From positions 84,198,001 through 84,262,000 of the forward strand of contig NC_086097.1 in the NCBI RefSeq assembly GCF_963921235.1: 64,000 bases of DNA. Reading direction: 5' to 3'. Shown here in pieces: positions 1 to 64,000 of the stretch; the first letter of the stretch is position 1; the number at the start of each line of letters is the position of its first letter. The notes under the pieces were generated by a model. That model saw only the letters and a list, made by a program, of their open reading frames with translations, did not search any database and was not told the DNA's origin. The translations under genes were made by a program, and so were the position numbers. Source of the DNA: Mobula hypostoma. Lineage: Eukaryota.

Positions 1-103
1 ATCAGGAGGCTTTGCCAGTGCTACACCTTGCCCAAGGGTGACCTGCAGGCTAGCGGAGGGAAGGAGGGCTTTCCACCTCCTTTGCTAGAGATGTATCTCC
101 ACT
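1..103 (-). mobile_element. Probable 5' end of an RTE-type retroelement, cut by the window edge
   Basis: The reverse complement reads GTGGAGATACATCTCTAGCAAAGGAGGTGG...CTAGCCTGCAGGTCACCCTTGGGCAAGG. I recall this as a common elasmobranch repeat 5' end; not verified. Confidence 0.35.
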
Positions 104-1039
104 CTGCACTTCTGAGAGTTAAGGGAGCAGACAGGAAAATGGAATTGTGGATATAATCAGATTAATGATGATCATGTGGAATGGCAGAGCAGGACTGAGG
201 GGCCACAGGACTTACCTCTACTCCTACTTCTTATCTTCTTTTGTTCCTGTAAGATCCAAAGGGTCAAGGAATGACTTCCAACCAACGTGCAGCCACAAAA
301 CACGTCCCTTTGGAAGCTGCATGCTTGGCTTTGATTCCTAATAGAACTGAGACTAGCTGTTACACCAGTGTCATTTGGAAGTGTATCAAAGTGATTCTCA
401 ACACAATCGATGAAATCATGGTGAGAGGGTCACACAAAGGATCCAGCTTGTGATCTGCACCAGATCAAATTAGGTTCACAACAGCCGCTGGTACCCAAGT
501 TACTTATCTTCAATTATTTTATATTTGATACTTTGAGCACTTCATAAAGGGGTATGTGTTAGCGGACCTTTGGTCTGTCTTGCTGGAAAGTGGCCAAATG
601 AAAGCAGTCCACTGGAAGCAAAGCAATAGTTGCTTGTGGGAAGCATTTATTAATATCAAAAGAAGAGTTTAGTCTTCTTGGTGGACGGAGTGGTTTCTCC
701 ATCCAATTGGACCAGCGGAGCTAAGCAGGAGTCTGGGCTGGTTTGCATTAGATATGGTTCTTTTTTACTCGACAGTAGAAATAGTGTGACGTTGATGGAA
801 CCTTTGAAACAGGTGGGTTGAATTGTATGGTGTAGGGTCAATAATAAAAGCAAAGAGAGATCCGAGAAAGGGAAATGAGGCAGGAGAGAAACTATGGCAT
901 ATAGTTAGGCACTCATAGCAGGGACAATGAAAGAAATGATGGTAGTGAAAGAAAACGGACTAGATCTTGAATGTGCTCAAAACATGGCTGGTTTTAGCCA
1001 CTGGCTAAACTAAAAGATTGAGCAGACTGATAGTAAACA

Positions 1040-1600
1040 CTGTAAATAAACTGCGTAGGGAATATTCATCAGAGTGGCGCAGCATCTGGAGAGAGGAAAA
1101 CAGAATGAACAGGTCGACGACCTTTCAGCACAGTTGGATGGGATTACAGATCCAGGTTTTAAACAAGTTCAGTATCAGGAAAAGGTGAAAGGGAAGAGAG
1201 GGCAAGAAGCAACTGGAAATCCAGTGAAATTAACTGGATGTCAGAATGCAAAGTGAATGGTGACGGAGGAAGGAAAAGGAGGGGAGCAGAAAATGGGAAT
1301 AAAAACTGCAGATTCTGGAAATCTAAAACAAAACTGAAAAGTGCTGCAAGTGCTCGGCAAATCAGGCCACATCTGTGGGAAGAGAAACAAAGTTAATGTT
1401 TCAGATCAAAGACCTTTTGTCAGAGCTGCAAAAGAGACAAAAGGCAATTGAAAAGGGAAGGTGAAGTATAGGGTATGACGTTTCTGATAGGGTTCAACCA
1501 GGGTAAGCTGTAAACTGTAAACCAGGTTATGAGTGAATCTAACAGTTAGAGAATGAGAACAAAGACAAAAGAATGTGGAAGTTGCAAAATGCAGAACAGG
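1040..1600 (-). mobile_element. Decayed Penelope-like element termini
   Basis: Contains the motif CTGCAGATTCTGGAAATCT...CAGGCCACATCTGTGGGAAGAGAAAC...GTTTCAGATCAAAGACCTTTTGTCAG, homologous to the 26.1 kb arm, plus a purine-rich tract. Confidence 0.5.
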
Positions 1601-2049
1601 AAGACATCAGAATCAAGTTTATTATCACCAGCATGTGTCGTGAAATTTGTTAACTTAGCAGCAGCAGTTCAATGCAATATGTAATATAGAAGAAAATAAA
1701 TCAATCAATCTATTACAGTATATGTATATTGAAAAGTATCACATCCTTCAAATGTTAAAATCCAGATTTGACTAGGTAGTTATCTAAAGGGCAATGAGTT
1801 GTCTTATCCATTCCAGTAGGACTGGATGGATGATAGTTGAAGCATACAAAGAACCAAAAACTTATCCATCCTCCATCAAGCACTGAAATATTAATCCTTT
1901 ACCAATAATGACCTATCCAATAATTAATGGAGTAATGTCTAGATCTTCTTCTCAGCCAGTCTCTTGACTTGCTTCCTTTCTGGTTTTCTGCATTCTGATA
2001 TGGCTGGTAAATCAAACTAAGGAACTGCAGACTCCTCTAAGGATAGGAC

Positions 2050-2282
2050 AAGTGACGAGGTGCCCTCCTTCCATTGCTCATGCAGGGCCTCAGCGTGCTT
2101 CTGGTACATGGATGCAGGTTTCTGAATACGAGCTCAAAGGCTTCTCCGCATTGAATGGTCAAGTATCTGGGATTCCCAGGAATCGTTAAGTTTGTTGCCT
2201 TCTTTCAATGAGTCTTTGAGCACATTTCTGAATCTTTGCGCGTATCCACCTGGTAAATTCTTTGCGTGACAGAGCTCGCAGT
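2050..2282 (-). mobile_element. RTE LINE 3' remnant
   Basis: Translation ELCHAKNLPGGYAQRFRNVLKDSLK resembles the RTE ORF C-terminus; compare ELASGKRAQGQPHLCFKDVCKRDMK in the 16.6-16.9 kb copy. Confidence 0.6.
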
Positions 2283-2286
2283 GGGA

Positions 2287-2493
2287 GACACAAGATGCTG
2301 GAATCTGGAGCAACACACAAAATGCTGGGGGGACTCAGTTGATCAGGTATCATCTGTGGAGGGAAATGGAGAGTCGAAGTTACTGCTTGAGACCCTTCAT
2401 CTGGACACTTCAGTCCAAAAATGTCATTAGTTCATTTCCTTCCTTAGATGCTGCCTGACCCACTGAGATTCTCCATTGCTGTGTGTACTGCTG
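2287..2493. mobile_element. Inverted pair of decayed Penelope-like termini
   Basis: The left arm ACACACAAAATGCTGG...ACTCAG...CATCTGTGGAGGGAAATG is roughly complementary to the right arm CATTTCCTTCCTTAGATGCTGCC...CTGAG...GTGTGT. A degenerate hammerhead core lies at about 2372-2406. Confidence 0.6.
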
Positions 2494-2599
2494 TCTGATG
2501 TAGGAGTTAGGTGTTGGCGTGCAAATGAAGCACCCTGCCAACTGAACTGACTTGCTGCAACCATTCCTTTATTTATTTATTTTTATTATTGCTAACCAA

Positions 2600-3070
2600 G
2601 TCTAAACAAACCTACTACATACTAAATGTAATGCAACGGGTCAGAATGCTCTCCACCCAGTGAGATTTTTTTTTCTGTTGTAGACCTGTTACGCTGTGGG
2701 TTAATCCTAGCCATGACTAACCACTCAAAAGCTCTACACTATAGCCGAGTCATTGACTGCCGTCTTGAAGCAGCTCGAAACTCATAGACCTCAGCTGTGA
2801 GAGGCTGATGTCTTTGAACACGCCACCCAGTTGGCTGCCACAGGTGTTCAGTACCCTGCCAGGTACACCTTTGGTGCTTGACACCTTGTGAGGGGTCACC
2901 TTCTTGAAGGATGTTCTGACGTTGGCCTCTGAGACATAAATCCATAGAGTCGCCAGATGCTGTGGGGATTCGCACAGGAATAGCGTTATTCTCCATTTCA
3001 AAGCGTGCATAAGAGGCATTGAGCTCATCTGGAAATGAAGCATCAGTGCTGTCAATGAACACCCCATGGC
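2600..3070 (-). mobile_element. Rex1/Babar-type LINE reverse-transcriptase remnant
   Basis: Frameshifted ORFs give DASFPDELNASYARFE and SEANVRTSFKKVTPHKVSSTKGVPGRVLNTCGSQLGGVFKDI, typical of the Rex1/Babar RT N-terminal region. Confidence 0.75.
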
Positions 3071-3924
3071 TGATACACTAATGTCCCTTGTCAACAAAAG
3101 TTTAACATTGGAAAATGATCTTGCTGCATGCTACTTGGTGCACTATATGGTTATGTGGTATATACTTAATTGCTCAGACATATTCCTGCACCATCTCAAG
3201 TTGATTTGTTCAGTACTGCAGGATGATAACAGCATCAAAAGGAAAGAATGCATTCTCGGTGTTGGTGAACAACAAATGGACACAGCACCTCTGTAGCTGA
3301 TGAGATTTAAAAATAGAGCAGTATACAGGGGCAGCTCTGAAGGAGGATAAAATAGAGTGCATAATTTAGTGCAGACAAAAAAATAAAGAGAGCAAAATAA
3401 AGAAAACATTTCAGAAAAATCTAATAAGTAAAATTTGTTTAAAAATTGATATTTTAAGTTCTCCAACAACAGTCCATTATCTGATTAAATGAGCCTTCAA
3501 TCATTCATTATCTGACCACAGAAATCTATTGGCATTTACAGAAAAAATATCATATCATTAAATTTGGATTTAGATTTTTAATTATATGAGATGACTTCCT
3601 GTGGTAAGTTTAATGGGCAGTTATTGTGTAAAGGCAGCAACTATGAAGTTCCATTGAGTTTGGGGCTGGAGTTAGTATTATGCACTGCGAATCATCCAGC
3701 AACAACCAGTGGGTACATTTCAACAGAGTCTCTCAATGCAACTCTTTGGATGTCACCTTGGCAACCTGTTTGGAACCAATATCTGACATTGTTGGCTTGA
3801 GGATTCATCCCACAGAAACAGGTCTTGGGTGGGACTGCAGAAAATACCTTAGCAGAACAATCTAAATATGATTAAAAAGAGATATGGATTGATTTAGTGA
3901 CACCATTCATAAATTGAAGACAAT

Positions 3925-4460
3925 TCCCGTGACGTTCTGTTGCTGGGACCGAGAGCAAGAAAAGACCTGAGGTTTGGTCGATTTAAGTGCTGAGCTGAAC
4001 TGGAAAGGTCAGGCTCAGACCAAATTGGGGTGGTGGTGCTTGGTCCTGAGAACAAGGAACAGTCTGAGGAATGGATGATTTAAGTGCTGGGCCAGATTGA
4101 AAAGATCAGGGTGAGGGACAGGACAGTTCAGCTCGCTGCTTCACAAGGTTTACTTGTCTTCACACTGAATGCCAGCTCACTGCTCTGTGAGGTTTACTCG
4201 AGCCTGCAACTAACGAGCTTCTGAACTGGCTGTAGTGAGGCCTCACTTTCATGAACTTCAGTTCTGAATGCTATTTGCTGACATTTATTGTTGGCACAAT
4301 TTGTTTTTTTCTCTCTCTGCACATCGGGTGCTCAATGGCCTTCTTTTGTTTTAATGGGTTCTATTGGGTTTCTTTGTTTTGTGGCTGCCTGGAAGCAGAG
4401 AAATCTCAAGGTTGTATAAAGTATATATATTTAGATAATAAATGTACTTTGTACTTTTCA
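3925..4460 (+). mobile_element. Non-autonomous Rex1/Babar-like element
   Basis: The 3' end GAAATCTCAAGGTTGTATA...GATAATAAATGTACTTTG is shared with the tails at 49.5 kb and 51.5 kb. Confidence 0.55.
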
Positions 4461-4924
4461 GCATACCCACAGTGTAGGTATTGCAGAGTCCTTAAGCAAC
4501 AGATTAAGATCCCACAAGCAACAAGGAAGGAGTAAGATTACTGGATCTTCTTTTAGTGAAATCAGTTGAGAGCAAGATATCGATGTAGAGAATTCCTCCA
4601 AATCTTCTGCATCGAGCTGAGGCCATCTCTTGCAAAACGCAGCCTGTGCAGTACAGCGGTAGAATCAGGCTAGAACACGTGCAAAGGGCCTTTGAGCATA
4701 AACCCAGTTCCTTCTGATTCAGAGCTGAATGAGCTCAAAATAAGAGTAATATAGCCTAACTATCTGGCTTGTCATTTAGTGCTAACTTCAAGGTGCCCAG
4801 TGGCGATCCATGAAATGGTGCCATGAACAGGTTCACAGGGACTTGCTAGCAAGGCCAGCATTTATTGTCCATTCCTAACCGCACCCTGACATAACTGGTT
4901 TACTGGGACTTTGCAGTGAGCAAA

Positions 4925-5140
4925 ATTAAAACAGGGTGTTGAAAGCACACAGCAGGTCAGGCAGCATTTGTGGGAAGAGAAACAGTTAGCGCTCCAGGTG
5001 TTAAACGCTTTGGCAGAGCAAACAAGTTGGTTTTCCGTTACAGAGAATGTGTTTCTTCTTCCACAGATTCTGCCTGACCTGTTGAGTGTTTCCAGCATTC
5101 CCAGTGTTTATTTCAAATTTCCAGTGCCTGCAGTTTTTAA
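4925..5140. mobile_element. Inverted pair of decayed Penelope-like termini
   Basis: CAGCAGGTCAGGCAGCATTTGTGGGAAGAGAAAC is complementary to GTTTCTTCTTCCACAGATTCTGCCTGACCTGTTG about 60 bp downstream. Confidence 0.65.
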
Positions 5141-6439
5141 ATATTTTCACTTTAGAGCACATTTAAGAAACTACCATACCGGTGGTTGTGTACGGGGAAG
5201 ACAAGGTAAGGAATCCATATTTCCTTCCCCACCATTAATTAACCAGTTGCTTTTTTATTATATTCTGGTTGTGTCATGATAATTCTTACTAATGTCAGTT
5301 TTTGAATTCCAGATTTTGTTGGTTATTTAAAGTTACATAGACCTGCTACATGGAGATTTGAATTTGAATCATTTTTCTAGGTCTTTTTGTAATAGTCTGG
5401 TACACTATATTCTAGACAAAAACAGTGGGTAGAAACGTGGATCTGACATTGACAATCTACTGGAATGTAATCAGCTAAAAGGTGAACGCACACTATTATA
5501 CCACATTTGCTAACACTATGCTTTTTCAGTGGGAGTAATATATTTCTCCTAGCTCTCTGTTCAGTTTATTTTCATGAATCTGACAGAGTCAGTAAAATTA
5601 ACCCCTGACTGCTGCCCCTTCAGAAATAAAACATGTTTTTAAGGCAGCTGTGTTTTTTCTAAATGAAAGAATCTCCTACACCTGCAATAAGCCATCCGTT
5701 GCAAAGATTCTCAGTATTAACCCCAGTGACCCCAGCATTTTTGGAAGGATCCACAATCCATATCAGAGGTGCAAAATGCAGCCGAAAGGGCAGAGAGAAG
5801 AGACTTCTCTTCATAAATATCCTTTGTTATTAAATGCTCAGGCCTTTGCTTAAAACAGATGGTCTTTTGTCAGCCTGTCTGAGGATTTTAGCGAGCAGTA
5901 GTTTACTGAAAGCAGTGACTTTGGATGGAGTAGGGTGGTGGTGGTGGTGGTGGTGAGGGGGGGCATGTCATCAGAATTATTGTTTTTGCAATTTCTTTTT
6001 CAAATAAGAACAAGAAAGAACTTGTAGTCATGTAGCAAGTTTTAAAATACTTTACTGTCAACTAAGTGCTTTGCCCAGTTATAAAGTAGCTGAGAAGCTT
6101 GCGGTAGCTGTGAAGTAAGAGACATTAGGTTTGTGATTCAAGGCAGTGCCTGATGGCAGTCACTCGGGTCAGGTGTTGGTTAAGGGTCCATCATTCAACA
6201 GGAGATCAGAGAAGTCCCATGCTCATCTTCCAGAGATGAGCAAGAGATCTCTCTGTGAGAGGACACATATAGTCTCAGTTCGTCTTTGATGAGAAGTTTG
6301 AACTCATCAAAGGATGGCATGTCAAATGATGCAAGACTGCATTGAATTTGAAGTACACATTTCAGTAATAAAGCAATAGTACTGGAACCTGAGCTGTATT
6401 ATCACTGAGTTTCTCAGTGCCACTTAACTTACTAAATTT

Positions 6440-7030
6440 CAAAGTTCAAAGTAAATTTATTGTCAAAGTATGTCGCCATCTACAGCCCTGAAATGTGTTT
6501 TCTTGTGGGCATACTCAATGGGCATTGAACCAGTGTGCAGAGGGCAATGAACTATGCAAGTACAGAAAGAAGGAAATAATAATAAATAAATAAGCAATAA
6601 ATATCAAGAACATGAGCTGAAGAGTCCTTGAAAGTGAGTCTGTAGGTTGTGGGAACTTTTCAATGATGCTGCAAGTGAAGTTGAGTGCAGTTATTCCCTT
6701 GGGTTCAAGGACCTGATGGTTGAGGAGCAATAACTGTTCCTGAACCTGGTGGTGTGAGCCCTGAGGCTCCTGTACCTTCTTCCTACTGGCAGCAGTAAGA
6801 AGAGAGCATGACCTGGATGGTGGAGGTCCCTGATGATTGGTGCTGCTTTCCTGTGACAATGCTCCATGTAGACGTGTTCAATGATGGGGAGGGCTTTAGC
6901 CGTGATGGACTAGGTCATATCCACTGTTTTTTGTAGGATTCTCTGGGCAAGGACATTGGTGTTTCCATACCAGGCTGTGATACGGCCAGTCAATATACTC
7001 TCCACTATATAGAAGTTGGTCAAAGTTTCT
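6440..7030 (-). mobile_element. Rex1/Babar-type LINE 3' fragment
   Basis: Tail AAAGTTCAAAGTAAATTTATTGTCAAAGTA and the ORF-end motif CTGTTCCTGAACCTGGTGGTGTGAG...CTCCTGTACCTTCTTCCT; homologous to 8278-8640 and 48680-49530. Confidence 0.75.
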
Positions 7031-7879
7031 TTCATCAAACAAAAATAGATAATGCCGAAAATCCAGAATCCTGTTTGACAGCCAGGTTTATCTTCTTACC
7101 TCTATTATTTAGATAGTTGCTTACCAAAATAAAATGTTTGCAAATATTTTTCAGTGTTTGCTTCTGATTTACCGTAGTGTCTGGCACCTAGGCAAGATGT
7201 ACCAGTGTTTTGCTTCCAGTGTGTTATGGGCAGGATGAGCTCACTGTGACTAACCTGTGTTTATTCAGCTAGGCTCTACAACTTCCCACAAAATTTTAGC
7301 AGATAAACAATGAAAATATCTAGCACTTATTTCATATAAATCAGCCAAAGTTTTGTGGAAATATCGATATCACAACCTTTGAGCAGCAGCTGGTGTTGCT
7401 GCAGTGATCTCATCCTGTCTACAGATTCAAGTCCCTCTTTCATGGAATTTGTAGCTATACAGGATTAGCTCAACATGGTGTTGCTTCAGTCACTCTGGTG
7501 AAGTACAGTGGGAGGAGGCAAGTTGTACCTTTGCTAAATCGATGACGCCATAATATGCTCCCCCATTATTCAGCCAATCTTAGTGGTTCTATTGAACATG
7601 AATCTCTTTGCACTAGTCTCCGCACTCATGACCTTCAGTTGGAAATCCCACTAAGGTTCATACCACAGGACACCTCCAAAGCTGAAGAGCAGTGAGGTAA
7701 TAGTGGTTAGCTGACACGGCATCTGCTTTGTAAAAGCTTACTGACTGTGGAAAGAAGGAAAGAGTGAGCAAAGTTTCCTGTGGAAAGCATGACTGGGAGC
7801 TAGAATGAGTGATGTGAAAAGCTGAATCTTATGCTCACAGAGGAAATTAGAGAGAGACAGAAAAGAGTACAGGAGAATG

Positions 7880-8890
7880 CAATCTTATCCAATGTGTGAG
7901 TGAATTTAGCAAAAGCATCGACATCAATTTACAGCTCAGCAAATGGAGTATTGTAAGCAGCAGGACCAAGACAATATTTCTTGCAGCTCCCACCACCACC
8001 ATCAATATCCTATGGGCCATCATTAATCTGAAACCCAAGTTCACCAGTCACATAAACACCATGGCTGCGCGGACAGCTGAAAGGCTGGTATCCTGCAGTG
8101 AGTGACTCACCTTTCTGTTATCTCCTCGAACAAAGAGCGAGGTAGAATACTGTTCACTTAGCCTTGGTGCCAACAACTCTCAAGGAGCTCAAGACCATTC
8201 AGGGCGAAATAACATGCTTGATTGGCACCTTATTGATCATCTTAGTGTTCATTTTTTTCAGTGGCTGCAGTGTATATCAAAGTTCAAAGTAAATTTTATT
8301 ATCAAAGCACATATATGTCTCCATGTACAACCCCAAGATTCATTTTCCCGAGGGTCTACTCAGCAAATCTATAACAACATCAATGAAAGATCAACCAGAG
8401 TGCCGAAGACATCAAACTATGCAAATGCAAATGTTAAAAAATAGCGATAAATAACAAGAACATGAGATAATAAGATAAAGAGTCCTTAAAGTGAGATCAT
8501 TGGTTGTGGGAACATCTCAATGGATGGGCAAGTGAGTGTAGTTATCCCCTTTGTTCAAGAGCCTAATGGTTGTGTAACTGTCCTTGAACCTAGTGGTGTG
8601 AGTCCTGGCACTCTGGTACCTTCTACCTGATGGCAACAGCATTGCATTTTCTACCCAAGGATAAGAACTGTACTAACTGTAGTTTCTTCTCAGGCTGTTT
8701 CCTCAACCTAAACTGACAATTAATTTCCATTATTTAAACATTGTGACATCCAAATCCTGGCACTCCCTACCCAACAGCACAGAGGGAGTGTCTTCACTAG
8801 TAGGACTGTGGTGGCTCAAGAAGGCAGTTTATCACTAACTTCTCAAGGGCAGCGAGGATTGCGCAATAAATACTGGCTATGTCAAGATGC
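7880..8890 (+). mobile_element. Old CR1/L2-group LINE 3' remnant, interrupted by a Rex1/Babar tail
   Basis: LKPKFTSHINTMAARTAERL and the CCAACAACTCTCAAGGAGCTCAAGACCATTCAGG (PTTLKELKTIQ) motif. It resumes after 8640 with CCTGGCACTCCCTACCCAACAGCAC and ends at AATAAA. Confidence 0.55.
8278..8640 (-). mobile_element. Rex1/Babar-type LINE 3' fragment
   Basis: Clear homology to 6440-6800. Confidence 0.75.
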
Positions 8891-9484
8891 CATGATCACA
8901 ATACACGTAGGTTTTCATAATTGGTTGCTGCAAATAAAATCAGAGTCACAACTCAAATGAAAGGCCACTTAATTATCAGAAACTTTAATTCCCCCCCTCC
9001 CCCTGTGCTTTCCCTTAGTCCTATTTTCCAACAATGAAGTTCCATCTCAGTCCTACAAGATGGCAGAAGGCTTTTCCCTTGCAACTAAAGAGGCAACAGG
9101 TGGTTGTGTTGGTCACCCACGAGCAGGCTGGACTGAGATGGCAGGCTTCCTGGGGGCTGTGTAGCCAAGGCCAGCATCGAGGGTGCAGGTGAGGCAACGA
9201 CAAATGCTGACACCTTGAGGATGGGAAGACTCACTGGTGCTCTCCTGTGCTGGACTTCAAAGGAGCCTGTAGCTTGGTGAAGGTCAGACTGCACTGTTGC
9301 CATTGCAGCCTCCAAGCTTGTGTTAACAGGCAAACTCTGGGCTATGATGGCAGCAGAGTGTGCCTGAGAGGCTTTAATTCCAGTTGTCCAAACGTGTATC
9401 ATGAGGACTGTGTTGCGAAGCAGACGATACTTCTCTCATCTGCTCTGCAGGCCTTCCATAGCTCTGTTTATTTGGCTGGTCAAA

Positions 9485-9762
9485 CATAGAGTCACAGAGC
9501 ACTACAGCTCAGAAACAGGCCCACCGGCCCATTTAGTCCATGCCAGACTGTTATTCTGCCTAGTCCCTTCGACCCACACGTGGATCATAGTCCTCCATAG
9601 CCCTTGCATCCATGTATTTATCCAAACTTCTCCTAAGTGTTGCAATCAAATCCACATCTGCCACTTCTGTTGGCAGCTCATTCCACACCTGTAAAGAAGT
9701 AAAGAAGTTCCCTCTCAGATTTCTCTTAAATAGCTCAGCTTTCACCCTTAATGTATGACTCT
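9485..9762 (-). mobile_element. CR1 LINE 3' end
   Basis: ORF KAELFKRNLRGNFFT..VWNELP..LDKYM is the CR1 ORF2 C-terminus. The tail is CATAGAGTCACAGAG on +. Confidence 0.8.
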
Positions 9763-10368
9763 AGGTAGCAAACTCACCCCACCGGTCTCCAAACACTTGC
9801 TCATGAGTATGGCGCGTTCATAAGTTGGCCGCTTGCAAGCTGGCAAGACAAAGTGTATTGTTTCACATGTGCACACACCCCTGAAGGTGAAGTGCAACGT
9901 AAGCCACAATCACCAGGAGAAGCACATATAGCTAGGGTGCCTAAGATTCTTGCTCAGTATTGCATTTGTTAACATGGAATGGGGAATGAGTTTGCAAATC
10001 TGGCGGGAGCAAAGGATATTGGGAATGGCGCGGGTGGAGTGGCGCAGGAGGGGTGTGGGACAGGTGGCAGAGAAGGAGTGCCAGGAGCAGAGAGCGGTGC
10101 AGGTGCAGATACACCCAGTCCTGTGACACCAGGCGAGGTCATTTCATTCCGAACAATTGGTTTACTAATCGTTACAGAAAGTCTCTCTGGTCCTTCACAC
10201 TCCCTCCCCTCTGCCTTCCCTTCTCCCAACCATGATTCCCCTCTCCCTGCCTCCTTCACACTCTCAGTCCACAATGGAGACCCTTATCAGAATCAGGTTA
10301 ATCATCACTCACATCATGAAATTTATTTTTTTTGTGGTAGCAGTACAGTACAATACATAAAATTACTA

Positions 10369-10429
10369 CAGTACTGTGCAAGAGTCCAAGCTATATATAT
10401 ATATGTGCCTAAAAATTTTGCGCAGTATG
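10369..10429. mobile_element. Tiny Tc1/mariner-like MITE
   Basis: TA|CAGTACTGTGCAAGAGTC...(TA)n...AATTTTGCGCAGTATG gives imperfect terminal inverted repeats around a TA microsatellite. Confidence 0.55.
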
Positions 10430-11199
10430 CATCTTTAATTCAATAACTGGTATCTGATTCTGCATTTGTTTTCTTTCTGCTTCTGTAGCTTGATTAGATT
10501 ATACCTAACAATTGCAAGCAATTTCTGCATATTCACATCACAGATTCCTTTCAGAATGGTAATGATTCCATGAGGTTTCCTCTGAGTCTTAAATATTGCA
10601 ATCTGCTCAATCCTTTGTGCTCAGTTCTCCAAATTCTTAGTGTCTGGAAAACTTTTCGATATTTTGTTTAGTGACTTTACATGCATTTTTGTGGCGTGAA
10701 GCCTGGAACTGCGCACTGTTCTAACCACGATACGACATACATTTAACATCTCTTTGAGCTTTCATGCTGCTTTGGAAATGAATAACCTCATTAGTTTCTT
10801 CAGCTTCAGTTGAAACTTTTACCAATTGCATTTCCAGTTTACCCTGTTTGGTTTCCTCCCATCCACGGGTCAAAATCACTTCTCATCTCTGCGACTGAAA
10901 TCAACCAACTCTAACTGCAGACTGAGCCAGTGAATAGCCGTCTGATTGACAGGTACCTGGGTTGGAAGCCTGTGCTAGACATCGATACACCTACAGCAAT
11001 AACCTAAACTGGAAAAGGGAAGAGACTGTAAGGGCCAAGTACAAGTAGAACATCAAACATAGAGCAGTACTCACTGTAATAGGTCTTTCGACAACAATGT
11101 TGTGACAATCTAATTAAACTAGTAATTAGGAGCCTACTAAATGTGACCCTTCTGCCTACACAAATCCATATTTCCTCTATTCTCTGTGTAAGCAATGGG

Positions 11200-11520
11200 C
11201 AGAATCAGAATAAAATCTGTTTTAATACCACTGGCATAAGTCATAAAATTTATTGTTTGGTGCCAGCAGTACATTGCAAACATAATTTTAAAAATCTATA
11301 AATTACAATAAGAAATCTAAATTAAAATTAAATTAAATTAGTATTGCAAAAGGGAAGCAAAAAGTATTGAGGTGGTGTTCAATGACCATTCAGAAATCTG
11401 ATGGCAGAGGGGAAGAAACATTGAATGAGTGTCTTCAGGCTCCTGTACCTCCTCTTTGATGGTAGCAATGAGAAGAGGACATGTCCTGGGTGATGGGGGT
11501 CCTTAATGATGGCAGAGGAC
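11200..11520 (-). mobile_element. Rex1/Babar-type LINE 3' fragment
   Basis: (AGAATC)n tail plus CAGGCTCCTGTACCTCCTC...GATGGTAGCAATGAGAAGAGG, shared with the other copies. Confidence 0.7.
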
Positions 11521-12459
11521 ATTGTCTAAGACTTAAAACAAAGTGAATTGTTGTAAGAAGGTTATAGACAAAGAGAGGTAAAGAATACAAAACGAAGTCG
11601 AAGTCATGAGACTCCTCAAATCTAATCTGCGACTCAGTAAGGTGCTGACTGATATAGTGCCCCATCTATTTTATTGTCCAAACCCCTTATCCTCTGACTC
11701 CCATATTGTACAAAATTCCTCATGTTATCAGCCTTAAATAGCCAGTGAAGTAACCACTGCCATGCAAAGTGAAGAACTCTGAAACCTTACTATACCCTTC
11801 AAGTGAGGAACTGGCTTGGCAATCCTGTGGGAGTAATGAGCTGGACTCTGAGACAGTGCAATGAGTACAGTTTTCAAACCTTCTTGACAAAAGTAAAGCT
11901 GTGGCTCTCTTTGGAAAGACACCTGCAAACATTTGAAAGTTACCTTATTTGGCCTGCTTTTAGATATGTCAAACAAATGGTAAAATTTATACAGGGATCA
12001 GATTAATTCCAAGTTAGTTCAATGTCACATTTTGCACACTGAACATTTTTCAAAGAGTGACTATCTCATCAAATAAAGCAATAAACACTAACATTGCAAA
12101 GTGGTTAAATAGGCCAGACAAAAATAAAGAGGGGACTGGGGTCTCTTGAGATCTGCAATGAAACGTCATGAATGTTAAACAGAAAAACCTCAGGGAAGCC
12201 TGGCATTCTTACTTCACATCACAATAATCCAGTGTTTGGATACAGCTGAAAGTGTTTCTTTCAGTGGATCAGGGAATATGTCGGAACAGTGACCTTGCTA
12301 ATGAGATGAGATGCACCTTCAGCTGTTAGTAATTAAGCCAAATGTTTGGTTTGTGGAGATGTCTGTCGCTGCTGCAGAATTGTTCTGATGTATGCTCAGA
12401 GGGCAGACGGGGTTTCACTGGTGCGGTGGAGCAGCGCACCTGTGTCCTTCAGCACTTAC

Positions 12460-12526
12460 TCCCGGCTTTTTTAGTCTCCCCAGGGTCCTAGCACCTGCTA
12501 GTTCAATGTTGGCAAAGACAAAACTC
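12460..12526 (-). other. Candidate 67-nt spliced exon of an unknown transcript
   Basis: Minus-strand acceptor TTTTCTTTTCAAACTTTTTCAG| and donor GGA|GTAAGT in non-repeat sequence. One frame is open (SFVFANIELAGARTLGRLKKPG); the product is not recognised. Confidence 0.4.
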
Positions 12527-12869
12527 CTGAAAAAGTTTGAAAAGAAAATCAGAGTTGGAAGGGTCTAAACTTCCAATGAAAAAGTTATTTCAGTGTCAAT
12601 GTAACTTCGAAAGAACGGCTAGATAAATAAATATTCAATAATTAGTTCCACGAATACCCTTTGCTTGCATATTGATTATTTAATTTACTGTTAAATGGTG
12701 ATTTTATTTGCATTCAGCATTGTCCGAACTTAATGTTAATTCTTGTTTGATCAAATGATGTGAAAATATATTACATTGGAAGAATTAATATAGATTTCCA
12801 AAAAATAAAATAATGCCAAGATAGTATTAGAAATGAATATTTTTCTCCAATTCTCATATTTTTCTTAGC

Positions 12870-13212
12870 ACAATAGGGCATTCAGCCCATTGAAACCATG
12901 CCTATTTTCAGACCTTTCTTGTCAGTCTCATTTCCCAGTAACTAACTATGTCTCACATGCCCATCAGCTCGTTACAATTCTGCTGCTAACCCCCTACACT
13001 CAGATACTCTGCAGTACAATTCTCCTGCTAACCCCCTACACTCAGATACTCTGCAGTACCTTTGTGATGTGGGAAGAAACTGGAGCCCCCAAGGGAAACA
13101 CATGGTCACATGGTGGATGTGTAAACTCTGCACAGACAGCACCCAGGATCGAGTTCAAACCTGGGCTGCTGGAGCTGTGAGACAGCCGAGCTGCTGGTTT
13201 TGCCACCGAGCC
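12870..13212 (-). mobile_element. tRNA-type SINE with an internal 42-bp tandem duplication
   Basis: TGTGGGAAGAAACTGGAG...GGAAACACATGGTCACA body and B-box-like GAGTTCAAACC. TACAATTCT.CTGCTAACCCCCTACACTCAGATACTCTGCAG is duplicated at about 12973-13058. Confidence 0.7.
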
Positions 13213-13609
13213 AAGTTTTCTGATAAAATGTGTTTGGCATCATTTTAATAATGGTTCTTGTTTCATTTTTAAATAAGTTGATTGCTTCAATAATTAGAAG
13301 AATTTCAGATATAAGCTTATTCCTAATCCTGTGCAATGCCCAAGACATTTGGTGACTTTCTTTTATGGCACGGTGATATCTTACCATAAACCCTGCTGAA
13401 CCTATTAATATTATAAATCCAATGAGTCTAATGTTACCTTGTCCAAATATTTAAGGTATTTTTATAAATTTGTCCTTGGTATCCTTGCACCAGGCAGTAT
13501 AAAAATGATTCCTGGATTTACAGCTGATTGTTCTGGTGCCAAGTCCATGCACAGAGTCAATCCAGCCCCTGAGCAGCTGTCTTGGTTACAGTCTAACTAA
13601 CTGCTGATC

Positions 13610-14220
13610 TGATCAACCCCACTTTTCCCTCTCTCCTGCTCCTTCTCATCCTCCTGTCCTCCTATTTTAGTCCACTTTCCCATCTTCCACACAACCCCCT
13701 TCATCCATCTTCCTCCCTTGCCACCCCTTGGCTCCATTTACCAACTTCACACACACACATATTTCCCTCATCTGATTCCGACTGCCTTTCCACTCTTACC
13801 TCCTTTACTTACCCGAATCCAAGTCTGGTAGCATTTTGTGTTTCTGCTTCTTTCTCCTTAGAGGCTGTCTCTTATCTTCACACACTTCCCATCCACCTTG
13901 CCCCATCTTTGGCTTCCCTTTTTCCCTCTCTCCGTCTGCCTCCATTTATCACTCACCTGCTTTACAGTCTTCCTCCTCCATTCCTTCTCCTCTCTGCTAC
14001 CTGGCACTACCTGCCTGTCATCCTACACCCCTCCTCAGTCCACCAATCACCTTGGAATCATTTCTTGCTGCTCTCCTTGTCCTCTCTAAGCTGCCCCTCT
14101 CGCTCCTCCACTCTCCGTATGGCAGCAGCGTTCCAACCTGAAACGTCGGCAATTTCTTTCCTCCTATAGATGTAGCATGTCCTGCTGAGCTCCTCCAGCA
14201 CAACATTTGTTGCTCCATTT
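13610..14220 (+). mobile_element. Decayed Penelope-like 3' terminus
   Basis: A long pyrimidine-rich tract ends in CCTGAAACGTCGGC...TAGATGTAGCATGTCCTGCTGAGCTCCTCCAGCA, homologous to 26610-26680. Confidence 0.6.
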
Positions 14221-16199
14221 ACGCACTTCTTGAGCTTCCCTGCACTGGATATTGCAAAACATTGTTCATATTTGCCCATTAAGATGAACAGTTCTTTTTA
14301 ACTTGTGCACTGGAAGCATGTGGTGTTGCAGTGTATGCTTCCGGCAAGGGCAGGGAGAATGGCAACATAGACCCAAGTGTCAAACTCCTCTCATGAATAA
14401 AGGCCACAAGAGTGAAATACTGCAGGTCATTGGCATCTGGGGAACTGGAACCTAGCATAAGTTAATCGCTTCAGGGGACAGAGGGAAAAGCTAAAGGAGA
14501 AATAAACCAACTCCAAATGAGGTTGCCTGCATAACAACAGTCACTGGACTTCAAAGTAATTCATTTTACATGAAACGCTTTGGGTCACTTTTAAAAGATG
14601 TGATAAGGAAATTTAAAAATGTAAATCTTTCCCTTTGGAGAAAGAAGTCTAAGGCAGCACTGTAGAGATACAATCTTTGTCGCTGAGCTTCTAAGAATGT
14701 ATTGTACTAAGCTAGTGAAGAAAAGAAATAATTTCTGTCTCTTTGTTATTCAGCTTGTCAATGCAGAAATGGTCACTGTTGGTAATGGATTCTCTAAAAA
14801 CATTTTGCTCAATGATTTGCAAACACCTAAAGGTTGGCTGCTGCTAGATGTAAAAGGATTTGCCAACATAAAATAACATTTGAAAAAGGGATGGTCATTT
14901 AATCTGTTCAAACAGATCATGGCTGATTTGTGATAACTACCCTTCCTTGCCACATTTTCCTAAGTAATCCATTAATAAGAATTGCAGCTTTAAGATTAGC
15001 AATCGGGTTTGTATCAATTATCACCTGTGGGGGAGCATTGAATCTCTATCGTACTCTTAAGCGCAGGACGTTTCCTACTCCACTAATGAAAGATCTCTCT
15101 CTAATTTTTAAACCTCAGGTCCAACATTGACTGGGCTGCAGAAATTGTTCCTTTATGTATAACCTAATAGGGCTTCTTCTATATTTCGGGGAATTAACTG
15201 TCACCCTGTGGAATCCAGGCATCATACTGGAAGCGTTACTCACTATGTTTCCCCATATCCTTCCTAAAACAAGAGTTCAAAGATCATTCACATTTGTCAC
15301 ACTTTTGCCTCTTTCTTTGATCTTTTGATATTGATGATTTAAATATTTGTTTTCCACTTACCCTGCTTATGATACCACCGGAGTTTGGAATCACTGGCTG
15401 ACTGAGATATGATCTTCTGTTCTGTCCTCTAAGTTGTTTGAAATGGCGCTAAGAGGACCCCCTCCTTACTGGACCACCACTTGCTCTGTTAAGTCTGTAT
15501 AGCAGCTGGTGTAAGTTGTCACTCATGTACAACCATCTAGACCATCCATGGTCCTTATTAGGAAATTGTAACCTTTGAACTCTTGTCTTTGACTCCATGG
15601 AGGTCCTATCCAAAATGGCGAAAAACTGAATGTATTGGAGATCCAAAGAGATTCAGCGTTGTGTGTAGATCACTAAAAAGTGTCACAGTCTGCTTCAAAA
15701 AATCATTTAAAAAAGGCAAACAGAAATGCTGAGCAGCTCACACACAAAATGCTGAAGGATCTCAACAAGTCAGGCAGCATCTAAGGAGGGGAATACATGG
15801 TCACCATTTCGAGCCAAGATTCTTTATCAGAACTGAAATGGCTGGAAATTCTGCTCTTTATATTGAAAGTATATAAAATCAAAGTTGAGTTTGTTTTTCA
15901 TTGCACCAAGTATGTGTATGCGCAGGTGCAAAGAAGACTTTCTTGGAGTGGAGGATGGTTTGGTTCCACACCTCAGAAATGGTATAGAAGCAAGGCATCC
16001 TCCACTTCAAAGGACTGTCTAGGAAGAAGGAGGATAACTTTGCTTCAATTTTAGATTTCGGTTCTTTGAGGATTATTATCAAATGTCTTCAAGTTCAAAG
16101 AAATACTATCCCGAGATATTTCTTATACATTCTGATAGAGTATCACCTGATGATAGATCAGGCTTTATGTCAATATTGTGCATCCAAATTCCTCTACGG

Positions 16200-16236
16200 C
16201 AGGGGTCCATGACATAAAGAAGATTGGGGACCCCTG
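16200..16236. mobile_element. 37-bp hAT-type mini-element
   Basis: TIRs CAGGGGTCC / GGACCCCTG. The 8-bp flanks CTCTACGG and CACTACAG match 6/8, consistent with a hAT TSD. Confidence 0.6.
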
Positions 16237-16522
16237 CACTACAGAGAGGGGGAGAGTAGAATCTAGTCCAACAATTCTGTACAGCTCTGAGGGAGCCTTT
16301 CAGGTGAGCCATGAAACTAAAATTGTGTGTGCCCTTTCAAATAGAGGGGTCCCTGCAACAATTATTTTGGTATCTTTGCAAATATCTGTCACTCAGTTAA
16401 GGCAGATGATCACATTGCTGCTTGGATAGAGATGCAACCATAGTAGTGTCTGCACTTCAATAATATTTCCTGTGTACTGAGGCACTTTAGGGCATTTCAA
16501 CAGAATGAATATGTTGTATATG

Positions 16523-18863
16523 TGGCATCTGTTAGTCTTGCGAGACCATGGATCTGCTCCTGGAAAGTCTTGCTTCAGTCTGTGTTAGAGCAGCGTCTGT
16601 TGTGGCTGTAGAGGCCCACACGGGAGTGACAGAATCGGCTGCAGTGACTGCATTTGAAGGCTCTGACATCCAGTGTTGTCTTGGTGCTGTTTTTCCGACG
16701 AGTGCACTTTTCTTCAGCAGCAAGCCTCAGCTTCTCTTTTCCTCTTTTTAGACCTCTGCGTAGTTCCAGCCTCCAGCGAGAGCGATCGCTTGCAATGTCC
16801 TCCCACTTCTCGACGTTCATGTTCAGTGACTTCATGTCTCTCTTGCAGACATCTTTGAAACAAAGATGGGGCTGCCCTTGTGCTCTCTTGCCGGAGGCCA
16901 GTTCCCTGTACAGCAGGTCTTTCAGGATCCTCCTATCTGACATGTGGTGTACGTGGCCCAGCTAGCGGAGACAGAGTTGTTGGAGCAGGGTGAAGAGGCT
17001 GGGTATCTGGGCGCGGGCCAGGACCTCATTGTTGGTGACTCGGTCAACCCACTTGATGTCCAGGATGCTTCTCAGGCTGAGAAGGTGGAAGGCATTGAGA
17101 CGCTGCTCTTCTCTGTAGTAGAGGCTCCAGGTCTCGCTGCCGTAAAGCAGTGTGCTGAGGACGCAGGCCCTGTAGACTGCAACCTTGGTGTGCGTCATCA
17201 GCTTTCTGTTCTCCGAGACTCTCTTTGTCAGCCTGGCGAATGTTGAGGCTGCTCGTCTGATCTGTCTGTTGATCTCAGGGTCAAGGGAGATGCTGTCCGT
17301 GATGTTGGAGCCAAGGTATGTAAACTAGTGAACTACCTCCAGCTCGTAGTTGTTGATGGTAATGGCAGGGGGTTGCTCAACGCCTTGGTCCAACATGTTG
17401 GTCTTCTTCAGGCTGATGGTCAAGCTGAAGTCCTGGCAGGCTCTTGAGAAGCTGTCCATGAGGCGTTGCAGTTGCTCTTCAGAGTGTGTTGCCAGTGCCG
17501 CGTCATCTGCAAACAACATGTCCCTGATGAGTACTTCATGAACCTTGGTTTTTGCCCTCAGACGGGACAGACTGAACAGCCTCCCGTCCAATCTGGTGTG
17601 GAGGTAGACACCATCAGTTGATGTTCCCAAGGCGTGCTTCAGCATGAATGTGAAGAAGATGCCAAACAGGGTGGGGGCAAGCACACAGCCCTGCTTCACA
17701 CTGCTGCAGATGTTGAAGGCCTCCGAAGAAGAGCCGTCGAACTGAACGACGCCCTTCATGTCTGTGTGGAATGACTGAACTATCCTGAGGAGCCTCGGGG
17801 GACAATCAATCCTGGTGAGGATTTTGAACAGGCCGTCTCTGCTCACAAGGTCGAAGGCCTTCGTGAGGTCAATGAAAGCGACGTAGAGTGGTTGTCTTTG
17901 CTCTCTGCATTTCTCTTGTAGCTGTCGAAGGGAGAAGATCAAGTCGATTGTGGAGCATTCTGACCTGAAACTGCACTGAGACTCGGGATATACCCTTTCG
18001 GCTATTTTCTGCAGTCTGTTCAGGACCACACGGGCGAAGACCTTCCCAATGATGCTCAGCAAGGAGATTCCCCTGAAGTTGCTACAGTCGCTTCTGTCCC
18101 CTTTGTTCTCATATATGGTTACAATGTTGCAGTCTCTCATGTCTTGCGGCACTGCTCCCTCTGTCCAGCACTGGCACAGCAGTTCGTGCAGGTGGTTTAG
18201 CAGGACACCCTTTGCACACTTGATGGCCTCTGGTGGAATGCCATCCAATCCTGGTGCCTTCCCAGTGGGCAGGCTGTCGATGGCTTTACTCAGCTCTTCG
18301 ATAGTCGGCAATGCATCCAATTCCTCCCTGACAGGCAGGCATTCCACGGTGTCTAGCGCACTGTCCGAGATGCTGTTTTCTCGAGAGAAGAGTTCAGAGT
18401 AATGCTCCACCCATCTCTCCATCTGCTTGCCTTTGTCATTGATGGTCTCACCTGTTATGGTTTTCAATGGTGCTGTCTTACTCTGGGTTGGCCCAATGGC
18501 TTTCTTGATCCCCTCGTACACGCCATGGATGTTGCCTGTGTCAAATGATGACTGAATGCTTTCACATAGTTGTAGCTAGTAGTCATTTGCACAGCGTCTG
18601 GCTGTTCCCTGAGCCTTGCTTCTTGCTATCTTTAGCACTTGCAGTGTTGCCTGGGTGGGGTGGCGTTTGTGCTCTAGTAGTGCAACACGCTTTACCTCAA
18701 TGACGGTGGTGAGCTTACTTGAGCTCGCTTCAAACCAGTCCTGTGTCTTGCCCCGTTTCTTCCCAAAGGCCTTGAGTGCAGTGCTGTGGATAGTGTCCCT
18801 GAGAGAGTCCCAGCTCTGCTAAGCATCTCCTTCTGGTGGGTCTGCAAGGAGAGCATCCTTCAG
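16523..18863 (-). mobile_element. RTE-clade LINE, 5'-truncated and relatively young
   Basis: 398-aa RT ORF at 17325-18521 (KAPGLDGIP, FRGISLLS, FIDLTKAFD, VKQGCVLAPTLF, LFADD). It continues past in-frame stops to a C-terminal CSHCSRFCHSRVGLYSH zinc finger. Confidence 0.95.
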
Positions 18864-19367
18864 AAATATGTTACGTGTTATATAAATGATAGCTTCTTCA
18901 CTGAACTAAACTAAAAATCCTCTTTAATGCATTTAGAGTTTTTTCCCCAAATTTTTGACATTTAAACATCTCTGGAAATTATTTTCTACCCCCCACGACT
19001 CCCCACCAACCTCTCCATCCCACAGAATGTCTGCATTCCATTCTCCAGGCTGTCCCAGAAAATTGTGCAATTGGGGTGGGTAGAATCGAGGTCAGAGGAT
19101 GTAATTTTAAAGTTAGGTGGCAGGGCAGATTCAATTACACTGGCTGTAATCGGAAAAACACTGCCTCCTCAGTTGTTTGAAATAAGACTTTAACCTCTAA
19201 CAGTGGGCCATTGTAAGTGTTTGGGGAAGACTGATTGCTCAGTCCACCTGCAATCAAAATGAATAGTAAGTACCATCAACACCGATTGCTGCTTACTCTA
19301 ATGTTCTTCCTCTGTTGTTTCTGGATGAGGAGGCTGTCTGCACCAGCAAAACGTATTGTCTGTTCAC

Positions 19368-19391
19368 GTGTGTGTGTGTGTGTGTGTGTGT
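19368..19391. repeat. (GT)n microsatellite
   Basis: Read directly from the sequence. Confidence 0.95.
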
Positions 19392-19429
19392 ACGCGTGCG
19401 TACTTGGTGACACATACCCTGGTTCCAAA

Positions 19430-20950
19430 ACAGTCATAGCAAAGAAGAGTTACCTCAGGAAAGTCAATGACGTCGATCAGAACCCTGGTCCCCAGTCACC
19501 TCGTCCTGGACAAAGGCTTCACGGCACCAAGTTAAATGAACCCATGCACAGGCTTCCACCCCACAACATGAAGGCTGGGACCTGGAATGTTAGCACACTT
19601 GTGGACGACCACAACAGTAACAGACCAGAACACTGCTCTGCTGTCCTAACGTGGGGACTTGGGCACCTTGGCAGTTACATGGGGTGAGGTAGGACGGGAA
19701 AGTGATGGATGGGTCAAAGGTTTTGGCAGTGGGTCAGAATCAGAATTATGTTTAATATCACTGGCATAAGCCGTGAAATTTGTCTGCTACACTGTAATCC
19801 AGAGAGGCTAACCAGAATATAAAGCTCTGTCTCCTTGGGTTGCATTTTGGCATCAAAAATGATCTAGCAAGTTCCTGCTGTGGAATAATTGAATATTTTG
19901 GGACTGTCCAGTTCACTCTAATGCAGAATCAGCACACCACCATCACTATCACATGCACTCTAACTCTGAAAGTTATGGGTGAGGCTGAGGAGAATTTCTT
20001 GCTCTGACCTTGAGAACCCCTGACCTTTATACCAGAGGAAGTAATCTTGGGAAACTATGTGCCAGGTTGGACAGGACACAGAGCCTTAAAGCAGCATGAC
20101 TGGCAAAGAGACTGCAGGGAAAGCTACCTCCAACGGAGACCTCTTGCTAACTAAGTCTTAGTGCATCATAGCCAACTCAAGGGTCATCCCACTGAGGGCC
20201 AAGAGTGCAGGAAAGCACATTTAGGGCAAAGAAGCAGTCGGCACCTCCAGGGAGTACTTTGAGGACCTCCTAAACAGCACCTCTATTCTTGACATGAATA
20301 TCCTTGACTTTATCCCACGGAAAGCTATTCAGACCAGGTCTGCTACCACTTCTGCCTGGAGAGCAGGCATTGCTTCTGCTGAAGTTCTAAAACCTAGGGG
20401 ATAGATGCTATAAACAGAAATTCACAATCTTTTCTGCCACGTTTGGGAAGCAGACATCATACCAGGAGACCTCAGAGGTGCCATTGATTGTAATAACATA
20501 GGGGTCTGCCCAAGGGAAAATCATGGTCAATCTCAATCCCCTCATTCCGGAGGGCAAAGATCCGTTCCTTGAACTACAGTATTCCCTTGCTCCATCATGG
20601 CAAGGGATTCTCATGTGAAGAAAGGAACAACACAGGGTCCCTTTCAGAAAGGTGAAACATTCACCAATTAACAGGAGTACCTGATCCATGACTGCACAAA
20701 ATAGAGATGGCACTCACGTTAGCACAGAGGGTGCATCGAGCGTCTTTGTTGGGAACATACAGTATAAATGGTGCACTACGACTTTAAAATGCCCAAATGC
20801 CCCATATCCGACAAAGTTTGGGGGTTCTGCATCAGCTATTTCAGAACCCACATCTGCAGCAATGTAAGCTGTAGCACTAGAGGCTGCTTACAACTGGAAA
20901 CAGGATTAACAACAGATTACACTGAACCTTAATTCTCACCTTAACACTCA
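19430..20950 (+). mobile_element. Old, heavily decayed RTE LINE (endonuclease and RT fragments)
   Basis: MKAGTWNVSTLVDDHNSNRPEH is the APE endonuclease N-terminus. Later segments give LGNY.ARL, GKATSNGDLLLTK and REYFEDLLN. Confidence 0.75.
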
Positions 20951-21263
20951 GCGCATGAGGATCCTTCATTGCTATTACACAGGGGTAGATTCACACCTGT
21001 CCCAGGGAGGTGAAAATAAAGCAGGCAAAGCTTTGTACATTTGATTCCCAAACCGAATGAGGAAAGGTACAAACTGGTACGATTGGGGTATATTAATTTA
21101 ATCTCTATTAATTCCACGTGATAATAGAAAAGACATTTTACAGTAATGAGTATTTATATACTTTCCCATCAAAGCATGTTGAATTTGGAAAGTTAAAAAT
21201 GAACTATTACCATATATAACAATCTCATGATTTATTGAGACGTGTGACATCTACCAAAGGCAT

Positions 21264-21760
21264 GTTGTTGTTGTTCGTTCATCGTATGTCGATGAGGACC
21301 TCGACACCATTATGATGGTGTCAAGACTAGCACGTGACTTGGATTTAAGTGAGGGAGAGTTGCGCAGCGTCAGCCTCACTCTCTCTTCCCAATTCCCATC
21401 TGGATCCAGTGGCAAGACAGAGTCGAGACGGCTGGAGATGGGACTAGGCGCAGTGGATGACCAGGACATCTTCTGTGTCTTGTCCTGCTCTACACGTTCC
21501 ACAACGCTTGCAGAGACCGCCTTCTTGACCGTTGGACCTTCTATCGGTCTCGTCCGCTCAATCCACCGGAGTCTGTCTTCACATGCTGGGATAGTCAACT
21601 CCCTATCACACTGAGGGTTTGAGACCCGTCGGCTACCCTCACCTGGTTTAGCCGGCTTGTTGAAGCCGTTGCCTGGGGTGTGGCCGCTGTCGCATGCAAA
21701 CAGCTACGGGGAGCCCCAGGTGAGAGCTGAGTGCCAGGTGGGGACCAAAGGTGGACCAAA
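21264..21760 (-). mobile_element. Non-autonomous RTE-derived element
   Basis: (GTT)n on + is a (CAA)n tail. The body is CpG-rich, with GGATTTAAGTGAGGGAGAGTTGCGCAGCGTCAGCCTCACTCTCTC resembling RTE 5'-UTR-derived repeats (recalled, not searched). Confidence 0.55.
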
Positions 21761-22540
21761 GGCATAGCAGCATAGCAGTTGGCGAGGGGGATCACAAAGT
21801 TGAGGAAGGAGGACCGGGTCGAGACAACAGAGACTTATAGAGAAGAGGAGTTCGGTGGGTAATACCGTTCTGGCTGACCGGAAGTGCACTGAGAGTGGTA
21901 AATGTAAAGGAGTTGGGTGCTTACTGATCTGGTTAACAACAGATAGTGCAATATGGGTCATATTAAGATCGAGGAACGTGTTTGTAGACTGGATTGAACT
22001 TTTTACTGTTGGACTTTGGCCACAGTCCACCGTAATACAACACTTGGTGGCACGGGAGGTCGTTCCTACCTGTGGCCATCGAACGTGCAGCTCCTCCCGT
22101 GGAGGGTCAGACACCCTGAGCCAATAGACTGGTCCTGGACTTATTTTCCATCTGGCATAGTTTGCATTTTGTTGTTTGATCGTTTGTGGTTTTTGTATTG
22201 CTATTATTTACGCTCTATTCTTGGTTGGTGCGGCTGTAACGATACCAAATTTCCCTCAGGATTAATAAAGTATATCTATCTATCTATCTATGTAATGCTA
22301 TCCCAGCACCAGCAAACAGATTCAGTTCCCACTGCTGTCTATGAGGAAATTGTATGCTCCCTCTGTGACTGCGGTTTTCTCCTGGTGCTCTGGTTTCCTC
22401 CCACAATCCAAAGACATACTGGTTAGCAGGTCAATCAGCCACATGGGTATAATTGTGTGGCATGGATTCATTGGGCCAGAAGAGTCTGTTACCATGCTAT
22501 ATCTTCAAAGAAGCAAACAAACAAACAAATAAATAAATAA
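21761..22540 (+). mobile_element. tRNA-type SINE split by an insertion at about 21785-22290
   Basis: The head GGCATAGCAGCATAGCAGTTGGCG resumes as GTAATGCTAT...TTCAGTTCCC...GGTGCTCTGGTTTCCTCCCACA. The tail is (CAAA)/(TAAA). Confidence 0.65.
21785..22290 (+). mobile_element. Non-autonomous Rex1/Babar-like element
   Basis: Ends AAATTTCCCTCAGGATTAATAAAGTA(TATC)n, a Rex1/Babar-type tail. CpGs are retained. Confidence 0.6.
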
Positions 22541-23261
22541 TGCAACACAAGATTAATGGCTTCCTCTCAGGTGCAGAAAGTGACAGTAAAATAACACACT
22601 GCTGATGACACGCTTTTCCTTGGCCACCAAAGCCAAGGTTATTCCAAGATGCTTTTTCTTGAGGTCAAAGATAAATACATTAAAGAGAACGTCCTCCTTT
22701 CCCTTGCCAGAAAGGATATAGTAGTAGTAAATAATTGATGAATGCAGGACATGTTGTATTAAATTTTGTATAAACTGGAAAGTATAGCTGGTCTCCTTTC
22801 ACTCCTGTGGTCTACATGTTTGGTAATATCTAATCATCTTCTCACCTACTCTTATAACTTTAGTGCCCTGCAACAGTGGCTTTGGCCCTTTACCGCGAAT
22901 ATCTCAAAGAGTACATGTAGTCTGGCCGCAGTTCTTTCGATAATATCCAACTATTTTGTGCCTTTTTTCTGCCTTTTTTTGCAGGCATGCTTATTGTTTA
23001 TACATTTTGATCTTTCCTGTCCTCCATTAATTTTATTTTCCTGCTCACTCAAGAAAAAACACATTGGCAAATCATGATGAATATACCCAAGACCTGAGAA
23101 GGAAGTTGATGTAGTAAATGGATGATAGTACAAGATGGGTGAAATTTGTTCGGTTAGTCATTACACGTCCTTCCCAATTTGTACTCCATTTGGCTGGAAT
23201 TGAAAATCAGTTGAAATATTTAATTAACCGATCCTATACAGATTGTTGAACACAATCAAAG

Positions 23262-23938
23262 TTTTAGATTATGAGTCCTCATTTATTGTCATTTAGAAAT
23301 GTATACATGCATTAAGAAATGATACAATGTTTCTCCGGAGTGATATCACAGAAAACAGGACAAACCAAAGACTAACACTGACAGAACCACATAATTATAA
23401 CATATAGTTACAGCAGTGCAAAGCAATACCGTAATTTGATGAAGAACAAACCATGGGCACGGTAAAAAAAAGTCTCAAAGTCCCCGAGTCGATCGACGCC
23501 CGAGTCCCTGATAGCAGGTGGCAAAAGGGAGAAACTCCCTGCCATAAACCTCCAGGCAGCGACAACTGCCGATGCCTTGGAAGCAGCCGACCACAACCAA
23601 CACTGAGTCTGCCCATCTGAAAACTTTGAGCCTCCAACCAGCCCCTCCGATACAGCCTCCCGAGCACCATCCTCTGCCGAGCGCCTTCGACCTCGCCCCG
23701 GCCATTGAAACAAGCAAAGCTGAGGATTCAGGGCCTTCTGCTCCGGAGATTCTGGTTACCACACAGTAGCACTGGCAGCAAAGCGGGCATTTCAGAAGTT
23801 TTCCAGATGTTCCTCTGTACTCTCACGTCTGTCTCCATCAAGTCAGAATTGTGCACGATTCCCTACTTGACAGATAACAGATATCATTCACCAGAGAGGC
23901 CGCACGCACTGCTGTCATGTCGCCATCTTCTCCTCCTC
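23262..23938 (-). mobile_element. Non-autonomous Rex1/Babar-like element
   Basis: The minus strand starts GGAGGAGAAGATGGCG, has a CpG-rich body, and ends ...AATGACAATAAA followed by a short repeat tail. Confidence 0.55.
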
Positions 23939-24049
23939 GCTAAATTACCCATGTTAACTTTGTATATTACAAATCCCTCTTCTCAAAAAGCACTTAGTTT
24001 CCTTACTACTTATTACACCTCTCTCCTGTTTATCCTCCCTCCAAGAGGA

Positions 24050-24470
24050 TCACAACCTTGTCGTAGGCTTTGGAGGCTTGCGTGCCTCAGTGACCTGGAA
24101 AGCTAAGTTTGCTGGAGTCAGGACTTTATACTTTTGCCTCTTGGTTGGATTACCCATGCCAAACAGGTCAAAGGGTTGAGGCCAGACCAAAAGGGGCCCA
24201 CCAGTCCTCCAGGTCTGGGGGTTCAGCTCAGAGCTAACAACCCTGACTGGTAAAACAAAATTGTTACGGAGACAGCAAATGAAAAACCCTTCTACATCTG
24301 AGTGCAATGGTATTCCTGAGTCTCCAGCTGGAACTTACATGAATGACAGTAGTGAAAGCTGAGAGGAAGCTACTGACATGATGAAGGAAGCCCTGAGCAC
24401 CGCCAGAGATGACGGACCTCCATTGCTGTCCGAGACGCCAGCAGTGTAACAGGCAGTACATAAGTAAGAC
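24050..24470 (+). mobile_element. Internally deleted RTE (BovB-like 5' UTR fused to a 3' end)
   Basis: Starts CACAACCTTGTCGTAGGCTTTGGAGGCTTGCGTGCCTCAGTGAC (RTE/BovB-like 5' UTR) and ends in a TAAGTAAG tail. Confidence 0.6.
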
Positions 24471-24539
24471 TCCCCTTTATGATCTCTCTGTCTCCATCTT
24501 GGGAGACAAACTGTCTTGTACAGCTCATACAACTACCTA

Positions 24540-25165
24540 GACTACTCCTCCTCCCACCCAGCTTTTGTAATAACACTATCCCTTTCTCTCAGTTTCTCCT
24601 TTGCTGCTGCATCTGTTCTTAAGATGAGCTCACCCATTCTATGGTATCTGAGATGTTTTCATCTGCCAGGAGAAGTGTCTTCCTCCCCATATCCCTTTAT
24701 TTCCAACTCCCCCCCCCATCAAACCCTTATCACCCAGTTCTTTCTCCTCCCCCACCTGCTCATTACCTATGTATTCTCCCACTGGGTGCCCTATGTACTC
24801 TCCCACTGGGTGCCCTGTTTCTCCCTCAATGGCTCCCATTTGCCTACCTACCCACCCTCACTTGCTTCCGTTCTTAACCTGCTTTTCTCGTCAGGTTCCA
24901 TCATCTGCAGCCTTCTGTTGTCTCTGCTTATCACCCCCTAGACTCTGTCGCAATCTTCGGCCTTCCCTCCTCCACCTGACTCCATCAGCCAATCGACAGA
25001 TCTAAGTTCTCTCCTAGATCCACCCCCTTCACCTCTTTATACTGGCCATCTCCCCTCTACCTTTCAGCTTAGATGAACAATCAAGCCACAAAGCATCAAC
25101 CACCCACCTCCTTCCGTGGATGCAACCTGACTTGCTGAGTTCCTCAAGCAACTCATACTTTGTTC
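24540..25165 (+). mobile_element. Decayed Penelope-like 3' terminus
   Basis: A pyrimidine-rich tract ends GGATGCAACCTGACTTGCTGAGTTCCTC. It contains a 24-bp tandem duplication at about 24767-24816. Confidence 0.6.
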
Positions 25166-26160
25166 AGTGCTCTGCGCTTACTACCAGTATCGTGCACACA
25201 GCCGATTGAAATACCACAAACCTCACCCCCCACTGTTCGTGTTTGTAATTTTGTTTTCTCTTTGAATTTTCCCATAGAATGCAAAATGAAAAAAAGAAGC
25301 AGTTGACCGTCTGCTATGACTCAGTTGGTCACTCTGTGGTACTGAGCCCAAATGGAACAGAAAGATTCCATTCTGTTGTTAGGGACGTCGGCCTGTGCAA
25401 TAAGACGCAGGGTAGTGAAGTAACTTGGCTGTTGGAGCCAAGGACTCGACTGCTGCTGTTATTGGGGAAAATATTCAACACCTTTTGGAATGAGAGGGAG
25501 GGAATAAATGTCAAAAAGACTAAAAATACTAACAAACAGGAGGGAAGAAAAGATTGAGGTGTTTAGTCTTCTCTCTCTCCTTCTTATTCCTCACATACAT
25601 CAGTGGTTATATCATATCAAAGGGACTGTTATGTGTGCAAATTGATTGTTACATTTTCAATGAAGCTTGGGAGCAAGTTGGGGCCATTAATTACAAAAGA
25701 AGCCATAAGCATTTATTAGAAATATATGTGAAACAGATTTCACAGGGTGAGAAGTGGGAAATTGGCATCAGGCATTAAAAGATTGAGTAAGAACCTTTGA
25801 ATACATTATAGTGACTACTGAAAATCAAAACTGCATGTTGATTTGGCCATGAGGAAAAAATACTTCAGATATTTAACCCTTAATTTGCCATAGTTAACAA
25901 TACGTAGTTGAGTTTTTTGAAGGTTGCGTTTATGATTTTGATACTTAATGCAGTTTGAATTAAGATCCTTGAGCCACTAACTAGACTGGTGTCACTTTGA
26001 AAGCTGCTGCTCATTACATCTTTCCTTTTAATTTATTAATTTTGTTTGAGGGAATCTAAGTGTCACTGGTAGGCTGAACATTTATTGTCCAATGTTAGCA
26101 ACACACACACAAGGCGCTGGTGAACGCAGCAGGCCTGGCAACATCTATAGGAAGAGGTAC

Positions 26161-26196
26161 AGTCGACGTTTCAGGCTGAGACCCTTCATCAGGACT
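26161..26196 (-). ncRNA. Minimal hammerhead ribozyme motif (PLE-type)
   Basis: The reverse complement is AGUC-CUGAUGA-A-GGGU-CUCA-GCCU-GAAA-CG-UC-GACU: stem I, conserved core, stem II, and palindromic ACGU in place of stem III. Confidence 0.7.
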
Positions 26197-26590
26197 AACT
26201 GAAAGTAGAGATTGTAAGAGATTTGAAAGTGGGAGGGGGAGGGGGAGGGGGAGATCCAAAATGATAGGAGAAGACAGGAGGGGGAGGGATAGAGCCAAGA
26301 GCTGGAAAAAGGGATACGAGGCTGGAGAAGGGAGAGGATCATGGGACGAGAGGCCTATGCAGAAAGAAAGTGGGGGGGGGGACCCAGAGGATGGGCAAGG
26401 AGTTATAGTGAGAGGGACAGAGGGAGAGAAAAGAGAGAAAAAAAGGGAAAAGAAAAATAAATTAAAAAATAAGGGATGGGGTATGAAGGGGAGGTGGGGC
26501 ATTAACGGAAATTAGAGAAGTCAATGTTAGCATTAACGGAAGCCTCTTTCCCTCCTACTTTCAAATCTCTTACTATCTCTTCTTTCAGTT

Positions 26591-26626
26591 AGTCCTGACG
26601 AAGGGTCTCGGCCCGAAACGTCGACT
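26591..26626 (+). ncRNA. Minimal hammerhead ribozyme motif (PLE-type)
   Basis: AGUC-CUGACGA-A-GGGU-CUCG-GCCC-GAAA-CG-UC-GACU, with predicted cleavage after C26622. Confidence 0.75.
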
Positions 26627-28450
26627 GTACCTCTTCCTATAGATGCTGTCTGGCCTGCTGCGTTCACCACCATTTTTTGTGTGTGTTGCTTGAATTTCCA
26701 GCATCTGCAGATTTCCTCATGTCTGAAGTTGTCCAATGTTAACTGCCTTTGAGAAAGTGGTGTTCTTTTTCTGGTGAAGGATGGGGACGTTCCAGGATTT
26801 AGACTCAGAAAAAAGAACGATAGCAACTTATTTGCAAATCAGGATAATGTAATGAGTATTTCTGTAACTGAAACAGACTTACTTTAAAATTCAGGAAAAT
26901 TGTCAAATATTATTAATCTGGAACAGGTATCTATATTGTGATGGAGGTTACTGTTGGTGAATTCCTAATTATCTTCAAGAAATGGCTTTGCTTCTAGATT
27001 TGACTATTTGAGGTCAATGCCCATTCTGGGTCCTGGGTGCATTTTGGACTCATATTCAAATATGCAGGGGCTCCTTGGGTGATGAAAGACTTGCCTTATT
27101 GAAATCTCTCTCAAACATTTTAAAACATTATTCTTGGTTAGTAATAATAATAATGCTCATTGTATTTATTGAATATTGGATATTCAATTAGTTTAATTAT
27201 GGTGATTATTCAACTAAATTAAAGAATTACAGCAAGTGTACGTAGAGCGATATGATATGGGCTACTCTAGAGAAAGGATGCTTCTGACTTACAGGGAAAT
27301 TGGCTTATGGACAGGTCTCAGGAACAAATCCATTTAATAATCCATGATTGGCCTGTAGTAAATTGTCCTCAATCTGAGATACTGCTTAAGAAGAATCAAT
27401 ACTTTAGAAGTACAGGGGAAATATTGAGTGGTAGTTCAATACTGGGGTATAATGCCTTACATTGGTGCAACAGCCATTCATTTTATAGCTGGCATGTTAG
27501 CAGAGGAGAAGCACTTCACTTAATCATTTCTCTTTACAAAATATTTACCAGAATATGATGACGAATAATGCTCAAAGTCAACAGCTTGTTTCCAGAATTC
27601 AAAGGGACTCTTCCCTTGTGATTGGGAAATACTCTAAACAATAAACAGAAGAAAAACCAAAATATAGTGAATGCTTAAAACCTGATGGAAGCTCATTAAA
27701 CCTAATGATTCCCTTTCTCTCTCCATTCTATGTAATGGTAGGCAGTAAAAATGTAATCGTGTAATCATGTATCAACGGTCTGCCTGAATGGCATGCAAAA
27801 CAAAGATTTTCACTCTATCTCCATACATGTGACACCATTATTACACATGGATTGTAAAGCATTTCCAGTGCGATCTACCAATAAGAAAACTGGATCAAAA
27901 GCAAAATATCACAGTTGCTGGTAATCTGAAATGATAGGTAGAAGTTTCTGTAAATGCTGGACAGATCAGGCAGCATCTCTGGAGAGAGGAGAAAGATAAA
28001 GTTTCAAGCCGATGTATTAGAGCAATAAACTGGAGCTCATTTCATAACAAAAATAAGTAGGAGGAAAGAAAAGATTGGCACTTGCGCTGTACTTGTGGAT
28101 GAGCTGTAGCGGTGGGACGTTTCGGGACAGTGTCACGGGTCACGGGGAAGGGCACTTGAGCGGTCTCAGGATTATGTCCCCCCCCCCTTGTGAATGTGGA
28201 TAGATGAAGTAAAAGTCAAATTTACTGTCATATTCATAAGTATATGCCTGTTCAGGTGCAAGCAGAAAAATTACTTGCAGCAGCATCACGGGCACACAGA
28301 CCTTCACAAGAAAAACATAAGCATCAGTTACATAAGAAAGAACACAAATACAACAAAAAAAAACTAATTTTGAAGTTTGCAAAGTAATCCTGGTGTTGCT
28401 ATACAGAGGTAGAGATGAGGGTTGTGCAGGTTAGTTCCAGCTGCTCGGAC

Positions 28451-28453
<3 letters not shown>

Positions 28454-28500
<47 letters not shown>

Positions 28501-28510
28501 GGAGAGGGAG
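28454..28510. repeat. Compound (GT)n(GA)n microsatellite
   Basis: Read directly from the sequence. Confidence 0.95.
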
Positions 28511-28519
28511 AGTTAGGGG

Positions 28520-31500
28520 GTGGGGGGACGCAGCGGGAACCATTCGCTCAGCGCTCTGCACCTCAGCACTCAGCTCTCAGCCCTCTCCTCTCCTCTCCTC
28601 TCCCCTCCCCTTGCACCACACACTCGCTTAATAAAACGCCGGACGCTCAATTAAGCCGGCACAAGAGCTCCCGATGGGGTCGAGCCGCGGGCCCCTCTGT
28701 ACAATGAGGATGACCCTCAATGGCCCGAATAGTAAAGAATTAATTTCCTATGACACAGTGTAAACAGTGGAGAAGAATAGCGGGTGCAGGTGTGCCGCAT
28801 TGAAGGGAACCGGCTTGTCCCGCGAGGGAGGAACTTTCACACGAGTTTCACTTCTTACCGATGAGCTGTTCCTCAGATCGATTTATGTCAACACCGAGCG
28901 CTGGTGTCAGATCTTGGCAAACATTCACACTCGCCGCCAAACAGAAAGAAACGCTCTCTTTCATTCCCTCATAAAAATGGGCAAAGCTAAGACATAAAGC
29001 CGCTACCCACCTCACACTTATCATCAGCGGTCCAGCGCACAGGGTTCAACTGGTCAATGAAGGGGCAATGCCTGGACCTGTTTCACTGGGGAGGGATTGT
29101 TGGCTCTTGCCACCAGCCTCTAGTGAAAAGACTTTTCTTAACCTGTTACTCGCAATTTACAAAAAAAAATCCCCCCATAAATTCCTAAGCATCCATTTGA
29201 TGCCTGCTCTCCCTCAAATTAATCTCCGTGCAAGTCATAATAAAGGTGATCTTAACTAAAAGTAAAAAAAAAGTCTGTAGAGGGTATACAAAATACAACG
29301 TTGGATCGTGGAATAGAAATTATGGAAATCGTGCTGTTTTGACCATGTTTTATATAAACAGACTATGCTAAAAGCAGCGTGAGCGGCGCTTCTGATTTAT
29401 ACAGAGACGGCAGATATTCTGCAACAGGAAAGAAGCCAGTAGCAGTTCTTTAGTCCAAACTGGCTGTGACATTGAAATCCTCTGATAGCAATTGCTAGGT
29501 ATTCGCGCATTCGGCGGGATACCTCGTAAAACACTTCCGAAATAAAACACTTTCGCTGATGCTGAGAGTTATACTTTAATTGTTTGGCAGATTCAGGCAA
29601 TTTTTAACCAGTGGGATGTATTTATTAAATGAATAAGTACTGATTAAATAAATAAATGGACACCCTTGCAGACCAGTATTAACGCATTTCAGGAATGAGG
29701 AAATTGATCAGATTACCCAGAGTTTGATATTTTCAGGAACAGTAACTCATTCCAAATACCCCACACCCCACCGCATTAATGAAATGAAATATAGCGCGCT
29801 CCCCTTTCCTGAGATCCTATACGGAGGGCTGCGTATACTAAAGGTGTAAAAAAATTGTCCTTAAACGTTACCATGACAACCCAAATAACTTAAAACAAAT
29901 TGTAACACCTTAAATTGAAAGCAGATGCTCATGCGTTGTAAGAATCGCCTAAGCATAGCATTATTATTTAGTTAAAAATTGCAGTTGAATATGAAGCAAG
30001 GAGGCAAAAAACTGCCCAGTGGAGCGCCGAACCTGCGGCATATCTGGACGAGCGATCGCCTTGCCTCCAATTGCAACAATGTTTGTACACCTGCATCAAC
30101 AACCGCGACTGGTCCTCTGGGACAAATAAACATCTACTCCTTGGGGGTGCGGTTAATTCGTACCCACTTGAAGGACGGCTATTATGCTGAAGTCCTTTCT
30201 GTGAAATGTCCGGTGGACCAATATGTGCGTTTAAAAAAAATGCTTTTGACAGCTGGAAAGTAAACATTTCAAGTTAACATTGTGGGTTTTTTTTGCATTG
30301 CGACAGCGGCTCTGGTACAAAGTTTCCCTGCGCCTCTGGGGAAAGGTGGAAAACGCTAAGGAAGCGGGGTGGGGGGGGGGGGAGAAAAGAACAGCAGCTA
30401 CCAATTTGTTGGAGGTCATAACCTTAAAACAGGACAGTTGTGCTGAGATGGAAAAAGCGGCGTAAGGCGGGAAGTAGCAAAAGGTGTCAGTAATATTCAA
30501 CCTTCTGCTCACTGTATGAACTAGTTATGGTTTAATAGCATGTTGCATCTGGGTGTATTCGGCACCTCTTGGCAATAGCGGATAATGATGGAGTTCTCCG
30601 TTTTGAAAGTTGCTCCAGATTCTGTCAGTAGCTATATCATTTTGCAATATTTTTTAGGTCAATGTTGACGATCTGAGAGCTTCTTTTATGTTTGGGGTTT
30701 GGGGATGGGTGTTTGTGTTTAGCATTTGTACGGCAAAGATTTTTTTCCCCAGAAAAAAAATATATATATACGCACACACACGGCTCTGGGTTTAAAAGCA
30801 TCCACGCCACTTAGTTGCGGCGTGGCAGCAGGGGAGCGACTTGATCTGAGACAAATCATACAATGCATTCAAACGTAGAAATGCACCATTTAACATCGCT
30901 CAACGTTTTGTGATCATCGTGAGGGAATCTGCCAGCCGACCCTGTTCGCCGTGTTTCCAAAACCGATGCAGCTTTATCGTTGTTATTTTCCTCGTTTCAT
31001 ATTACGAATCCTTACTAATTTTCCGCTGTAATTAATGTGATCCAATCCTCTGTCTGTCTAGCTGCCCTTTCCATTTCACAACATTCCCTGACCCATTCCC
31101 ATATGCAGAGATAAATTGAACTTTACCAGTTAGTTCATTAAATGCCACCCCCTCCTTTGGTAGTAAAAACTTTACTCCTTGGAGAAACACATGTAGGAAT
31201 CATTAATCTCCAGCCTAATTGTACTCTGAAACACACGAGTTTTCTCTGCGCCCACTTTCTCCCTTGTATAAACCACAGGCAGTTTACAAATATTCGGTCA
31301 AAATGTTTTCTATCGGATGTTTTTAAAGATTACATTTTTTTAAAAGGCCGTCTACGAAGTTAGACTGTAACACCAGGGGCTTCAAAAGCACCTTTTGGTC
31401 ACAGTTTGAAGCCAGCTTCACCACCCCTCCTCCTCCATCACACCTGCAACGCGAGATCAACTTCTGCTTACCAGACACAAAGACAGCTAGTGCGTCAACA

Positions 31501-33700
31501 TCTGTGCGGAAAGAAAACGAGGGCAAGGCGTACCTTAGGTCGCCCTCCTGGTCGTACCATCTACTGGGCAATATGCGATTATTACCGAAACTTCCATAAA
31601 TTGTTCCACAAGTGAGAAACGAAAAGCGCAGGAGACGAGGAAAGGGATGCAAGGGAAATTCGTTGTTCCCAGTGAATTTTTGTGAAAAGTTGAAATATAA
31701 AGTACATACGCACGCCAGAAAAATAAACTTTCGACCGAAATCAGAATTATCAATGCAAACACTCTTCACGCTTTTCAAAACATTTTAAAATGTCAAAGTT
31801 GAACTGCAATTTCATAAATTGCAACGGGACACATTTTATAGAGACTGAAACAGTAACGCGACTAATATTGCATTCCAAGCATTTGAAAGATGGATCATTT
31901 GTTACTTTTCTCGCAATTGGAAATAACTTATTCAGACAATTATAAGGAAGTCCCGCCCACCAACACGTTGATTGGCTTACTTTAATTCCATTGTTGGAAA
32001 CCGGAGCACCCACTACATGTATGATTGGTGGGCTGTGCTGCCAGTCACTGCCATGTGTCATTCCGCCTGGGATGAAGGTGCCTATAACGGGAACCGCATG
32101 GAAGTTAGTGCGCTTTATTACTACGAGCGGGCGCGTTTAAGAGATTTCACCGCAGGGGGTGGGGGAAAGAAAAGACCAGATGAGTGGTTGTTTAACACAT
32201 TTTTGGCGTACTTAAAAAACCGAGAAAGCTAGTCTCAAACACTGGCAGCGTTTGTAAATCCTCAACGAAGGATTCCGAGCCTGGGAATCTGATTGACATT
32301 GCACAAAAAGGCTTGTGCGAACTTTAAACAAAATGTTCAGAAAGTTTTCTATTATCGTCCCCTCACACTTTATGCTGTTGTTCGTGGCTCTACCACTCTC
32401 CTGCTCCCAGAGATCGGGTGGACCAAAGGTAAGTGCATTTAGACTGACAAGTTTTTCATCATTTTGTTTAAAACCGCTCTTGTTTTCCTTTCCCCGTCTC
32501 TTCCCATTTAATCTGCGCAGCCTGCCTCTCTTTTACTCATTATGTACCTAACACTTCAAATGTCAGTTCGCTATCTGACGACACCTGTCGACCTTCCACG
32601 GACACAGGTAAATAGCATCGGACAATAAGTTATAGACATACGGAATATGCTTGGAGCGGGCAGGGGTCAGTCGGATGCAGCACAGAAGTCACGGGCATGT
32701 AGATTATGCTTGTGTTATGATTAGAGAAGGAATGGGAACTTCCTAAAGAAACGCCGAAAAGACGTGTGCCGGGATTTAAGACAGATTGTGACTAGGACAG
32801 AATTTGAAAGCTTTGCTGGAAGATGCAAGAGCTTGTGTTATCTCCGTTAATCAGGTTTCGGGTAGAGCTGGGCTGTGGGGGGTGATGGGGGTCCGAACAC
32901 TACCCCACCCCCATGCCTCCCATTCTCTTCAGACTTTCTATTCGTCCCGTTCGCTTCTGCTCCGAAGTGCTCCGAGAGGAAGGGTAAGGAAGATGAATTT
33001 GACCAAACTGGTAGCGGGTTTCAGACAGCGGCAGTAATTTTCAGCATCGCATTCTGCAAGTCCATAAATCAGCTCGACACGTGAAGATAAGTTAAAGTCT
33101 TAAACAAACATACATCCTGCGCCCTTGTACTTCTCGGAAAGGCCACTTTTCCAACATTTTCCTGTGGGAATTAATTTATTCATTACTTCTTTTGGAGTAT
33201 TTCATAAGCGCATAGTATTACAGAAGGATGCAATTTACCAGACCGCAATTTCAAATGACATCAAAGTTAACAAATAGCTGGGCGTGCGCAACAGAAAAAC
33301 TGTGTAAGCTGCGTTTCTTTCACTATTGATGGAAAGTCAACTTCTTTTAACCCCACGGCTCTCCCAACAATACCAAGGATGAAAGATGTTGGTTTAAATA
33401 ATGGATAGATGTTCCGCATTCTTTATTTGGTGACCCACAGCTGCTTTTGGATAAGAGTTTCTATAAGCGAAGAGGTTAGAGCATCTTAAACGGGGCTCTG
33501 TGGAGATGCGGTCATCTCATGTTTATTTTAAAATGCACACAGGCATGGCAAAAGAAATGATGTAGCTCTGCTGGAAAGCAAATTCAGCAGTTAAACTTCA
33601 TTTTGGGTGCAACGAGGGTAAGGACGGAATACCCATTTAAAGAGCACACACCTAAGAGTAATTTTTGCGAAATCGTTTAATAACCTCACTGGTACAGCGG
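28520..33700. promoter_or_regulatory. CpG-rich, transposon-poor regulatory block (CpG-island-like)
   Basis: CpG density is visibly higher than in the flanks, and I recognise no transposon for about 5 kb. The observed/expected ratio was not computed. Confidence 0.7.
31935..32095. promoter_or_regulatory. Core promoter cluster: two CCAAT boxes, a GC box and TATA-like motifs
   Basis: Minus-strand order is CCAATCA (ATTGG at 32024-28), CCAATCA (31971-75), GGGCGGGA (31951-58), TATAAT (about 31939-44). A plus-strand TATAA lies at 32083-87. Confidence 0.6.
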
Positions 33701-34459
33701 TATAAAAATGCAGAACACCATCAATCCAGTGTTTTGTTCTCACTGATGTCTTTTGCTTGAAATGATAGATATAGTTAATTCCAGCTACCGGTACCTAAAA
33801 TGTAAATCCCAGAGGGGGATATGAACGTGTGAAGGACATAAAGGGACAGATTAGGGTGTTTCTTTCTTGCGTTATACTAATGCACAAAGTGCAAATTAAA
33901 TGAATTGACTCCAGTAAAGCACGTTGGCCATTTCTGATGAGTGCTTGATGATTTTTGGGACGCTAGAGAGCAAATGTACGGTTTATAAGGACCGCGGGAC
34001 ACACAGAGAACAGTATTGGGGAGGTGGGGGGGGGGTGGAAGCACTAGCAGTGGGGGCGGGGATTCAGCATGAAGTTACTTCATTGATGAGACAGGTCATA
34101 ATTAGACGCAGTTATAAGTTGAATCAAGAAATTGCAAAGGATTTAAGATTGTGTAGTGGCTCTTGGTAACAGCAGCTCAATGTGTACTTGCAATAATTGG
34201 GCAAAATCTAACAAAGTTTTAGGGATTTTAACTTTTATTTGGGATAAACTCAAGTTGGAATAGTAGAGAATTTCTTCTGCCCCATGGTAGGTTTTCTGCA
34301 TCACAACATCCCAGAACCAGTGAAGGAGGTCAAGACTTATTAAATTTAGCAATGAATCTGGAGTGAGAGCTCTTGGATTAGTGTGATTTTCCTGTTAGGA
34401 GGTTACACAGAGATGAAGTTCAATTGCAAAGAGAAAAGCAAAATGATTAAGAACCCACA

Positions 34460-34710
34460 TTGAGCTGGGGGCGTTCCAGAATCCGGAGCTCAATTCCAGC
34501 GGTGTTCTGTGAGGAACCCCATGGAACCAGTGGGGCTTCCCCAGGTCCCCCCCTTTCCTCCCACAAGGCAAAGACGTACGGGATGGGTTAACGGGTCATT
34601 ATAAGCTGTCCCGTGATCAGGTTAGGGTTAATTGAGGTTGTGGGGTTGCCGGGATGAAGGGTCGGAAGGGCCCAGTCTGCAACGTATCACTAAATAAAAT
34701 AAAATTAAAC
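34460..34710 (+). mobile_element. tRNA-type SINE
   Basis: GAGCTCAATTCC B-box-like motif, TTTCCTCCCACA...AAAGACGTACG body, GAAGGGCC...GTATC 3' end and a (TAAAA)n tail. Confidence 0.7.
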
Positions 34711-34959
34711 AACAGAAGATTGGTAGGAGATGTTGGAGAAAGAATTTAATGCAATCCAACACTCATTTATACAGCTAAAGGGGAAAGGGCTCCTTTTGCC
34801 ATTCCATCTCCCTTTTAGATGGCGAAAGAGGTCAGGGATAAATAAGATAACAAGAAAAGCACACAGCCAGGCAAGAATGCTGGGAATTGGGACATGTAAT
34901 GAACATATGCGGTTACAGAAGTCTCAGGATTATGAAAAGAGTATATCAGACAAATCATA

Positions 34960-35430
34960 AAAGATGTTGAATTAGTACAAATTGCATCAGTACGTGCATG
35001 GGTGAGGGGGGGAGACACCCCAAGGGAAGTAATACTGGGTACTTGCCAAGATGAACTCAAACAAAGTAACAACAATGAAGAAAATACTGGCACCATATTG
35101 CCATTAATTCCAAAACCAGATGCATTCCAATCCAGGGTTTTTAAGTGAATTAGGTGAGAACATTGCAGGTGGCCTAATTAAAATCTTTAAGAACTCTTAA
35201 CTCAGGTGCTGTTGCTTCAGACTGGGAAAGTGCACATGTCGTTGTTCTGTTTCAGAAAAATGGAGGAGAGAAACTAGTAAATTATAGATTAAATAATAAA
35301 ATGTTTGTTATCAACTAATTACCAGAATTTATAATGCAAATAGAGTGACAGATTACTTGTTTTAACATTTAACAGAACAGAACTAACATGGATGCATAAC
35401 ATGTAGACAACAGCGGACTAATCTGACTGA
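34960..35430 (+). mobile_element. Old CR1 ORF2 remnant
   Basis: Translation ELGENIAGGLIKIFKNS..SGAVASDWESAHVVVLFQK..EKLVNYR matches the CR1 RT N-terminal region. Confidence 0.65.
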
Positions 35431-35564
35431 AACTGGAATGAGTTTTTTATTGTCACAGGTACCATGATGGTGAAAAGCCTTGCTTGCCTACTGCCCATAC
35501 AGATCAGGTCATTTCACCGTGCATTGTGGTAGAATAGTAACAACGCAGAATGAAGTGTAACATT

Positions 35565-36323
35565 TGCAACACTTTCACCGGGCTCGCATACAAATTTAGC
35601 TCGTTGGCTAACCCTGCCAACAATCCCGTGACTCAGTGGTGACAAGGCCACGTCAATATACATCTTGGCTCGGTATGATTTGGGGTTCAACCAAACAGGA
35701 ACTGTGGGAATTCCGATGTAAGGAACTTCTATTTGAGTGAATGCTGTGTAAATACTGCCCATACCCAATTATCAGTCGGCAAGCAATAACAGATTGTGTA
35801 CTGTATAAAATTGTAAAGAAAGCATATTTATCAATTCCAGCTTTAACAAACAGGTAACAGGAAAAAGAAAATAAATGGGCCCATTACAAGGTTGGAGCTC
35901 ATGTCATATTTGTAATAGTAGGGTGTTCAGCTTTACTCACGGTACTGAATTCTCATCACCAATCACAGGTAGAACTTCCCTTCATGGAGTCCTTCATTTA
36001 ATGAAGCACTGCTTGCCTTAGGTCTCGCCTTTGGATCAAATCCTCCAGGTTTCCTGATTCCTCTCCTCTCCGCGTCTCCCGCGAAAAGACCACGAACCCG
36101 ACCACTGTCCGTTACAAATCTCTCTCCACTCAGTTCTCTCTAGAGCCTTCTCCCAACCCACCATCCTGATTGGCTGACACGACATTCCTAAGTTGAACAA
36201 CGTAGCTCCTTATCTTTAGCCAAAACTAAAACATTCCACCAGCAGGACACACTGCTTTTACAGAAAACTGCTAAAATGAAATACCTACAGCATAGCAGTA
36301 GAAATATTAACCTGGGCATTACA
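35565..36323 (-). mobile_element. Probable solo LTR
   Basis: The minus strand runs TGTAATGCC...GTGTTGCA (TG...CA termini) with an internal CCAAT box near 36170. The 4-bp flanks CATT/TGTT can both derive from a CGTT TSD by CpG decay. Confidence 0.55.
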
Positions 36324-36496
36324 TGTTTAATTTTAGAGGAGGCACTAAAAGTGGCAGACAGTGGAAAAATCGATATTCATATACACTGCAGAAGGCATTG
36401 AATCGTGTCTTATGAGAGATCATTATCTGGAGTTGAAGCTCATGGCACTGAGGGCAAATTAATGGTCTGGTGAGGAAGTCACCTAAGTAGCAGGTA

Positions 36497-37677
36497 CAGA
36501 CCATCCCCAGGTAATAAATAGGTTCTTTTTAGTGCCCAAAAGCTGATTTTTTTTCAATAAATCAGAAAATACAAAGAATCACTCGATATGGTACCCATAG
36601 TATTGTAATAAATTACATGTAAAGTGCATATGTCTGGTAAGAAAGAACAGTAAAATTGGGGAAAGAGCAAGAGAGGAAATTAGATCTGCCTTTTGTAGGA
36701 ACAACATACGTATGTACATTGGTCTTTTGAATTTGACAACACAGGTTCAGTCCCCCTTATCTGAAATTCCAAAATCTAAAAAGCACCGAAATCTGAAATA
36801 ATTTTGAGCGCTGACATGATGTCACAAATGGAAAAATCCACACTGCACTGGGAATCCACAGATTCAAGAAGTGACCTCACATTTGTAATGAACAGAAGTT
36901 AATAAAAAATAACAAAAAAAAAGATCTCCATCGTGTAATGAAAGTGGATGTGTCAGCATCAGAGTGAAAATATGCTGCCTAATGGTACACTGCTCATGAA
37001 ACAAGCAAAGGTCTATCAGGACGAGCTGAAAATTGAAGGTAATTGTACATAATCAGCAGGGTGGCTGCAGAAATTTAAGAAAAGGCACGGCATTATATTT
37101 TTAAAGATTAAAAAAAAATTAACGATAAGGCATCTGCTGATCATGAGGCAGCAGAGAAATTCATTGATAATTGTCACTCATGAAAATCTTACACCAGATC
37201 AAGTCTACAATGCTGATTGTTTTTATACCTTAAGTAAAACCTAAAAAGAAGTAAAATACTGTAACCTTTTAAACAAAACGTGGCTTGGTAGATGGAGACT
37301 GAAAGCCTGCCATTATTTGTAGTTGTTCAACAGCTGATTCAGGTGTTCATTCTCCCGATGCTGTGGTGCTGCTTTTGTTACCCTGCACACACTATAGTTT
37401 CATTATATTAATGGTAATAATTTTTACTGTTAATTACCTTTGTGTGGTGAACAAGTATAAGACAAAGACTGCTTGCCAGCACACATAAATTCAGAGTTGG
37501 TAATGATGGTGATCCCCAGCTATCTCATTATATTCCAAAATTAGAAAAAATCCAGAATCCGAAGCACTTCTGGCCCCAACCATTTCGGATAAGGGGTACT
37601 CAACCTCTATTATGGGAGCACGTTTGCAAATAGGGGTTTTCTATAAGTTGTGTGCACTTAACCCAGGGTAAGGCCTA
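36497..37677. mobile_element. Tigger/pogo-type MITE hosting a nested Tigger4-like element
   Basis: TA|CAGACCATCCCCAGGTAAT matches the reverse complement of the 50204 end. The other end (37620-37677) resembles 49898-49955, and there are TA flanks. Confidence 0.6.
36742..37607 (+). mobile_element. Tigger4/Zombi-like DNA transposon, internally deleted
   Basis: TIRs CAGGTTCAGTCCCCCTTATCTGAAAT / ATTTCGGATAAGGGGTACTCAACCT. The transposase fragment reads LLMKQAKVYQDELKIEGNCT*SAGWLQKFKKRHGI...KASADHEAAEKFID...ENLTPDQVYNAD. Confidence 0.9.
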
Positions 37678-38089
37678 TACATCTTTTGGCACGGTGTAAC
37701 CTAGCCGATGGAATAGAAAGGAACTTATCCAAGGTAAGTGGTAAGTGGCGTAAATTAAAAAGAAATAGTAATAGATTAAGCAAATGGTAAGTTTTCCACT
37801 TAAAACATATAAAGGATACCGGATACTTTCTGAAGGTTGAAGATTGAGAAGCCCTAACATACTTGGGGGTTCATGTACGAAGATCATTAAAGTATCATTA
37901 ACAGTACACTGTATAATAAACAATTCAAAAGACATATTGGTCACTATATCTAGAAAAGAAGTGTGTTGAAGGAATGCTGCAACTACACAACGGTCCAATA
38001 ATATCAGGCCTGTAGTATTGGAGGGAGATCAGTGCAAACGCACAACACGATTACTGGTGTCCAGGGTTAAGTTGCAGAGATGAAATTAG

Positions 38090-38420
38090 GGTGGCATATT
38101 AGCACAACTTACAGAATTGCTGCTGTTCTTTTTCAGTAATCCTGATCTCCACACTGCTGTGTGGAGTTTCCATATTCTTCATGTGACTGGCTTCTCCTGG
38201 GTATTCTAATTTCTTCCCACATCTTAAAGGCTCATTGGTGAATTTGCCACTGTAAATTGGCCCTAGTGTGTGTTTGTGGCAGGAGAATTGTTGGAGGGAG
38301 GATGGGATATGTTGAAGGGCATGTGAGAGAGAACGTGCAGTGGGGAGGGGGAATAATGAGAAAGTTTGGACTAATGGAAATATTCTGAGAGCCAGCATTG
38401 ACTCAATGGGCCACTTGGCA
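38090..38420 (+). mobile_element. Old tRNA-type SINE
   Basis: CTGTGTGGAGTTT...TTCTTCATGTGACTG...TTCTTCCCACATC...CACTGTAAATTGGCCCTAGTGTG. Confidence 0.6.
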
Positions 38421-38429
38421 ACTTGGGTT

Positions 38430-39035
38430 GAAACAAAGTTTTGAGTATAGGAGGTGGGATGTTGAAAATGTATAAGACGTTGGTGAAGCCTAATTCGGGG
38501 TAGGCTTCTGCTGTATGCAGGTCTGATCACCTACCCTCAGGAAATATATCAGTTAGATTGAAAGTGAAAATTACAAGGATTTTTCTGGGACTTGAGGATC
38601 TAAATTACAGGGAAATGTAGAATAGGTTATAATTTTATTTCCTAGAGCAAAGGAGGTGAAGGGAGATTTGACAGAGGTATACAAAAGTATGAAGAGTTTA
38701 GATAGGGTAAATGCAAGCAGGCTTTTTCCACTGAGGTTGGGTGGGACTACAACTAGAGGGCATGGGCTAAGGGTGAAAGGTGAATTGCTAAAGAGAGACA
38801 TGAGGGAGAACTTCTTCACTCAGAGGGTGGTGAGGGTGTGGGACAAGTTGTCAACAGGAGTGTTGTATGTGGGTTGATTCCAACGTAAGAGAAATTTGGT
38901 AAGTACATGGATGGCAGGGGTATGGAGGGCTTTGGTCTAGGTGCAGGACAGTGGGATGAGGCAGAATAATAGTTTGTCATGGGCTAGATGGGCTGAAGAG
39001 CCTCTTTCTGTGCTGTAGTGCTCTGATGACTCTAA
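38430..39035 (+). mobile_element. CR1 LINE 3' fragment
   Basis: GDLTEVYKSMKSLDRVNASRLFPL..TTRGHGLRVKG..FFTQRVVRVW, followed by the CR1 3' end. Confidence 0.85.
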
Positions 39036-42000
39036 ATGTGAATATTGATCAGAATTTATTTGGTACAAGTGGGGTTATATGATTCAAAGTTTTTGGGGGG
39101 AAGGATAGAATGGAATCTATTTCGATTCATTGGAGAATTTAAGATCATGGGGACACATTGTTTAAAAACTGGAGTCAGGTTTTTTTGGAGTCTGCTGGGG
39201 GAACTTAATTGGTCAGGCAGCATCTTTGGAGGGAAATGGATTGTTGAAATAATAATGATTCAAGTCAATTGCCAATTTTACTCTGGTGTTTAGCAAATTT
39301 TTGCAAACCAAAGTTGTTCAGAGTAGTGGGAATACGGAGTTAGGTCACAGATCAGCCAAATCTCGTGGAGTCAAGGAGCACATTTGTAAGCCATTGGCTC
39401 ACTCCTGGCCTCTTCTTCAATAGACTGGATCAGAAAGGAGCTGCCTCTACGTAGGTTTCTGGGTAAGCAAGAGGACTGAATCAGGTGGATGCAATTGATA
39501 AAAACACTAACTTGATCACAATAATTTCTGTATTTTAACTCTGATCATAGAGTGAATTAGGCTCCCTTTGTTCTGGTTTATCAAACAACAGAAAAGCCTA
39601 AATTAAATTGGAAATATTCTCCATATCTGAATATTGTCTAGTGCTACAGTATCTGGCTCATTCCTTCATTCCCCTCTTGCATCTTGAAGGTGTGGGGGGG
39701 GGGGGTTGTTGCCAGTTTTATGAGATTCCATTGCATTTTTATGAAGTTTAATTCAGGATTTTTGACAGTGATTTCCAACAAGTCCTGGCATTCATGTGCC
39801 TTAACTGTCTCTTTGTTGTTTCATTTCCACTTTGTATGTATCTATTTGGAATCTGCTCTATCCTTCAACTCAACCCAGACCTGCTCAAGATTTCTTTTGA
39901 TCTGTCTTGTAACTATAGGCACTACAGTAAAGCAAGACTGCCTAGTATCTTTTCAGAATAACATTGTGCTACACAAATCCACTCTAAGTTTGCTTGCAGT
40001 GAAAAGAACTTTCCATTTTGTGACCAAGAGTTCTCTTGCTGACATTGGAAATTAGCAGTATTCTTTGAGTTGTCTTAAAAGGAAACATCAACACATTAGA
40101 AATACAAACCTAGTTTTTGTGGTAAAATATCTAAACAGACAGTAAAATCATTCATTATTACCTAATATATTGATAATATTTAAAATGTAAAACTATCGAT
40201 TTGTGTGTCTGATAAAGTTTTTGAAATAAAATAAACAAGGATACATTCATTGCTATTTTAATTCTTTTAAAGCTCTTTTGAAAATTCTTATAAATTAGTT
40301 TTCTAGCTTATGATTTAATTGTGTTTGTGTGACCCATAAATTAAAATCACTTGTATAGTTATTGCAGCTGTTAATATCTGATTGGAATTAATGAGTTTTG
40401 CTGTTTTAGGATTGTTAAAGTGGAATGTAATATTTTTGCTTTCTCAACAGTAATGTATATGAATATGAAAAAAACATTCAGGGCAAAAATGCATTACATG
40501 CATTATTGATTCTGTTGGCATAATATTTGGAAGACTGTGCAAGAAATTTAAATCTTACAAGGCAAATCTTCTGACCTTTCCTTCAGAAATCTTGCATAAG
40601 AGATTTAATGATGTGTATCTCATTGTGCTTTCCTTCTCAGTGTGGGCTGGTAAGTGCTCCCAGTTCAGGGACAGAGCTTACGCGTGTGATCTAGTGCATC
40701 TAGGGCAGTTTTCTGATATGGTAAATGCATCTTTGAAAGATCAGGGAAATCGCATCACTGGGGAACTAGCCCAGAAGAAGAGATGAGGCCTGGAGCAGAT
40801 CAGCCAAAGCCATATTGAATGGTATGGGTCGGGTTGAAGGCTGAATAGTCTACTTGTTCTCCTATTTTCTTGTGTTCTCACAATAATGCTGCCAATTGAA
40901 CCCTGCTGTTACTTCTCATTTCATTCCTCTAGAAATTAGTTTCTGTTTTTGATAAAAACAGATTGATTTGCTTTATCTGTACTCCTTGTGCTTCCATTCT
41001 TCCACGTGCTGTCTCTCTGTAGGACACCATAAGCTTTATTTATTTAAAGATATTTTGTCATGGTCCAGTTGGAGACTCTTCACCCTGAAATGAAGAGTGC
41101 TTTCTGGGGACTCTATTACCCAACCACCTCACCTGCAGAATATTATACCACTTAGGGTAGTAGAAGAGACAGTTTAAAATTGTATAGCACTGTAGTCAAC
41201 TTCACAAAAGGACATGTATTGCAGGACTCTGTCTAATGCCACAAAGGCATACAGCACAGAAACAGGCCCTTTGGCCCATTGAATCTGTGCCAGCAATAAA
41301 ATACCAATCCCATTTCCCCGTAATGGTTTGTAGTCTTCGTAGCTGAGGCATCCTCTCACTGAAGCGAGTACATTCAAGATGAGGGTGGGGGGGGGGGAAG
41401 CTTCCAACTTACATTGTCTTAGTTGACACAGAATATCAGCAATGATTTCAGTGAACATCAGAACAGGGTTGTGGGGCTGAATGGCCTAGAGCTGTCCCCT
41501 TGACCAAACACCCGCTTATTAGTGTTCCTGGGTCAGCTGTAGTGTTAAGTGTTTTGTGTGTTGGTGAGTATAATGTTTTTTTTTCCTGAGGAGGAAATTA
41601 AAGACTATGAGACTGAGAGCTTCCACAGAGGCTGTTGAGATACTGGAATATATAGTGTAAAATGACAAAAGTTGTGTGTAATGTACAATGACACCAGGCA
41701 ATTAATAATGTTAAATTAAAATGAGAAACTGAGAAATCCCATAGAGAATTAATGGTTCATGGGTTAAAAACAACATAGATCTTTAAATGGTGCCTGGAAC
41801 TTTTCAGATGCTTAAAAAACATGTGATTTCTAGTAATTATTTTAAAGTATATATTTTGTTTAAATTACCTGGCTTGTGTCAAGTTTTCCCAGATGATTTT
41901 GTCCACTCACTTTAGCTTCTTCCTTTTCTGATTCCATAAGATTGCATTTCACATTGAGGAGTTGAGAGGAAATCAGACTAAACAGAACACCTGCTCTTTG

Positions 42001-42689
42001 AGCTGTCAGTCAGAGTTCTGTGGTACTGGAGATCTGAGGTAATGGATCCTCCAAAGCCTTTAGTCCTACTGACTAAAATATAAAGTCAACCATTGTGAGT
42101 AAAAGCTCTCAGTACACCTGAACTGAAACTAAATGCTGTTCAGCCCAACTTAGTTCCTGAAGGAGAGCCAGGTAAGTGCTTACCTTAAAAGGGAACCTAC
42201 TCAGCTTGAGATGTAAACATTGGTTGGGACCTGTTCTTGCACATCCCCTTTAAGTTTCACAAGGCCTGCTTTTGTGCCAGGAACCCGTGGAGGATACAGT
42301 TGGAAATGTGCAGAAGTAGGTTGGAAACCTCTGATTACATCTGCTGTCCTTTATATGTTAGCATGAAGGACAGGATTGAAAATCTTTACTGATTTCTTTT
42401 TGAGGTATCTTTGATTTCTCATTGAAAAACAATTGTACAGAGTGCAAAAAAAAAATCCTAGGCAGTAACGTTGAAAAGAAGAAACGAAGTGGGTGGGAGT
42501 TTGTGAGAAGTGTAAACACTAGCATGAAACTGTGGACCCGGTGGCCTGTTTCTGTGATTTAAGCAGTGCCAAATAGTTATTACTAGTGATTCTCACCAAT
42601 AAAAGCATGCAGAATGCAATCCTGGCCAGGTCTTTCATTAAAAGTAGGTATGGTCCTGCAGTGATTTTGGAAATATTTCTCTTAAACAC

Positions 42690-42995
42690 ACACATAGCAC
42701 AGTAACGGACCCGCTGTACCCCTACCAACCAAGATCCCATTTGTACTTCCCATTTTATTCCCCCCCCCACATTTCCATTAACTCTCCCTAGCTTCTTCTG
42801 CTCACCTACACGCAGGGGACAATTTACTGAGGGAAATTAATCTAGCAACCTGCATGTCTTTGGGATGAGGGAGAAAACCAGGCACTCAGAAGGGGGAATC
42901 TACATGGTAACAGGGAGAACACATGACAGACAGCACCGGAAGCTGGGGCTGAACAGGGGTCACTGGAGCTGAGGCAGCCATGTCACTGTGCTGTC
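42690..42995 (-). mobile_element. tRNA-type SINE
   Basis: CATGTCTTTGGGATGAGGGAGAAAACC...ACAGACAGCACC...CTGGAGCTGAG, homologous to 13070-13200. Confidence 0.65.
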
Positions 42996-44149
42996 TCGTG
43001 TCATTGGGTTAGCATTTCAAATCCTCATGGGAACAACCCCAATTTTGCCAGAAGGCTAAAAGCTGATGCTAAAGTTCTCTGTGTTCTTGGTTCCTTGCCA
43101 TTAATAGCTGGTCAGTTTCCCGAGGGGCGAAGTATTCTTTTGATTTTAGTGTGATTTCATTGCATTGTCGGTCCTTGTCACTTCAGTCAAATGGCACTGA
43201 GTTGTGATTTCTGTCGATGTTGTGACTCACTTATTTGCTTTTTAGGTTCAGAGAGATGGTTTTTTGGGCAGCATAGGGAGTTAGGGGGTCAGGTTAGGGT
43301 TTAGGGACGGGGATGAGGGAGAATGAAAGGTCAGGGGCAGGAGCCGGTACCTGGACTCCAAGTTGGAGCTCTCTACGCAGACCGCTGGTTGGAGGACAGC
43401 GATCCTGGAGGTCGAGTCGGCAAACACAGAGGGAATCAGGGAGTCTGAGTTGGGGGACTGTATGGGCAGGAGTCACGAGGTCCGGTGACCCCTATGTCAC
43501 TGGGGATGAAGAGTCTAAAATCTTTGTGAAGAGGATTTTGTGTTTCGTTTTCAGGCGGCCACACAAATGTTGGGAGAACGGGTGATTGGTAGAGAGGAGT
43601 GGAGCCCACCCGTTGAGCAGGTGGCTTGTGAAAGATGAAAATATTTGCATGACAAAAAAAAGAACAACTATCTTACTGCTTTCTCTGGATGCTTGTGGAT
43701 TGGTTGCTTCTGAGATGCAGATAATTCTAAAGCCTAAATCATCTTTGCAGTAGCCTCAAACCCCAGGTTTCCTTGGTGCTCAGCACAATAGAAGGTGTGA
43801 CACCTATTCACTTTGGGCCAGGAGCAAAAGGAGATATCATCTGCACATTGGGTGCACTTTTGATCTCTGTGCCAAAGAAAGGAAATACTTGCTTTGACAT
43901 GGGTGTAACATGTGTTTGGTAGATTGATTCCTGTGACAAAAGAGTTATCTTATGAGGAGCATTTGGAAAAGAGTGGCCAAAAGTTGCAGTTTACGATAAT
44001 GGGTGGTGACTTCAGTGAGGTGGGCAAGATTCTGAAAGTGGAGAGGTGTTGAAAGGCTAATTCTTCAGTCTGGAAGATTACATAACATGAAGCAATCAGA
44101 AGAGGTCAGAGCAGGAAAAGAACTGCTCATTTAGGATCATTAATCTTTA

Positions 44150-44640
44150 TGTTTCCTGATGGTGAGTGAATCAGAAACGAGTGGGAGAAGGAGCCGACTG
44201 GATCTGGTAGGAATGTGGAACTACTTCCTTTCGCACATAACCTTGCATGGACCATGTGCCAGAATTGAGATCTGGGATTTGCACTTGACCTCCAGGTTTC
44301 AGGACTGGTCGGCTTTTTGTAGTCTTGTCATGATACTATTTCTGTTTTTCTTTCCCTTTCACTTCAGCCAATTTGACCTTGTGTGCTCCTTTAAGTGTCA
44401 ACAGGTTTTCGTGCGCTGGAAAGTTAGTACGTATGCGTCAACCCATCAGTATCTGAGCTGGTGGCAGGCCATTCAGCAGTGGTGGGATTGTGGCGCCCTT
44501 CTATAAATCACCGGACTTTTGTGGAAATCTTCTCATCCAACTTCTTGAGGCCCATCAGTACTTTGACCTCTAATGGGCCACTAGATTTTGGGTGTTGTGG
44601 GCTTGAAGTTGTATGTTGAAGCCCCCCGCCCAAACATCGG
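44150..44640 (-). mobile_element. Gypsy/Ty3 LTR-retrotransposon integrase remnant
   Basis: The minus strand gives GLQHTTSSPQHPKSSG...EDFHKSPVIYR...LNGLPPAQILMG*RIRTNFP...KQK*YHDK..LKPGGQV, i.e. the end of the integrase core and the C-terminus, with stops and frameshifts. Confidence 0.8.
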
Positions 44641-45237
44641 GTTGTAGAGGGATCCTCAGCACCAAGATCATCAGAAGGGTCTGTATGACCTACAGCTGTG
44701 TCCACATGCTCTGGTCTAATGAATCCACAAAATCCACAGGAAATTGTGATGGATAGAAAAAAAAGGTGTAGAAAATCAGTCTGTCCCAACTTCAGACCAG
44801 ACGGCACTATTTTACAACTAAGGGTCACATGACCAGTACTGTGGCTGGATTCCCATCTTAATCCTTCCAAATGCGGTTTTAAAATGCATCTGTTTTACAT
44901 CAGCTTCTTCCATGACTGTACATTGGCATTCTCCTGTAACCTGGAAGTTACTGCTGATCATATGTTAAAATAACAACCATGGGCATGTCATGCACTGACA
45001 CTGCATTTGCAACAGAAAGACATGGAAACTATACGAGCTGCTTCTTTAATAGTCCACAAGGCCTCTTACTGGATGCACAGGAACCCTTTCACAAGTATTC
45101 TCTTTTTTTATGGCAGTTTTTAAAAAGTATTTCCTTGTTTCAATTTTCATTTATCTTCTTGCGTCTTTTCACTGGCCCTTCAGCAATAGTGATGGTATTT
45201 AATGTAGGATATGGCATTTCCATTGTCCTTCTCATAG

Positions 45238-46439
45238 CATAGTGTATTTAATATTTCAATCATATTTGAATAATATTGCAAATATGTTTTTGATTAAGGA
45301 TTCTTTGTTTATTTTTTTTGTAATTTATTTTTTATTGAATTTCATCATCAATCAAACATTTCCATAAGATGTATTTCAGATACCGTACATATATCATATA
45401 ATCATATTTGTCACAAATCTCCACGTAATATTTATCAGAAGTATACACTTATATAAAGGAGAGGAAAGAAAGAACAATCGAAAGAAGAAAACTATGTACA
45501 GAGTAGGGAGTGATCTTTTTTTCCAACATATTCATTGACTTGTGAGAATAAAATCAGGCCTATGAGGTGTTATGTAGTTAAACCATTTTTTCCAGTATGA
45601 ATAGGATTGTTCCAGCTTATGATTAACAGATGCTGTTATCTTCTCCATTTTGTAAATGTCCATTGTAATTTCCATCCATACATTTAAAGTTGGGCTCTCC
45701 TGTGATAACCATTTCCTGGTCAGGGTCTTTTTACCAGCCACCAGCAGTACATTCATTAAATATTTATCTCTTTTCAACCATTCTTGAGGTATATACCCAA
45801 AATATATGGTCTTACTCTCTAAGGGTATTTCATATTTAAAGATGTCTTGCAGGTCATTATGTATCCCACTCCAATAGTCTTTGATAACAGGGCATTCCCA
45901 GAAAATATGATAATGGTTTGCATTTTGATTTCCACAATCTCTCCAGCAAACAGGGGGTTACTATCATAATGGGATTTCTGAGAGGTGGTAATAAAATACC
46001 GTATCAAGTTTTTCCACCCGAACTCCCTCCATTTCTGTGAACTGGTACACTTGCATTGATACCTCCATATTATTGTCCAGTCTTCCTCAGATATTATTAT
46101 CCCTCCTTCCTTCTCCCATTTTGTTTTAATGTATGAAGTCAAATCTGTTTTAAGATTTGACAAACCCTTATACACGCTTGAAATGATTTTACTACCGTTG
46201 TCTGAATTATATGCTTTTCTAAATAGCTCTATCAGGCATGTACTTGCCTTGGTTACATTTTTAACTGTCAATACCTCATTACGTGTTATTTGTAAAACTC
46301 AATGAATTGCATAAGTCATAATGCTACCATGTGATACGTGCACGCATTGCTTAAAGAAAACGCAAAGTTAGACTCACTTTTTGGACTCCCATATCTTCCT
46401 TTGAATAAGTTTAATGTGTTGAAGATACAAAATGTAACA
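45238..46439 (+). mobile_element. Solo LTR (about 240 bp) interrupted by an L1, with a 5-bp TSD
   Basis: CATAG occurs at 45233-45237 and 46440-46444, and the 3' end is ...TAACA. The two parts are 45238-45311 and 46270-46439. Confidence 0.65.
45312..46269 (-). mobile_element. L1-clade LINE 3' fragment with an A-rich tail
   Basis: IKTKWEKE..ISEEDW, a Cys/His C-terminal motif (WRNCGNQNANHYHIFWECP) and LLVAGKKTLTRKW, followed by AATAAA and poly(A) at about 45312-45336. Confidence 0.9.
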
Positions 46440-46574
46440 CATAGGCACGTTGGAAGCAAAACGAGCAGTCAATGTAGATGTGAAGTGTGAAATTTTCATT
46501 CCTAAGCCTGATATTTGCGTATGAAACCTGACCAAGTCACCCCTTCTAAGTTGACTCAATGAAAACAATGTAAT

Positions 46575-47125
46575 GCATGCAGCTCTGGTCGCCTCACTAT
46601 AGGAAGGACGTTGAAGCTTTGGAGAGGGTGCATAAGAGGTTTACCAAGATGCTGCCTGGTTTAGAGGGCACGTGTTATCATGAGGGGCTGGATAAACGTG
46701 GGTTGTTTTCTCTGGAGCAGTGGAAGCTGAAGGGAGATTTGACAGAGGTTTATAAGATTATGTGAGGCATAGACAGAGTAGAGAGGGAGTATCTGCTTCC
46801 CAGGGTTGAAATGTCTAATACCAGAGGGCATTCATTGAAGGTGAGTGGGGGGGGGGATAGGTTCAAAGGAGGTGTGAGGGGTAAGTTTTTTACACAGAGA
46901 GTGGTGTATACCTGGAACTTGCTGCCTGGTGTGGTGATAGATGCAAATAAGTTAGAGGCTTTTAAGAGGCGTTTAGATAGGCACGTGAATGCGAGGAAGA
47001 TGGAGGGATATGGACATGGTATTGGTAGGAGAGATTCGTGTTTCGGTGTTTTTGATTTCCTTTTTAGCTGGTTCTGAACAACGTTGTGGGCTGAAGGGGC
47101 TGTTCCTTTGCTGTACTGTTCTAGG
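46575..47125 (+). mobile_element. CR1 LINE 3' fragment
   Basis: QLWSPHYRKDVEALERVHKRFTKMLPGL...GDLTEVYKIM and TRGHSLKV..FFTQRVV. Confidence 0.9.
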
Positions 47126-48229
47126 TAATGAAAACCTGGTACTGATTACGAGGTGCACCTTAATGTCAGTGTTTCATGTGTGACTTCTTCAGATAAAGAT
47201 GGTCCCTCCATTGAGTGGAGTTAATAATAACAGATAAACTTACTGTACCAAGTGTGGTGCAAATAGATCCAGTGAGGGTAGATGCTCAGCCTGGGAGATC
47301 AGATGGATCAACCCAAAGCAAAATCAGTGATGGGCTTTGTGGACGTTCAGAAAAATGGGAGCAATGTTATTGAGACAAGGAGGAAGTCCAAAGTTGGGTT
47401 TATTGTCAGATGCTCAAGTATGTGTATGCAGAGGTGGTGGGTAGAACTTACTTGCAGCTGCACAAGCATGTGAGTAGCATGTAGTGTTTGTCAAGTGATG
47501 CAGGGTGTGGTCATGATCCCCTAAGGTCCTGCTACCCCTTGGAGAAATGAGCATGGGCACCTAGAGCTGGATTTGGAAAAGAAATATTTGAGAGGGTCTA
47601 GCAATGGAGGGATAGCAGAGGGAGTTAGAGGGATCAGATAGCGGAGCACCTTGTGTTGGAGGACTGAGACTTTGAACATGTTGGAGGTTCAGCAAGAGTA
47701 ATGGATCGGCAGGGTTTGGTAGAAGACAGGATCAGATTGAGGAGCTTTAGACAAGCTGCAGGTTACAGCGCATGAGATTCTAGAGAGTGCTAGAACCTTA
47801 ATAGATGCAAAGTTAGTGCTGCATTGTATGGCTTGGAAATGCACTGTATTCTGTCTTGATCTTTGAATACATACAGATGTAGCTGTACCTGTATTTCTGC
47901 TGCTGAGTCTCTGGTGTTTTATTGGTCTGTTAAATGGGATGATTGATTGAGGTAACTGCTTCCAACTTGGGTTGTCCAATTGCCATCAATGAGTGGGTTA
48001 CAAGGGAATTGTGTTTGGAGGTAGAGCACTTGTTTCTGAATGGTGGCTTGAGTGCGCACTAGGCTGGGTATTCGGTGCAGCACGGAGGGACTTCTGCACT
48101 ATCAGGAGTGCTGACTTTTGGACGCGACACTGGGCTGTTTCCACAACAAAAATAATGTTGATCCCAGTAAGACAGGAGCCAGGGATGTTTTCTAGTGGTT
48201 TCTAGCTTTGTAGAACACTGGACCACAAC

Positions 48230-48640
48230 ACATGATTATGTTCTGTGCTGGAGGCAAGACTTTAGAAAAGGCATAAAAGCTTTAAAGGGGATAGAAAAAA
48301 TTTATTAAAATGATTACAGGGAGGTGGGGCTTTAGTTTTATGGATAGCCTGAACAGACTGTGGTTGCTGTCTTTGGAACTAAGGAGATTGCAAGGGAACC
48401 TTTATAGAGGTGTTTAAGATTATGAAGGTGATAGACAGACTAGAGAAAGGAAAACCATGCCCAATGGCAGAAAGGTCAAGAACTAAGGAATAGAGAATAA
48501 TAAAAACCTTTTTATTTCATGTAGCCAGTAGTTAGGGATCTATGGTGCACTGGGGTGCTCTCAGAGGCAGGCTTAATTGGAACATTTAAAGGGAATTGGT
48601 TAAGCACCAGAAGGAATGAATTTGCAGGGCCACGGGGAGA
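48230..48640 (+). mobile_element. Old CR1 3' remnant
   Basis: A degenerate equivalent of 46575-47000, e.g. TATAGAGGTGTTTAAGATTATGAAGG. Confidence 0.6.
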
Positions 48641-48679
48641 GCATAGATTCGGTAACTGTTGTTGGCCAAATCAAAGGTG

Positions 48680-49530
48680 GTGGTGGATTGGCATAGAGGA
48701 GGGAGATTGAAGATCTGGCTGAGTGGTGCCACAACACCAACATCTCACTCAGTCTCAGCTGATTATTGACTGTAGATGGAAGAAACTGGGGGTATGAGCC
48801 AATCCTGATTAGGGTATCAGAGGTGGAGAGGGTCAGTAACTGCCTGGGTGTTATCCTATCAGAGGAACTATCCTGTGACCAACATGTAAATGCTATTTCA
48901 AAGCAGGCATGGCAGTGTCTCTAATTTCTTAGAGGTTTGCGCATATTCGGCATGTCATCTAAAACTTTTGACAAACTTGCACAGTGGAGTGCATCCTGAT
49001 TGGTTGCATCACGGCCTGGTATGGAGACACCGGAGCCTAAGAACGTTAACACCCACAAAAAAAGATGGATATAGCCCAGTTAATCACAGGAAAAGCCCTC
49101 CACTCCATTGCTACCACAAGAAAGCATCAAGGACACCCCGCCATCTAGGTCATGCTTTCTTCTCACTACTACCATCAGGAAGGAGGTATAGGAGCTTTAG
49201 TTCCATTACCATCATGTTCAGAAACAGTTATTACCCTTCAACCTTCAGGCTCCTGAACCAGTGTGGACAACTTCACTCATCTCAACACTGAAAAAACCTA
49301 TGGACTCACTTTGAAGGATTTTATAACTTGTGTGCTCAGTAATATTTTTTTTGTATTTGCACAGTTTGTCTTTTGCACATTGGTTGCTTGTCAGTCTTTG
49401 TGTGTAGTTTTTCATTGTTTGTACTGTATTTCTTTGTTCTACTGTGAATATCTTATAAGTGAATCTCCAGGTAGAACTTGGTGACATATATGTACTTTGA
49501 TTAAAAAAAATTACTTTGAACTTGAACTTT
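48680..49530 (+). mobile_element. Rex1/Babar-type LINE 3' fragment
   Basis: HLGHAFFSLLPSGRRYRS..FRNSYYPSTFRLLN and the tail TTACTTTGAACTTGAACTTTG. Confidence 0.85.
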
Positions 49531-49897
49531 GAGACCAACTGAATTGCTTTATACTGAGCAGGTATCGACTTAATAGGGCCAATAGCCTCATTCCATGCTG
49601 TAACCAGTCTGTGAGTGGGCAATGTGTGTTCCTCACAAAGATAACCATGGGGTGATATTTCAATGTCATTATTGAAAGTACAGTGTGTGCAAATTGGCTG
49701 TAGGTTTCCCACTTTTGCAAAAGTGCATAACTGGCTGAGAAGCACCTCAGACAGGTATTATATAAAAAAACATAGGTTTGTTTTTCTCCTTCTTGCCTAT
49801 AGTGTACCTTGTTTGGAGATTAAGGAATAGATGGTTTATATCTGTAAATCTGCAAGTTACTTTTCCCTAAAATACTTTATTCATGATAAATGCTGTA

Positions 49898-50204
49898 CAG
49901 GCCGTTCCTCGATTATGAATGCCCAAATAATTATGGACATCCCTTACATACAAACAAGTTTCCGTAAAATGATTAAATGTACACGTTCACTAGCTCCTAT
50001 GAACAGCAGCACCACTTTCTGCTCTCCACTTCTAGTCATGATTTTTTCTTTTCAATGTATTTGATGCCATTCATTGACCTACCATGGCAGTATGGTTACA
50101 GTATCCCTTTCACCATCTTTTTCTGTACTTTCTGACTTAGGAACTAAATTGATGCAAGGAAGTCTGTAATGAAAGGAACCCATTCATTACCTGGGGATGG
50201 TCTG
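49898..50204. mobile_element. Tigger/pogo-type MITE
   Basis: TA|CAGGCCGTTCCTCGATTATGAAT...ATTCATTACCTGGGGATGGTCTG|TA gives imperfect TIRs and a TA TSD. Confidence 0.7.
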
Positions 50205-50699
50205 TAAATACAGTCAGGATATATCATGATCTATACTTGTACCTAACAATGATTCAATAGGAGTACCCATGCTGTATTGTTCTATGACCCAGTGTTCCCT
50301 TACAGTACATCAGCAAACTTAAACATTCAACTGTTTTGTGTTTGAGAGGCTGTTACGCGGGGTCCAGGCCTCCGTTATCCAGTGGCAACAGGACCCTAGT
50401 GTGTGGTTCTGTGTGGGTGGGTACCTTTGATTTTGTGTAGTGGTGTAAGAGAGGTGATGGTGAATTGGCCGCAAATAAAAATTGTATGAGATGTAAAAAT
50501 TGTATGATCCACTGTACACTACTGTGCTGGGGAAGTATTTGCGTGTTTATAGAGCCTTTGTAGGCCACTGTGTGTACTGGCCTGAGCAGAAGAATGGCAT
50601 CGTCTTCTTGTGCGGTGTAGGGAAAGGGTTTTAGCGTTCCTTGTGTAATACAGCTGCTGCTCCTGTGTTGTCACACACTCCATTATTTACTTTATATTC

Positions 50700-51580
50700 T
50701 GTGCTATTTACTGGAGACGGGCCGCAAGCCCATGATCGACTGCATCTCTCGCTGATCTCGTCGATTAAGTATCGAGGAGGATTGAAATCACGCAGGCGGG
50801 TGCGGAAGGCGAGCGAGTGTTCAGTGCCGTCTACCAGCCTCTCGCTGGCTGCTGCCAGAGGAGGGTGTCTGTGTGTGGTGGTCTCTCTCTCCTCTGGTTG
50901 ATTGTGGACTCTGATTCACGTTTACGATGTGTTCTAGTTTCTGGTTGCTGCTTTTTTTTGTTGCTAGTTTGGGTGGTTTTGAATTAGGGTGGCCTGCAGA
51001 TAATGAACACTGAGCTGAACTGAAATAAGACCATAAGGCAAAGGAGCAGAAGTCGGCCATTCGGCCCATCGAGTCTGCTCCGCCATTTTATCATGAGCCG
51101 ATCCATTCTCCCATTTAGTCCCACTCCCCCGTCTTCTCGCCATAATCTTTGATGCCCTGGCTACTCAGATACCTACCAATCTCTGCCTTAAATGCACCCA
51201 ATGGCTTGGACTCCACTGCCGCCCAAATTCCATAGATTTACCATCCTCTGGCTAAAAAAATTTCTTTGCATCTCTGTTCTGAATGGGCGCCCTTCAATCC
51301 TTAAGTCATGCCCTCTCGTACTAGACTCCCCCATCATGGGAAACAACTTTGCCACATCCACTCTATCCATGCCGTTTGATTTTGTTTCGCTCGTTTTTTT
51401 GTTTTGTTGCCGTTTGCATGATTTTTTTTGCGTGGGGGGTGGGATTTGTTTTTTTTTTCATCGAACAGATTCCATGGTCCTCCTTAGATTTTCTGGCTGT
51501 CTGTGGGGAAGACAAATCTCAGGGTTGTATACTACATACACACTTAAATAATAATAAATGTACTTTCGGTCCTTTGAATT
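50700..51580 (+). mobile_element. Non-autonomous Rex1/Babar-like element split by a CR1
   Basis: CpG-rich 5' part; the tail AAATCTCAGGGTTGTATA...AATAAATGTACTTT matches 4400-4455. Confidence 0.55.
51026..51372 (-). mobile_element. CR1 LINE 3' fragment
   Basis: MDRVDVAKLFPMMGESSTRGHDLRIEGRPFRTEMQRNFFSQRMVNLWN, with a GACCATAA tail. Confidence 0.9.
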
Positions 51581-51679
51581 TACTTCTACAAGACCGTATA
51601 TGTCCTGATGAAGGGACTCGGCCCAAAACATTGACTATTTATTTCCATAAATGCTGCTTGACCTGCTGAGTTTACCTAT

Positions 51680-52457
51680 TCATTTATTGAAATACAGCAT
51701 GCAATAGGCCCTTCTGGACCTTCGATTTAGTGCAGATTAGGCCCTCCTGGACTGATACAGTATGGAATAGGCCCATTTGAACCGATACAGTTTGGAATTG
51801 GCCCTTCCAGACCAATACAGCATGGAATAGGCCCCTCTAGACTGAAACAGCATGGAATAGGCCCTTCCAGACTGATGCAGCATGAAATAGGCCCTTCTAG
51901 ACTGATACAGTTTGGAATAGGCCCTTCCAGACCAATACAGCATGGAATAGGCCCTTCCAGACCAAAACAGCATGGAATAGGCCCTTCCAGACCAATACAG
52001 CATGGAGTAGGCCCTTCCAGACCGATACAGTGTGGGAATGGCCCTTCCAGAACAATACAGCATGGATAGGCCCTTCCAGAACAATACAGCATGGATAGGC
52101 CCTTCCAGACCAATATAGCATGGAATAGGCCTTTCCAGAGTGATAGATTGTGGAATAGGCCCTTCCGGACTAATATAGTGCAGTCTGCGGAATAGGCCCT
52201 TCCAGTCTGATACAACATGGAATAGGCTCTTCTGGACCGATACAGCAAGGAATAGGCCCTTCTGGACCTTCTGGCCCTTCTGGTACACTGCCCAGTAATC
52301 CCTTGATTTAACCCTATCCTAATCACAGGACAATTTACAATGACCAATTAACCTACCAGATGGTATCTCTTTGGACTGTGGAAGAAAACCAGAGCACCTG
52401 GAGGAAACCCAAACAGTCACGGGAAGAGCGTGCTAACTCCTTCCAGACAGCGGTGGG
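51680..52457 (-). mobile_element. tRNA-type SINE whose 3' tail is expanded into a minisatellite, inserted in a Penelope-like terminus
   Basis: The SINE body is at 52280-52457. The host terminus is 51600-51675 (CCTGATGAAGGG...CTGCTGAG) and resumes at 52458 (TTCCTCCAGCATTTTGTGTGTG). Confidence 0.7.
51692..52270. repeat. 30-bp minisatellite, about 19 copies
   Basis: Consensus ATACAGCATGGAATAGGCCCTTCCAGACCA, arranged head-to-tail with no spacers. Confidence 0.95.
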
Positions 52458-53089
52458 TTCCTCCAGCATTTTGTGTGTGCTGCTCTGGATTTCCAGCATC
52501 TGCAGAATCCCTGATGTTTATATTGAGTTCAGTCATCTGTGTTTGTCCAAGGGGATTAGAGGACATTGAATACACTGGGAAAATGAGCAGGTCTCTTTGT
52601 TAATTCACTCTTAAGTACAGTGTAACAGTAAATTTGCTGATTGGTTGCAACATGTAGATTATTTTGAGAAACTGGTTCCGTGCCTCAATTGTGCTTCTTT
52701 GGGAAAATATGTCCTTGCTCAGTTGATTCATTCTGATGGAATGACTCCATGTAACCCAGTCCTTTGCCTTTCTCCCTCTTCTCTTCACCACTACCTCCCA
52801 CCCCCACACCCCACTCCTTACACAAAGTGACCGATTCTGCTGTGGCATGCCTTCCCTGGCACCATCTGGCAGGAAGGCATTTCGGGTCAGCGTTGGGACA
52901 CAGGGAAGGCTTGGCTTGTTCATGCTCTCTTGTTGGGTCCTGGCCTCCCATTTGGCAAGGAGTCCATACGAGCAGGAGAGGTCAGTGCCACAAGCACGCA
53001 AAGCCCACATACAGCTGGGGCTGTGGCAACTGCAGGGCAGCACTGGAACAAACCCTTAGCATTGAGTTGGGCTTTAGCAGCTCCCTTTT

Positions 53090-53320
53090 TTTAAAATTTG
53101 GAGACATAGTTCGGTAACAGGCCCTTCTGGGCCAACGAGCCCACGCTGCCTGATTACACCCGTATGACCAATTGGCCTACTCACCCCTACGCCTTCGGAA
53201 TGTGGGTGGAAACACATGCAATGACAGGGAGAATGTACCATCTCTTTACGGACAGAGGCTGATTTGAACCCCATCGTTGGCGCTATAATAGAGTTAGCTA
53301 ACCACTATTCTATTGTGCCC
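53090..53320 (-). mobile_element. tRNA-type SINE
   Basis: GGTAACAGGCCCTTCTGG 3' end, GGAATGTGGGTGGAAAC body and ATTTGAACCC B-box (reverse). Confidence 0.7.
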
Positions 53321-53819
53321 TTTCTCTGTTAAAATTCTGAGAAAGACCATGGCATTAACTCACCTCAGACTCAGATGACAGCTGATTGTATTGGCAGATG
53401 ATTAAGGTGGAAATCTTATCAAACAAACTTGAATTTATTTTCCTCTCAAAAATATATTTTTTATTCACATACACACAGTAAATAATATCAGGATATAACA
53501 TTTTCTACATTCACTGTAGGGTATAACTCCAGTAATCTGTATGCAACTCTTTTAAAAAAAAAACGTTTCTATGCTTTGGCACTTTGTTCACCAGTGGGGT
53601 TTTCTCTGTTTCCTTCCCATTCAGCAGGACCCTAATTTCCATGCTCCCATCCAACTAACCAGAGTCTTGGTCCCTGTGTTCCCTTTAAACTCATCCAGTT
53701 CACTGGAAAAATTGTTAATGATGATACCTAACATCTTAGAAAGAAAGTGGGTTCAAAATGCTTGGGGATGCAAATAGAAATGACATCCATTAGTTCGGAA
53801 AATATCCCATCAAACCCAT

Positions 53820-56800
53820 CACATCCTCTTGTGGAATGTGGGAAGGCAGGGAGACCTCCAGTGTTCCTGACAACTTCACCTGCAAGAAGTGCATCTAGCC
53901 GCAGCTTCTAACACTCTGTGTTAGGGAGTTGGAGCTGGAACTGGATGAAGTCGTGATCATTCAGGTGGCTGAAGGGTTGATAGACAGGGAGGTGGCTACA
54001 CCCAAGGTGCAGGTGACCATCAGGAGGGGAAAAGAGATAAACTGTCAGTCCAGAGTACCTCTGTGGTTGTTCCTTTAACAACAGGGATATCACTTTGGAT
54101 ACTGTCTTGAGGGGAGGAAAATCACAGCGGTCAGGTTAATGACACTGAGTCTGGCTCTGTGGTTCATAAGGGAAGAGGCAAGCTGTAGGGATAGGGTACT
54201 TGTTGGTTTGGTGAACAGAAAGGAGGTCCTGTGGCTGAGAATGGGATTCCCAGATAGTTTGTTGCCCCTGGATGCCTGGGTTTAGGACACCATGGATTGA
54301 GTCCACAGCATTCTTAGGAGGAGGGAGAGTGAGCGGCCAGGTACCAATGACATCAATAGGAAGAGGGACAAGGTTCTGCAAAGTGAGATCAGGGAGTTAG
54401 ATGCTACGTTAAAACATAGAAACATAGAAACATAGAAAATAGGTGCAGGAGTAGGCCATTCGGCCCTTCGAGCCTGCACCGCCATTTATTATGATCATAG
54501 CTGATCATCCAACTCAGAACCCCGCCCCAGCCTTCCCTCCATACCCCCTGACCCCTGTAGCCACAAGGGCCATATCTAACTCTCTCTTAAACATAGCCAA
54601 TGAACTGGCCTCAACAGTTTGCTGTGACAGAGAATTCCACAGATTCACCACTCTCTGTGTGAAGAAGTTTTTCCTAATCTCGGTCCTAAAAGGCTTCCCC
54701 TCTATCCTCAAACTGTGACCCCTCGTTCTGGACCTCCCCAACATTGGGAACAATCTTCCCGCATCTAGCCTGTCCAATCCCTTTAGGATCTTATACGTTT
54801 CAATCAGATCCCCCCTCAATCTTCTAAATTCCAACGAGTACAAGCCCAGTTCATCCAGTCTTTCTTCATATGAAAGACCTGCCATCCCAGGAATCAATCT
54901 GGTGAACCTTCTTTGTACTCCCTCTATGGCAAAGATGTCTTTCCTCAGATTAGGGGACCAAAACTGCACACAATACTCCAGGTGCGGTCTCACCAAGGCC
55001 TTGTACAACTGCAGTAGTACCTCCCTGCTCCTGTACTCGAATCCTCTCGCTATAAATGCCAGCATACCGTTCGCCTTTTTCACCGCCTGCTGTACCTGCA
55101 TGCCCACTTTCAATGACTGGTGTATAATGACACCCAGGTCTCGTTGCACCTTCCCTTTTAATAATCGGCCACCATTCAGATAATAATCTGTTTTCCTATT
55201 TTTGCCACCAAAGTGGATAACTTCACATTTATCCACATTAAGTTGCATCTGCCATGAGTTTGCCCACTCACCCAACCTATCCAAGTCACCCTGCATCCTC
55301 TTAGCATCCTCCTCACAGCTAACACTGCCACCCGGCTTCGTGTCATCCGCAAACTTGGAGATGCTGCATTTAAAGGACAGAACCTCCAGAGGTGTGTCTT
55401 TAGGATTACTACCTGTGCCACATGCTAGTAGACCAGAAGTAAGAAGGTCATACAATTTAATGCATGGCTAAGGAGTTGGTGCAGGAGGGAGGGCTTCGGA
55501 TTTTTGGATCATTGGCCTTTCTTCTAGGGAAGTTGGGATATGTACAGAAGGGATGATTTGCACCTGAAATGGAGAGGGACTAAGATCCAAACGGGAAGGC
55601 CTACTAGTGCTGCACAGGGGAGGGATGGGAACCAGAGTGCCAGGAAAGATAGTTAGTGGTTGTGGAGAAAGATGTTATTTAACCTACATACAAAGTCAGG
55701 AATCAAAAGGTCGAGCATGGTGGAACTAATGTTCTGAGCTGCGTATATTTCAGTGCAAAGAGTATTGTAGGAAAGGCAGATGAGCTTAGGGCATCTATGC
55801 GTGGAATTATGACATAGTAGCCATTAGTGGGACTTGTTTGCAGGAGGGGCAGGAATGGCAGCTCATTGTATTAGACATGATAGAGCGGGAGGGATTAAGG
55901 GGGGGGTGGCATTACTAGTCAGACAAGATGTCACAGCAGTGCTGTATCACGACAGACTGGAGAGCTCGTCTAGTGAGGCTTTATGAGCAGAACTGAGAAA
56001 TAAGAAAAGTATGACCATGTAAATAGGATTATCTTATAAACTATCTAACAGTTTGTGGAATTTAGAGAAGCAAATTTGTAGAGAGGTGGCAGACTGTTGC
56101 AAGAAACATAAGATTGTGATAGCAGGTGATTTTAACTTTCCACATATTCACTGGGACTCCCATACTGTAAAAAGGCTGGATGGGAAAGAATTTGTTTAAT
56201 GTGTTCAGGAACGTTTCTTTAATCAGTACATAGAAATCCCAACTAGAGAGAGTGTGATACTAGATCTCCGATTTGGGAATAGGAGCAGGTGATAGAAGAT
56301 TGCATATGGGAACATTTTATGTCTAGTGATCATAATGCCATTATTTTCGAGGTAATTATGGAAAAAGATAGCTCTGGTCCTCAGATTGAAATTCTGAATC
56401 GAAGAAAGACAAGTTTGCTGGCATTAGTAACGAATTGGCAAGTGTGGATTGGGACAGGATGTTTTTTTGGAAAGGTGTTCTTGGAAAGTGGGAGGCCTTC
56501 AAAAGTGAAATTTTGAGAGCACAGTATTTATATGTTCCTGTTAAAAGAAAAAGCAAGGTTTAGGGAACTTTGGTTTTTGAGATATTGAGGCACTGGTTAA
56601 GTAAAAGGAGGAGGTGCATAGCAGGTATAGGCAAGTATGAACAGGTGATATACTTGAAGAGAATAAGAAATGAAAGAGAGCACTTAAGGAAATCAGGAGG
56701 GCTAAAAGAAGGCACTTGGTTGCTCCAGCAGACAAGGTGAAGGAGCATCCTAAGGGTTTCTGCAGATACATTCAGAGAAAAAGGGACAAAATTGGTCCTC

Positions 56801-58430
56801 TAGATTATCAGAGAGGTAACTCAAATGTGGAGAGGAAAGAGATTGGGGAGATCTTAAGTGGATTTTTTGCATCTGTGTTTACTTGGGAGATGGACACAGA
56901 GTCTAGAGATGTGAAGTTATGGACCCTCTACATATTACAGAGGAGGAGGCTTTTGCTGTCTTGAGGCAAATTAGGGTGAATAAATTCCCAGGGCCTGACA
57001 AGGTGCTCCCTTAGACCTTTTGTGAGTCCAGTGCAGAAATTGCAGGGGCCCTAGCAGAGATATTTAAAATATCCTTAGCCATGGGTAAGCTGCCAGAGGA
57101 TTGGAAGATAGCTCATGTCGTTCTATTCTTTAAGAAAGATTCTAAAAATAAACCAGGAAATTATAGTCCGGTGATCCTGACATCAGTAGTGGGAAAGTTT
57201 TGAAAAATACTCTAAGGGACTGGATAAAAAGTATTTGTGTTTATATAGATAGGGACTGATTAGTGATAGTCAACATGGCTTTGTGTGTGGTAAGAAATGT
57301 CTGACCAATCTTGTAGAGTTTTCAAGGAAGTTACCAGGAAAGTTGATGAAGACAAGGCAGTAGATGTTGTCTACATGGACCTTAGCAAGGCCTTTGACAA
57401 GTTCCCACATGTAAGTTGGTCGAGAAGGTTCAGTTGCTCGGCATTCACGAAAGAAGCCAGAGATGGTTGGAGATGGTCACCTCTCTCACTGGAGGCTTGG
57501 GACCAGTGGTGTGCTGTAGGGATTGGTGCTGGGCCTGTTGTTGTTTGTCATCTATATCAGTGATCGGAATGATAATGTGCTCAACTGGATCAGCAAATTT
57601 GCGATGACACCGGGACTGGGGGTGTAGTGAACAGGAAGGAAGGCTATCAAAGCTTGCAGGGGGATCTGGACTGACTGAAAAAATAGGCTGAAAAATGGTG
57701 GATGGAATTTAATACAGAGGACTAAAGTTTTACACAGTGGGCAGTAGGACACTGGGGAGTGCGGTAGAATAGAGGGATCCATAATATCGTTCCATAATTC
57801 TTTGAAAGTGATGTCACAGGTGGATAGGATTGTAAAGAAATCTTTTGGCACATTGGCCTTCATAAATCAGTGTATTGAGTACAGGAGTTGGGATGTTATG
57901 TTGAAATTGTATAAGACGTGGCAGCTTAATTTGGAGTACTGTGTGCAGTTTTGCTGACCTACCTACTAGGGGGATGTAAATAAGTTTGAAAGAGTGCAGA
58001 GAAAATTTTCAAGGATGTTTCTGGGACTTGAGGACCTGAGTTGTTATGAAAAGTTAAATAGGTTAGGACTTTATTCTCTAGACCGTAGAAGATTGAGGGG
58101 TATTTATTATAAATATACAAAATTATGAGGGGGATGGATAAGGTAAATGCAAGCAATCTCTTTCCACTGGGGCTGGGTGAGATTACAATTAGAGGTTATG
58201 GGTTAAGGGTGAAAGATGAATTGTTTAGGGGAAATGAGGGAGATATTCTTCACTCAGAGGGTGGTGAGAGTGTAGAACGAGCTGCCAGCGCAAGTGGTGG
58301 ATGCAGGTTCTAACTCTACATTGAAGAGAAGTTTGGATAGGTACATGGAATGGAGGGGAATGAAGTTTCTTGTCAATGGGACTCAGCACAGACTAGATGG
58401 GGTGAAGGGCCTGTTTCTGTGTTTCAGTGC
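53820..58430 (+). mobile_element. Near full-length decayed CR1 LINE (ORF1 and ORF2)
   Basis: The ORF1 start SSCGMWEGRETSSVPDNFTCKKCI*..VRELELELDE is a Zn-finger/zipper, followed by an esterase-like region. ORF2 has endonuclease IVIAGDFNFPHI and SSDHNAI, RT DVVYMDLSKAFDK and SKFA, then a CR1 3' end. Many stops and frameshifts. Confidence 0.9.
54412..55369 (-). mobile_element. Young 5'-truncated CR1 inserted antisense into the older CR1
   Basis: Uninterrupted ORF2 C-terminus (ISKFADDTK...LVRPHLEYCVQFWSP...FFTQRVVNLWNSL) and an octamer tail (AAACATAG)n on +. TTAAA lies at both junctions. Confidence 0.95.
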
Positions 58431-58629
58431 TGTAAGTAGCACCAGGTCCTGGGCATTCTGGATTATCAGAGTCTTATTCAATAAATTCTTCTGCAGTGTG
58501 TCGGTCGGGATCCTAGACTATGCTCATTCCTGAACAAACCTTTATGGTGGCTGCACTGAGCATCAGTACATACACTCCTGTGCCATGGAACTGGAAAACA
58601 GAACACCTTCAACTCAGTTTATTTTTATA

Positions 58630-58985
58630 AACCTTAAGACATCGGAACATAATTAGGGTATTCAGCTCTTAGAGTCAGCTCTGCCATTTGATCAGGGCTG
58701 ATTCATTTTCCCTCTCATTCCCATTCTCCTATAGCCTTTGACGTCCTTACTAATCAAGAAACTATCAAGTTTCGCTTTATGTATACCCAGTGACTTGACT
58801 TCCACAGCCATCTCTGGTGAATTACACAGATTTACCACCTTCTGGCTAAAGAAATTCCTCGTCATCTCTGTTCTCAAGGATATGTCCTTCTGTCCTCAGA
58901 TTATGCCCTCTGATCTGAAGACACTCCCACTATTGGAAATATCCTCTGCATGTCCACTTTACCTAGCCCTTTCAATATATGGTAG
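58630..58985 (-). mobile_element. CR1 LINE 3' fragment
   Basis: RTEMTRNFFSQKVVNLCNS..LDSFLISKDVKGY. Confidence 0.85.
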
Positions 58986-60004
58986 GTAAAATTATTTTAA
59001 TTCAACCTGATTGCTGGCAAATAGGGTTGGGTGCAATGCTGACTCTGCACCTTGCCAGTTGGTATCAGTGGAGAATTGTATTGGGAAGGTACAGTATAAC
59101 ATTGTGACCACAAGAATTGGATATGGGGATACCAGTGTAATATTTCCCCAGCTAGCTGTGCTTAATGTTACTGAGGCAATTTTACCACACCAGTAGCATG
59201 AAAAATATATTTCAAGGCATTTAAAGAAATAAATTTTAAAAATAAATATACTTCACCTAAATATAAAGGATGCAGATTTAGACAATACTTTTAAACACCA
59301 GCTAATAATCTATTTATTTAACCTTGCTTTTTAACTAACATCATTTTGTCTTTTGTTTTCATGTCTATTTTTAATTTTACTTTCATGTTTGCACTTTATC
59401 CCATTGTAAAGCACTTTGATCTGCATTGTCTGTGTGAAATAAGTTATTATTATTCCATATAAGTTAATAGCCTTACAAAAGAAATTCCAGGTACTTTTAT
59501 AACTCTTTTGGCATCCTTCTCTCTCAGCTGAAGTGGCTTGAATAACAGGATGGTTTAAAATTCCTACAGAGTTTATTATCTGAACGAAAGTCAAACACTC
59601 TGCTTTTAGGCTCCACCGCTTTAAAAGGAAAGACATCCCAGAAGTTTTGTCGGTTGTATCCCATTCAGCTGGAAAAATTAAAACAAATCTCACATAGCAT
59701 GGGAATGAAATATCAGAAATGTATCAACTTCACTAGTATCATTTCACACTGGTTCTAAAGCTGGGACCTTTGGCTGAAGCCTTAAATCACAATTAACTAT
59801 TGACTTCAAATACTCTTTCAAAACAAAAGACTTTTCTTTTGAGTTTTGTTGTCCCTCCTCAGACCTCCTGGTGAGTACGTAGTCTGCGGTAACCTAGATT
59901 AACTGACCGATCTTTGTGTGCTGGCTCTTCCCGTGTTGAGGAATGGGCTGGTTCTCTCCTCACCACTGTCGACACAAGTCCACCTCCCGAAAAGTAGGTA
60001 GGGA

Positions 60005-61045
60005 TCCAAATCAGATTTACTATCCCCGATACATGACATGAAGTTCGTTGGTTTGCAGCAGCAGTGCAGTGCAAATTTATAAAAATCTGAAAATTACCGA
60101 AGTAAACAGTGCCAAGAAGGGGAATGGCAAGTATTGACCATGGGTTCATTGACTCTAATGGCGGATGGGAAGAAACTGGTCTGGTATCACTGAGTGAGGG
60201 TTCTCAGATTCCTGTACCACCTCCTCGATGGCAGGAATAAGAAGAAAGCCTGCCCTGGATAGGGAGCGTCCTAAATGATGGATGCTGACAGCACCTCTTG
60301 AAGATGTTCTCAATGATAGGAGAAGTCGTAGTCCCTTGTGATCCTGTGTCTCAAGAGGCTCCGTATCAGGCTATGATGCAACTAGTTAGAATGCTCCCAA
60401 CCCTACATCTGTAGAAATTTGCAAGTGTCTTTGGTTACGTACCAAATCTCCTCACACTCTTAATGAAATAGAGATACTGGAATGCTGTATTTCTGATTGA
60501 ATTGATGTGCTGGGCCCAAGGCAGATCCTCTGCAGTGTTGACACTCGTGAACTCAAAGTTGCTCATTGACTGCTGTCCACTCGATAAAGACTGGTGTGTG
60601 TTCTTCAGACTCCCCTTTCCCGAAGTCCACAATTAGTTCCTTGATCTTGCTGACATTGAATGTGAGGTTGGTGTTGCGACTCCACTCAGCCAGCTGATCT
60701 CTCACTAGGTAAATCTCTCATCGCCATCTCGGGTTCTACCAATAACAGTGGTATCATCAGTGCATTTATAGATGGTGTTTGAACTGTTCTTAGCTGCACA
60801 GTCATGAGTGTAGAGAGAGCAGTGCAGTGAGCTAAGCACACATCCTTGAGGTGCACAGTGTTGATTGTCAGTGAGGAAGAAATATTGTTATCGACCCTCA
60901 TTGACTGTGATCTCTCACAGAGGCAGTCAAGGATCCAGTTGCAAAGGGAGGTTCTGAGGGCTGGGTTTTGAAGCTTGTTGATTAGTACTGTGGGAATGAT
61001 GGTGTTGAACGCTAAACTGTAATCGATAAACATAACCTGATAGTC
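60005..61045 (-). mobile_element. Rex1/Babar-type LINE RT and 3' fragment
   Basis: MFIDYSLAFNTIIPTVLINKLQN..LCNWILD..ISSSLTINT, with a 3' region shared with the other copies. Confidence 0.9.
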
Positions 61046-61178
61046 ATTTATACGCACTCCATCACTGTGAAATGTCACCCTTCAATCAAGAAATATACAA
61101 TCACTCTGATTTATATTTATACGCACTCCATCACTGTGAAATGTCACCCTTCAATCAAGAAATATACAATCACTCTGA
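61046..61178. repeat. Tandem duplication with a 69-bp period
   Basis: ATTTATACGCACTCCATCACTGTGAAATGTCACCCTTCAATCAAGAAATATACAATCACTCTGA starts at both 61046 and 61115. Confidence 0.95.
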
Positions 61179-61789
61179 ATTTCTAGTATTATTGAATAAA
61201 TGGTTATATCGTATTTTAAATTTTAGCAATAATGTTAGATAATTTGGCCATAATTAGTGTGAGCTCATGTAAGTATTTAGTTTGCCTGGTATATGTGACA
61301 GCTTAAATGAATCATATTTAATTGTTATAAAATACAAGAAAGATATTTCAAAGCCTCTTTATAAGAATGGAGATGTATAATAGAAGTGCAGCAAACTTCT
61401 TTCTCGGACATAGTTCGGTCAGTAGGCTCTGAAATAAGCTTAGATGCAATGAAAAATAATATTGTATAAATTTGTCCCATGCAAACTCAGTGCTGTAGCT
61501 GATCTACCCTAGGATTGTTTAATGGAAAAGCAGAATATTTTTCACAGCTTATTTTATTACCTACATAGCTATTATAAAATACTTAGCCCAGTGACACATT
61601 GTGGGTAAGCATGAAATGGATTAAGCACCATGTTACATCTGTATTGAACTGCTGTGATACTTTGTCAACCTGCTAAAGTTAACTAGTTCCTGTGTATCAA
61701 GAATGACATTTAAAAACTGAGAACCTTTTGTCTCTGTGCATAATGTGTACCTCGCACACGAAAATATTCTTTGAAACAAATAAAATCTG

Positions 61790-62020
61790 GAGGCACTTGA
61801 CAGGGTGGATGTGGAGAGGATATCCCCTCTGGCGGGAGAGCCTAGATCCAGACACCACTTTTAAAATAAGGCATTGGCCATATAAGACAAATGAGGTGAT
61901 TTTTTTCTCTCTCTCTGAGGGTGGTGAGTCCTTGGAATTCTCTGCCCCTAATGGTGGTGGAATGAGAGAGAGAGAGAATGAGAGAGAGACAGAGAGTGAG
62001 AGAGAGAGAATGAGAGAGAG
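61790..62020 (+). mobile_element. CR1 remnant followed by a GA-rich microsatellite
   Basis: TTGACAGGGTGGATGTGGAGAGGAT...CTCTGAGGGTGGTGAGTCCTTGGAATTCTCTGCC, then (GA)n at 61963-62020. Confidence 0.65.
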
Positions 62021-62899
62021 AATAAATACGTTGCACTATTTATTTTACTGTTGTATTGGATGGCTAGATCTTGCTGCTGTGGTACCTGTTGGGAAGATCT
62101 ACCATTGGCAGCATCCCCAAACATTTATTTACTTGATCCAGGATGCAGACACCAACCTTGCAGGCCACGCGGTTCTATACTTGAGCAGTATCATCTGGAT
62201 CAGGAGAAGTTCTGTATATGGGCACTAAAAAGCCCTGGGTGCAAATTATTCCTGGCAGCTATGACAACTGGCAGAGCTCCATCTCCAGCTTTGGCTGTTA
62301 AAATGATTTTTAATGTTTTTTACATATATCTGGCATTCAACATTTAAAAGCTAAATGTTAACTTTTAAAATTAATCTAAAATGCAATAATTAAAAGTATT
62401 AAACACGATTGGGGAAAGTATTTTTCCCTTGTTTTGCATCTGTAGCCATTGGAATTGGTGGGTTTTGAGACCTATGTGGATTGCACTGATGAAGCGAACA
62501 GATGGTCAGCATTTTGAAGCTGTCCGTAAGTTTGGGAATTGCAGTATTTCCAATTAAACAAGTAGCTATGGGCAGTTCAAGTTGGAACATCCAGTATTCA
62601 CTAACAAAATCTTTGCCAAAATACATCTGGTATTGGCTTTTATGTATCTGCAAACAAATAAAAAGTTGATTTCTTTCCCCTGGAAGCCTGTGTTTGTCCC
62701 TTTTAAAACTTGAAGAGGAAAAAGAATAAAATTTCACCAAATAGGGGAAAGAAGTGATAAAGAGGAAAGACATTCTCTGATATTAAAAGGAACCGCTCAG
62801 CCGTCGAACATTGAAGAATACTCGTGATGGCACGGAGCACAAAGGGACTTGCTGAGAGATCATGTGCAGAGAGGGAGACGAAAACTCGGCTAACCTCCA

Positions 62900-63050
62900 A
62901 TACAATTCAGCTGAAAATAGTACAAATGCTCAGCAGGTCAGCCAGCATCCATGGAAAGAGAAACAGAGTTCGCATTCACATTTCAAGTGTTAATTCTTTC
63001 CACAAATGTCTGTATGATTTATTGAGAGCTTCTAATATTTTCTGTTTTGC
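62900..63050. mobile_element. Inverted pair of decayed Penelope-like termini
   Basis: CTCAGCAGGTCAGCCAGCATCCATGGAAAGAGAAAC is followed by the loosely complementary TCTTTCCACAAATGTCTG...TTGAG. Confidence 0.5.
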
Positions 63051-63064
63051 CTGGAAAAGCATTT

Positions 63065-63710
63065 CAGTGATGAGGAGAGACTGAATAAGCTGGGCTTGTT
63101 TTCCTCAGAGCAGAAGAGGCTGATTGAGGGGGTGACCTCAGAGATGCGGGATCAGTCTTCTGGAGACTGATTGAATGGTTCCCTAGCATATTAAAATAGA
63201 CTCTTGACCTCACAATATACCTTCTGATCTTGCACCTCATTGTCTACCTGTACTGCACTTTCTTTGTAGCTGTTACACATAATTCTGCGTTCTGTTAATG
63301 TTACTGCCTTGATGCACTGTGAAGTAAATAATCTGTATAAGCAAGAAGCAAGACAAGGTTTTCAGTGTACCTCAGTATGTGACAATAATAAACCTATTCC
63401 AATTCCATTGAACACAAAATTATAAGGGGCATAGATAGGTAGATAGGAAAAGTATCGAAAAGTAGAATTCATTGGTTTAGGGTAATATTTAAGAAGTTTA
63501 GAGCGGATGTGAGGAAGAAATTTCTCACCCTAAGAAAGGGTTGGAATCTGTATGAGTGGATAGTGAAGACAATTCCTCTCTCAATATTTAAGTATCTGGC
63601 TGAGTACTTCAGTTGCCAATGCATAGATGGGTTGAGATCTAGTGCTTGTAAATGGTCTATTATAGATAAGCACTTGATAGTCCTCTGGGAATATGGCTAT
63701 ACCTGAAGAG
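63065..63710 (+). mobile_element. Old CR1 3' remnant interrupted by a Rex1/Babar tail (about 63170-63408)
   Basis: ERLNKLGLFSSEQKRL, then after the insert KIIRGIDRVD and RKKFLT. The insert ends GACAATAATAAACCTATTCCAATTCC. Confidence 0.65.
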
Positions 63711-63756
63711 ATCTCATTGGTGTAAAATGCTAACTCTGTTCCTTTTGCTAAAGAAG

Positions 63757-63760
<4 letters not shown>

Positions 63761-63835
<75 letters not shown>
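63761..63835. repeat. Compound (CT)n(CA)n microsatellite
   Basis: Read directly from the sequence. Confidence 0.95.
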
Positions 63836-63837
<2 letters not shown>

Positions 63838-64000
63838 CCCGAGTATATCCTGTATTTTCTACTTTCGTTTCAGACTTCCAACATCAACAGTCATTTGCTT
63901 TTGGAAACGTGCTCATGGTTTTGTTTTATGCTTTTGCTTGGATACCACTCTTGTGTCAGGTTGTTTGATCACTGTGCAAATACAGCTGACCTTCTCATCT

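Follow-up and report, generated by a model that had tools for sequence, protein, structure and literature searches.

Minimal hammerhead ribozymes (min-HHRs) occur in the pLTRs of metazoan Penelope-like elements (PLEs; Cervera and De la Pena 2014, PMC4209133). Integrated units of EN+ PLEs have been described as carrying an inverted 5'-truncated copy, a one-sided tail of 30-40 bp and a target-site duplication (TSD) (PMC8557442, PMC3846280). The protein of the Poseidon element of the anole Anolis carolinensis (PAc), which belongs to the Penelope/Poseidon clade and whose ORF starts inside the hammerhead, nicks and extends both strands in vitro; two reverse transcription start sites define its tail, a dimer is predicted and the uncut RNA is the template (Frangieh et al. 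2024, PMC11167929). A third related system is provided by the non-LTR retrozymes, tandems of about 300 nt with a type I hammerhead in each unit, for which an origin in PLE pLTRs and a spread through circular RNA have been suggested (PMC7229834, bioRxiv 10.64898/2026.07.22.740005). We analysed a stretch of 64 kb from Mobula hypostoma (hereafter the window) that contains two hammerhead motifs, together with the family to which they belong.

Both the sequence and the folds confirm the preliminary description of two intact hammerheads, one on each strand, in which all core bases, stems I and II, the ACGU palindrome and an extra A are present. The plus motif reads AGUC-CUGACGA-A-GGGU-CUCG-GCCC-GAAA-CG-UC-GACU and the minus motif AGUC-CUGAUGA-A-GGGU-CUCA-GCCU-GAAA-CG-UC-GACU (positions, strands and predicted cut sites in Table 1). 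The two belong to the minimal type I hammerheads (PLE min-HHRs): the core CUGANGA ... GAAA ... UH is present in both, stems I (AGUC/GACU) and II (GGGU/GCC(C/U)) can form, and the residual stem III is the palindrome ACGU. The extra A after CUGANGA, to which attention had been drawn, is indeed there but is not special, being a known trait of PLE min-HHRs (PMC4209133). The motifs differ from each other at three positions, every one at a CpG, and the stem II closing pair (10.1-11.1) is G-U in the minus motif and G-C in the plus motif. A specific 28-nt pattern, allowing up to three mismatches, matched twice in the 64-kb window and never in 100 shuffles, whereas the loose CTGANGA..GAAA..TC pattern alone gave seven matches in the window against a shuffled mean of 3.2, which is not significant. 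The motifs do not stand out by folding energy (z -0.96 and -0.37). No hammerhead family was listed when the whole window was scanned against Rfam at E<=10; a poor Rfam score is expected because the motif is 36 nt long and without stem III.

Both motifs lie inside a 148-nt inverted repeat (26097-26244 and 26543-26690; 89% complementary), and this repeat is bounded by a 13-bp duplication, TTGTCCAATGTTA, in the manner of a TSD; the motifs are therefore two arms of one insertion and not independent. The pair is the ends of a single 631-bp tail-out Penelope-type insertion, both arms of which have their 3' ends facing outward (Table 1). The filler at their junction is probably an end-joining scar. 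The arms differ at 17 of 148 positions, which, with the three CpG differences within the motifs, indicates an older, decaying insertion; none of the 17 differences forms a one-strand A-to-G editing scar. The arms stand as an inverted pair and not as a tandem, so that the head-to-tail arrangement of a non-LTR retrozyme is absent. We read the locus, with a probability of about 0.8, as one old, non-coding PLE insertion in which two truncated ends stand back to back, likely through twin priming, and whose hammerheads are predicted to be inactive passengers.

Table 1. Features of the 64-kb window (positions within the window) and the two 310-nt arrays (genome and contig handles with coordinates)
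Feature	Position	Strand	Loci
Left TSD, 13 bp	26085..26097	+	
Minus arm: 5'-truncated PLE 3' end (last 8 ORF codons and stop, pyrimidine-rich pLTR, hammerhead), short tail-less 3' end	26098..26528	-	
Minimal type I hammerhead, G-U at 10.1-11.1, predicted cut 26165/26164	26161..26196	-	
CAG, putative 3' splice acceptor, 2 nt 5' of hammerhead stem I; use shown indirectly, at other loci	26199..26201	-	
ORF end NIDFSNFR*, C-terminus identical to that of the intact 1016-aa RT/GIY-YIG protein of full-length copies	26502..26528	-	
Junction filler, 14 nt, repeating minus-arm sequence about 20 nt away (templated insertion)	26529..26542	-	
Plus arm: short 5'-truncated pLTR with hammerhead, long 3' end	26543..26725	+	
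CAG, putative 3' splice acceptor of plus arm	26586..26588	+	
Minimal type I hammerhead, G-C at 10.1-11.1, predicted cut 26622/26623	26591..26626	+	
PLE 'tail', about 35-37 nt, on plus arm only	26691..26725	+	
Right TSD, 13 bp	26729..26741	+	
Older decayed pLTR copies, related subfamilies, 58-82% identical, broken hammerhead cores	2293-2406, 1302-1466, 4920-5023, 62931-62966	-	
Older decayed pLTR copies, related subfamilies, 58-82% identical, broken hammerhead cores	13834-14199, 51602-51689, 52454-52517	+	
30-nt tandem repeat array, about 19 units, directly after old pLTR copy	51694-52275		
416-aa open frame, strong RVT_1 match, LINE fragment	17325-18575	-	
69-nt tandem duplication, 94% identical	61037-61174		
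310-nt tandem array, 4 junctions	G000:C2:157816563-157817517		L074, L093-L096
310-nt tandem array, 2 junctions	G000:C50:58412481-58412815		L097, L098

The suggestion that the motif is abundant in this genome proved correct: a 34-nt motif pattern has 49,589 exact matches (24,774 + 24,815) in 3.48 Gb, far above the approximately 4,000 of the coelacanth and 9,000 of Xenopus (PMC4209133), and a 21-nt motif of the pLTR body has 98,424. Cartilaginous fishes are unnamed in the available text of that paper, the supplements of which may list them. Longer copies of the family extend into RT and GIY-YIG coding sequence, which supports the earlier assignment of the motifs to a Penelope-like terminus with a minimal, dimer-type hammerhead. 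The ORF start was found behind the tail in 369 copies. Among 20 ORF-start loci fetched, three (L068, L069 and L073) have two same-strand hammerheads spaced about 3.5 kb, with an unbroken ORF of 1016 aa in between; in a fourth the ORF is present and the upstream motif is missing. The ORF matches RVT_1 at residues 507-669 (E 2.9e-5) and GIY-YIG at 919-995 (E 3.7e-4), both just below the Pfam cut-offs, and its nearest named protein, from a bamboo shark, is 71% identical. The family thus has the features of an EN+ PLE, namely a single ORF with RT and C-terminal GIY-YIG, partial-tandem pLTRs, an inverted truncated copy, a tail and a TSD. The RT-EN linker, CKRNKCYTC (C-x4-C-x2-C), matches the zinc-finger-like motif C-x2-5-C-xx-C that defines the Neptune clade and is also found in Nematis (PMC8557442); the parent is a Penelope-like retrotransposon with a Neptune-type linker, its clade being placed by this linker motif and not by a tree. 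In the youngest subfamily a G-U replaces the usually conserved G10.1-C11.1 pair, and yet this subfamily is the most amplified (L068, L069, L073 and most of the genome matches listed); in this respect most young copies, among the matches listed, differ from the min-HHRs of PMC4209133. At nine of the 20 ORF-start loci (L058, L061, L062, L063, L065, L072, L074, L075 and L076) the ORF-start segment ends 250-470 nt past the motif, within a unit of 3.5 kb, and is joined to another piece of the element; these early ends suggest a preferred template-jump site or an RNA end early in the ORF.

Beyond this genome, a descriptor that required the stems and left the palindrome free matched the sense strand at 27 of 80 loci encoding relatives of 28-62% identity, the antisense strand at 3, and none of five shuffles. 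All 23 CUGANGA matches beside distant relatives have a palindromic residual stem III and 20 of them the extra A, and their stems covary, with four pair types in stem I. Within the genome, the motif is almost the same in an older subfamily (6,372 flank-anchor matches) and in a third one, although the flanks on both sides differ; a fully intact motif is present in just 10 of 30 family arms sampled regardless of the motif, some of the 30 being truncated through it. As the preliminary description had anticipated for a genuine ribozyme family, the motif is thus conserved better than its flanks, with covarying stems in relatives and three subfamilies that share it, and this pattern points to selection on the hammerhead at the level of the lineage. 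Three of the distant relatives (L214, L225 and L237) carry a U3-A8 core variant, UUGANAA, with a palindromic stem III, like Schistosoma Cercyon.

Selection on the lineage leaves the fate of the individual copy to be considered, and here the expectation of a self-cleaving RNA is weakened. When the whole insertion was folded in either direction, the sense motif was predicted to lie in a duplex of about 148 bp with the other arm, with a stem I probability of about 1e-37 or lower. It had been stated that a transcript crossing the locus in either direction carries one copy; a read-through transcript does contain one sense motif either way, but the antisense arm comes before it and the motif is predicted to be locked in this duplex. 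A transcript starting or spliced within the insertion would escape such masking, although the core of an arm on its own is predicted to mis-pair preferentially. Motifs on opposite strands cannot be dimer partners in one RNA, and the specific pattern finds no same-strand partner for either motif in the 64-kb window, its only two matches being the motifs themselves. Dimer cleavage of minimal hammerheads has reportedly been observed by Lunse et al., as covered in a review (PMC6765202). The published PLE minimal hammerheads showed no cleavage as monomers and low cleavage as dimers (PMC4209133), and that of the anole element requires the element's protein (PMC11167929). The hammerheads of the window therefore probably do not cut. 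Nor does the family seem to be copied from cut RNA. Copies starting at the cut site show no sharp excess (1,415 against 1,143 at a control 3 nt upstream, the control pattern being 3 letters longer and both counts including point mutations) and 28 of 30 sampled arms reach 5' of the cut site; the copied RNA was therefore mostly uncut, and cleaved RNA as the template was rejected.

It could nevertheless be argued that the window motifs are active, domesticated or otherwise functional ribozymes that cut host read-through RNA in both directions, as the cores and stems of both are intact, against 10 of 30 in the sampled arms. We regard this as very improbable, given the predicted sequestration in the 148-bp duplex, the lack of a same-strand partner within 64 kb, the little or no monomer activity in the literature (PMC4209133, PMC11167929) and the nature of the differences between the motifs, which are CpG changes as expected from neutral decay. 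Moreover, the 73 of 178 window ORFs that were scanned contain no host gene, one LINE-type RT being the exception to an otherwise empty result, with the proviso that short exons would escape such a scan. A different proposal is that the 631-bp hairpin moves in its own right as a non-autonomous element (MITE- or retrozyme-like), being transcribed and then re-inserted in one piece. Tail-out pairs are frequent enough to invite this idea, an adjacent inverted arm being present in 13 of 30 arms of an unbiased sample, and a few short junctions recur; however, the junctions are mostly unique, the arm lengths vary widely, and the commonest recurrent junction (-13/-1) has the tail on either side (L104 versus L085, L101, L103 and L114), which fits microhomology and not descent. 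The mobile hairpin is therefore also given very little weight. What remains to be weighed is an idea put forward for rotifer Penelopes, namely that the second arm arose by fold-back or self-priming when the cDNA, or an antisense template, bent back on itself; this depends on how the two arms of a pair relate to each other.

From the own-genome loci L001-L178, 52 unique tail-out pairs passed our filters, which asked for two arms no more than 30 nt apart that end near the pLTR end and each have at least 85% identity to a natural reference copy. These filters removed L090, L099, L107, the window's own pair and the tandem-containing loci L063 and L072, and short pairs near the start of contig C1 are over-represented in the sample (35 of the 50 listed; 1,341 short-gap pairs in all). 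The 52 pairs consisted of 48 with a long and a short end and four with a long and a cut end, with no long+long and no short+short pairs. All 48 scorable pairs thus have the tail of about 37 nt on one arm only (binomial p 4e-15 at 0.5; when arms were sampled irrespective of pairing, 17 of 30 had the long end). The window pair is likewise long+short, its short arm reaching -322 and its long arm -49, so that neither contains the other. Among the 48, the tail-less arm extended further 5' in 19 and the tailed arm in 14, and the two ended within 3 nt in 15. In the 19 pairs and in the window pair neither arm contains the other and neither can have been copied from the other, which excludes simple fold-back there; furthermore, exactly one tail is not forced by fold-back itself. 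On the other side, near-palindromic junctions are common among short pairs, in 14 of 48 pairs the short arm lies wholly within the extent of the tailed arm, and self-priming on an antisense template is favoured in PMC3846280. The arms also share alleles, agreeing at 300 of 323 diagnostic subfamily sites (93%, versus 60% in shuffled pairs), a likeness that could partly reflect gene conversion. But the arms disagree at one diagnostic site or more in 16 of the 48 pairs, and at several in a few (four in L039); some pairs therefore used two different pLTR copies. We consider fold-back unlikely as the general origin of the pairs, although less so than the two preceding alternatives.

The one-tail rule and the non-nested arms instead favour twin priming, which we infer from the geometry of the ends only and which is their simplest reading. 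Twin priming could proceed as follows: the GIY-YIG/RT protein of the element, probably as a dimer, would nick both target strands about 13-15 nt apart, and reverse transcription would be primed at both nicks on uncut element RNA, one priming at the short start site and the other at the start site about 37 nt further 3', which gives the tail. Both cDNAs would stop early, and host end-joining would fuse their ends and leave the filler. For 34 of the 52 pairs, the longest duplication without mismatch measures 13-15 bp, compared with 8-10 bp in the rotifer examples (PMC8557442, PMC3846280). Many inverted junctions in a short-gap listing (L078-L118) are no more than 15 nt away from the 5' edge of stem I, with short templated fillers or microhomology; because its pattern selected short gaps, this listing does not measure a pile-up near stem I. 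In active 3.5-kb tandem source elements, selection would keep the hammerhead, and two same-strand motifs could pair via ACGU, probably with help from the protein, to release the unit RNA, whereas the motifs of an inverted remnant would each be locked up within an extended RNA duplex.

This scheme is close to what has been described for PAc (PMC11167929): two start sites and a tail, both strands, a hammerhead just upstream and an uncut RNA template. The elements differ in that the first ATG of the long ORF lies here about 170 nt downstream of the motif start, and in the C-x4-C-x2-C linker. A coupling of the two start sites within one event, as deduced here from the pair ends, lies beyond the tests of the PAc study. 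The one-tail layout has been described qualitatively (PMC8557442, PMC3846280), while in our sample all 48 scorable pairs obey it, and non-nested arms accompany it. Our literature search, with most subscription papers outside its coverage, found no paper on Penelope twin priming with GIY-YIG.

A genome search for the ORF start joined to the front of the motif yielded six matches, all with one identical junction, at two loci (four and two; Table 1). Both are arrays with a 310-nt period and one hammerhead per unit, flanked by duplications of 12-13 bp. The units meet exactly at the CAG acceptor adjoining the ribozyme on one side and at a U12-type donor within the start of the ORF on the other. On the donor side, source copies continue past the junction position with GTATCCTTT or ATATCCTTT; this is the consensus of a U12-type donor, which base composition would produce 0.06 times in each unit (the reported U12-type 5' splice site consensus being RTATCCTTT; PMC2846911). 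On the acceptor side, a pyrimidine tract and CAG sit 2 nt 5' of stem I; for a U12 branch site (UCCUUAAC, 10-20 nt before the acceptor) there is a loose TCCCTTAC / CTCAC region, which is no clear match, and the pyrimidine tract is more U2-like. Four non-CpG-variant positions distinguish the two arrays, and their nearest GT-donor source copies, at 0 and 1 differences, are not the same one; the arrays are therefore likely to be independent events. Rolling-circle reverse transcription of a spliced circle is likely and is the simplest account of the arrays. Alternatively, they may come from a doubly spliced triple-tandem RNA, or the longer array may owe its length to later DNA duplication, for which it speaks that one CpG variant alternates between its units.

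Splicing does not appear to be the usual route. None of 30 copies sampled from the 1,413 that begin at the acceptor position has the donor-joined exon upstream, and spliced RNA as the usual template was therefore rejected. A native pLTR intron starting at an RTATCCY about 125 nt 5' of the acceptor was also rejected as unsupported: the motif is imperfect and is absent in 30 of 30 older-subfamily copies sampled, and none of five genome matches to the predicted spliced junction was real. The ORF donor was joined to no other acceptor among 10 matches. A comparison with the full-length copy listed no joints at the splice positions in contigs of eight runs, guessed to be RNA, from other organisms (the first list giving the best 15 of 383), which weighs neither for nor against splicing. 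The 310-nt arrays resemble non-LTR retrozymes in unit length, tandem arrangement and a type I hammerhead per unit, but they are joined at splice sites, whereas the retrozyme papers invoke ribozyme cleavage with a ligase or DNA-level amplification (PMC7229834, bioRxiv 10.64898/2026.07.22.740005). A spliced 310-nt circle with a single, monomer-silent ribozyme, copied round and round, would give such retrozyme-like arrays.

Taken together, we tentatively propose, at somewhat under even odds for the two parts jointly, that PLE integration is an obligately asymmetric twin priming, in which one RNP works from both nicks and from each RNA start site exactly once, and that a U12-type-spliced 310-nt circle seeds retrozyme-like arrays. 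The strict one-tail rule with non-nested arms and the 310-nt units joined at splice sites go beyond the literature searched.

By itself the window locus is ordinary, because its motif and layout are already known. The family is useful, because PLE integration has been resolved up to its first step and some 50,000-100,000 recent ends with intact source ORFs form a natural read-out of what follows. Obligate asymmetric twin priming, if true, would account jointly for the inverted arms, the one-sided tail and the 13-15-bp TSD, and the strict one-tail rule makes a sharp prediction that applies to the in vitro PLE system already established. The spliced 310-nt arrays, if confirmed, would connect PLEs to retrozymes by a concrete mechanism. 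For the host, the frequent inverted pairs imply many long RNA hairpins, and not active ribozymes, in its transcripts.
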